Positions 1-55,621 of a stretch of DNA of 55,621 nucleotides are shown in pieces. This stretch comes from Pseudovirgaria hyperparasitica. Taxonomy: Eukaryota. The DNA lies in the NCBI GenBank assembly GCA_010093815.1, contig ML996584.1; one strand, written 5' to 3'. A program made the position numbers and the translations under genes. Below the pieces are notes generated by a model, which saw only the letters and a program-made list of their open reading frames with translations, had not been told where the DNA came from and made no database searches. Numbering within the stretch: position 1 is the first letter of the stretch; each line of letters starts with the position of its first letter.

Positions 1-624
1 TTCTTGTAATTCGCCCAATTAGTATGGCCATGACCCTTGCTAATGAGGCTGATCTACATTGCCATACAAGAATCACGATGAAAGGGGTGGGTATTTAAGC
101 CCAGTAGGTAACCAATGACGCCCGGTTCATGCTGAACGAGTGAAGATGTAATTACAGATGCTACTCTAATTTTTGGGTCGTCTATGTCGAAAAAAACCTC
201 TAGAACAGCGTTCTACGCCGTCAATGGACAATAATGTTTAAATTTTCATAACCGCTTTGCTGAGTACTTATTCCCAGGCCAAACCCAATCGAGCCAGTGC
301 AAACTGCCCTGTTCCTGTCTGGCATCCATGCATGCTTCTTCTCATTATTGTGGGGCCCAAACCTGGATTAGTCGAGTCTTCTGTTTACACACCATGCAAG
401 CACTCAGTCCCTCAGTCCGTCCGTCATTAATGATAATCATGAACTCCATGCAATGCCGATATGAACTATGAATGAGATGCCTGCATAGAGGTATGCATGT
501 CGCCGCCAGTGTCTGTCTCCAGGACAAATTTCTAATTTTCTGAGGTGTTTGGACATTGTCCATACTGCTACCAGCACAGATGGATGAATACGCAGCTAGC
601 CGTCGGTTCGTCTACTCGCCGCAC

Positions 625-1374
625 TTATCGTTGGGAATTCGCGATATGCTGAATTGTAGCTAATGAAGGGTCCTCGCCGAGCCATTTGCCCTGGGAAGAG
701 TCCTGCATTTGGAGGGTATTGATAACGTGTTCATCGGTAATCGCTGCTACTTCCTAGGCTGCATGTAAGCAGGTTGACTCGTTATTGCCCATTGATGCCT
801 GAAGGCTTTACTAACAGCTCTCAATTGATTGTCCACGGCTTGCAGCTGTGGAACATGTGTCACAGTGGGACGTCTGCCCTGAAGAATTGCATAGCGAGAG
901 TTCATCCAGCGCAAAGCGGCATGTACTCGAAGATATGCACGCTGGCATTGGAACCGGCGGACCGCAGCGTCGACAATGACCCTACGTATGTAAGCATAGG
1001 TTCCGACATCACCCAACTCGAAGAGCCCACTACTGAACATAAGAGTGACTCACGATCTGAGCTGCGATTTCTCTCGTTCAGAGTTTCCGGATGGATTAGA
1101 TACGGTCGCGTTGAATGGTCTATTGAGGACGGCCTCAGCCTCTGCAGCACAATGCCGTAAAAGTGTGTAGCCTTCGAGGTAGTATTCTTCGGCGATAGGA
1201 GAGACTTGGTTATGGGAAATATAGTATTGCAAGTTGCGAAAGTCAGACATAATCTCAGCAACCCGTATCGCGCGTGCATCGTTCACTAATTTTCAGATTT
1301 CCATTTAGCAGCTGTATTAAGGTATGGTGACAATGGTATTTGATGGGGAAGGTGCTCTTACGTCCGTCTGCCAT
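625..1374 (-). CDS. Conserved-looking fungal hypothetical protein (4 exons)
   Basis: ATG at 1374 (MADG), GT..AG intron 1361-1286, then LNDARAIRVAEIMSDFRNLQ (ORF 1050..1286), RVIVDAAVRRFQCQRAYLR (ORF 747..1040) and last exon EVAAITDEHV..GKWLGEDPSL..SQR* ending TAA at 625-627. No function recognised. Confidence 0.75.
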
Positions 1375-2793
1375 TAATTCAGTCCGAGAAAAGGAATGCG
1401 AAGCAACGATAATAGAAGTAGAGGAACCAACTCAAAGAATGGTGCTAGAAGAAATAGAACCAAAGGAATAGTGACAGAGGCATGCAGTAGAAAATACAGG
1501 CTAGAATGCTCCCATACACTCCGGAATCTATGTGGATCTAATATAGATGCCATGATGGCCGCCATGGGAGTCGAGACTATTAGTTCGCGTGTTGGATCTG
1601 GCTCCCAAGGATGCTCAGATTGTGTCCGACAACACTCCGTGGCGCGGATGCCTCGTTGGTGTGTGCCTTAGCCAGCTGGCAACAAACTCAGCGTTGCAAG
1701 GGGCATGAAAGCAGTCGCCACTACGCGGAAAAGTAAAGACGTATCGCAGGTAAGATGTGGGATATGTTGACAAGGGATCGACAGAGCTTGAGCTGTGGGC
1801 CACAGACAATTGACATGAAGAAGGACTTGGACACAAGCTGGAGGATAAGGTATGAGCTTCAACTAGAGGTCACGGGCAAGGCAGCAGAGGGGTGAGGTAC
1901 CGCGACGCTGTGTGCGATAGGTTTGTTCTATGTTGTGGAGCGAAATGACTTCAGCTTTAGAAACATCAGCCACAGGCTCGGCCTGGCAGCGCTAACGTCC
2001 TAATCCGGTTGAACACTCGGCTGCATCCGGTAAAGGTCCGCCTGCCGCGAACCAGATTGCATAGCCAGGGTCAGTCAGGGTCAGGGTCGGAGTCAGTTGT
2101 GCTCAGGAGACACGAAGAAGAAGAACACACATCTGTTGTTTTCCGTGTCAATTATGCACCTGAGATCCTTTCCTGCAGGCGCTCACGCACTGTCGGGATC
2201 CTCCATGGTGGTACCATTCGTCTTACCAGGTTACTGGTAGTTCCTCGTCTTGATTTTCGTCATAACATCAATGGTCACGGCAAATCAATGAATAATTGCC
2301 ACATATGCAGCCACCAGTAGGGCTGCGTGGTGTCGAGAGATCACCATTCGCTTCCTAGCCGTCCCAGGTCTCGCAGCGGCCATTGAGGATATTCCCTGCC
2401 GCTTGACGTTCGAGTGTACCTGCAGTGGCTTGAAATTCCCCGGCTGATGTTGACGATCGAGCATACTACCGCCACGCTTGTGTGGCTTGCGTGTAGCTGG
2501 CAAACACGGCCGCACGGATCGGACTGACCTACCTACAACGATTGAAGTGTTGGACATGTATCATGGTAGGGTACATTTGCTTGCCTATTTGACTCTATCA
2601 ACTGTATAACTGCATCACGCAAGTAACTACGGTCCGAGGAGTAGGTCCAGTAAACTGCGTATAGCACGGCAGACTTGTATAGTTGCATGCAGAGTCTGCA
2701 GCCATGGTACATCCAGGAATTTGCTCAGCTCTGATCATATTTCTTGAACGGCCTTTATTGTTTCCACAGCGTCTCAAGTCAGACCGTGTCGCT

Positions 2794-3758
2794 TCAGTCT
2801 TTATCTGCGATCGCTTGTAGACGATCGTCAATCTCTTCCTCAGTGAGGGCTCGGAAACCAGGTTCGGTGCCATCCTTCCCATCCGATCGTGGTCCTCCGA
2901 CGATACCAACCTCCAATTCGTTCTTCTTAAAGTCAACACTGAGCACAGTACTCAGGGTAGCGATGCCAAGTTCAACCACCTCTTTCCAGTCGCCCTCGGC
3001 TGAGTCCTTATTCTTTAACTTCTTCTCCAGGAAGTTGAGCGCCTCCTGGGTCTTTGGTCCTGATGCGGTAGCCTTGTAGCCAACGTAGTATCCAGCTGGA
3101 TCGCACTTGTAGAGCTGGGGGCCGTATTCCGAGTCTAGGGATATGAGTGTTGTAGAGACACCGTAAGGTCGGGCATATGCCTTGCATGAATCAGCCTAGG
3201 TTCAATGTACTGGGACGAGAACCTACACGCTGAGTGAAGACCTGAGAGATGTTCGCCAGCCTCTTCGCCAGGACATCACAAGGCATCTCATATCCAAATT
3301 TATAACGAAACTCTGCAGCCTCTCCTCTAGCCCGGTTTACCCAAGCCCGGGCATCTGCTATTGAACCAGTCATCACGCAGCCGACAGATGGCGACAGCCT
3401 GAAGATGTGAGTGACCGAAGATGGGTCGATCAACTTGTCCTAGGTAACACATGAGCTAGAAGCTTGAGATATGCTCCGCTCAACGTACTGGTACTTTCTT
3501 CTGTGACAGGACAACCGCACAGTCTTTGCCCCGTACTCCTACGGAAGTTATGTTCGCCGCTGTAATAGCTTTGAAGGCATATTCTGTTTGTTGAATTTAG
3601 CTACTAATAATTGTATCCAGTGTGAGCCACATACCGACTTGGTAAAGGCGCCCTTGGTCCGAAAAGATGGTGATGTGGCGGTCAAAACCCGCACTTCCTA
3701 CATCAGTTGTTAGCTATAAGCTCTGCTGGATTCGTTTGAAGGACGACCTGCCCGACAT
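2794..3758 (-). CDS. SCL1: 20S proteasome subunit alpha-1 (PSMA6/Scl1 type), multi-exon
   Basis: Spliced N-terminus [26 protein letters not shown] 3191..3433 ([52 protein letters not shown]); [22 protein letters not shown]-terminus in ORF 2794..2979. Confidence 0.95.
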
Positions 3759-4103
3759 ATTCGCGGTTTGATGCTGAGCTGAATATCTCTGAAGCTGAGT
3801 CTCAAGCTGCTGAATTCAATGATACGGTCGGCGTGATATGAACACTTGAGACTTGCTTCGTTGATTTAGAGAAGAGTGATAGAGCTTCTACACGTTCCTG
3901 GCAGCCTGTGGTTGACCTAGCTGAGCCAGTTGGTCCGTGCACTGGTCAATGACCGTCCGGGACGTCGGTTAAACTCTGGTGACGAGAATTCCGCTCTCAC
4001 TAACGAGCACCAGACAATACTCCGATTGTTGCATCCATCATTATCGTGCATCGTTGGACATCTGAAGCGCTCTGGCTTAATCATCACATATAGAATTCCA
4101 ATC

Positions 4104-5810
4104 ATGGCGCTCAACTCTACGACAGCCATCAGCGTTGCCGCACATGTTCCAGCATGGAAGCGTCTAGGACTGAGATTGAAATGCCAAAGTGATGGCACGG
4201 GAGAGGCCAGAACATGCCCATTGGCAACCTCTATACCTCTAGATATCGGTATACAGTCCGCGAGCACCAGCGAAGAAGTCCTTCGCCCCAAACCGCAGCA
4301 ATCAACCGAAAAGAGGAAACGTGACGGCGACATATCCACAGGTGAATCCTCAACCAAGAAGAAACGACATAGCGATCCACGTGAGTTACGGAAAACCGAA
4401 CGTATCAAGGACCTTGCCAGGGAGAAGACAAACACACCCTTAACAATATCGACTGAGGCACACGACAATGAAGATCTTAAATTCAACACTAGCGTGAAAA
4501 CAAAGCGCTCATCCCTATCAAGCTCCATCAGGCATCAAGTCTCAAAAGCAGCAGACGCTCGATCAAGCTCACCGCGGAAAACCGTCTCATTCTCTGCAGA
4601 CACAAAGACGGATGACGGGAGCAGTGCTCAGGACCTTTTCCGCACGTGGTCTGACTCCCAACAGCAAGGCGAATACGGCTTGACACCAGAAGAAATCGCC
4701 GAGTACCTCGAACCTGGGTCGCTACCAGCAAAAGCCAAGTCAGATTCACCAGAGGTAGTTCAAGATCGAATCAAGCAGAAGAAAATCAAGAAGGCGTCTC
4801 GTCACCTCGAGAAGTCCTCGATCGAATCTGAGCCCTTTCTAAAATATCTCCACACCTACGCCACCGACCGTAGGAATTGGAAGTTCAACAAAACTCATCA
4901 GACGACGCTCCTGAAACACGCATTCAACATCTTCCGCATTCCAGACGACATGGAAGCCGATATTCTCGCTTACCTTGCAGGCTTACAAGGTGACGCGGCC
5001 AAGTCCCGTCTGCGCGGCACAGCCCAAGAGATCATCGCTTCATCCGCAGCAATCCAAGATGCAGGTACCATGTCTGAGTCTGTAGTTCGCGATTCAGCCC
5101 ACGACAACGCCCTTGCTGAGCGCTTAATCCATGAGAAAAAGCGTAGGCGCGCAGAAAAGATTCTCTTCACTATTGGCCCCGAACCTACCAATCCTTCCAG
5201 CGGTTCAGCGCTCCCGATACAGAAGCACAATAGTGCAAGTACAGCTGTCCCCAAGGGCACCCTTTTGAAATTTGATGATGAACCTTTACCTCCTGTTCAA
5301 CCGCGCAGTAGACGTAAAAAACGACGGACAGACGTATCATCTTCATCAGAGTCGTCAAGTGACACATCGTCTGATAGCGATGGAAGTGACGTGTCAATGC
5401 CCTCAAGAATTGGTGATGCACCAAAAAGGACCCCAGCAATCGCTAAACCCCGCGTTCCAGTCTCCTCTCCCCTTGTCCCTGGAGAAGCTGCGTCTGCCCT
5501 GTCATCCTCCGATTCAAGCAGTGACTCTGATACAGACTCAGAGAGTGATGACGAGGGACACGCAGCTAAAAAATCAAAATCGCAGTCGCATATTTCAGAA
5601 GATATCAGAATGCAGCTGTTTGGTTCAGCTCCGTTTGTCAACGAGGGAATGAAGGCTACATCGACAAATAGATTTTCAAGTCCCGGAGCTGCATCCACGT
5701 CAGGAGAGGATAGTGGCGAGGAACATAGCTCTGATTCTGGGTCTGACTCAGAAGATTCTCATGTATCGGAAGACGATCTGAGCTCAGACGAGTCTTCGGA
5801 GAGTGAATGA
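4104..5810 (+). CDS. WKF-domain (DUF2373 / C7orf50-like) putative nucleolar protein
   Basis: ORF 3930..5810, first ATG at 4104. HVPAWKRLGLRLK N-terminal motif, YLHTYATDRRNWKFNKTHQTTLLKHAF..YLAGLQG core, basic NLS-like and Ser/Asp-rich tracts. Divergent from the proteasome gene. Confidence 0.75.
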   Translation: MALNSTTAISVAAHVPAWKRLGLRLKCQSDGTGEARTCPLATSIPLDIGIQSASTSEEVLRPKPQQSTEKRKRDGDISTGESSTKKKRHSDPRELRKTERIKDLAREKTNTPLTISTEAHDNEDLKFNTSVKTKRSSLSSSIRHQVSKAADARSSSPRKTVSFSADTKTDDGSSAQDLFRTWSDSQQQGEYGLTPEEIAEYLEPGSLPAKAKSDSPEVVQDRIKQKKIKKASRHLEKSSIESEPFLKYLHTYATDRRNWKFNKTHQTTLLKHAFNIFRIPDDMEADILAYLAGLQGDAAKSRLRGTAQEIIASSAAIQDAGTMSESVVRDSAHDNALAERLIHEKKRRRAEKILFTIGPEPTNPSSGSALPIQKHNSASTAVPKGTLLKFDDEPLPPVQPRSRRKKRRTDVSSSSESSSDTSSDSDGSDVSMPSRIGDAPKRTPAIAKPRVPVSSPLVPGEAASALSSSDSSSDSDTDSESDDEGHAAKKSKSQSHISEDIRMQLFGSAPFVNEGMKATSTNRFSSPGAASTSGEDSGEEHSSDSGSDSEDSHVSEDDLSSDESSESE

Positions 5811-7600
5811 TTATAGTGAACGAGTGTACATACGGGACCAGGCGCGGTGCAATGACTGTTGGCCCTTGGGCATAGTGTACCCGGTCGGATGCTTAGCAGG
5901 CGGTCGATACTGCACTGTCTGTATCTAGGGTAACCATAATCTAGACATTTTAACAAGCCTCACGAACACTTCAATAATTCGAACTTGTCTGATGGGTTCC
6001 TAATCTAACCATGATCGAGTATCGATTCTTTCGTCAATCCTCTAATGTACATGACACAGAGTATATAAGCCGCTACAATTCTGAACGCATCTTATCCAAC
6101 GTTCTACTCGGGGTATCCAAGTGTAGGTTTGCGGCCTGCTGAAGCCGCACTATCAGATATCTATGCACTTGGTCTAGTCGCAACAACACTACATAGCCAT
6201 GTCACCAGAAACTATATTCCCGATAGAGGCGTCGTCACAACATAACTTCTTCTACATGCAGCCTGAAACAATTTCGCCCGAATTCTTCGCCCCAAGAATA
6301 GAATTGTCGAATGTGTCTAAGACAATGACATGGTTGGTCAGCCTCTGGCCGAGGTAGATATATACGTGCTGCAGATTAGGCCTGAACTTGCCTCCAGATA
6401 GACGCAAGGCCACACTGGCTACCACTCTTTTTTCAATATGTGCCCACCGAGCGTCTGTATGAATATTCGACAGAAAATATATATGACTTATCGTTCATCA
6501 GCACTTATCATAGTGACCAGATATACATCCAGGATTCTAGAGTATGCTCACCAACTCATTTATGTAGCGTACAAACACGCCTGTGACCTGACTGTATTCG
6601 TCGTTTGATAATCTGCCTTGAGTCTTGTATAAGCAGAACCAGGGGCTCACAAGGGAAGTCAGTACGGTCAAGATATAATATTATACTCTACTAGCTTTTA
6701 GGACAAACTGGATTAAAGCACTTCCATCGAAGGGCGTAGACAGTGTCTTGGATGCTAATATTGTAGGGTAATCGTTCTTTTGATGAACTGATGTTAACAG
6801 GATTCCAATTAGGTGGGCTTGTCTACTCGGGTCTGTCCCAAGTCTTCGTCGCAGTCGGTAAATTGACGACCAGTAGCAATATGTGAAGTCGATATCTGCA
6901 GACGGAGCATCTCCCAAGTAACGAAAATTGTAGTGAATTCATCCAATTTTGAGCCGCTACACCAGTCTCAATTCCAAGTTAAAAGTCTAAATCTAAATGA
7001 CAGACTCTCCGAATTTGCTTCTCCCTATTTCGACAAAATTGTCGAGCTGGCGCGCTCAAACGGTTCAATGACTCTCAATTTTAGACCTATGAACGTTATA
7101 AACAGGCTTCTCTTCGAAGCCTCTCAACTTTCTCTTACCATGACCACGTCCACACTGTAGAACTTCGAGACTCTCAAATTGACTCATGGATTCCACATGT
7201 ACATGAACGTTAGGCATGTGCAGCTTCAAGTATTGTACCACTAGTGTTTACGCGACAATTCCATAATCGCTCATTTTGAGACTATTGGTATAGCGCATTT
7301 GTTCGCAAGAACATGTGCATCATAGGTTCTATAGAATCCGCCATGCTCATAAGGAAGTTGCATAACTGACCTCAACCCCATGAGCCTAATGCAACGTGGA
7401 AATATCAATTCATAAAAATCCATTAGTCTATTAGTACAGCCAAGCCACGTTACACGGTATTAAAACTCCACAGACTATAGTGCCCAGAGTTCAGAAAGCG
7501 AAAGAACTCCCAACATACTCCGGTATGCAATACAAAGCGAATAGGGCCTCAGAACACTATTTCCAACATTGGATGCCGACTCTTCATCTACAAGCCCTCC

Positions 7601-8802
7601 TCATAGCATAGATATCGCCAGTACAAGAGCCCCGACCATGGCGGCAATACTAGCCCCTTTCGTACTTGCGGTACCTAGGAACACTGGCGGCGTAGGCGTC
7701 GGGCTCTCAACCGACAAACCAGTTACACTCGGTATAGCAGGTGGCACTACTTGTGTTGGCGTAGGCGGACCAGAAGATGGCAGTACAGAAGAGGGCACGA
7801 CAACAGAGACCTCAGGCGCAGATGAAGCTACAGTTGGCGGAGCTGGGGGAGCAGGGTGCACATAAGGTGTCTCTGTAGGCCAGGGTGCTGGTGTGTATGA
7901 GGAAGGCCAGATAGGAGCGTACGTCGGCTTTGGCCACGCCAGTGTCGAGGGCCAGTCCTTGGGTGCTTGAGGCCAGGGACTACCGGATGGGACGGGCCAT
8001 GGCATAGTAGATGGCCAGCTCTCGGGACGTTCAATATTTGCAGATTCCATGGGTGGGGAAAGAGGAGTGTTTGTTGTCTCAGAGGGTGGTATGGAAGCAG
8101 CAGATGATTCCTGTGCTGATGGCGTTGAAGCTGGAGCTGGAGCTGGAGCTGGAGCTGGAGCTGGGCTGTCTCCGCCACAATTCGTCTCACCGCCGAGCTC
8201 GACTTTGAAGGCTACACCTGCTTTGGCATCACCTAGACCTTGCTGTTTCCCGAAATCAACAACGTCGATCTCCTGACCGGAGACTGCAGCAGCTGGATTG
8301 AGCCCGCGGGGTGGCTGGCGCCACATCACGAAGGTATAGGTGCGCGAACCCCTTTCCTGGAATGAACCCGGCCCGGCATATTTGACGAGTGGAGACTCAT
8401 CGGATGCAAGCTTAGTCTTCTCGTTTGTCGCAGCGAAATTCGTCTTGTAGTAGTGCAAGATCCGCTTATCACAGGTCGTGTCGACCATGGCGATGGCATA
8501 CTGGACTTGGGTGTTGATGCCGGACGAATCGCCTAAGGCGAAGGTAGGAACAGTTTGAGTCTCTGTAATCCATTATATGAGTAAAGCTTTGATTCAAGGA
8601 CTTGAAAGGCGAACGTACGACCTGCATCGATCGTGGTACCACTCGCAAAGCCCTCGGACGCATCGCCACCGAAACTTGCCTGAATCTCGATAGCATCAGT
8701 GTTGAACGTGCCTATCAAGTCCACAGGGACACCCTCCTGCGCGGAAACCATAAAAACATGGGATGCGAGCACGAACACGCCTGTAAGCCGTCCAATAAAC
8801 AT
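7601..8802 (-). CDS. Secreted, probably GPI-anchored PEBP-like cell-surface protein (2 exons)
   Basis: Signal peptide MFIGRLTGVFVLASHVFMVSA; one intron joins ORF 8533..8802 to ORF 7601..8488. PEBP-like YAIAMVD..LHY..YAGPG..TYTFVMWRQP, Pro/Ser/Thr stalk, hydrophobic C-terminus ASIAAMVGALVLAISML. Confidence 0.7.
8130..8165. repeat. (GCTGGA)n coding hexamer repeat encoding a (PA)n linker
   Basis: gctggagctggagctggagctggagctggagctggg read directly; lies in the PEBP-like CDS. Confidence 0.9.
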
Positions 8803-9650
8803 GGTGGGAATAGTCCTGACTATATTCGAGATGGGAGGAGAAGATGACGATCGAGAGGCTGAGGAAAATTTCTAAAGAAACTGCAGGCCTATTAAATACT
8901 TCAACCAGCGAAAGTATATGAAAAATGTAACCCGGAAGATAAAACAGCGAAAGGGAAAAGTTGAGTAATTTGCTGTGCTACACTATCGTGACCAACAGTC
9001 CCATCTTATACTGTTCAGCCTTGTCCATCCACTCGCCCACACCTGCCTGTCCCTAGATAATCATGTCAAGTCTGAAGGTAGTAGATCAGACTGGGGAGAC
9101 TCACTCAGGTGCAAACACCGTTGGTGGCATGTTGTTCTCAGTGTCCGACTCACCTCGTCTCAGCCCGACGTCCGGGATGGCGGTCAGCGTAGGGATCGAA
9201 GGACCGCCAAGAAAGCGGCGAGTGATCGCGATTCCACCGTTTAGCTCTGCATAGACTTGGGATCGAGGACTATGTGATGCAGGTGGTGGCCTTGGGCGTT
9301 TGCGTTACTTTGCGCGTTGCAGGTTGGTATTGGGGGCGCGGCGGGTGCCAAGGTGTCTGACAATGGCCAAGTGTTATTTATGACTATCATTCTGCGACAA
9401 TATGTAAACATGAATGTCACATGTCCCTAGCTTCACAATAGAATAACGGCGTTGTCAAAGCTACAGATGTCCTCAACACGGTTATTCAAGCGCATTATGC
9501 TAGATCAAAAGTGGTACATCATCGTCAGAAAAAGCGTCATACACGACACAGACACAGCAGTGTACCTTTGTGCCATCGAGTAGTGGAACGATTCGCCCTG
9601 CAATACCCAGAGGTAGTGACAGCGTCACATCACCGCTTCGCTGCACTGCG

Positions 9651-11462
9651 TTACTTGGCCAAACTCAAGCTCTGCTTCTCTTTCGCATCCAGCCTGAAGG
9701 CCTTCTCCGGATCCTGTAGGAATTTTTTGCACCAGCTGGTCCACTCCTTCGCGCCTTTCTTCATAGTCTCTTCTAAGTCTAGATGCGCTTCCTTGATCTC
9801 CCATTCCACGTCTTGCGGACTGACACTTCCATCCAAGACCACAGATGGTTTCCAATGTATTGCGCTCAGAACTTCCGCTTCGCTCGGTATCACTATGCCT
9901 GGATAGGGGTAGTTGGTACGGTCTATGCGGAAGCATCGCTCCTCCATGTACTTGCGTGCAGGTTCCAGTGCCGGAGAAGCCTTTATAGTGATCTTGAGAT
10001 GCTGTTTAGTACTATCATCCGCGCTAAAGCGGTTTGTTAACGCTTTTGCCGTCCTGGCACTGCGAATAGACTTATAAGCCCAAACAGAGTCAAGTGCCAA
10101 CATAGCGCCCATAGTCCCTGCCCCAAAATCCGCAGCAGCAGCAAATGGAAGCAGAGATGTGGCAATTGCGGCGTCACGCTGAGCACGCGAGCGTGCTTTC
10201 ATCATAGCGCCAACGAAGGTCTTGCGGATGTCCTCCTTGGACGACTGGCACGAATCCGGGTAAACGATGATAAGTTCCTCCATTGACTGCGCAGCAGAGT
10301 GTTCCGCCGACACAGACAGGTCTTCTCTTTCTTTACCCCCGGGCATGGGTAGTCGGGCCAAGAAGTCCACGTCAGAGCCAGTCGTGCGTTTGGATAGGTC
10401 GTCGAAGCCGAGTCTCGTCTTCGCTCTGAAGCTCTGCCAAGCGGAGCCTGTTGTATTCTTCTCCTTTTGTTCTTTGAGCAGGCGTCTATCCTCGGAAGAA
10501 TGCCGCTGTCGACGACGTTCCGCAGATTCCTTAGCTCTATCCGCTGGCTTCTGTAAAAACGATGGCATAGGTGTATAAATTAGAAATCTTTCCGGTGGTT
10601 TTGGGCAAGCTATATCGTCATTCTTCGGACTCGGGTATGGGATCAGGTAGGCAAAGTATCGCTTTGAATCTCTAGAGAACAGGGGGGCATCTAAACTGTC
10701 CACAGCCATAGTGGGAGTCAAGCTGCTGACAGTACTATCTGTAGGAGTAACAAAGTTGTGCTGGGGTCTAATATTGTTGAGTCCCTGGATTTGCTCATAG
10801 CCAGCGTGTTCAATGGGCTCGTAACCTGCTTCCTGCGCTTTTGTGGGTGGTGCTGCCGGTGGCGGAAATGTTGTAACTTGCCCTCGCTGCTGAGGAAGCA
10901 GCCTTGCAGGAAAACTAGCTGGTGTGGATGATGCGTACAGAGACGCTGTGCCTGTAGGTATTGACGGGATGGTAGATGCTTCGGAAGGAGGCGTAGCATA
11001 AAGGTCTGTTGTCGTAGTAGTACCAGTGGCATTTGAAGTTGCAACACCATAGTGCAGAGATAGATTATCAGAGGGTAATATTGGGGTCTCGGTTACTTCA
11101 TCAATGTTAACGTTGGTGTGGGCATTTCTCGCCTCGAGTTCCACATATGGTGGAGGAGCTTCGTCGTGCCGAACCGCGGAAAATGATTCATGATCCAACT
11201 GAGGCTCATGGTGAGGTGCTACGCCATATTGTGAGAATGATATGGCGGATGCATTAGGCTGGCTATAGATAGACAGCGGATATTGCGAAGCAGATGGTCC
11301 ACTGCCCAGGTTCGAGCGGGATAAAGCGCTGGATGGACTCAAGGCACCCTCAGTCTCGGCAAACTCGTCTTCATCCATGCCACCACGACCCCGTAGTGTC
11401 CCTTGGCGATATATGTGTGGCAACGAGGTTTGTACCGGGTCCGAGAAGTCAAAGGACGTCAT
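9651..11462 (-). CDS. Hypothetical protein, 603 aa; disordered N-half with PPPY motif, conserved-looking C-terminal domain with a hydrophobic hairpin
   Basis: Long intronless ORF; YFAYLIPYPSP..PERFLIYTP and AQRDAAIATSLLPFAAAADF segments look like a fungal family, but no function recognised. Confidence 0.7.
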   Translation of the reverse strand: MTSFDFSDPVQTSLPHIYRQGTLRGRGGMDEDEFAETEGALSPSSALSRSNLGSGPSASQYPLSIYSQPNASAISFSQYGVAPHHEPQLDHESFSAVRHDEAPPPYVELEARNAHTNVNIDEVTETPILPSDNLSLHYGVATSNATGTTTTTDLYATPPSEASTIPSIPTGTASLYASSTPASFPARLLPQQRGQVTTFPPPAAPPTKAQEAGYEPIEHAGYEQIQGLNNIRPQHNFVTPTDSTVSSLTPTMAVDSLDAPLFSRDSKRYFAYLIPYPSPKNDDIACPKPPERFLIYTPMPSFLQKPADRAKESAERRRQRHSSEDRRLLKEQKEKNTTGSAWQSFRAKTRLGFDDLSKRTTGSDVDFLARLPMPGGKEREDLSVSAEHSAAQSMEELIIVYPDSCQSSKEDIRKTFVGAMMKARSRAQRDAAIATSLLPFAAAADFGAGTMGAMLALDSVWAYKSIRSARTAKALTNRFSADDSTKQHLKITIKASPALEPARKYMEERCFRIDRTNYPYPGIVIPSEAEVLSAIHWKPSVVLDGSVSPQDVEWEIKEAHLDLEETMKKGAKEWTSWCKKFLQDPEKAFRLDAKEKQSLSLAK

Positions 11463-12257
11463 CTCGACGCATGTTATCCTCCGAACGGTGGATATACGAG
11501 GTGTGTATACAACTTGAAGAATGAAATCCAGATGAAGTTAAGTCAAGACGGCGATATTCCTTCACCAAGGCCGTGTCAACAGTTAATATCCAAGGGGGCT
11601 ATGCCTGCAACTCGCGAATATTCGCATATGAATCAGCGAGCCACACGCTGATAATAGTGAGATGAGAATGAGAATTACATGAGACGCAAGGAGGATGATC
11701 CAGTGCCTGGCACGATGCCGGGTACCAGGAGTAGTAATACGGGCGATACGACATCGCTTAGCGTGGCTGAGTCGCGCATCCTGGTTAGAATGGCACTTGT
11801 GAAGTACGACTATACGACATAAACTGTGCACTGTACTATATACTATGTCGAACAGGACCGAGGTTATTGGACTCAGGAGACATGGAATGTTCTTGGTGGT
11901 CTAAAGAGAAGTACGGTAGGCATTCAAATTTTCCCGATTACGGATGGTAGGTTGGGCGGAGTCACGTGAGAATTCTTAATATAGAATCTCTGACACTACC
12001 ATATGGGGTCGCATACCAAATGGAAGTACGCGAGCGAACAACGATATATCCAGCTGGCCTTTTCTCACCATAGCTTCACAAGAGCGAGACAGCTCTTGAA
12101 CTACGACGATGAAAGCGTATCTCGTCGCGTTGACCAAGTCGAATGACAGTCTATGCTCGTTAGTGAGTCGTATACAAGATTTAGAAGCGTCTGGTCCATT
12201 CTATGTCATCGCTGGACTATAGTAGTTAATAGCCCCCTAAATTGATATAAGACTTCT

Positions 12258-14230
12258 CTACCACTCATCGTTATCGTCCTCATCGTCTAGAATCATGTCA
12301 GAAAGGGGTCGTTGTTTGGAATATTACGTAGAAAGAATACTTACCACTATGGCTAACCTTCGATTTTCGTTCCGCCAACGCAACAGCCAATGCTCCTGCA
12401 AGGCCTCCTCCTGCTGCGGCTGCTCCTGCAGCTGCCGTTCCACCTCCACTGCTTGAGGCCGGCTCGTGCCCAGGGACCAGAGCTGCACTTCTATCCTTCT
12501 TCTCTGTATCACTGACTTTCTTTAGGCGAGCTCCATCACGAATACTAGCCATCAAGTCATTTCTACCGCCAGACGGCTGTGGTAACGGTGGTACATTTGC
12601 AGCTCCGCCATCTCGTCCTGGTAATGGAGGTGGAGGAGGAGCCTCACTACCAAGTGGCATTGGCATTGGCGGCGGTGGTGGTGGTGGAGGCGCACCCCCG
12701 GTAGGCAGTAAAGACGGCGGAGGAGGTGCATGGGTCGATGGGGGAGGTGGAGGTGGAGGTGGAGCGTTATTTAACGGTGGAAGGGGTGAAGGAGCAGGAG
12801 CACCACCTTGAGGTGGTAAAGGAGGGGGCCGAGATGTGGTTGGCAAGGGCGGCGGAAGGGGAGGCCCTGGGGTATCCCTACTTGGTGGTAATGGGGGAGG
12901 GACTCCTACAGGTGTCTTTGGAGGCAATGGCGGTGGTAAAGCATGTGAAGGCGGGACAGCGTGCGTTGCTAAAGATTCTCGCGCGGGCGGAGGCGGTGGA
13001 ACTGGTCCACGACTAGGGGGCGGTGGGGGACCTGACGGTACCCTTTGCCCTGTGAACGGCGGCGGGACTCCAAATCGTGATTGGGGCTCTTCTTCGACCT
13101 TTGGTGGTCTTGGAGGGGGTGGAGGACCAGGATTTGCTACGCTCGACGTCGCTCTGGCGCGAGATGGAGGCGGAGGGGCATTGCTGCCAGCAAACTTTCC
13201 GGCGTCTGAAAGGGGCGGAGGGGCCTTGAACTTCGGTCCTGGTGGAGGTGAAGGTGCTCTTGGTGGCGAAGGCGCGAGTTGAGCTGGTGCAGCATGACCA
13301 GATCTTCGGGCTGGTGGCAGCGCTGGAGGTGGTCCGCGTCTTGAGGCTGTAGTGCTTCCTGTATTCTGAGGGCTTATAGAAACCCTTCCAGGTGCAGCTC
13401 CAGGTGGCGGAGGTGGCGCCCTGCTGCGCTTATCCAACTGCAGAGCCTGATTGGCCTTATTTTGCTCAATGTATAATTTGACGAAATCAGCGTTTTGTTC
13501 CAGCTCGTCTCTTGTTATTCCCATCTTCATAACCTCTTCCAGTAGTGGCTGTATTGACGGATCTGAGAAGTCAATGCCGGAGTCGGTTTTGCTTGGTGCT
13601 GGGGAGGCTTGAGGAGGGCTTGCTATGAGTAGATCTTTGTGCGGTATGATGGACTGTGGTTGTGGTTGGGCTGCGTTGGAGCTCCTATGTCCAAAAAGAC
13701 CACCAAGAAGACCGTGAGATTTACCATTCGAGCTAGGTGCACCGTTCTGCCCATGTGATGCACCGAACGGCTTCGCCTTTGTTGCTTTGTGAGCATTTTT
13801 CTCCCTATCATCAACCTTCTTCTTGAATGTCTTTGCTTCCTTCTCATCAACAAAAGAGAACCCTGCTAAGCATTTCTCGAGCTCAAAAGTGTGGAAGAAA
13901 GTACGATCGGTGTTGTAAGAGAAGGTATCATAGATTTCCTGGTCCCAAAGCACTCCACGGCCGGCAGGCTGTATCAATTAATATGACATAGACGTAGAGA
14001 GACGTAGTTCGCGCACGTACCGATATATCTACCAGCTTAATCCAGTATGTATGCCCGACCAAGTCATTGGCGAGTACTGCAGCGCCTTGTAGACCAGTAT
14101 AAGTCCATCTATTTCGGTCAGGGTACGCCACGTATAGCTTCACCACTGCAACTGCCTGAATCTTGTTCTGTTGTTTGGGAACGACCCGTTTCACCGTTTG
14201 CTTGTCATCCTCGCTCAGTATTGAAGGCAT
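12258..14230 (-). CDS. LAS17: WASP/Las17 Arp2/3 activator (WH1, polyproline, WH2, acidic tail), 3 exons
   Basis: MPSILSEDDKQTVKRVVPK..AVVKLYVAYPDRNRWTYTGLQGA WH1 domain, polyproline tract, WH2 GRNDLMASIR..LKKV, last exon DDEDDNDEW* (TAG at 12258-12260). Confidence 0.95.
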
Positions 14231-14652
14231 TATATCGTGGCGTGATAAAGCGAGACGTTATACTCTCACTTGCCTTTACCAATAAATGCGTCGGGCATCG
14301 AAGACGTCTTTTCGTCGTGCCGAACCGAAGTTGAGAGCATGGGATAGATTGTTTGTTGAAGTTGAAATGGCTACCTTAGAGATGGGATATGAGGTAACGG
14401 AAGAGGGTCGAAAGCTTGGCACAAGATGGCCACTTCCAGATGGAGGCACTTGTGGATCCCGCTTCACTGATTAATTAATAATTATTATACCCTTGACTAC
14501 ACGCCAACCTTGCTGAAGTGTCAAGTTTGCTACTAACTTTTTAATTCATCTGCAAGTACGCCATCGTGAGAAACATCTGAAGAGTCTCTTCACCCCTGTG
14601 TGTCATGGTACAATGTGGGCTGCTCCAGCCGGCGAGTGTGAGGTAAGAGCTA

Positions 14653-15387
14653 TTACCGAATCATGCGCACGCGAGTGGTAGATTTCCTGATAGCGTAACC
14701 AAGAATAAGTTCGCAATCAGCTTTCAAATCCTCAAAGGAAGCAGTCAGTACTGACGGCCATAGTTGCATCGTGAGTGATCCTCTCAAGATCGGCGGCTCC
14801 TTCGAAGACGAAATTGGCTTGCCTGCGCTGTCAAATCCATGGTCATGCAAGACCTCTCTGAAAGCTTGCGAATATCGCTGATCCATCCAAGTTTTGACCG
14901 TTCCTTTGAAGGAGGATGCATGTGTGTTCTTATTCACTGACCACCAAAGACCTTCGTGTGGCCTCGACTGGATGCGTTTGCGAATAAATTCAGTCTTCAG
15001 TTTCTCGCGTCCAGAGACCAGTATATCAAACTCATACAAGAACGGGCGATACTCTGGGTGAAAATATGCTTTGGAATGCAGAATACTGTCTTCCACCCAG
15101 CCACCACCGACTCGAAACTCTTTCCGCTCAGATTGAAGTATCAAGCTTTTACCTGATCTACCATAAGGGAACATCCGCTTATATCCTCGATGCAGTATCT
15201 CCGGAGACTTCGCCTGCTTCACCAACTTGGAAGGGCCTGAGTCATGGAAACAAGTGACTTGGTGCTGAGAAGGGAGCCGTGATAGTGAGGTCGCATTCAC
15301 TATAGGCAGAGCTTGGGGCACCAAACCTCGACAGTCTGATACACGGATTAAGTCAGCTCGCCGCGCGAGGGTATAGTATCTCTTCAT
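14653..15387 (-). CDS. Hypothetical basic protein, possibly mitochondrial
   Basis: 244-aa ORF with Arg-rich N-terminus and a GLWWSV..QAFREVLHDHGFD..LRGSL core. Confidence 0.65.
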   Translation of the reverse strand: MKRYYTLARRADLIRVSDCRGLVPQALPIVNATSLSRLPSQHQVTCFHDSGPSKLVKQAKSPEILHRGYKRMFPYGRSGKSLILQSERKEFRVGGGWVEDSILHSKAYFHPEYRPFLYEFDILVSGREKLKTEFIRKRIQSRPHEGLWWSVNKNTHASSFKGTVKTWMDQRYSQAFREVLHDHGFDSAGKPISSSKEPPILRGSLTMQLWPSVLTASFEDLKADCELILGYAIRKSTTRVRMIR

Positions 15388-15900
15388 CCTGTTTTGTGGC
15401 TATATTAGCGCTGATTGCGGAAACGACAACAAAGATGAGACCAATGTACGTCCACGTCCAGGACCCTATCTACTAGAGGTTAGAAAGTAGAGAGCTTACG
15501 GTGAGTAAGACATTGAACCGAATCGCTGTTAATGTAGAATATAGCTCACGAGAGCACATGACAGATAAATCGCATTTTGATTCCACTCAACCTCATGTAG
15601 TAAGGTTGGGTCACTGTTGAACCATCCCAATTGAAGGACTTTATGTTGTACTCGACCTCTTTCAGGTGAAATCCTGCTTATTATGTAAGATAGACTCTGC
15701 CAGACTAGGATTAGCGCATATTAGCGCTCTCATTGAACCTTACCCCTCCAAAGCCACAACTCAAGAGCCCTCTTGAGAAACCGACCACTCTTTCTCTCAT
15801 ACTCCAACCCAAAGCCTTTCCTTCCTACCAACTCCAAGTCGCACAGGGCCTTTAATCGCCACCACTACATCGAAGAAAAGACAAAAGAACTCCCGCCAAT

Positions 15901-16507
15901 ATGCCTAAGAATAAGGGAAAGGTACCATCTCATCGCCGCCGGAATACCCCGCTACATACAAGAAGCCCGGGCACCTAGGCTAATACACAGACTTTAGGGA
16001 GGTAAAAATCGAAGAAGGGGGAAGAACGAGAACGACAACGAGAAGCGCGAGCTGACCTTCAAGGAGGAAGGACAAGGTATGCCTTTGTTCTCTCCAAGTC
16101 GCCAACCACCTTGCTCGTGCGACCACGTACTGACAGCTTTCTCCATAGAGTACGCTCAAGTCACCAAGATGCTCGGTAACGGCCGGCTCGAGGCACAGTG
16201 CTTCGATGGCACACGGCGCCTGGCCCATATTCGCGGCAAGCTGCGGAAGAAAGTTTGGATCAACCAGGGCGATATCATCTTGCTCTCGCTGCGCGACTAT
16301 CAGGACGAAAAGGGTGATGTGATTCTCAAGTACACGGCCGACGAAGCCCGAAGTCTGAAGGCATATGGCGAGCTTCCCGAGAATGCGAAGATCAACGAGA
16401 CCGATACATACGGTGAACAAGGCGACGAGGGCATCGGCTTTGAGTTTGACGAGGACAGAGACGACGAGAGTGATTCTGACAAGGAGATTGATGTAGATGA
16501 CATTTGA
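15901..16507 (+). CDS. TIF11: Translation initiation factor eIF1A (3 exons)
   Basis: [66 protein letters not shown]..acidic tail DIDVDDI-like; canonical introns. Confidence 0.97.
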
Positions 16508-16917
16508 AAGGACTTTAATGGTGAACATATGGCTAGACAGGCTATATTATCCAGATTATGCATGCTTGGGCGTCTTGCGTACCGCATAGGGATCTTCACG
16601 TTGTCGTTGCATAGCACGAGGTGCCGTGCAGAGAAGGACAGAGCTAGTCGACAAAGGCTTTGCCGGCCACAGCGACCGCTTCTTTTGCAAACTGTTGAAA
16701 GATAGATTAAGAATGCACTGTTTGGAAGCCTACATACTCATGATCCAACGCAAGTTTGAACGATTAATGGGTCGTCTACTTTTTCGTCACTCGGGCGCCT
16801 AGATCGTCTTTCTAATGTTACATGATTTTAGCTATGCTAATCACCTGCTTGCTTCTGCGGCGTACCGACTATTCAATTGCCACCCAGAAAACCGCATAAT
16901 AGCCCACTATCATTCAT

Positions 16918-19805
16918 TCATACATCATACACGTTTCGATTGAAGAATCTAAAGATTTGCCTGCCCGCCTCCTTGCCAATCATCCTCGACAACGTCTCCT
17001 CTTCCATATTCGCCAGCTCCTGAATAGTTCCCACCTCCAACGTCAGCCGGGCCAAGTTCTTCGCTGTAACACCTGGCACAGCACGCAGCATATCCTGGGG
17101 TACCTGACTAAACATTCGGTTTTCCTCCGCAGCCTCGCCATGCTGCAGCCCAATCTGCACAGCTCGGATAGGATCCGGTTCGTCCTGTTGTTTCTTGAGC
17201 TCCTCGAAGATTTCTGCAGTCTGGTATGGCGAGCTACTCCACACAATCCGCAGTCTCGGGAATGCGATAGTAAGCAGGACTAGTTTGCTTTGCACGTCGG
17301 AGGCGTAAGTAGTGCTTGTAGAGCTCAAGTCGGCGAAAGGCTCGAGTGTGAAAGACTTGTTCTGGTTGAATTCGATGAGCAACATTGGGTTCTTGTAGTA
17401 CTGTAGCATGGTCTCGGCTTGGTTGTAGAGACGACCGTTGTTCAAGGAAGAGATCAGATCGCCGATAGACTTGCGCTCGATGGCGATGTTAGGAGTGAGG
17501 ACGTAGTCGCCGACTGTCAGCATGCATGGGATGACAATCATGTTGCGGGCGTGAAGGAGCGAAGGGAGGGAAGAGCGAAATTCTCGGACGTCGACCACGA
17601 CGCGCGGAGGGGAGGCTGTCGCGGCGAGACGTCCTCCGCCTGCAATACGTGTGTTGATAGTTCGTAGGAACTGCTCCTGGGGGTCCGTGATGGAGTTGGA
17701 GTCTAAGGTCAGGGCCATAGTTCCTCTTTCACGGATGAGCTTCGTAAAAGCGTCCTTCTCCTTTCTGACGGCGCTGAGATAGCGTTGCTCCTCGACGGAG
17801 TTCCCATAGTACATAAAGTAGACTCGAACGCTCCGGTCGCTGTGAGAGCTGCGATATACTTCAACTCGGCGGATGAAGGCAGCATCTGGTTCATACATGA
17901 TAATGTAGCGTGGCTTCGTTTCTTCTAGAACATGCTCATCCATGTCACCATCATAAGGATGCACGACGATCAGTTCACTCATATCGAACATTTCGAAGTA
18001 GCTTTCCATGTCTTCTAGGGGGTCCGCACCAATCTCAATTTTTTGTGCGGTCTCGATATCGGTTGGTGCAAGTTCAGAGAGTAGGCTAGCAATATGGGTA
18101 TCTTTGTCGCCAGCTGTATAGCCAATATCATTCCGTCCTGGGCCTGCAGCACCGCCACCCCTTATACGGCGTCTTTTATTTGGGGGAGCTTTGCCTTTGT
18201 TCTGTAGCGCTCGCTGCTCCGTTGAGCCATTGCTATTTATTGACTTCTGGTGCTCTGAAAACAAAGTCGCCCGTACAGTCGTGAAATCGCGCCTCCAATT
18301 TAGGTAGTTACGAAGTTTGCGTCGCATCATGAAAGTCCCTGAAGGTCCCCTCGGTTCTTCCGGAACGTCATTGCCTGCCCCTTCTGTCTTGTCTGTCGGT
18401 ACAACATGCATTGTCTGAAGATACTCTCGTATTTGGCGACAAGTGTCTTGATCTCCGCACATGACAAGTATAGCACCGCTCGATCCGTCTTGAATCGTTG
18501 GGTTGAAATATACATCTTGCTCTATCTCCTGTAGTATCTCGGCAAGGAGGTCCCACTTTGGAAGTTCTTCAAGTACTGGCCTGAGGGCATCACTACGGCC
18601 TCGATCTATGTCTACATTCTTAACATCTCCTGTGTATACGCGCCGCTTGGCTATGTCAAAAATGGTATGTGCAGCATCGAGGAATAGCCATGGTGACTGG
18701 TTTTGTCTTGTAGATCCGGGAGGTGGCGAGGAAGCCGCACGAACTGTATCGAGGTATCTATTGAAGGTGACAGCATCATAAGTCAAGAGGGCACTATAGG
18801 CACGTTAGGGAACTTTGAGTCTACAAGTGGGTATACCAACTCACTGAAGGATATTTCGAAGCAAGGTCAGATCACGGACTATTTGCCTTGTTTTGAAACT
18901 GGTTCGGTGCCATACTGGGTCTAATTGTCTCCTTACGATCTGGTCAAAGTTCCTATGGAGAGCGCTGTCTAGATTCCAGTCGTCCATCTCCAGGCCTGAA
19001 TTGTTCTTCTTCAACTCTGTTATGCTCACTTCGACACACTCGAGGACTGCGTTCTGTATAGCGCGCATTCCTTCCGTCATAGGGACTTCGAGCTCAATAA
19101 CTTCTGCCTTTCGTCGTCCTTCTAGAGATTCTGCTACTGTGAGGTGGAATCGTGGGTATAGGGAGGGCTTCCGGAGGAACAGATTCCGCATCATATTTGC
19201 CAAGGGGGAAAAGCCAGTTGTGAATGGCTCGGGTGCATCTGAAAAGGCCTTCAAGAAGCCTGCCTTGTTCTTCTGTCGATATATACGCAGTATAAAAGCT
19301 TCAAGGGAGGTCGCCATGACCTTCTCAGCATGTAATACCACAGCCCCAGTTATAGTCGCAGGATCGAGTAGACCAGAGAGGAGATCCACAATCAGAATCC
19401 GTGACGTGACGCTGAATATTCCTCCACCGGAGTACATTTTTTCCCGCGTTGCAACACTCATCAGGTCTGTGTTCACAAGGTTCAGTCCCCTGCATTTGGG
19501 TGCCACGCTGACAGTGGCATGCTCAGCTAGAGCTTCACCAATCCAACCATTTTCACGATCGTCGGCTCCGATGAGCAGCACGAGGTTGTGGCCGGCAGCG
19601 TCGTAGGAGTGTAAAAGGTTGGTGACGATGCGCAGTAGGCCTAGCCCTCGCGCGATGATGACAAGCTCATCATCTTGGTGAAGTTCTTTGAAGATGTCCT
19701 GCTGGTAGGCCTACGATTTTATCAGGTACACATTCCGATTTCCAGTATCCATATGCTTACCAACGGCAGCGAAAGTTTCACCGGGGCCTTCTCATTGTCA
19801 GGCAT
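16918..19805 (-). CDS. RAD1: XPF/Rad1/MEI-9 structure-specific DNA repair endonuclease (3 exons)
   Basis: ATG at 19805 (MPDNEKAPVKLSLPL|AYQQDIF..ARGLGL); ORFs 18841..19581 and 16918..18786. ERCC4 nuclease motifs VVVDVREFRSSLP and GDYVLTPNIAIERKS; C-terminal HhH. Confidence 0.96.
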
Positions 19806-21312
19806 TTGGCACGATCACGCGCCGAGGGAAGAAGATTACTAAGATCTAGGCACGATTGAAATTGGGCAAGACTAGGACGTCCTATCCTAGGAGCACCGAA
19901 TTGCTCTACATCTGACAAGAGAGTGCTGTCATAATCGATCGCGATCTGTGCATACCAAAGGTATTACAGGATGAATTGCCTTGTTGCCTGGGGCATACAC
20001 TAGACTTCATCGGGCACTAGCTCACTAGAATGCGGGGAAATGGTACAGCGAAATAAAGCTCGATGAACAGCATGTTTGTTTCTGATATACGGAGGACAAT
20101 AGGATATATACAAAGACTCTAGATAAATTGGAGGATCCGTTCATTTGCTGTAGACCTGCCAGTGTCCAGTTAACTATGGTCTGTCTCATGCTCCGAGATA
20201 CTATTCAGGTAAATGGCACTATCAGAGATCCATCCATAGCCACAGCGATAGCCACATGGCCCACGAACTGGCATCCGAGTGGCTATGGAATCAATGGATA
20301 ATCAACAGGTAACTCGCGAATGCACGTCACAGATGACGGCTTGCAGTGTTGCCGAGACTCACTTCAGGCAATCACCAACACTAATCCTTAAGATACGTAT
20401 GCGCCTGCGTACTATGTATACATCTAGATGCGACGCTGATCAAGACTGACCTGCAAAAGAGGCCTGCGCCATGGACAGCCAAGAGGGGCTCGAAGGGAGC
20501 AATCCGGACTTTGTATTGTTTCATATGACAATGTTGAACAATAATATAATGGCATCGTGGTCGGAAATATTGGAATGTTCCGTGACCCAAAGGTCTACGC
20601 CGCGGTCGCTTGTGGTGATTATTAGAAGTAATCAGTACAACGCAGAGGGATATCCATTACTATTATCCATTGTAGCTGGACGTAGGTACATGGATACCTA
20701 ATTAACCTAAACGTCCAACAGTCCAACAGTCCCGTAGCTGCACAGTGACCTCATCCGCCCTCTCCAGATCTTTTTTTCCTCTTCCCATGGTTCTAAAGGC
20801 CGTAGCTAGCTTCTTACATCTTCCGTCCCGGTCTAAATTGTCCTTTGACTGACGTGCCTAATACCAGGTACCTACTATATACCTACTACCCAGTCTCTTC
20901 TTCTCTGGTTTTTCTTTGCTCTTTTCGTCTCCTCACGTCTGTGCTGAGCGACAGCGACATCGACATCGACAGCGATACCGACAACGTCTGCTCGTGCCAA
21001 CAAGCTCTGCCTATTGCCCAGGCCTCATCTCTATCATTATCATTATTATCACAATGAATCTGCCATCCCTGTTCTAATTGCCCGCTCTCAACGTTTTATC
21101 GCTTTGTACTCCCAACTGCAGTCTAACCTTATCTCAACCACCTACGCTCTTGGCCGCAACTCCGACTTCGACCTCGTACCGTCCCACGTCGCACGCGTAC
21201 CTCTTGCTGTCAAAGTCGTGTCGACGTCTTCATTGTCGACTCTGTGTGTTGTACCCTGCTTCTTGTCATTTCTTTCTGTCTTCTACGCTTCATTCACTGG
21301 CTTCCCTTCACC

Positions 21313-22611
21313 ATGGCTTTCCTCGTGTCTTTCGATGACTCCGACTCGGACTCTACACCTGATGAGCACATACCTCCCAATTCTACTTCCAACCCTTCCG
21401 ATAGCATGTCTCCCCAATCGAATCTTGTTCACAGACAGTCAAGGCCTCTTCCTTTGCAGGTATCGCAACCTGTACCTTCTCCAAAGACAGCTGCTCTGGA
21501 CACACCTCCTACGACACCTCTGTCGGACAGCATGCGAACGGTATCGATACCAGAAACCTCGCGTGCTTCTAGTGATATGTCTCGCCGTTCCGTCGATTTC
21601 ACGATGAACGATTCTCGGCATTCTCCCCTGCAATTCGACTTCTCGGCCACAGACTACACCGTCTCTACCACAAAGGTTCTCGGCGAAGGTCTATGGAGTA
21701 ACGTCTATCTGGCACAACCGACCCCTGCCCGGTCAAAGAGCTCCCGTGAAGTACTCACACCACCTTTGACACCTATCAAGAGTCGCTCACGACCCGACCC
21801 AAATGTTACGTCGGTCCCGACTGCCTATGCGATCAAGACGCCAACCTCACGCTCTGCCCGAAATGTACTTACGGCAGAAGCGCGAGTTTTGAGCTATGTC
21901 ACCGCCATTCCTGAAGTTTCATCCTTCGTAGTCCCTTTTTACGGTCAGGACACCCGGAATGGTGCCCTCGTTCTCGCCGCCATGCCAGAGACGCTCGAAA
22001 TGTTCATCGACTCCAAGCTGAATCGCTTATCAGAATCAGATCGTTCCAAGTACTTGGCGATGATTTTTCCTTCCTTTGCACTGCGCATGGTCAAAGGCAT
22101 GGAGTCACTGCACTCCGTTGGAGTAGTGCACGCCGATCTCAAACCTTCAAACATTTTATTACAGACGAACACCCATGGTCCTCCGAAGCCGTTCTATGCC
22201 GACTTCTCCTCCTCAGTACCGCCGCCCCACCTTCAAATTGTCAATGAGAAGACGGCCACATCGCTTGGTGGTGGAACTTGGGATTTCCTTTCTCCTATCC
22301 TACTTAAAGAAGACATCAATCCAACTCCACGAACGGACATCCATGCACTGGTCATTTCATTCTTGTTTCTTATATTTGGTGCTTCGCCCTTCGACTCCGT
22401 TGGCAGCAATGTCTTCCTACGCAGAGAGATGGTCAAGCAGAATCAGGCCATCAACGCCGGTTTGAATAGTACGCAGAACTTCAGGCGCCTGCAGAGTCTG
22501 CAGAAGTCTTTTGATTGGGATGTAACGTGCTGGTTGGAAAAGGGGCTTGGAACCAAAGACATCAATCTCAAGGCTTGGACAGAAGAGCTCGAGAACAGAC
22601 TTTGCCGTTAG
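21313..22611 (+). CDS. Divergent fungal Ser/Thr protein kinase-like protein
   Basis: ORF 21244..22611, likely ATG at 21313. LGEGLWSNV Gly-loop, YAIK, VVHADLKPSNILL, ADFS; no APE motif (GGGTWDF instead). Confidence 0.8.
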   Translation: MAFLVSFDDSDSDSTPDEHIPPNSTSNPSDSMSPQSNLVHRQSRPLPLQVSQPVPSPKTAALDTPPTTPLSDSMRTVSIPETSRASSDMSRRSVDFTMNDSRHSPLQFDFSATDYTVSTTKVLGEGLWSNVYLAQPTPARSKSSREVLTPPLTPIKSRSRPDPNVTSVPTAYAIKTPTSRSARNVLTAEARVLSYVTAIPEVSSFVVPFYGQDTRNGALVLAAMPETLEMFIDSKLNRLSESDRSKYLAMIFPSFALRMVKGMESLHSVGVVHADLKPSNILLQTNTHGPPKPFYADFSSSVPPPHLQIVNEKTATSLGGGTWDFLSPILLKEDINPTPRTDIHALVISFLFLIFGASPFDSVGSNVFLRREMVKQNQAINAGLNSTQNFRRLQSLQKSFDWDVTCWLEKGLGTKDINLKAWTEELENRLCR

Positions 22612-24187
22612 CTACCGCGCATGAACCGCAATTACGAGAGATGAAAGTACGACAAGAGACAGGCAGTACAATTTCTTTACACGTTCGTTTTATACCCTCA
22701 TCGCATGGCTTTCTCTGGCGTCCTCGGCATCCTTTGGCTATAGTATGCTACACACTTGTTTTCATTAGTCTTCCCTGTCTGTTTATTTGATCTTACATGG
22801 CGTCATATTTCACAACGCAGCGATACGGGCGCAAAAACAATACGCCCTGCGCCATGTACTACGCAGGTCGCATAGATCTATAGACAACCTTATCAGCATA
22901 TACTATATTAGACGCATCAGACGATCTCTCGATCTGTATCAATACAGCCAAATTCGCGCATGAGCGCATAACTTTTTTCTCTTGAACCCTCGCTCCATGC
23001 ATTAGTGCGGACCCGTCGTGGCGTCTGTATCGCTACTTCGGTAATGTTAGCCGCAGCAGGAACATTGTGCTTGTTAGGTCGAATCAGTGAAAACCCAGAC
23101 CCATGTGGCAGCTTCGCCAGAGTCTATCTTATTCGCTTCAGAAATGCTAAGTCAGACAATAGACTCGGAGACTCTTGAATATTAGTGTGACTGTAATTGC
23201 AGCTTTGCAGCATGAAATTGTCGCACACAAAACATGTCGATTGATGTGCCTGTTCGTTGTAGGCTTTGGGGCTCAAGCCATTGGTGACTTCGCTTTCTAA
23301 CAGATACAAAAGCGTTTCACGCTCTCTGCAAAACACAATTTTCATGTATGTTACCCTAGGTATTGTAGTAATGTATTCTTGGGGTATAATTAGCACTTCT
23401 AGTCACAAGACTTTGGATCTCATAACGGCTAGAAAGTCTAAGTATACCAGAATTCTTACGGCCTACTCTTGTAACGCCGGTTGTTGTGCAAGAAATCACT
23501 CATTAGACAGTCTCAAAAAGAGGGAGCAAAGCTATAGTAAACTATATACCTTACTAAATAGGTCGGCGACTACTTGATATCCTCGTAAACATTGAATATA
23601 TAAAGAGATATACCCTCAATACTGGATATCTAATTAGTAACTTTACAACCTACCTGCTCCAGTCTTCAACACTGGTTTGCAAACCTATAGACCATGATAG
23701 TGGATTTACTCCTAAAGGCAGGGAGCTCGTCTTCTTCAGTCTCTTCAGCATGATGGGCAAAATGGGTGCTTTCATTGACCCTCTCATAAGAAGTGCGATC
23801 ATCAATGATACGGCAATAAGTCGTCGCCATTTAAGTTGCTCTTCGTTCTTAGCATATCAGCTGCCATCTGGCTATACTTTTACGTCAATCTCCAGCAGAG
23901 CCGTATTGAGCAAGCCAGATTTTCTGAGCGGGAAGATGTTCTGAAGGGAACGCTAATGAATTCAAAAGCATGTAAATGACAAGCATCAGCAGTCAGAAAT
24001 CATAACATGAGACTACTCTATGCTAGGTCTAAAAAGTGAGTCCTGTACTGGACTGCCTAAGGCAGCCATACATTTCATGACGTCAATAAATTGCACTACG
24101 AATCTAGGGGCACCAGGGCTTAATGCGTGAAGCGGTGAGCAGCACTTTCATTGTAGAGGTACAACACCAAACTTTGACATAAATCTC

Positions 24188-25336
24188 ATGGCGTCAATAG
24201 TGAAGCAGAAAATACGCGACTCTATCAAAGAGTCTAGTTCTGAGCAACCAGACTCGGGACTGCAGAATAAATACCTCCTTTCAGTATCAGCTGGTCCTTC
24301 GTACGAACCAAGTACCCACAAACGCGTCCTTGTCAATGACCCTCATGAGGCATGTACTTTCTCAAATGAATTCATGACTGTAAAAGTTAAGGTTCGCATC
24401 AGGGATTATCATGGCCTACCAACGGGGTCACCCACTACTTCGACTTACTTTGACGATAAGTCACACACCAAAGACATGTATAGCGTTGGGTTCTCATTTG
24501 TCCCGAAAATGGATCTCAGCACCACTGATATTGTGTGGGGTAACGACTTCGACCACCCGGTGCGCGATCGTCTTCCACCAGGCTTCAATACGGCTTTCAG
24601 GATAGTCAAGGAGTTCATCGACCCAGGCCTGAGCTGCGATGCTTATGCCGACAAGCCATGGCTCTACGGACCGGCGCTTTCTTGTTGGTTCCGCTTCCGT
24701 ATTGGCGAAGTGCAACATACTCTAAATGAAAGCCCATTTCCATGCGCCGACGAATCACATCCGCTCGAAGAGGGTGCGGATGGCACGGGAACTGATACTC
24801 GCAGCGCAGCCGGTATGCCAGAAGACTCCGAGAAACGCAGAAAATTTTTCCTCGACGCCAGGAACCGCGACAAACTCACCTTCGAAAAGGACCGTGTCTA
24901 CCAGGGTGATTTCTTTAACCCTTATTTAGACTTTTCCAAATTCGCGTTGCGCCTGCCAGGCTTCTCGTTGGGCGTGCTGAGGTATATTGACGATAAGAGT
25001 CACACGCTACGGTACACGTGTAAAAACAACAAAACCGGGGATGTGTATTTCGTCGTCATCTTCAAGCTCTTGTTCGGGGAAGAATTGAGACGGGCATTGG
25101 AGAGTGATAGGGTCCCCAGCCATGTGGAGGACTGTGGTACCAGGGGCCACGAAGATAACCAGGAGGATAGCCAGGATCATAACCAGGAGGAACATGACTC
25201 TAGATATCAGTGCGTGCAGGAGGGCACAACACGAACATCGGTACAGGATACAAGCCATGATGAGATCAAAGAAGCGCTAGAGAAGACGTGCACATCTGAC
25301 TACACAGAACAAAAGACGAGTATATTTGATATTTAA
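24188..25336 (+). CDS. DUF1769-family protein
   Basis: KYLLSVSAGPSY, VRIRDYHGLP, IVWGNDFDHPVRDRLPPGFNTAFRIVKEFIDPGL..D.PWLYGPALS and DFFNPYLDF motifs recognised from this family. Confidence 0.8.
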   Translation: MASIVKQKIRDSIKESSSEQPDSGLQNKYLLSVSAGPSYEPSTHKRVLVNDPHEACTFSNEFMTVKVKVRIRDYHGLPTGSPTTSTYFDDKSHTKDMYSVGFSFVPKMDLSTTDIVWGNDFDHPVRDRLPPGFNTAFRIVKEFIDPGLSCDAYADKPWLYGPALSCWFRFRIGEVQHTLNESPFPCADESHPLEEGADGTGTDTRSAAGMPEDSEKRRKFFLDARNRDKLTFEKDRVYQGDFFNPYLDFSKFALRLPGFSLGVLRYIDDKSHTLRYTCKNNKTGDVYFVVIFKLLFGEELRRALESDRVPSHVEDCGTRGHEDNQEDSQDHNQEEHDSRYQCVQEGTTRTSVQDTSHDEIKEALEKTCTSDYTEQKTSIFDI

Positions 25337-26405
25337 TTTATAATAGACAGTACACTAGTGTGTTCTAATATGGTCTACATTAAGGGACTCTACTCCTATT
25401 TAGTGTTAGCAGTTAGCGTTTCTGTATATGAGAGCATACTATAATTGATTTTGTACAGCTACAATTTTAGTATAGGTAATCAAGGGGTAATCTGGCCCCT
25501 AAGTACTTTGAGTACCTATGGAGACAGCATGCCCATCAAAACTTAATCAATATCTATCCTATCCGGACGAGGTATAAACTTGCTCTAAAAACACCGCGGC
25601 AACCGTAATTTGGACTCCCAGTCGTCATCAATCCATGCCTTTGGTTTCGCAGAGCTATTCGGGGCATTCAATAGCTAAAATATATCAACAACTCTGCATT
25701 TGGGTAACTCAGCAAAGCATACTCATGAATGCATATGCCTTTTATGACGAAGGCATGTGGTTTTTGAGGCTAGATAGTGTGGGAGAAACGCAGAGTCGCC
25801 ACATGCATGAGCTCGTTCTCAAGTAGACTGGCATGCATCGAGATACCACTACGAAGTGCAAGGTTGAACGATCTCCGCCTACCGCTGCTTTATGCAGTGC
25901 CGGAAGAGATTTGAGCACCTGGCCATTAAAGAAGAGCCAGGGTGGCTGCACAACACTTAATATTTTGTGGCCAAACCTCACGGAATGTCAGTTCGAGGAC
26001 CTCATGAGCTCGGGTAGGGGCTGTCTAAGACCTAGTGCCGACTTCATGGACTGTTTGACCATCTGTCGAGACGCAAATGGTGTCCTTTTCTTAGCGAATC
26101 GAGGCTGAAACGAACAGCTTTTGATGAGAAAGTTTTTTTATACAGAATAAGACTGTTCACTGGAACTCCCATGCCAATATGGCTTTGACGGCACGTTGAA
26201 GCCATCTTATTCAACAGCACACTGCCCATCAAGGGCTCGACTGACTCGATTACCTCGATTGGTTCAAGTCTAAAATAGACCTATTGAAACATTTACTTAC
26301 CAGCTTCATAGCTTAAAAGTCCAAAGCATCGAGCTAGTAATCCCCTCGAAACTCCATCATAGCGCATCATCTAGCATTTTGTAGCAAGCCGCTCTATGAT
26401 TCACA

Positions 26406-26772
26406 ATGCAGTTCTCCAAAACAGTCATCCCCCCTCCTTGTCCTCTGCACCTTCCCTACTAGGGCTCTCACACAATTGACACGAATACCATCGTCTCTGA
26501 CACCACAAACCCTTGTCCGGAAGCCGACCACACTGCAAGCAAAATGAATCTCAACGCGGATTTTTGCATTGCTTGTAAGAGAAGCATTGCTGCAGGAAAG
26601 GCAATGTGAGGTGACTGATAAAGTCCCCACTGCAAAAGCAGCGTGCGAGTTAGCAGTGGATTTGACATTGGCGAACAATGACGAGGGACAGAAGATCTGG
26701 ATGCATCTGAAATGGGACACTTTGGAGAGAGCAGATAAGATCGTCGCTGTGGGGGTGTGCTTGACCCACTGA
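26406..26772 (+). pseudogene. Possible frameshifted small secreted Cys-containing protein
   Basis: ATG at 26406; removing one C from a C6 run gives signal-like MQFSKTVIPLLVLCTFPTRALT. Cys-containing segments follow in other frames (NPCPEADH..FCIACKR; RQCEV..ACEL..GVCLTH*). Needs several frameshifts. Confidence 0.25.
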
Positions 26773-26860
26773 ACGATTTATAATCCTTTTCAATATTGTA
26801 ACAGCATCTCTCACGTCTTGGTCATAGCGTTCAATGTTCATGATTTTGACTTGTAAAACT

Positions 26861-27715
26861 TTATGACTTTCTCTCTAGCTGCTGTTCCAGCTCTGTTAAA
26901 CGCGCCACCAGCTTCTTCCGCAGAGTATCGGGGAGCCCAAATCTATAGTCGTGTTAATATTGCCCCTACACGACACTTATGTGTACTCACATGCCCTCGT
27001 TGGTTACCATCCGATATGTCCCACTTGATTGGTACCTCCCTGTCCCATCCACGAACTCTCCAGTTCCATCAACCTCTAAGCTTCCAAATATATCTTCTGG
27101 CCACGCCACTCGACCAAAATCAGGCGGGTTGCGCATGTCACTCACGTGCACGAAGCCTCCTCTACCCGCGCCGCCGATGCCACCTTGATTACTTGCACCA
27201 CCTGCACCGCCACTATCACTTCCATTCCTGCCTGTCTTCCCTGGCCCCCTCATGTTCTCATGCCGTTGCTGGGAAGCGCGACTCCTTGAAAACAGCATGC
27301 CGCCTTTGCCAAGCGCGGACCCAGCTTGAGATGCGAACATTGCGGCTTGAGACCGAACGACAGGGTCTTCTGTAGCATGAGCGGCGAGGACCTCATGGAT
27401 TATGGGAAAGACGTCTGGATTTTCGGTAAATGTTGAAGGTGTGGGACGTGCGGATGTGCAATGGCCGAGGGCAAGGGATGGCGTTGGGGGGTTCGTGGGA
27501 AGGAGCGTTAGGAGATTTGTAGAGTTTGATAGGGGAAACACAAACTGTGCTGCTGGATCAGTGGTTGTGTTGGAGATGAGAACGGTACGTGATGAAGGAG
27601 AACTCACGATATATGGGTTGTCTTGAAGTTTTGTAGGTGAGCTAGAGTATCGGGCTCGGAACGAAGAAGTCCGTATAGTGGCCACAATGGGCCGCAGTAT
27701 GCTGCGCTGAATCAT
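26861..27715 (-). CDS. Conserved-looking fungal hypothetical protein with mitochondrial-type presequence (2 exons)
   Basis: ORF 26987..27715 (GRGGFVHVSDMRNPPDFGRVAWPEDIFGSLEVDG..YRMVTNEG), GTGAGT intron, last exon IFGLPDTLRKKLVARL..RKS* ending at 26861. Confidence 0.75.
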
Positions 27716-27923
27716 TGCTTATAAAGGTAATTGGATATATAGAGCTGGGTTTGAATTGCGGATATGCAATTGAGAGCTTGGTGCCTCGTTTGCATCATGA
27801 GTCTCAAGTATATTTGTATACGGAGCAGTCGCCGATGCCTGCTCGCTAGTGCCACTGCCCTCCTGCCTGACTAGAAGTAAACATTCGCTATCGACTTTTG
27901 TTTTGCTTCATCTCGCCCGGTTC

Positions 27924-29069
27924 TCACAACATGGTACAGCTGATTTGTGACGCTCCCCTAATGTAAAATTGATTCAAGGTTTGTGCGACACTATTATTGC
28001 TCACGCCGTCGGCGAGTCCAATCCAGTGCTGATCTGTCCTAGAGGTATCGTTGACCCAAGAATTACTGCCATCGTCGCTGACATGGTTGTATCCGTACGT
28101 GTTTTGGTACTTGAATAGATTCTTGTGTCCAATCTTGGAGAAGCCGTCCAGCGATAGGACCGCGTATAACATCGTCAAGCCGTCCCATGAAGAGGTCGAC
28201 GCCCCACCTCGGCCAACATACCACTCATAGCCTGCCAAGACGGGCGATTTGGGAGGTGCCAAAGCTGGAGAGGGCCCGGAGATTACATTGAGGCCTGGTG
28301 TATAACCAGAGAATGTAATGCGCCCCGGCCAGAAATTGACCACCGCTTGTGTAGCTTGAGGAGTTTTACCACCAAAGTTGAACTCATAGGTGAAATGTAT
28401 GGTATTTGACGTAGGATACTCGCCACCCATCACTACTAACTCGGACACCTTGCGACGTATAAGATCGCGACCTCCCAAGGGTGAAAATTCGTCCGGAGTC
28501 GAAGAGATGAGGGTTGCGAGATTATCGAAATATCCTAAAGATACAACCGTGATACTGCCATCTTCTGCAGAGCCAAGTATACGTCGGTACATCTGTACAG
28601 GATCTGGAGTATGACCCGCGTCGTCTAATGCTCGTGGGTAATTATAAGCAATTTTGCTAGCGTATTCCCCGTTTCTGGTTTCAACATTAGAAACATGAAC
28701 CAATGCAAAATATCTCAACGTACACGAAGGTATAGCGGTCAAAATACGTGTCATTTGTCAAGGGCTTCATAGCCGCAATCGGAATATCGCCATTGCCAAA
28801 ATACGTATTGATACACTAGACGTTATGAGCTTCGGCCGACATTCAGTAGGCGGACGTACACTTGTGGCTAATGAGCCGTACTTTGAGGAAGTGTTTATAG
28901 CGATGCCACGGATTGTGGCGAGGCCGCAGTTGTGGAAAACGTTGGCCACTGCTAGAGCGCCAACGTCATCAATGCCGCCCATGATGTCGATATCCATGAT
29001 GATATCCTTTGCTGATTGCGCTCCCGCCGATGTTACCCATAGAGCATACAACAACATCTTGAACATCAT
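27924..29069 (-). CDS. Secreted inosine/uridine-preferring nucleoside hydrolase family protein (3 exons)
   Basis: Signal peptide; Asp-rich motif IIMDIDIMGGIDDVGAL; ITVVSLGYFDNLA; ELVVMGG..EFNF; SWDGLT. Two GTACGT introns restore the frame. Confidence 0.85.
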
Positions 29070-29384
29070 TATTGCTCGTAACTAGGTTATATCGAAGATA
29101 AATGTTATGCAGCTACATTTCTACCGCAATGTGGGTCTGCCCACTGTTGCCAAGGCGCCGAAACCCCCGATGGGCTTTTCTCTTGGATCTGAAGCTCCTA
29201 CAGATGGCATGTATGATCTATTTGGAGGCTATTATATCAAGCATTATTGTATCTTAGAATATGCTTCGATGGCTCAACTTACAGTAGCTAGGCCGTCCGA
29301 AAGCCTCTGTATAGGCAAGGGTGAAAGCCTTCAGTCCCCTAAGCGTGGAGTTGTCTTAACAGAGATCCCCTTACTATCTTGACT

Positions 29385-30651
29385 CTAGAGCAATCGTTCA
29401 ATCGGCCACGCGATAAGGTGCCGAGCCCCACATCTTCCCAGTTGTTCGGATATAGCCTGTATCATCTGCTGTGGAACACCTTCAATATACCACTTGAAGG
29501 ACATCCGATCTAGCAAGACTGTATAGTGGGCAAAGACCACCAAGGCGACTATATCCTGGCGATCCAGCAAGGCAACAAAGGCCGGGCGCAATTGATGTAA
29601 CCAAGTCATGATTGCCGCTAAAAACGTTCGTTCGACATCTTCATCTTTGTGATCTTGGAGTGGGGCCTCCAATCGACGTAGGAGTTGTGATGAGAAGATG
29701 AATGCCATCCTAAGCATGCGGAGGGCTACTGTGAAGCTTTCTACTTGACCTTCATCATATGGAGTTTTAGGAGAGCAGTCTCGTGGACATCCTTCCTCCC
29801 GTGACCAAAGCTTCTTCAGGTCATGGAGCCGACCATCGATATCATGCTCTTCTGGTGTCTCTGGTATGTAGTCCCTTTGCAGATCTCGTTTGGGAAGTAG
29901 GCGTGCGATAGGAGAGGACTCAATCCATTTCCAGTGGGGTCTCAGTACCCTAATTCCATGCCAGATCTTTAGCCAATGAACTGAATCTTCTGGCTGATTT
30001 CCACAAAAGTAGTTGCTGAAGGTATCGTAGTAATGCGACGCGGCTAAAGTGTATAGAAAGTTACAACTACCGAAATTGAGGATTGCTGGAGCGTTATCCT
30101 GGGTGACGTTTTCCAGGGCATCCTTCATGGGACCAGTAGCAAGGTTGATATGATGAGCACCAAGTGCCAGGTAATAGCCGTCGAGTCTGGAGGTTCCTGT
30201 CTCCTTTCGAAGTAAGTATGCCTTGTGACTAGCCGCTAAGGCGAGAATCGCACGCAGCAGAAACGTGTTTCGGAACGCACATTCGGGTACAAATTCCTGC
30301 CAGACGGACTCTATACTAATGGACAAGCTTGTCTTCAGAGTCCAATGATGTAATAGCTCCATGTCTTGGGTCGTGAAGTGGAATGAGTGCCCAGTCGACA
30401 GTGAAGATTCATCGCTTCCAGGGGTTGGGTAGCTGAATGGGCCTCCGTGACCTATGGTCCCATCTCGAAAATGACAATCCAGAGAAAGTTTCCTGCAACT
30501 ACCACACATTGGCTTCTGCTCGTCGCACTGGATCAATCAGACTGTCGAAGGCGTTTATCAAGTTGTCAATGGACCATACCTTGACCCGCCGACGTTTGCA
30601 AGTAGTGCAACCTGTTCTGGTTTTGTTGTGACGCTTCCGTTCGGCTCCCAT
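29385..30651 (-). CDS. Zn(II)2Cys6 transcription factor (Upc2-like architecture)
   Basis: RKRHNKTRTGCTTCKRRRVK|CDEQKPMCGSCRKLSLDC binuclear cluster split by an intron; DMELLHHW..FLLRAILALAASH fungal TF domain. Confidence 0.9.
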
Positions 30652-30907
30652 GCCTTTCTCTATGTCTACAGATATCTTAGAACATATTACAACATAGGGC
30701 ACCAGAAAGTCTTCAATCTAAAGATGTGCATGCTAGTATAGTCAGCCGAGCAATTCGGTGTTGTACCGGATACCTAACACTCTTGGCCGACCGGGATATA
30801 GAGGTCTGTGCGCTTTCCTCCCTGGTCATTCCTAAGCCCAAGGACCACTGATTAGGGTAGCCAATACGTCAAAACTGCTTCTATCAACGCCTTCACAGAT
30901 CACCATC

Positions 30908-32161
30908 ATGGAGGGAATGTTCTATAATGTTACGAATGGGTAATTAAGTCTCTGCTATGCTAAGGTTATGGAGGCTAACAAGGCCCGTACAGCTATGTCG
31001 AGGGCATTGTTCGAGGTTACCGCAACGCTCTTCTCACGAATCAGAACTACGGAAACCTGACGCAATGCGAGACCATCGATGGTATGCTATCGCCATTCCT
31101 GTAGTACGGTATCTGACTGACACTTTTGCGCAGATGTGAAGCTTCAGCTGTCTCCCGCTTACGGCGACTTCCTTTCGTCTCTACCTCCGAACCCTTCCAC
31201 TTCTGCTCTCGCCGCAAAGACTACAGACAAGCTTGTATCCGAGTTCCGCTATCTCCAAGCAAACTCAACAGGGTCCCTATCTAAGTTCATGGACTATCTG
31301 ACCTACGGTTACATGATTGACAATGTTGCACTGCTGATTACGGGAACGTTGCATGAACGAGATACTAGGGAACTGTTGGATCGATGTCATCCTCTTGGCT
31401 GGTTCGAGACGATGCCCGTACTTTGTGTCGCTACCAATATCGAGGAATTATACAACTCTGTCCTGGTCGAGACTCCACTAGCGCCGTACTTCAAAGGCTC
31501 CCTCAGCCATTCTGACTTGGACGAACTCAACATCGAAATCATTCGGAATACATTGTACAAGAATTATTTGGAGGACTTCTACCAATGGGTGAATAGCGAC
31601 CCTGAAGTTTCCGGGACCCCTACATCAGAGGTCATGAGCGAGGTGCTAGAATTTGAAGCAGATCGCAGAAGCATCAACATCACACTGAACTCCTTCGGCA
31701 CAGAGCTGTCTAAGGCTGATAGAAAGAAACTGTACCCTAACTTTGGACGGCTATACCCGGAGGGCACTCTGATGCTGTCGAGGGCGGACGATGTCGAGGG
31801 TGTCCGTATCGCCGTCGATGGTGTTGGGGACTACAAAAGCTTCTTTGATCAGACTGGCCTAAGCGGTGGAGGCCCGTCGCTCGGAAACATGTCAGGGGGC
31901 GGTGGCGATTCTCATAAAAGCTTAGAAGATTTGTTCTACCAGAAGGAGATGGAGATCAGCAAACTCGCCTTCACTAGGCAGTTCACGCATGCTGTAGTAT
32001 ACGCATGGGTCAAGCTAAGGGAGCAGGTACGGTCGACTACAAGTTAAACAACTAAATTCGGCTAATTCAACGTGTAGGAAATACGGAACATCACCTGGAT
32101 AGCGGAATGCATTGCGCAGAACCAAAAAGACCGTATCGGAAACTTCATAAGTGTATTTTGA
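30908..32161 (+). CDS. VMA6: V-type H+-ATPase V0 subunit d (4 exons)
   Basis: MEGMFYNVTNG|YVEGIVRGYRN..QCETID|..YGYMIDNVALLITGTLHERD..FEADRRSINITLNSF..KLREQ|EIRNITWIAECIAQNQKDRIGNFISVF*. Confidence 0.97.
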
Positions 32162-32742
32162 GGTAGTCTGCGCTATTGTTTGCTGTAAACAAAGGTATGG
32201 CGCCGCGACCATTGAAAGGCAAGATGTGCCTATACAAATGAATTACAAACTGCCCACACTGGAGTGCACATACACCCTCGCTATGGTGGCGTTGCTACAA
32301 AGGTGCCGATCAGAACAGGTAAATTCTCGCTGTTGGGTGGGCTTGTGTGTGTGGAGAGCCTGTCCAATTACAGGGCCATTGGCAGCCTTTCATAACACGT
32401 CGTCGCCTATACACTCTCATTCGTAGGTAGGGATCATTTGTATGTTATGCTTAAAGTAAGTAGAGAACGAATCTTTCACCCTAGGTACACTATGATGTAC
32501 AACGTAGAGTGGTCCTATGCTGTAACAAAAACGCCAGGGATGGTCAAAGAATATACACGTGCTATTTTGTTGTTCAGAGCGCGTTGTACGTGGTCAGAGC
32601 GTTCAGTCGCCATTGTTTGTTGTTAGTTCACCTGGCTCAAGTTGAACTTGGTTGCCACTATACTTCTTCAAGTCACTCTTCATAATTCGCTCGCCTTCTC
32701 TCGCTCTTCCACCTTCAAACAACATTTTCTCATCTGTCACTT

Positions 32743-33651
32743 ATGGGTAAACTCGACCACCAGAACGCCGAAGGGGGCAGGAAAGACAAGAGGCGACGCT
32801 CTTCGCACGATTATGGAAAAACACTGAAGTCGGTAGAGAGGTCGCGTCTCAACAGTAACAGTGAGGGCAGTGACAGAATCAGACGAGACGAATCGGGAAG
32901 AATTGTATTCCCTATAAAGGTTTGTGACTATCTTTTGCAACTTTTATCCCTGTGGTCTGAGTATCTACAGCGAGACAGCCCACCAAGTACACCTGGAGTG
33001 ACGGAAGTTCTAACTTCTGAACCAATTCACTCGCCTACCCCCGCATCTGAAAATGCCGCGGGCAGAGATCGTAAGATCAGAGGTATCGTCCAGCCCGAGA
33101 CACCCAAGAAGCGTAAGCATGATTCCAACGAGGTCCCTCAGAAACGAAAGCGAGGCACCGAAATGACACCCGGTGCCCGTGTAGGATCAGAGGATTTGGG
33201 TAGACGGGCTGAGATCAAGCGATTGATGGCGACGATCGAGCCCCGTACAAAAGCCGGTCGTGCTGCGCGCAAGGAGGTCCGCAAGGACTTCGACGATGAA
33301 ATAGAAAAGCTTCGCTTGCAATCACGAGCTCCACCTAGAACTCCTCGAAAGTCCAACAAGTTTACCAAGTCGAATCAGCCTCTACTCAAATCGTCTTTGA
33401 GTTCAGCTGTACATGGTATTCAATGTCTTATCCAGCGCCCAGCTTTCCATGAGAGCTACTTGCAATCTTTCGTCAACGCGGTCGGTGGTAGTGGAGTTCC
33501 TGATATGCGCATCACAGTGGAGGAGGCTAAGAAGCAGTTTGGGACTGCGGCTCTGCTATGTGCGATGAATGGGCTTACTCATGAAGACCTTTGCTCGCTA
33601 CTCGACCAGTTAAAAGGCAGTCTTCAACTTGTAATACCTCGCATCGCCTAA
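32743..33651 (+). CDS. Orphan basic protein with NLS-like motifs
   Basis: 302-aa ORF (PKKRK, QKRKR); probable in-frame 51-nt intron 32920-32970 (GTTTGT..CTACAG). Confidence 0.55.
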   Translation: MGKLDHQNAEGGRKDKRRRSSHDYGKTLKSVERSRLNSNSEGSDRIRRDESGRIVFPIKVCDYLLQLLSLWSEYLQRDSPPSTPGVTEVLTSEPIHSPTPASENAAGRDRKIRGIVQPETPKKRKHDSNEVPQKRKRGTEMTPGARVGSEDLGRRAEIKRLMATIEPRTKAGRAARKEVRKDFDDEIEKLRLQSRAPPRTPRKSNKFTKSNQPLLKSSLSSAVHGIQCLIQRPAFHESYLQSFVNAVGGSGVPDMRITVEEAKKQFGTAALLCAMNGLTHEDLCSLLDQLKGSLQLVIPRIA

Positions 33652-34389
33652 GAAGTGAGCTGAGCATGTCGGTCTATTCGTGCTTGTTCCATACATGCGT
33701 GGCTGGAACATTCAGGTATTGACTGGATATCGAAGTGCGAGTATAATGGTTGGCTGCTACATATCTACGTGTGCTCGAAGGAAGCAAAGCCTAGGGTCTG
33801 ATATCAACCCTGTAGAATACGGAGATCGGGCCTCTACACATTGGTTAACCCCTTAAATTGAAGGCAGCATTCACTTGCCTTGCAGATGTGAATTACTAGG
33901 CCATGGTCCAATTATTATGCACTCCTTACTTGCCTTTGGGGTAGACGTTACTCTACATGGCGAAACTGGAGGATGACTTGTGAAATACCCCTAGATGGAT
34001 AGATGCACTTCTTTCTCCCATTGCACCTCCCTATTCAGCTCAAACAACCGTGGCCCTGCGATAGTATCTGCTCAGGTAGGCGCGTCCAGTTACCAAGGCC
34101 GACGTTCCGTACGTCTCTCTCTCTTCGTCGCCGTCTACCTTGCTCCTTACCTTATTCATCAGGTACGTTCTACTCTTTCGACCAATACAATAACAACAAC
34201 GAAATTTCACCGCTCAATCTCTTTTCTATCTTCTTCTTCCATATCTGCATCCCTCTTCTTCCTCTCCGTCTTTCGGCTTCAAGGCCTTGGTCTTGCATGT
34301 TTCTTCGTGACCGTATCAGATCTTCATTCATCCTTCGCCGCTATTCGTAACGCACATATCCAGAGTGCAGGTCACTGAAGCCTGGTATA

Positions 34390-35783
34390 ATGTCTGACTC
34401 CGCAGCGTTCAACTTTCCTCGAGATGATGAGCTATCTGTCCCCAGACCACCTCGCAGTTTACGACCAGTCTTTCGCAGGCTTGGAGCCTGTGGAGACCGC
34501 GAGCTACTCAACTACTTGAGCAGCCGCCGCATTTCGCCAGGTAAGATTACTCACAGAACGGTATTACAAGCTCTGACTCCTCTGCTCCTTGAACATAGGC
34601 TTTTTGATCGAGGTTGATATGCTTTTGAGAAACTATCCCGAGCTCGAACACCATGCCCCGAGGTTTGTCGAAGAGTTCAATCGTACGTCGCCGCTGAATG
34701 CGTACCTTCATTTCTTGAAAGGCTTCACGCGTCCTTGTCGCTACCTCCCTGGTGTTATCCCCGAAGTTGACTTCACCTTGGACGAGAACTGCCATATCAC
34801 CCGCATCGTTGACAAGCGTGATCAAGAACTCGAGGATTTCTTTCGTGACTACGAGTATCGCTTCGATATCCTGGAGACCATTGACCGGGAGGTTCTCTAT
34901 TTCTGTTCGATTCTTAAGGACGGCGGACGTATCTCCCGCAACCAGCGCATGCTCGTTGCGTATCACCTATGGGGTCAACCTGTCGATTGCTACAAGTGGT
35001 ACGAGTACAATTACCAGGTAATATGTTTCAATAGAAAGACTCACTTGCTTTTCTATCATGTTAACTTCTACATCAGACAGAATGGCTTGCCCACCGGTAG
35101 GCGCATCGTGTATACACAAACACTTGCTGATTAACATCGATAGATATCTTCCGGAGCATGTCGTGCTCTCGAATATTCCTAAGGACCCTGGTTACGTCGA
35201 GCCCCATCCATATGTCTTGGCGGGACCAGGTCGAAGCCGCAATGATGTTGTGCGCCGCTACAAAGATATCCGCAAACAAATGGCAATGGCCTGTGACCAG
35301 GGAGTAGACGTGATAGACGTGCTGCTCGAGGGGTTTACGAGAGGCTTGGCAAGGAAGGGGTTGACTCGACAGCAAATATCGGATGCGAGAAAGGCGGCAA
35401 TTCAGGCCCTAGATGAAGAAAGAGTCAATGGGACAGGCAAAGATATCGTAGACTTGGTAATGGATAGCGCAAAAGCGGTCCCACTTCAAGCCCCAGGACA
35501 TGAGAAGACTCTACTTTTGGCGGCTCTAGCCAATCAAACAGTCTTGCCGAACTTCAGCTTCATCACACCGAATATGACAGCCGAGGCTCATATGGATCAG
35601 TACCAAACGAAATTCACTACCCGTTGCAGAAGTACGAAGAAGTTGAAGCAGTCAAGAGTACCAGCGCCGAACATAAGCAAGTCGATCAAGAAACCCCCAA
35701 AAAAGCGAAGAAGATGCCATGCAACCTTGCAGCGGACTGAACGATGTTTATCGTCAAGAGTCGGCCATGGATGTTCTCGATAG
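34390..35783 (+). CDS. Orphan 4-exon hypothetical protein
   Basis: Introns 34541-34598, 35018-35076 and 35097-35143 (all GT..AG) join ORFs 34390.., 34589.. and 35058..35783 in one frame. Confidence 0.6.
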
Positions 35784-36532
35784 AGATGAGTAACATAGAG
35801 TCTTTAAAAGTCGTGGCCGCCGGGATCGCGATTCTGTCAAGACAATTTTAGACTTCATGAGATGTGGCGGTATAGCAGGTCCGGAGACAACCAGTCTGGA
35901 GCTCGAGCATCCCTATTCGAAGGAGTATCTAAATCAAACTATGCATGTCGAAGCCGACAAGCGTGATGTGAGGCTAAGTTACGATTTGCTCCATCTACTC
36001 CCACCGTTCCTGCGTTGAGGTCGGTCGGCTGAACGTGTCCACCTCTTCGTTTCGAGCACTTGGTGGATTTCTTATACGACTGTTCGGTCTCATTTCAATG
36101 CCATCATGAGACTCATATACGAATAGTCTCTTTCCCATCTGTGTCCAAGAGGTAAAAGGAAACCTCAGAGCCTTAGGAGGCTGCATCAAGATATTCGTCG
36201 AGGATCGACAACGTTTTTGCTAGTCGGGCTTTACAAGGAAGCGAGAAGAGAAACGATCAATGTAATGCCTGATTAGCAATGTATCGGTAGACTCATCTAT
36301 CGAGCACCAAGCATTGTCAAGTACTCTGTCCTTCTCGGATCATTGCCTTTTGTCATGACTAGCCAAGCAATAAATTACAAACATCCATATGTGTCTAGCT
36401 TCATCGACTCTCCCCAGTCTTGAATTGATCTTCGTCGTGCACATTACCGCATTGGGACATCAGGTTCGGATCTAGCCTTCACTATCTTGGCAGTCCAGAG
36501 CATTTAATGAGTGCATTCCAACTCGATGGCAA

Positions 36533-37499
36533 TCAATCGCCTGTATCGAGCTCTCTACGCTGAGTTAGCAGTGTTTATATCGCATTTGCTTAGGCTTTGG
36601 CTTACAAATCCAACTGCACGCCGTTGCTCACACTGTAATCGGCCAACGTAAGCACGTCCTTGAAAGGTCTTTCGCCCTGCCTCTTGATCATAATCTCATG
36701 CGGCTGACGTCCAATTTTGCTCGCCACAAGGGCCTTGAATAGCTCTAAATCGTGTTAGTCGTTGACTTACTCGTTTTCTCAACCACTCTTCTCCATGGAG
36801 GAGGGCTGCATGCGTACTTATTGAATCACTCGCTTGACACGGTATCTGTGCCTTAGTTCCAAGCCTATCATTCACTGTCACCACGATCATCGGCTCGCTC
36901 GACTGTGCTACTGTCGTTGGGGGAGCGCGCGGTGGAGGTACGGACGTGTCCAAGATTTTTTCGGGTTGAGCTGAGCTTACACTATCAGAGCCACCATGCA
37001 AGCTGAAGTTGGAGGCTGTGTTGGGTGGGCGATTGAGAGAAAAGTCACGCTGGCGATCCTGGCGCTGATTTAGGCGTTGGGGGTCTGGGCCGGGAGAGCG
37101 GGCGCTGCGGTTATTCTGGCGACCTGAGTCGCGACGTGAAGGGCGGTATGTGTCGCCGCGATCTCTGTTCTCTCGATTGTTGTTGTGTTGCGAGTCTCCG
37201 CCGTCGTCTCTGTCTCGTAATCCGTTGCGATCTCTGCCCGACCGATAGCGATTGTCTCTATCCACGCTACCACGACTATCTCGATCATCCCGAGAGTTAC
37301 GTCTTGGTGAGCGATCGTATCTGTATCCACGCTTCAGACTTTTATCATCTCTACTATCACCGTCGCGAGTGCGCCTCTCTTTCCACCGAAGCCCACTGCT
37401 ATTATAGCCCGGGTTTTGAGGGCCGCGTGGGATTGATCGCTGTGGAGAGCGAGAACGAGCGCGTGAGGTTTCAATTTGACTATCAGTTCGAGGGGCCAT
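36533..37499 (-). CDS. HUB1: Hub1/UBL5-like ubiquitin-fold protein with long RS/RD-rich N-terminal extension (3 exons)
   Basis: ATG at 37499 (MAPRTDSQ..RARSRSP..RDRD). C-terminal MIVVTVNDRLGTKAQIPCQASDSI|KLFKALVASKIGRQPHEIMIKRQGERPFKDVLTLADYSVSNGVQLDL|ELDTGD*. Confidence 0.8.
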
Positions 37500-37831
37500 T
37501 TCGAGGAGTGGTGAGGTGGTAGTTGTGTCCAGCTGTTCAGGGCAAGGTGACGTGACGTTACAGTAGTAGGTAGGACATGAGGGACAATTCAGGCACATTT
37601 CAGGCAGCGAACTGTTCCTAGACTAATGGATGTCTCGTTAACGGTCACTGTGATCTTACCCGCTTATCTTATCGGTAGTCCCTTGTGAACCAGGCATGAG
37701 TGAAGTCACGAGTTTGGAAAAAAATGGCATACCGAAGTGCTCTCGGAAAGTCCATGTCTGTTTTATGAGACGACATCATGCCTAATTCTTAGAGCCATAA
37801 AAGCTCGATCTATAAATAAAAATAGATAAAA

Positions 37832-38203
37832 CTAGGGTGGCCTGCGGCCGGCAGACTGCGTGCAGTCTTAATTTAAGGCACCAAGGCACCAAGGCACCAA
37901 GGCACTAAGGCACGCCGGAAAATCCACGGCTAAGACGTGCGAATTTTCAACTCTCGAACCTACCACCAAACGCGACACCAGAGGCTTATAAACCCTACTC
38001 GTCCGCGACGACGCGGCTGTAGATAGTAAAAAGTATATAGAATTACACGGAACTTCATTATCCACAGAATTATCGGTCAAATTATTAATTAAGGGCGTGG
38101 TTAATTTAATATGTGGTAACAGGTGAGTTTTTGGACGTGATTCTGGTGAGGGCGCTAGCGGGCGCTAGACAAAACATTGCATCTTTTTATGATTCCTTTG
38201 GAA
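37832..38203 (-). mobile_element. Non-autonomous Helitron-like element, 372 bp, not RIP-mutated
   Basis: Minus-strand 3' end AGACTGC-AC-GCAGTCT hairpin..GGCCGCAGGCC-ACC-CTAG; 5' end TTCCAAAGGAATC; A|T target, no TSD. Internal (CCAAGGCA)n tandem repeat. Homologous at both ends to 52100..52447. Confidence 0.8.
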
Positions 38204-38508
38204 TAAATAAAAAACCGGATAAGCTGTGATAAGGTATACCTTGCTACACATCACGAATACATTCAGTAAGCCGAAGTAGTTACAACCTTACGGTAGCTGT
38301 GCTGGTCAACACTGACTGCATGACTCTTGGCTGCACAAAGCTAATTCAACCAGGATTTACCCGTCGACAGACGTCATTGTCCTCTTGGGAGCTGATACTG
38401 GCGAAGCTATGTACAACAACAATAGTTTAAATCACACCAACTGAAGGAAGAATTTCCCAAGACTCCAGATACGCTCCATATTGGCGCCAGCATAAGGCTT
38501 AGATATTC

Positions 38509-41280
38509 TCATACATCAATAGGTATACCTTCGTATTCGCCATAGCCAAGAGCGAGGTTCATGTTTTCTGCGGCGAACTGTTAGCATAAGACACTTTAGT
38601 TGGACGTGGCAATCTTACGTAGACATTGAGTGGCTGCCCCTTTGAGCAAGTTGTCAATCGTCGCATTGACGACCACTCTTTTGCCGCTGCTATGAACAGC
38701 AAATCCACCAATTTCGACACCGTGCTTTCCAGCAATGTTCTTGACGACCGGAGATTCGCCGATAACCTTGATCAACCGCTCTCCAGCAAACCTGTCTTGG
38801 TACAACTGGCGGATATCACGAGACTTCATTTCTTGTTTTAATGGAATATTGATAGTATGATGGATACCCTGAAACCATACTGCTACATGGGGAATGAAGG
38901 CAACTGAACGGCCGAGTTGGATCGAGATCTCCTTCTCATGGATATGATCAGTCAGACTATAAGGAATGAGGTTGTTAGTTAAGTTCTCTACGTCGTTCTT
39001 GGGACTTGGCTTGGTGCCGGCACCGGAATAGCCAGAGACACCAAAAACAGTGGCCTCGCCGCCAATGAAGTCTAGTAGTGGCGCAATACCCAGCTGTGCA
39101 GCGGTGGCGTAGCATCCTGGGTTAGAAATCCGAGTTGCTTCGGAAATCTTGCGACGGTCAACAAGTTCTGGTAAACCGTACGTCCAAGAGGGGTCGAAAC
39201 GATAGTCGGCGCTCAAATCAACAATGAGTGTTTCGGAACCAGCAGTCTCATTTATAGCATCGACGAACGGCTTGCAGACACCATTGGGCAAAGCCATGAC
39301 CCAGCAATCTATTTCCTTGTTTTCTGCCATCTTGCGTACGTCGTCCGGTGAAAGATTTTCGTACGTAATGTCGCGTTTAGTGTATCCAGTAAGCCTTTTA
39401 CCAGCCAACTCCCGGGATGACACATGACGGAGGTCCATATTGGGATGCGAGTTGAGCATATCAATGAGTGCTTGCCCAGTATATCCTCGAGCTCCAATCA
39501 GAGCGACTTTGGAAGGCCAGTCCTTACTCTTGAACTTTTTGCCAAAAGGGGGATTTGGGTTTGTTGTAGTAGAGTTGTTACGCACTTGCGTTGCCAGCAT
39601 GTGTTGCCCAAAAGCTGTACACCGCCTTGTTGGGTTCAGGGTGAACCTTGTGCTGGACGAGAATTGGCGGATTTGTTGCGTACTCCCCCCTGCACGAAGA
39701 CTGGCAGCGTAGTCAGCGGCTCGGTGAAGCTGAGATTCTAGGTTGACATCTCCGAACATACGACGGCCATGTTGGGAGAACTCTTGCATCAATGCTACAG
39801 CTTCATTTGGGTCGTTCGGTCCCCAAAAGCACAAAAGCTCACCGGTGTGTCTAAAGGTACCGTCCGCCTTGTCGGCGAACCAGCCGAGATTTTCGTCATG
39901 CTCATCAACAGTCCACACCAGTTTTGGGTATTCAGTGCGTAGGTTCGAGAAGACGTTGTCTGAGATGTTTGCTAGCCACGCAGACTTTGTGACAGTAAAT
40001 GTAGATAAATGAGCCATTGACGTATTGTCTGTGGGCGGGAAGACGATCGCGAGAGCCTCCATTCTGTCGTCAAAGAAAGCTTTGAATGGACGAGTCTTGA
40101 GGCTCTCGACATAACGGTCAACAACTGCTTCAGCATCCAGACCCTCTCTGTCTCGGAGCAGAGCAGTCTTTAATGTCTTGATATCATTGAAATCCTCGAA
40201 AGAAGTCGCGGTCGACAGCTTGTTCCCCTTACGAATTAGGGTTCCGGCACCAGTATGTGTGAAAAGCTCCCGTTCAAGATAGGATGGATGGATGATTGCG
40301 ACACTCGAAGTCTTCGGCAGGTCGTCAAGTAACTGCTTCATCTCCTTAATTTTTAGCCGTGTGCCATGTCTAACCCACGGCTGGGTCATTAGACCCTCGT
40401 ATTCTTCGTCAAGATTGATCGCCGAGATAAGCTTCCCAGTGTTGCCGTCGAACAGACCTCCTTTTTCCGAGAGATATACAATCTTCAGAGGCTCGAGAGC
40501 TCTCGCTAGCTCTCCAGCCACGACATCTGCATTGACATTGAGTATCTGGCCCTCGTGAGTTTCAGCCATTGACATCAGGATAGGTAGCTCTCTTGAAGCG
40601 ATGGCGGCCTCAATTGGTCGGGTATCCACGCTGCTCACTTTACCGACGTATTGCCATTTCTCCTTATCCAGATAGTCCGCGTATAGACAGCCTGACGTGA
40701 TCGGGCGTGCAAGCACACCATACTCCTGACGAAGTCTAAGAACCAAGTCCATATTGGCTTCAAGAAATAGTTTCCTTGCAATCCCAAGCGTTTTGGGGTC
40801 GGTAACACGGATTCCCTCTTCAAACTGAGGCTCAACACCAGCATCCTGGAGTATCTTGTTCAATTGGGGCCCTCCGCCATGTACAACTATAGGGTATAGT
40901 CCCATGACATAAAGACTTCTCAGCGCGCTGCATAGAACATCGACATGATCTGTGAGAATAGCACCTCCCACTTTGATCACAGCGAACTGTTGCGAGGATA
41001 CAGATCTGAACTGCGACAAGTATTGTTCAATCTCTCTCTTCGAACTAACACTCTCGAGGATGTTTAGGATGGCTAGGCGAGCTGAAGTTTGCCCGAGATC
41101 GGCATTCTGCTTAATTGAGGAGCTGAGAAATCGCTTCTGGACGATCTGGTGTTGCGGTAGCGAGATAGCCGTCGAGCTTTTGACGGTTGTGTATTCAGCT
41201 CGTGGGAGGGATTGGGCAGTAGCTCTGAACGCATTGCGAGCTGCCGCTGGGACAGTCTTGGACCGGAGAGTGGACAGCAT
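38509..41280 (-). CDS. ARG5,6: Mitochondrial acetylglutamate kinase / N-acetyl-gamma-glutamyl-phosphate reductase polyprotein (arg-6)
   Basis: Presequence; FAVIKVGGA..VVHGGGPQLN kinase; KVALIGARGYTGQ..ISNPGCYATA..GVSGYSGAG reductase; short last exon QNMNLALGYGEYEGIPIDV* (TGA at 38509-38511). Confidence 0.97.
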
Positions 41281-42474
41281 TGTAACGAGACTCTAAGTTG
41301 TCAATTGCAAGTTGAAGTTGACCCTGAGGAGCTGCATACCAGTATTTGGCTCAGAGTGCTTGGAACAACCAAATACGCCAATGTACAGACGGACTCACAG
41401 ATATTATCTGATGATTGTACGCAGAAGCTCTCCTGACCTCCACCTCAAAGCAAAGACTTTGGGTGACGGGTGAGCGGAGAGTGCGCGTTGAGACTCGAGA
41501 TTTGAATCAATAAGCTACAAAGATGGGCCCCGGTGGTGAGATATAAGTGCTGTGACTGGTATACCTGGCGTGAGAGCAATGGCTGTGTAGGTTTTTTTCT
41601 CGGTCGTCGGCAGGCCCACGGCCCGCCGTTATCGCAACTTCCTGGCGCCTCTCCACAAAGTCTTACCACCCCGCCGCTTGCTCTGATTGGGAAACACGCG
41701 GCATTATTTGCTTGCCCAAATCGTGAGCTCATAGCGCGTTTACTGCGAGAGATATCCTGTATATAGCGATAGCAGTTTTGATATTTTCGCATAACGCTCA
41801 TCAGTCGTAGAGCTTAAGCATAGGCTTGTACACTTAGCCCTGCACATATTGGGGTGCATGCGTCACGCAAACCATCAACACTGACCGAGCCTTATTAGCG
41901 GCGATTGAAAGGCGCAATGGAACGTAACAATCTCTGTCTGACGATGATCGCATAGCACTGCTTCAGGAACGTTGTCGCGGTGGTCCCATCAGTTGAACGC
42001 TTCAGATCAAAATGGCGTGTACTGTATCTCATTCTTCCTGTCAGCCACAATTATCTGCCATGTATATAATTTCGACATCTTCTGCAATATCACAATGGAC
42101 ACTATGATACAATCATATGTGTAAGTGTCTGAGGAAGGGGTTGGGGGTGTGGATACGGGTCCCTATTAGTGTTGCTATTGGCACATGTCATAGAATTGAT
42201 TGCATTCCCATTAAAATCATGAAATGGATACCGAGGATTGGGTACACATATTTTGGCTCGTAGTTTTACCACTACTACGGTCCCAGTCGAATGTGTGTGG
42301 CTGATAGAGAAACCCCCATATGCTCCTTTCGCCTAGGCCATAACGAGATATCCAAAGACCCCTTGGTGTGAGCTCTCGGGGTCTTTCAGGTCGTTGCCCT
42401 TCGCAAGCCGGTGAATAGGGGTAGGTAAGATACAGGTAGAGTACGACAACGATGAAAGTGACAGATAAGCCTCA

Positions 42475-43189
42475 TTAATTCTTGCGAGTAGCCACAACTG
42501 AGGTGCGTTAGAATGTGAGTCACGCTCTGCAGTGAATGGCAATGCTTACCGGATGGAACGATGATGATGACAAGGAGAATGATGATACCGGCAATCAAGC
42601 ACATTCTCATTTTCATGTCCTTCCACCACATCTGCTTTCGCACTCTGTTCGCGCCTCGGCGGAACCCTTGAGCTGAAACAGCGAGGTTGTCTGTCTTGTC
42701 TTGAAGGGTATCGAGGCGTGCCCCACGCTCTGAAACCTTGTTTATGTTATCGCGCATAATACCAACGGTGCTGTCGATTTCCTGGTGCAAAATTAGCTAT
42801 TGCTCCTCGTATCATTCATTCATGGCATGGCTGCAAGGCGATCCCAGTCCAATATTGCTGATACATCTTGAGCGGGGTATATGTAAACAGAAACAAGATA
42901 TAGTATGGTACAGTCCGTATGAATAGAGCTACAGCCCTTGGTTGATGTTGTACGCTGTTCAGATTGTGTTGTAACGTAAGATTGTCGAAAGGTATGTAGC
43001 ACGCTTGATCCATCAAGGTGAGATGGTCCAAATGATACACCATATGTGAAGGAAGGTATTGAATCATCTAGAGATACTTACGGCCTGGAGCGCTGCAGTA
43101 CGAGTGTTGCCGCCCTGCTGGCTTGCGCCGGTATTGTTGTTGCCTCCCGACGGGATGTAGGGGTCGTAAGGTTGCTCGCGGTCGGACAT
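42475..43189 (-). CDS. SNC1: Synaptobrevin/VAMP v-SNARE (Snc1/SynA), 3 exons
   Basis: [79 protein letters not shown] + TM + VVATRKN*. Confidence 0.96.
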
Positions 43190-44416
43190 CGTGCTGGGAT
43201 TATGTATTTCTGTAAAGTTTTTCGGGTTCGTGTACTATTCAGAGTGACTAGATATGATGCGCGGTGGAGTTGTTGCGGTTGTGATGATGGGATATGAAAG
43301 AAAGGCGCTGACGTTGGAGGTTGGGAAGATGTCGCTGTGCCTTGAATGGGTCTTGGTCTTATTTTAGGGTTGCTGCGACGCCTGCGCCCGGGCACGGTCA
43401 TTACACAAGCTAGTCGAGACAGGTACCTTTCCATGTAAATTACTCACAACCAGTGCTGCTGAAATTTGGCCCTCCAACTGTACTCGTTGAACAGGGGCAC
43501 TATCGTGAAAAGTAGTACTTGCAGAAACGTAGAATGTTACTGTCAGCTCCTGCTTGGTCAAGCATACTGACACAGACATCACGTGTATGTGGTAGCATTA
43601 GCTGCGCGAGCACTCCAATTTATGACAAAGCAACCTAGGCTCAGGGCCTCAGGCACAACAGCCTTTCTAAGCCAGGCTGGAGAGGTCGTCACTGTCTTCC
43701 GGCGTTGCTGAAGTGGCAAGGATATTAACACAGCCACAATGAATGCAGCAGTTCAGTGTTCCGCCCAGGACAGATAATTAATTAGCTTGGCCGCAGGTGT
43801 AAAGGAAGTACAGTAGAGTGAATTGCTTGCCTTAGTCCAGCAAGTCGTAGTAGTATTTGATTAATTACCTTTGGTATTATATTCTCTTTTAGGCTTACTA
43901 GCCCTCTATATTGGGTGGCGCTGCTTTGATCAGCTGCCAGATTAGGCGGGAACTGGAGAAAGGAGAACCTCCAGATTCCCATCTAAGCAAGATCCATCCC
44001 TCTACCTCTGTTCTCTTCTTTACAGATCCAACGACAAATCACGCTCCTTTATTACAACTACAACCAGCACATATCGCGAAATCTATACGGTCCTTGCTTA
44101 GGCTTGGCCGACTCACCCACTCTTCGGCCAACTTTCGTTCACCGGCCAACGACCGCGCGTCACCACCCACTTTGCCTTTGCGAACTCTTCACGGCTTCCA
44201 TTCCTTACGCCAAGAAACAAACACTACGTCGACGCAAAATAGTTTCGCGTCTCGACGGACATCTTTCTGACGAATCATCGCGTTTGCGGGCGTGTGTTAG
44301 AGATATTCCCGAGTCGGCTGGTCCGCAGCGTTTCGACGAGACACCATACTGCGCATCTCGTTTCGCAACATAAGAAAGGCGAATTTTCACAACAATAATT
44401 GAACCCAGCTGGTAAC

Positions 44417-45872
44417 ATGAAGCTCTTCAGTCCAGAAGTGCTCGGTGCGGTTCTGTTTATTGCATCAACTGCCGACGCCATTTCGTTGACGATTGACAGC
44501 GCTGGTAAGAACCCCAGGATGCAGTGCTCTAGCAAAGATTCTTAAATTGATATGCTCGATACGCAGATTCGGTCAAGAGCGCCGCAGGCGCTGTCGCCAA
44601 GGGCCTTACCAGCTACTACACCGGATACCGACCTGGCGATGTACCCGGCAATCTCCCAGATCCCTATTACTGGTGGGAGGCTGGCGCCATGTTCAACGCC
44701 CTGATCGATTACTGGCATTACACCGGAGACGATCAATACAACGAAATCATATTTCAGGCTCTGTTGCATCAAACGGGAGAAGATGACGACTACATGCCTG
44801 TAAATCAAAGCCAGTCACTTGGTAATGATGATCAAGGGTTTTGGGGTATGGCTGCTATGAGTGCAGCCGAGCGTGGATTCAAAGACCCTCCAGCGGACCA
44901 GCCCCAATGGCTCGCCCTAGCTCAGGCCGTCTTCAACACTCAAGCGTCGCGTTGGGACACAACCACATGCGGTGGTGGTCTGAGGTGGCAAATTTTCACC
45001 TTCAACAACGGATACAACTATAAGAACACAATCTCGAATGGGTGCTTTTTCAACGTTGCTGCCCGTCTCGCCAGGTACACCGGTAACAACACGTATTCAG
45101 ACTGGGCCGAGAAAACATGGGACTGGGTTCGTAGTATCAGCCTCTCTGACGACACTGTTCATTTCTTCGACGGGTCCGACGATTTGAAGAATTGTTCGGA
45201 AGTCAATCACATTCAGTGGACATACAACGCCGGGATCTTCATGCTTGGAGCTGCACACATGTACAATTACGTAAGTCGTTGATATACTGTGTACAAGCGC
45301 TGCACTAACTTCAGTAGACGGAGTCTGAAACGTGGAAGAGCCGTCTGGACGGAATTATCAAGGGTGTTAGCGTATTCCTTTCGCCAGACGCCAACAACGT
45401 CATTTATGAAGTTGCTTGTGAACCCCACAATACCTGCGACGAAGACCAGCGTTCTTTTAAAGCGTACCTCGCCCGCTGGATTGGGTCTACCATGCAAGTA
45501 GCTCCCTATACCCAGGAAACACTTATGCCCATCCTGCAGGCTTCAGCTGCGGCTGCCGCTAAAGTTTGTGCTGATGATGGAACATGTGGCCAGGTGTGGT
45601 ACACAGGTACTGACGATGGACTCCGCGGAGTTGGTGAGCAGATGTCTGCACTGGAGGTGATGCAGAATTTGTTAGCACCAAGCTCTAGTCCACCTTTGAC
45701 CAATACGACCGGTGGTACCAGTATCGGCAACCCTAATGCTGGCGCTGACAGCAAAGACTCGCCTATTGTATTCTCGCAGGTCACGGCTGGTGATAAGGCT
45801 GGTGCTGGATTCTTAACAACGCTCGTTCTCGTCGGAATACTTGCCGGGGCCTACTGGATGATCGCGTACTAA
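44417..45872 (+). CDS. DCW1: GH76 alpha-1,6-mannanase/transglycosylase of Dcw1/Dfg5 type, GPI-anchored (3 exons)
   Basis: Signal peptide; [11 protein letters not shown], catalytic [40 protein letters not shown]-terminal [25 protein letters not shown]. Dcw1 versus Dfg5 paralog not resolved. Confidence 0.9.
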
Positions 45873-46524
45873 AACTGCGCTGGCGCGAATCTCTTTCTTT
45901 TATGCCATGAATCGGAACGAAGTTATCTTCTTGTCGCCGATAGTCAGTGGCGTCATGTTAATGCACCTATTTAGGGGCTTGCCAAACTTCAGTAGGGAAC
46001 ACAGGTATGGGCTGATCAGGCGAACCGGTTTGTATGTATGGCTTTGGATTACAATGACACGTGTACATGCTTGACAATCGTGAACTATGTGCAAACGGAA
46101 CATATTTTGTCACGCTTGATCGAAGCTTTCCTACTACGATTCAAGCCCTTGAACGTTCCAAGAAGAACAGGTGCTCTGAATTGACTTAGCACGCTTCTTC
46201 GCTACGGCTGGCAAAGTCTCATGCAGTACTGACACACCGAATTGGATACGAAACCTTGATCAGCACATTCAAGGGCTTCCTGGTTCCAACTGAGCTAGCA
46301 TCAGTGCCATCATGTACCTATTCAGTTCGAGACGCAACAGTTCGAAACGCAAGGTCTTCCAATATAGGGGGATTGGGCAGTCGTGCTTAGTCCTTACGTG
46401 GATCGTCGCTGCCTTTTCGATGGCCCACTGTACGTGGTCGGTTCAATCTCCTCTTTCACCTTCACACTCTATCAATATCCTTGTGTCGATTCTAGCTTTA
46501 CCAGACGTTTCCAGTTACCTCTAG

Positions 46525-46558
46525 CTACACTCAGGTGGAAGCTACACTCAGGTGGAAA
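46525..46558. repeat. 17-bp perfect tandem duplication (GCTACACTCAGGTGGAA x2)
   Basis: Read directly, just upstream of the 46576 ORF. Confidence 0.85.
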
Positions 46559-46575
46559 TATGATCCATATTATTA

Positions 46576-47606
46576 ATGGATTCCTCTCCTACATATTCAA
46601 TTCCGTTAAAAACCTATCCATCACAGTACTTTACAACCCTAGGACTCGAACGTAATGTCGAACGGCAGCAACGTGATCTCGGCAGAACGCTTCGACGTAT
46701 ACATACCATTGATTCAAGTCTTGCTCAAGAGTATCAAAACCACGTCTCCCCGGATCAGCCCGAGATATCTCTCGCATCGTACAATGGTGTCGATGACCTC
46801 AAGACGTTGATGGAGCAAGTAAACTGTCTAGCTGAGCAAATGCCGCCTCGTATAGGCATTGGGAAGAATATTAAACTAAATTGGAAACGCCTTAAACACT
46901 GGAGGCTAGCTCGACATGCTAAGAAACAAGATGAGACGCTCAGGGTGATGAGGGCGAAGCTATGTAGGCTGAAGGCTAACGACGAGTCACTTTCAGGTAG
47001 CATCTCGCTTTTGAACGTCGCCTGCTAATGGCTGGTCCCTCTCACAAACACGCTAACGTCATCACAGACCCTCATGTCGACGGTATGGATGAACAAGAGC
47101 TGGTTCGCCTGATCAGAGACATCAGATCCCGAGCGGAGCAACCCATTGCACCAGTGGAAGCTAATAATGGCGTTAAATTTGATGCCCTGTTGGCTGCACA
47201 GCGTGCAGTATATAGACACCGAACACCGAACCATGCACGCCCACCAGAGTCTCATACGAACGCTGTAGCCCCTGCCACCCCGCGACGTACACAAGCCGTG
47301 GTTCACGCACCTCCATCGCACGCTCGGATAGCTGTGTTACACGCTCATCAAAACCATGCCGAGTTGCCAACCGATGCGCGGCCTGTTGTGGTCGATTTCA
47401 AGGCCGATTCCCAGACTGTGGCTCTCCTCTTTGCTACCATGCGGCTAGCAACGTTCCTGCTGTTGAGACTTCTGATGTGGTTCTGTGGAGGAGTTAGAGG
47501 AGCTGCAGAATGGTGTGAAATCAGTCTTACACCGCCAGTTCAGCAAGCAGGCTGTCCGCTGTTGCAGAAAAACCAAGATAGTAGTCTACATAATATAAGC
47601 TCATAG
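46576..47606 (+). CDS. Orphan 2-exon hypothetical protein with coiled-coil-like N-half and a C-terminal hydrophobic segment
   Basis: Intron 46997-47067 (GTAGCA..GCTAAC..CACAG) joins ORF 46576..47028 in frame to ORF 47028..47606 (..ESLS-D-PHVDG..). Confidence 0.6.
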
Positions 47607-47970
47607 AGATTATATATTCAATGCGGTAGTATACTATTAAAATACTATTGGGTAAGATGCCTTGGGGTCTTACATTACTATAGGTCATGTGGGTATAAAT
47701 ATCAACTAGCAACAGGTACGCTTGAATTTTAAGAAGCGATACGAGTAAACTAAAAACTCTTAGGTGGCACGTTAGTCGGAGAAACCCTTTTGGAACAACA
47801 GCTGAGTCCATCGGCTATGGATATGGCATATTCGAGTTCACTGCTGACATTAATCGAGGCTGCCATGTCCCCAAAGATAGTCCCCTGCTTGTAAAGTCCG
47901 ATGACTGGGATGTTGACGCTACTGTAATTACACGTCAAGCTATGATAGATAGAGAACAAATGGAAATGTA

Positions 47971-49146
47971 TCATACTTCTGCCACTAGCTGTAGATACGG
48001 ATGAAGCAGTGCTTCAGAGGCTGTGGGTCTTTTAATAGGATCCACAATTAGTATGAACTCAATGAAATCCAAGAGTTCCTTCAAGATCGGAGGGTCAGGA
48101 ATTGACTCCAACTCTTCTCGCCAATGGCGTCTAGTGATAAGCTTCATAGTACCGTGAGGGTGGTCCATTATCGCCAATTGTTTTGCGAACTCAAACTCAT
48201 CTTTGTAAGCCTGATTTTCAATAGGTTCACCCAGAGGTCCTACGAGGCGGATGATCTTCGCAATACACCATGCTTCAGTTTCACCTTCTATTATCTTGTC
48301 ACCTGCACCGAACAGGGGAAGTCCCGATAATTTAGTCGTCAGCTACTACATTAGCAACTTTTCAGATACGCAGGCACTATTGCTTACAGTAGCCCCAACT
48401 GACCAGACATCTGAAGAGTGCTGACATGGATGACCCCGCCAGATCTCCGGCGCTCGACACGGTAGACTTTGTAGACGCTGTTGTGCAACACCGGCCCTGA
48501 TTGCTGTTCGCGTCAAAGCCTGATCCATGCATAGGCCATGTTCTTACCGTTTCCTAAATCTCCCAATTTAACGATCGGGTCACTGCTGTCGACGCCAGTA
48601 ACATAAATGTTATTTGGATTGACGTCTGACTGAATCAGCACAGCTTCATGGACTTAACGACATAACGACCGGCCTGTATGAACGGCATTGACCGTCTTGA
48701 AAGCCTGCAGGGCCGACAGGACCGCCCTTGACACAAACTTTGGCAGGTTCAAATTGCTTCTAAGCGTAGGCGCAGGTATAGATCGTAAGTCTTGGTCCGT
48801 CCATTCAAATACTAAGCATGGTGGGTCCTCTCCGTGCTCATTCAATTGTATAGTGTCATACATCGCTCGAATATATGGACTGCTCGCAATTTCGGAAACC
48901 GTATAGTTACGGTGCTCTCGTCTTAGACACATTTTCTCCACGGCAGTGTTTGCGGTCTTAACGATAGCCCTTCAATGATAGTGAGCATGAACTTGGTAAT
49001 CGTGAAGTTCTATAGTCTTACCATTGTGCTTGTGTCGAAGGGCTAGATAATATCCTAGCCTTGAAGACAGTGGAGCCTTTCAGTGGATGTAATAGTTTAT
49101 ACACTCCTTTCGCCCCTTGGAGGGTTTGCCCTGTCCGCAGCGTCAT
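47971..49146 (-). CDS. Divergent Ser/Thr protein kinase (fungal SRPK/CMGC-like), 5 exons, at the RIP border
   Basis: MTLRTGQTLQGAKGVYKLL..W|AIVKTA..LVFEW..VHT|DVNPNNI..VKLGDLGN|..CRAPEIWRG..SDVWSVGAT|..DPIKRPTASEALLHPYL. Intron 2 requires a GC donor (GCCGGT). Confidence 0.75.
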
Positions 49147-49811
49147 GACTTAAGGAGTGATGGAGGAAGAATAGAACCAGGTCTTGAACTAGAGCGACTG
49201 AATCCCTGCATTTATACACTGGGTCATCTATATTCCGTGATATATCTATACTACTACTAACAGACCCACTTACTATACTATTAAAGTACTTTATTAGAAA
49301 GGGTACTATAATAGACCTAGATAGATTATTCTAGTCTACTTAAGTCTTAAGTAGATTAGATTAGCTAGGTTAAGTAGAGTTACTATATAAGTATAATATA
49401 AGGTTTTAAAAGGTATATATAATAATAATATTCTTAGAAGGTAGTTATTAGAATAGATACTAGAATAGACTTAACTAGACTACTATAGTCTAGTATAGTC
49501 TTATAATAGATAGACCTAGATTAAGTTAGCTAGACTAAGTAAGACTACTATATAAGTAGACTATATAAATCTAATTTCTACTTCTTAGAAATTAATCTTA
49601 TTATAAGAGTAGACTACCCTTCTAAATATATTCTTATATTCTTCTATAACTTATTAGACTACTATTCTATATCTATAATTCTTATATTTTAATTTCTCTT
49701 TATAATAGTAGCTTATAGAAATAGCTTTAACTTTAACTATAATATATATAAGAAGAAGACTCTTACTTCTTTATACTCTAAGAGACTAAAACTAGTTAAT
49801 TTAGAGTAATA

Positions 49812-50720
49812 TAGTAATCTATATATATTAATTAATAGAGTATACTAAGTATAATAACCTCTAATATATATATATATATATATAGTATACTAAATATAAT
49901 AATACTAATATATAGAGATATTATATATATATACTTAAAAACTCTTTAGAGATATAAGTATAGACTACTACTAGTAAATACTAATATACTAACTCTCTTT
50001 TTTATTAGTTAAGAATAGCCCTTAATTAATAACTATAGAGGTCTTAGATACTAATATACTCTAGCTTCTATTAGATATATCTCTAATACTAATATAGTAG
50101 AAATAGCTATATAGTAGAATATTCTAGAATAATTAAATCTCTATCTTAAAGACTATAAATAATTAAAAAATATAAGAATATAGATAGTTATAAGGAGTAC
50201 TAAATAGATTATAAGTCGAATAATAATCTATATATATTAATTAATAGAGTATACCAAGTATAATAATCTCTAATATATATATATATATATAGTATATAAG
50301 TGTCAGGCACGTGAGGAGCACGTGGCCTGCTAGTTGATTATACATGTGTGTAGCAGTCGTATATAAGCAGTGTGCTCCACCCTTGAAGTAGTAGCTTTAA
50401 GATTCGGTCCTTTTGGTATAGTTGGTTGGTGCGTAGAGCCCGTCTCCTTACAATAAGACGTAATAATACTAATATATAGAGATACTATATATATATACTT
50501 AAAAACTCTTTAAAGATATAAGTATAGACTACTACTACTAAACGCTAATATACTAACCCCCTTTTATTAGTTAAGGATAGCCCTTAACTAATAACTATAG
50601 AGGTCTTAGATATCGATATACCCTAGCTTTCGCTAGATATATCTCTAATCCTAGTATAGTAGAAACGGCTATATAGTAGAATATTCTAGAATAATTAAAC
50701 CCCTATCTAAAAAGTAATAA
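49812..50720 (+). repeat. Tandem direct duplication (period ~409 bp) at the 5' end of the LINE; second copy interrupted by the solo LTR
   Basis: AATCTATATATATTAATTAATAGAG at 49816 and 50225; copies stay collinear through ..GAATATTCTAGAATAATTAAA. Confidence 0.85.
50301..50452 (+). mobile_element. Solo LTR (152 bp) of the TRIM-like family, lightly mutated
   Basis: TGTCAGG...CCTTACA termini; 5-bp TSD ATAAG (50296-50300 and 50453-50457); two CACGTG boxes; TATATAA at 50360; reverse complement of the LTRs at 52535-53572. Confidence 0.92.
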
Positions 50721-52099
50721 ATAAGAATATAAAGTACTATAGATAAAGAAGAAAGAGAGAACTCTATCTAGAGATACTCTTCTAGATAAAATTAACTACT
50801 AGATAGTATATATAGAGAGGGAGGTTAAGAAAGATAAGACTACCCTTCTTAGTATCTTCTAGAGTCTAGTCTAGAATATTAAGAAGCTTACTATAAGAGT
50901 AAAATAAATACTAGAGATAAGTCTAGAATTAAGGTTAGACTAAATTAAGGCTAGCCTACTAAGAATCTAGAAAGGCCTTACCTAGAAAAAACGTCTATCT
51001 ATCTAGGCCTAAGTTATAGTATTACTAGATAGTATAACTAGAATAATCTAAATACTAAGAATATCTATAGAAGAAGTATATAGTATATAGATTACTATCT
51101 AGAATAAGAAAGTTCTTATATAGGTCTAAAAGGTATCTCTAAAGGATATTATTAATAAGATTAATAAATAAAAAGAGATATAGTTAAATATAGTTATAGC
51201 TAAACTTACTCTAGAAGGTATAATATTAACTACTACTACTAATATAGTCTAGTAGACTATCTTCTATAACCTAAATATAATTAATAATATCTTTTCTAGT
51301 ATCTCTATCTATACTAATATATATCTAATATAGATATATATAGTCTCTATCTAGGGATATATTATTAGTACTAATAATATTAAGTAAATAGAATAATCTA
51401 ATAAATAGAAGTACCCTAGAATTAAGATTATAAAGGTATAGTAGAAGAATATATAAGGGATTAAGGTAAAATTAAAAAAGTACTCTACTATAATAGTAGA
51501 GCTCTAAGACTCTACTCTTATCTATTAGATTATATAGAAAGACTTCTTAGCTAATAGGGAGTTACTTATAGTAGAACTATAGAATAAGGCTTAGATAATA
51601 ATCTAATACTTTAACTATTAGAGATATAGATATATAGAATAGAGATACTCTTAGAAGACTATCTATAGATAGTACTAATAGAACTATAGTATCTAGGAAT
51701 ACCTATATAAAGTCTAAGGGGACTATATATATAATAAAGATACTACTAAGTACTCTAACTATAATAGAAATTATCTATTATAGTTAGTAATATATATAAT
51801 ATAAAATATAAATAAGTTACTAAGTATATTAATACTATAAAGGTAAGAGAAGTAAGATAGATATAATAGACTATAAGACCTCTACTATCTATTCTAACTA
51901 TATCTATAAATATACTAACTAACTTATAAGAAGACGGGACTAATATATAATAGTATACTATATAGAGGAAGATAGGGTAACCCTAGAGTATTCTTAAGGT
52001 AGCTACTATATAGAGATAGTCATGTCTTAATACTACTAGTATATAGACTTAAGCGTTCCCTAGTATCTAATAAGAAGCTAAGATATATTTATTATTATA

Positions 52100-52447
52100 C
52101 TAGGGTGGCCTACGGCCGGTAGACTACGTGTAGTCTTAATTTAAGGTACTAAGGTACTAAGGTACGCTGGAAAATCCACGGCTAAGACGTGTAAATTTTT
52201 AAGCTACTACTAAACGCAATACTAGAGACTTATAAACCTATCTTATCTATAAGTATAGCCCTATAGAGGGTAAAAAGTATATAAAAATACTTATCGTAGA
52301 TAGGGCTATAAAACTAGAGACTAGATTTTTAAATTAGGGCCTAGTTAATTTAATATATTATAAAAGGTAGATTTTTTATCATGATTCTAGTGAGGGCGCT
52401 AGCGGGCGCTAGATAAAACATTATATCTTTTTATAATTCCTTTGGAA
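52100..52447 (-). mobile_element. RIP-mutated Helitron-like element (348 bp) inserted at the start of LINE ORF2
   Basis: Same termini as 37832..38203 (CTAGGGTGGCC.. / ..ATTCCTTTGGAA) with C>T/G>A changes. Excision at A|T gives ATA|TAG GCG AAT (I/V-Q-A-N after RIP reversal). Confidence 0.8.
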
Positions 52448-52534
52448 TAGGCGAATATATAATATAAATAAGCAAACTAGGCTATACTTCTAGAAGAGAT
52501 AGATACTATAATAATAGCTATCTAGAAGCTATAT

Positions 52535-53572
52535 TATAAGAAGATAGACTCTATATACTAACTAACTATACTAAAAGGACCGAATCTTAAAGCTACTACT
52601 TCAAGGGTGGAGTACACTACTTATATATAACTACTATATACATGTAATCGACTAGTAGACTACGTGCTTCTCACGTATCTAATAATATCTCCCCTTTTTA
52701 AAGGCGCGTGTCCTTATATATCGTAGGCATGTTACCTTATAAAAGATAAACTAAACTAGCCGTAATAGGCCTAGTATAAACTATATATACACCTAATTAA
52801 TATTTATAGTACCGCCTCTAGTACTAGACACGCTAACTTACTATAGTAACGTTACTACTATGTTATCTATTATATATAGAGTACGTAATATAGTAAGCTA
52901 AATAGAATTATATAAAATTTAATAATAGTTAACTAGACCAAGAGTTAAACCCGTAACCCTATAGTAGCTTTAAGATTATATAAGAAGATAGACTCTATAT
53001 ACTAACTAACTATACTAAAAGGACCGAATCTTAAAGCTACTACTTTAAGGGTGGAGTACACTACTTATATATAACTACTATATACATGTAATTAACTAGT
53101 AGGCCACGTGCTCCTTACGTATCTAATAATATCTCCCCTTTTTAAAGGCGTGTATTCTTATATATTATAGGTATGTTACCTTACAAAAGATAAACTAAAC
53201 TAGCCGTAACGGGCCTAGTATAAACCATGTACACACCTAATTAATATTCGTAGTACCGCCTCTAGTACTAGACACGCTAACTTACCGTAGTAATATTACT
53301 ACTATATTATTTATTACATATAGAGCACGTAACGTAGTAAGCTAAATAGAATTATATAAAATTTAATAATAGTTAACTAGACCGAGAGTTAAACCCGTAA
53401 CTCTATAGTAGCTTTAAGATTATATAAGAAGGTAGACTCTATATACTAACTAACTATACTAAAAGGACCGAATCTTAAAGCTACTACTTTAAGGATGGAG
53501 TACACTACTTATATATAACTACTATATACATGTAATTAACTAGTAGGCCACGTGCTTCTTACGTGCCTAATA
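52535..53572 (-). mobile_element. Tandem-array miniature LTR retrotransposon (TRIM-like): three 150-bp LTRs and two 294-bp internal regions
   Basis: LTRs at 52535-52684, 52979-53128 and 53423-53572 (period 444). TSD TATAT on both sides. Minus-strand PPT AAAAAGGGGAGATAT abuts each downstream LTR. No evident coding capacity. Confidence 0.88.
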
Positions 53573-55621
53573 TATATAAATACTACTAAACTAATAAACT
53601 AATAATATACCTAGAATACTATACTATCTACCCCCTAGACCTAGATAGAAGAGTTCTATTCTATATATATAAATCTATTCTACTCTTAGAATAGTTCTAT
53701 ATAGAATAGAATAACCTCTAGATAATACTATATCTCTAGATAGAAATAGGGCCTCTCTATATCTATAATATCTATAACTAGAGAGAATTACTTATACTAG
53801 ATACTATACTAGAGAGTATTATAGAACTAGAATAATATATTCTTCTAGATAACTTTAACCTCTACTATAGATAGTAGGGAGGCCTAATAGTTATTAGGGA
53901 AGAGCTTAGAGTAAGGGAACTATATATAAGATACTATAACCTTCTATATCTTCTTATACTAGTTAGATAAATTATATAGAGGAAATATAAGAAGGATAAG
54001 AAGAGATCTATACTTAACCTTACCCTTACTACGGAATATATAAGCTATAGAGTATAATATTACTACTCTAGTAAGATATAGATAGACTCTAACTATAAAT
54101 ATATAGAGACTATAATAGATATATCTATATCTAATAAATAATAGAAGAGATAGCTATAGAAAGATACTAACTAGAAGAAGTATAGAGAGGACCTAGAATT
54201 AGCGATTCTAGACCTCTCTATAATTAATATATCTAATAGCCTAGCCATAGATAGAGTCGTATAAGCTCTTCTTTAAGCCTTCTAAAACTTAAGAGATAAA
54301 TATATACTATACTAAATATATAAGCCCCTAGATATAAGAGATATACCTTAAATATATAAAAGTAGAAGAGAAGTCTAGAGACTATATATACGTGTATACT
54401 ATATCTAGATAACTAAAGTATAGAAGAAATAGAAAGAGATAATCTAATCTTATAATAGGACTCTCCGTAATAAATAATATAAATACTAGTATATAATTAC
54501 TAATAAATATATATACTAGGCTATAGGGCTATAGTATATAATAAAGTAGACTAAGAGCGTAGATATACTAACGCTACTACTACTACTACCTCCTCTAATA
54601 TACTAGGGAAGGATATATACTATAAGCTCTAAAAAGATAGAGATTCTCTAAGAAGTTATATTTCCCCCCCTAGAGCTAGTAGACCTATTAGATATTAATA
54701 ATAATATATATCTAGATATAGTTAATATCTCTATAGAGATTATAGAAGAAGATATACTTAATACTATTAAAGTACTCCCGAATAATAAAGCGTCTAGACT
54801 AGATAAAATACTAAATAGATACCTTAAATATACTATATAGATAATCTTACTACTTATTAGTCTTATCTTCTAGATATATACTAAGAACGGGTACTACCCC
54901 TAAAGCTTCTAGACTATCTATACTATTATACTTCTAAAGCTAGAGAAAAACTCTAACTCCCTAAAAGGATAGAGACTAATTACCCTTCTCTTCTATCTTA
55001 GTAAGATACTTAAGACTATAATCGCGAAGAAGATAAGTACTATAGTATAAGAATATAATCTTCTTCTAGCGAACTAGAAGGTAAAGACTAGAAGCTCTCT
55101 AATTACTACTATCTAATATATTCTTAAAGTTATCTAGACTATATAGAAGTAGAGACGCGTAGTAATATTACTCTCTCTTAATATAGCTAGTATATTTAAT
55201 AGGATAAACTATATAAGACTTATCTATAACCTATAGAAGAGATATATACCTAAATAGATTATAAAGTTTATATAGTCCTTCCTTATATAAGTTTTATATA
55301 TATAATAATCTTATAATCTATTATATATATAATATATAAGTTATATAGAATAAGAGTCTAGCTCTACTCTATTCTATTCTATAGAAGTATATTCTCTAGT
55401 ACTCTATAGACGAGTTCTAGTTCTATTCTACCTCTACTCTACTCTAGAGGTAACTAAGCTCTATTCTACTCTAGAAACTAGACTAGAATCTATAACTTCC
55501 TTAGAGACTATAGACTAGGAGACTTATATTAATATAAGCTAGTACTAGCTTATATTAGATTAAGTAGGAATCGGAAGTACATGGATAGAGATAATATATT
55601 AATTAATATATTAACTCTTAG

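Follow-up and report, generated by a model that had tools for sequence, protein, structure and literature searches.

A fungal miniature LTR retroelement, now inactivated by RIP, that probably primes its own reverse transcription

The locus at 52535–53572 of the window (the whole stretch of 55,621 nt that was analysed) raises the question of whether a short insertion without obvious coding capacity is an LTR retroelement and, if so, how its reverse transcription would be primed. The first-pass annotation had proposed a miniature element that uses its own transcript, rather than a tRNA, as primer. Read in the sense of the element, which is the minus strand, the locus is an LTR-retroelement insertion in the order LTR–interior–LTR–interior–LTR, corresponding to the tandem TRIM arrangement TDR3_I2, and repeat analysis found a direct repeat with a period of 444 nt across it. 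The tandem LTRs are 93–97% identical among themselves and the two interiors 91% identical; together with a solo LTR, the three tandem LTRs bring the LTR copies in the window to four. From the three-LTR copy we infer a canonical unit composed of a 150–152-bp LTR, a 294-bp interior and a second LTR, about 594 bp in total, of which no separate two-LTR copy is present in the window. A 594-bp unit with a 152-bp LTR had been described previously. The unit length can indeed be deduced as 150 + 294 + 150, but the insertion itself is the 1038-bp three-LTR form, and the LTR length applies to the solo LTR and not to the tandem LTRs, which have 150 nt and lack a TA that is found in the solo LTR. With a size below 1 kb, terminal repeats within 100–250 bp and a short interior, the inferred unit has the dimensions of a TRIM. 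The border signals of an LTR retrotransposon are likewise in place, with a primer-type site after the upstream LTRs and a purine tract, the expected PPT, before the downstream ones (Table 1).

Table 1. Positions of the element, its signals and the solo LTR in the window.
Feature	Position	Strand	Remark
Whole insertion, LTRa–interior a–LTRb–interior b–LTRc	52535..53572	-	1038 bp = 3 x 150 + 2 x 294
LTRa, 5'-most in element sense, 150 nt, RIP-mutated	53423..53572	-	LTR comparison
LTRb, middle LTR, 150 nt	52979..53128	-	LTR comparison
LTRc, 3'-most LTR, 150 nt	52535..52684	-	LTR comparison
Interior a, 294 nt (spacer T, putative PBS, leader, purine tract)	53129..53422	-	
Interior b, 294 nt	52685..52978	-	
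Putative PBS of interior a, AATCTTAAAGCTACTA, 1 nt (T) after LTRa	53406..53421	-	16/16 match to LTR positions 89-104
Putative PBS of interior b, AATCTTAAAGCTACTA, 1 nt (T) after LTRb	52962..52977	-	16/16 match to LTR positions 89-104
Putative self-primer in LTRa, inferred 5' end of R	53471..53486	-	exact reverse complement of putative PBS
Putative self-primer segment in LTRb	53027-53042	-	exact reverse complement of putative PBS
Putative self-primer segment in LTRc	52583-52598	-	exact reverse complement of putative PBS
Purine tract of interior a, AAAAAGGGGAGA	53132..53143	-	ends 3 nt before LTRb
Purine tract twin in interior b, preceding LTRc	52688-52699	-	also ends 3 nt before LTR
TATATAA box of LTRa	53509..53515	-	begins 29 nt before putative self-primer; read directly
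Target-site duplication TATAT, left copy	52530..52534	.	5 letters common at empty-site joint
Target-site duplication TATAT, right copy	53573..53577	.	5 letters common at empty-site joint
Solo LTR, 152 nt, TGTCAG...CTTACA	50301..50452	+	GC 48%, only lightly mutated
CACGTG boxes (two) in solo LTR	50308-50313, 50319-50324	+	
TATATAA of solo LTR	50360-50366	+	
Putative self-primer segment of solo LTR	50389-50404	+	29 nt after first base of TATATAA
Target-site duplication ATAAG flanking solo LTR	left 50296..50300, right 50453-50457	.	

The element is miniature and non-coding. No ATG-initiated ORF of at least 20 aa is present in it, and a six-frame Pfam search of 49000–55621 (stops read as X) found no domain above threshold, its only two matches being at chance level (E 0.15 and 0.58); both results agree with the earlier view that no ORF was evident. 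No retroelement protein domain could be recognised by Pfam in the AT-rich block of the window, and the window contains nothing recognisable as an autonomous helper of the Tf1 type. ARAGORN identified no tRNA genes in the window, and Rfam returned no matches at E values up to 1 in 50200–53700, with no tRNA- or 5S-like part in the element, and no matches in 37700–38300. Pattern scans of metagenomes yielded no matches for either a 24-nt LTR pattern or a primer-gap-PBS pattern. A word search for spurious ORFs running through un-mutated copies, with reference to a 40-aa open frame on the reverse strand of the solo LTR, detected none; the sole match of that frame among 1.84 billion representatives, the 1041-aa repeat protein P0121, was rejected as a chance similarity unrelated to the element.

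The interior is present in many copies among contigs of the same organism. Two X3/X4 records (17 and 30) carry the entire interior (53135–53423, 289 nt) uninterrupted at a second locus (38 differences), and record 17 additionally includes the first ~70 nt of an LTR adjoining the purine tract. Upstream of the PBS, both records fail to continue into the LTR (loose end at 53423), and this copy is therefore truncated, chimeric or a member of another subfamily. The junction from interior through PBS to LTR is crossed by record 23. The X3/X4 contigs cover almost none of the AT-rich repeats. In X1, interior place 53253 is covered by at least 29 contigs, variant contigs are spread over most of the interior (places 53175–53402), and the summed depth, which is not a copy number, is similar across all six interior bins (16.6–27.6 thousand). 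These data bear on the possibility that the locus is a real LTR element whose short form, instead of being a TRIM family that amplifies, resulted from a single internal deletion in an autonomous self-priming chromovirus. The interior-like contigs would in that case derive from segmental duplication or from the untranslated 5' and 3' ends belonging to full-length copies. Such an origin would fit the lack of a canonical two-LTR copy in the window and the nature of the contigs, which are mostly 150–250 nt long and thus too short to show whole copies; among those listed, no second complete LTR–interior–LTR copy with its own duplication was seen. However, the whole interior in records 17 and 30, as well as the spread of the X1 variants and their even depth, are unlike what a single-locus deletion junction would leave, and we consider a one-off deletion unlikely.

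At the position where a PBS is expected, both interiors carry AATCTTAAAGCTACTA, and its exact reverse complement was found in all four LTRs of the window. This 16-nt stretch had been reported previously and was recovered here with 16/16 pairing in both interiors; no longer reverse-complement match exists between an LTR and the 25 nt that open its own interior. When the chance of such a match was assessed by dinucleotide-preserving shuffles (5000 per copy), 16 nt was reached in 0/5000 for each of the two copies, the longest shuffled matches being 15 and 14 nt. The putative PBS does not contain 5'-TGG. Judging from its spacing to TATATAA, the complementary LTR segment sits where transcription should begin, and the 29-nt interval proposed earlier was confirmed in the solo LTR, where the box occupies 50360–50366 and the segment starts at 50389.

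The tandem copies have been altered by RIP. Comparison of LTRa with the solo LTR revealed 26 C>T/G>A changes, one reverse change and no transversions; across the tandem LTRs, the solo LTR differs by 26–27 changes, all of them transitions and 26 in the C>T/G>A direction, and 15–17 of the 23 CpA/TpG sites are changed in the tandem copies. The two interiors differ at 26 sites, 26/26 of which are transitions. The TG...CA ends are intact in the solo LTR, whereas those of the tandem copies have been RIP-changed to TA...TA, and all copies in the window are relics. The 16-mer of the solo LTR is itself a T-variant, while other contig copies carry C at its positions 1 and 10 (50389 and 50398), so that the perfect 16/16 match is seen between RIP-type-changed versions. 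The C-variant LTR was observed in X3/X4 and in about one-third of the X1/X2 LTR depth, and it would form two C–A mismatches with the PBS of the window unless its own PBS has G at these places. LTR copies that are GC-normal and essentially un-RIPed match 14/16 letters of the PBS, and both mismatches coincide precisely with CpA/TpG sites, which are RIP targets on either partner. Because the GC-normal LTRs already match to this extent and differ only at such sites, a convergence by RIP from a tRNA-type PBS appears unlikely.

These comparisons also weigh on a second alternative, namely an ordinary TRIM primed by a host tRNA or tRNA fragment, in which the 16-nt complement would be a structural stem of the U5–leader type or a resemblance produced by RIP between two AT-rich sequences of unrelated origin. 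The published TRIM definition includes a tRNA-complementary PBS (as given in PMC6934838), and the Helenus TRIMs of fungi, as described in PMC10886601, use tRNA anticodon loops, which lack a TGG start. The window itself has 0 tRNA genes, and shuffles of this low-complexity DNA do reach 14–15 nt in rare cases (1/5000 for each copy). Against these points stand the exact placement of the match at the PBS position in both interiors, the position of its complement at the expected transcription start and the 14/16 agreement of the un-RIPed LTRs, and RIP is unable to create complementarity to an un-mutated partner. Taken as a whole, we regard priming by a host tRNA as quite improbable.

The insertion is a genuine LTR retroelement, as established by its LTR ends, target duplications and empty sites. 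For the solo LTR, a paralogous empty site is present inside the window near 49886–49897, and in the alignment of the filled and empty sites a 155-nt gap spans the solo LTR while the flanks are collinear. For the tandem insertion, contigs from the same organism join 52529 to 53573 with 5 letters shared, and contigs skipping exactly 1043 nt (1038 + 5) were found in sets X1 (four) and X2 (two). A further solo LTR in GC-normal DNA, read from X3/X4 records 18 and 25 (loose ends at 50325 and 50452), has the 5-bp duplication CTTTT on both sides and is the third independent case after ATAAG at the solo LTR and TATAT at the tandem copy. That there is no transposon here and that the locus is merely RIP-degraded DNA in which a tandem repeat of 444 bp (2.3 units) contains an incidental inverted repeat is highly improbable and already contradicted by the target duplications and empty sites, for although repeat analysis returns simply a direct repeat of 444-nt period, the solo LTR has precise TGT...ACA ends, the 5-bp duplications are all different, both insertions have empty sites, and the purine tract and PBS-position signal lie at the LTR borders.

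Our preferred reading is that the element is a non-autonomous TRIM which RIP has inactivated here and whose reverse transcription is probably self-primed, as in yeast Tf1. In the proposed cycle, transcription would begin within the 5' LTR, some 29 nt downstream of the first base of TATATAA, and the first ~16 nt of the RNA would fold back in vivo on the observed complement located 1 nt after the LTR. By analogy with Tf1, the RNase H of the reverse transcriptase of a helper element would cut this duplex, and the freed 3' end would prime minus-strand DNA through U5 and R, while the plus strand would be primed by the purine tract before the 3' LTR. An integrase acting in trans would then generate 5-bp target duplications such as the three observed. 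The arrangement of three LTRs and two interiors probably arose through unequal recombination between LTRs or a comparable event; the 444-bp tandem duplicate was then heavily RIP-mutated, and the 152-bp solo LTR escaped almost untouched.

RNA folding is consistent with part of this cycle. MFE folds of 87-, 126- and 358-nt transcripts have the 16-bp stem as their core, and the MFE of the 87-mer is −22.6 kcal/mol with a z of −2.48. The RNA of Tf1, according to PMC10085805, forms a three-duplex 'pretzel' structure; unlike in Tf1, the two extra side duplexes were not predicted by MFE folding of the element, for which the input copies were RIP-mutated. Within the loop, the MFE fold contains only helices of 2–3 bp, and a separate 7-bp hairpin directly follows the PBS.

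Self-priming chromoviruses of the Tf1/sushi group include Tf1, Tf2 and Tj1 of fission yeasts and Maggy, Skippy, Cft-1, Boty, Grasshopper and Afut1 of filamentous fungi, and the mechanism has so far been studied mainly in Tf1 and Tf2. As in this group, the element has a putative PBS just after the 5' LTR that complements an LTR segment downstream of the promoter and apparently not a tRNA; its target duplication is likewise 5 bp long, a purine tract precedes the 3' LTR, and the host is fungal. Unlike these elements, it lacks gag and pol and measures 594 bp against ~5 kb, such that every enzyme must come in trans. Its predicted duplex also comprises 16 nt, as opposed to Tf1, for which PMC7175516 describes a PBS that pairs with the initial 11 nt of the transcript, and cleavage by RNase H between nt 11 and 12. 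Self-priming predicted from LTR/PBS complementarity alone is a further likeness to the plant Tcn1-clade chromoviruses and the copia TAR lineage (Houba, Osr-1) as treated in PMC6317226, which in contrast are autonomous plant elements; since the prediction in that source extends to copia TAR elements, the helper need not be of the Tf1/sushi type. The likeness to Tf1/sushi lies in cis signals, as the element encodes no reverse transcriptase for clade placement.

TRIMs have been described from plants (including Cassandra), ants, cestodes and bivalves, and as Helenus from rust fungi and Agaricomycetes. The element resembles them in the occurrence of solo repeats and in its short non-coding interior, which contains a putative PBS as well as a purine tract, in addition to its size and terminal repeat length. 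Tandem TDRx_I(x-1) arrays are likewise reported for TRIMs in PMC6934838, and 5-bp duplications for fungal Helenus in PMC10886601. In contrast to the tRNA-complementary PBS of the described TRIMs, the PBS of the element complements its own LTR. Fungal Helenus relies mostly on tRNA anticodon loops and is linked to copia helpers. The LTR of the element also differs from Helenus and Cassandra in having no tRNA- or 5S rRNA-derived sequence, as reflected by the ARAGORN and Rfam results.

Self-priming elements and fungal TRIMs have each been reported, and a full-text literature search found no self-priming TRIM or LARD, in line with the earlier suggestion that the combination had not been described. 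Among the papers listed under the genus of the best protein hit, no title or abstract dealt with transposons of that genus. The novelty of a self-priming TRIM is plausible but modest. The finding would be unsurprising in principle, because a non-autonomous derivative must keep the priming signals of its helper and self-priming elements are common in fungi. If confirmed, the 594-bp element would represent a minimal, naturally occurring substrate of self-primed reverse transcription, comprising only a promoter, self-primer, R/U5, PBS, short leader and purine tract, and would thereby delimit the cis requirements of self-priming. It would further imply that recognition of the primer duplex by the RNase H and reverse transcriptase of the helper can take place in trans. 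The TRIM definition in use, which now includes a tRNA PBS, would widen, and annotation pipelines that require a tRNA-type PBS would be expected to miss or misfile such fungal elements.

The T- and C-variants of the primer segment invite a more speculative extension of the self-priming reading, which we put forward tentatively and hold to be rather unlikely. Since the plus strand copies the primer, changes in the primer would be passed to the PBS, and RIP-type C-to-T changes at primer positions 1 and 10 could have been copied into the PBS during retrotransposition. A RIP-marked lineage would then have stayed mobile with 16/16 pairing, the solo LTR and the tandem copy of the window would be its offspring, and C-variant LTRs would carry a G-containing PBS. 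If this were true, the element would constitute a natural two-site compensatory test of self-priming, and an example of a retroelement whose small size (594 bp, with a solo LTR of 152 bp) allows continued movement in a genome with active RIP. Apart from the question of priming, the locus illustrates the length dependence of RIP, given that the 152-bp solo LTR is near-intact within DNA of 27% GC, whereas in the 444-bp tandem duplicate transitions have reached saturation.

The element at 52535–53572 is arranged on the minus strand as two interiors alternating with three LTRs (see the table below). Its LTRs are 93–97% identical to one another in pairwise comparison, its two interiors share 91% identity, and the tandem LTRs are 83–84% identical to the solo LTR, a single copy found elsewhere in the window. 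Each downstream LTR is preceded by a purine tract (AAAAAGGGGAGA) that stops 3 nt short of it, and no ATG ORF of at least 20 aa was found in the element. The first-pass annotation had thus correctly reported a purine tract ahead of the 3′ LTR and no evident ORF; its LTR length of 152 holds for the solo LTR but not for the tandem LTRs, and we infer its 594-bp unit only from this copy of three LTRs and two interiors. According to sections of PMC6934838, TRIMs of plants, cestodes and bivalves are known to form tandem arrays, TDRx_I(x-1), as well as solo repeats; the tandem copy is of this kind, here TDR3_I2.

Positions of the features discussed in the text
Feature	Position	Strand	Remarks
LTRa	53572-53423	minus	150 nt
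Interior a	53422-53129	minus	294 nt
LTRb	53128-52979	minus	150 nt
Interior b	52978-52685	minus	294 nt
LTRc	52684-52535	minus	150 nt
Solo LTR	50301-50452	plus	152 nt
Tandem duplication, first unit	49811-50162		unit ~562 bp
Tandem duplication, second unit	50220-50724		unit ~562 bp
Dispersed repeat	37826-38210		~385 bp
Dispersed repeat	52094-52449		~385 bp
arg-6 type ORF	38596-41280	minus	intact, single-exon, 894 aa

The tandem copy is a real retroelement insertion. The solo LTR has the ends TGTCAG...CTTACA and is flanked on either side by ATAAG. An older tandem duplication within the AT-rich block (units 87–93% identical) carries it in its second unit; the first unit represents the empty site of the solo LTR, with collinear flanks and a 155-nt alignment gap spanning the LTR. 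The tandem copy is flanked by TATAT (52530–52534 and 53573–53577). Logan contigs of the two sequencing runs containing the window (X1 and X2) and of two more that are labelled as the same species (X3 and X4) were aligned to 50250–53650. Four contigs in X1 and two in X2 link 52529 to 53573, a joint that omits exactly 1043 nt (1038 + 5) and in which 5 letters fit both sides; these are host-repeat copies without the insertion. Another solo LTR, located in GC-normal DNA (X3/X4 contigs 18 and 25), is bordered by CTTTT in the loose ends on both sides, which makes a third 5-bp duplication independent of the other two. This copy is short by 12 nt near its start, where one of two CACGTG boxes is gone, and the LTR is therefore known in 152-nt and 140-nt forms. 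In the U3 of the window's solo LTR (50308–50324), the TATA box is preceded by the two CACGTG palindromes, spaced at 11 nt.

A Pfam search of the six-frame translation of 49000–55621, with stops read as X, revealed no family above threshold, the sole matches being two at chance level (E 0.15 and 0.58). No Rfam match was obtained for 50200–53700 (E up to 1), nor any tRNA in the window with ARAGORN, so the LTR has no tRNA- or 5S-like part of the Helenus/Cassandra kind. Two metagenome pattern scans for the element gave no matches. Spurious ORFs reading through un-mutated copies were also sought at the protein level; the only hit was an unrelated repeat protein, dismissed as chance similarity.

Further copies of the interior were identified among the contigs. 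X3/X4 contigs 17 and 30 hold a less mutated copy of the entire interior (53135–53423; 38 differences, 4 gaps). In contig 17 its purine-tract side adjoins the initial ~70 nt of the LTR, and contig 23 crosses the interior–PBS–LTR junction (PBS, primer-binding site). Upstream of the PBS, the DNA of contigs 17 and 30 does not resemble the end of the LTR (loose end, 53423), which marks this copy as truncated, as chimeric or as a different kind. The X3 contig of this copy ends in Illumina adapter at the loose end. At place 53253 of the interior, at least 29 different X1 contigs were found, and the X1 variant contigs among those listed span places 53175–53402, most of the interior. Summed X1 depth, which does not equal copy number, is alike in all six interior bins (16.6–27.6 thousand, about one third of that in the most deeply covered LTR bins). 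This hints that the interior is repeated in its entirety, as one unit. X1 and X2 cover the AT-rich repeats thousands of times and X3 and X4, of unrecorded library kind, cover almost none of them.

GC content is ~49% in the gene-bearing part of the window and 23–31% in the AT-rich block (49230–55621); the shift at ~49230 is sharp. Repeat copies in this block differ nearly exclusively by transitions, the hallmark of repeat-induced point mutation (RIP). Relative to the solo LTR, 26–27 substitutions are found in the tandem LTRs, all of them transitions (26 C>T/G>A, 0–1 in reverse), with 15–17 of 23 CpA/TpG sites mutated against 9–11 of 50 other C/G sites, and all 26 sites that differ between the interiors are likewise transitions. 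The solo LTR, earlier described as lightly mutated, has a GC of 48%, although the surrounding DNA has 27%, and its CpA/TpG index is normal (0.92, compared with 0.18–0.30 in the tandem parts). RIP depends on repeat length: a 152-bp repeat is too short, and a 444-bp tandem duplicate is a target. A near-intact solo LTR beside a mutated tandem copy fits this dependence.

AATCTTAAAGCTACTA, the putative 16-nt PBS, is located 1 base after LTRa and after LTRb, and positions 89–104 of every LTR, the candidate self-primer, are its exact reverse complement; in the solo LTR, the first base of TATATAA (50360–50366) precedes the start of this segment by 29 nt. Both the match and the spacing agree with the first-pass annotation. 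When the LTR was shuffled with its dinucleotides preserved, the longest stretch complementary to the interior's first 25 nt was mostly 6–9 nt, and none of 5000 shuffles reached 16 nt for either copy (maxima 15 and 14). Positions 82–101 of the solo LTR (50382–50401) also form an inverted repeat with a 4-nt loop, in which the 8 nt before the self-primer plus its first letter face primer positions 6–13. It is perfect in copies with C at primer positions 1 and 10 (C-variant) and has two G–U pairs in the window's T-variant. A transcript starting upstream of position 82 could have its 5′ end folded back on itself and not paired with the PBS.

Could RIP have made this match? At 50389 and 50398, primer positions 1 and 10, the window's solo LTR has T and other LTR copies carry C (16 X1, 13 X2, 2 X3 and 2 X4 contigs at 50389; 11, 11, 2 and 2 at 50398); at 50418 it has A and they carry G. 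All three are CpA/TpG sites. The less mutated primer segment thus differs from that of the window at two letters, and the window's PBS pairs with it at 14 of 16 positions, leaving two C–A mismatches. In both, the PBS letter is an A within TpA, the dinucleotide into which RIP converts TpG. Most simply, an ancestral perfect 16-nt complement (C/C in the LTR, G/G in the PBS) would have been hit by RIP in both partners; because a CpA of one arm is a TpG of the other, saturating RIP keeps complementarity. On this history, the PBS of less mutated copies should read G/G. RIP convergence from an unrelated tRNA-type PBS is unlikely, as it requires complementarity to the un-mutated LTR, which is beyond RIP. 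The solo LTRs of the window and of X3/X4 have seven differences; the three listed are 50389, 50398 and 50418, two of which fall within the 16-mer. The T-variant may be a lineage rather than a product of independent RIP, in which case its PBS would have been re-templated from its own primer. Such re-templating is known from the retroviral and Tf1 literature.

In predicted folds, the 16-bp stem forms the core of the 87-nt RNA from LTR position 89 to the PBS end (−22.6 kcal/mol versus −15.5 ± 2.9 for shuffles; z −2.48; 5 of 200 shuffles equally good) and is retained in 126-nt and 358-nt transcripts. R-U5 of the solo LTR by itself is weakly structured (−8.2 kcal/mol, z +1.59), leaving the 5′ end available for pairing. 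Passages of PMC10085805 describe a three-duplex 'pretzel' in Tf1/sushi elements. For our copies, which are mutated, minimum-free-energy folding predicted the central duplex but only 2–3-bp helices in the loop in place of side duplexes, and a separate 7-bp hairpin immediately after the PBS. Tf1 RNA pairs with the PBS through its first 11 nt, and RNase H frees the primer by cutting between nt 11 and 12 (PMC7175516, in part); a Tf2 transcript begun downstream of the self-primer is not reverse-transcribable (PMC5341516, in part). By analogy, RNase H would cut the paired duplex and the minus strand would be made across ~49 nt of U5/R; after strand transfer, the purine tract would prime the plus strand, and integration would leave a 5-bp duplication. 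A helper element would have to provide the enzymes.

To the extent that sequence can tell, the element works in the manner of a Tf1-type self-primer. Of the earlier proposal of a non-autonomous self-priming TRIM with a Tf1-type helper, the structural part is supported and the functional part is putative; lacking a reverse transcriptase, the element cannot be placed in the Tf1/sushi clade. Structurally it is a TRIM except for the tRNA-complementary PBS included in the definition quoted in PMC6934838, which, in the sections available, raises self-priming merely as a possibility for its bivalve element. Self-priming is predicted also for plant Tcn1-clade and copia TAR elements (PMC6317226, in part). 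In fungi, excerpts of PMC10652580 annotate one TRIM family in the Zymoseptoria tritici library, and excerpts of PMC10886601 report 113 Helenus families in rust fungi, with PBSs mostly matching tRNA anticodon loops and copia-like helpers. A full-text literature search, with most subscription journals and Repbase outside its scope, found no self-priming TRIM or LARD among the papers listed, as judged by titles, abstracts and selected passages, which leaves absence unproven.

A second small dispersed repeat of ~385 bp contains a short AAGGCACC-type microrepeat. Its un-mutated copy (37826–38210) lies ~390 bp from the arg-6 type ORF and its RIP-mutated copy (52094–52449; 83–87% identical) is close to the tandem element; no terminal inverted repeats were found in it and Rfam gave no match. 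High-depth X3/X4 contigs (21 and 28) match this repeat in a less mutated form. The host is a dothideomycete fungus, judging from the arg-6 type ORF: it encodes a bifunctional acetylglutamate kinase/N-acetyl-gamma-glutamyl-phosphate reductase, 100% identical to a dothideomycete NCBI protein (Pseudovirgaria), and its next best matches are from other Dothideomycetes, at no more than 76% identity.
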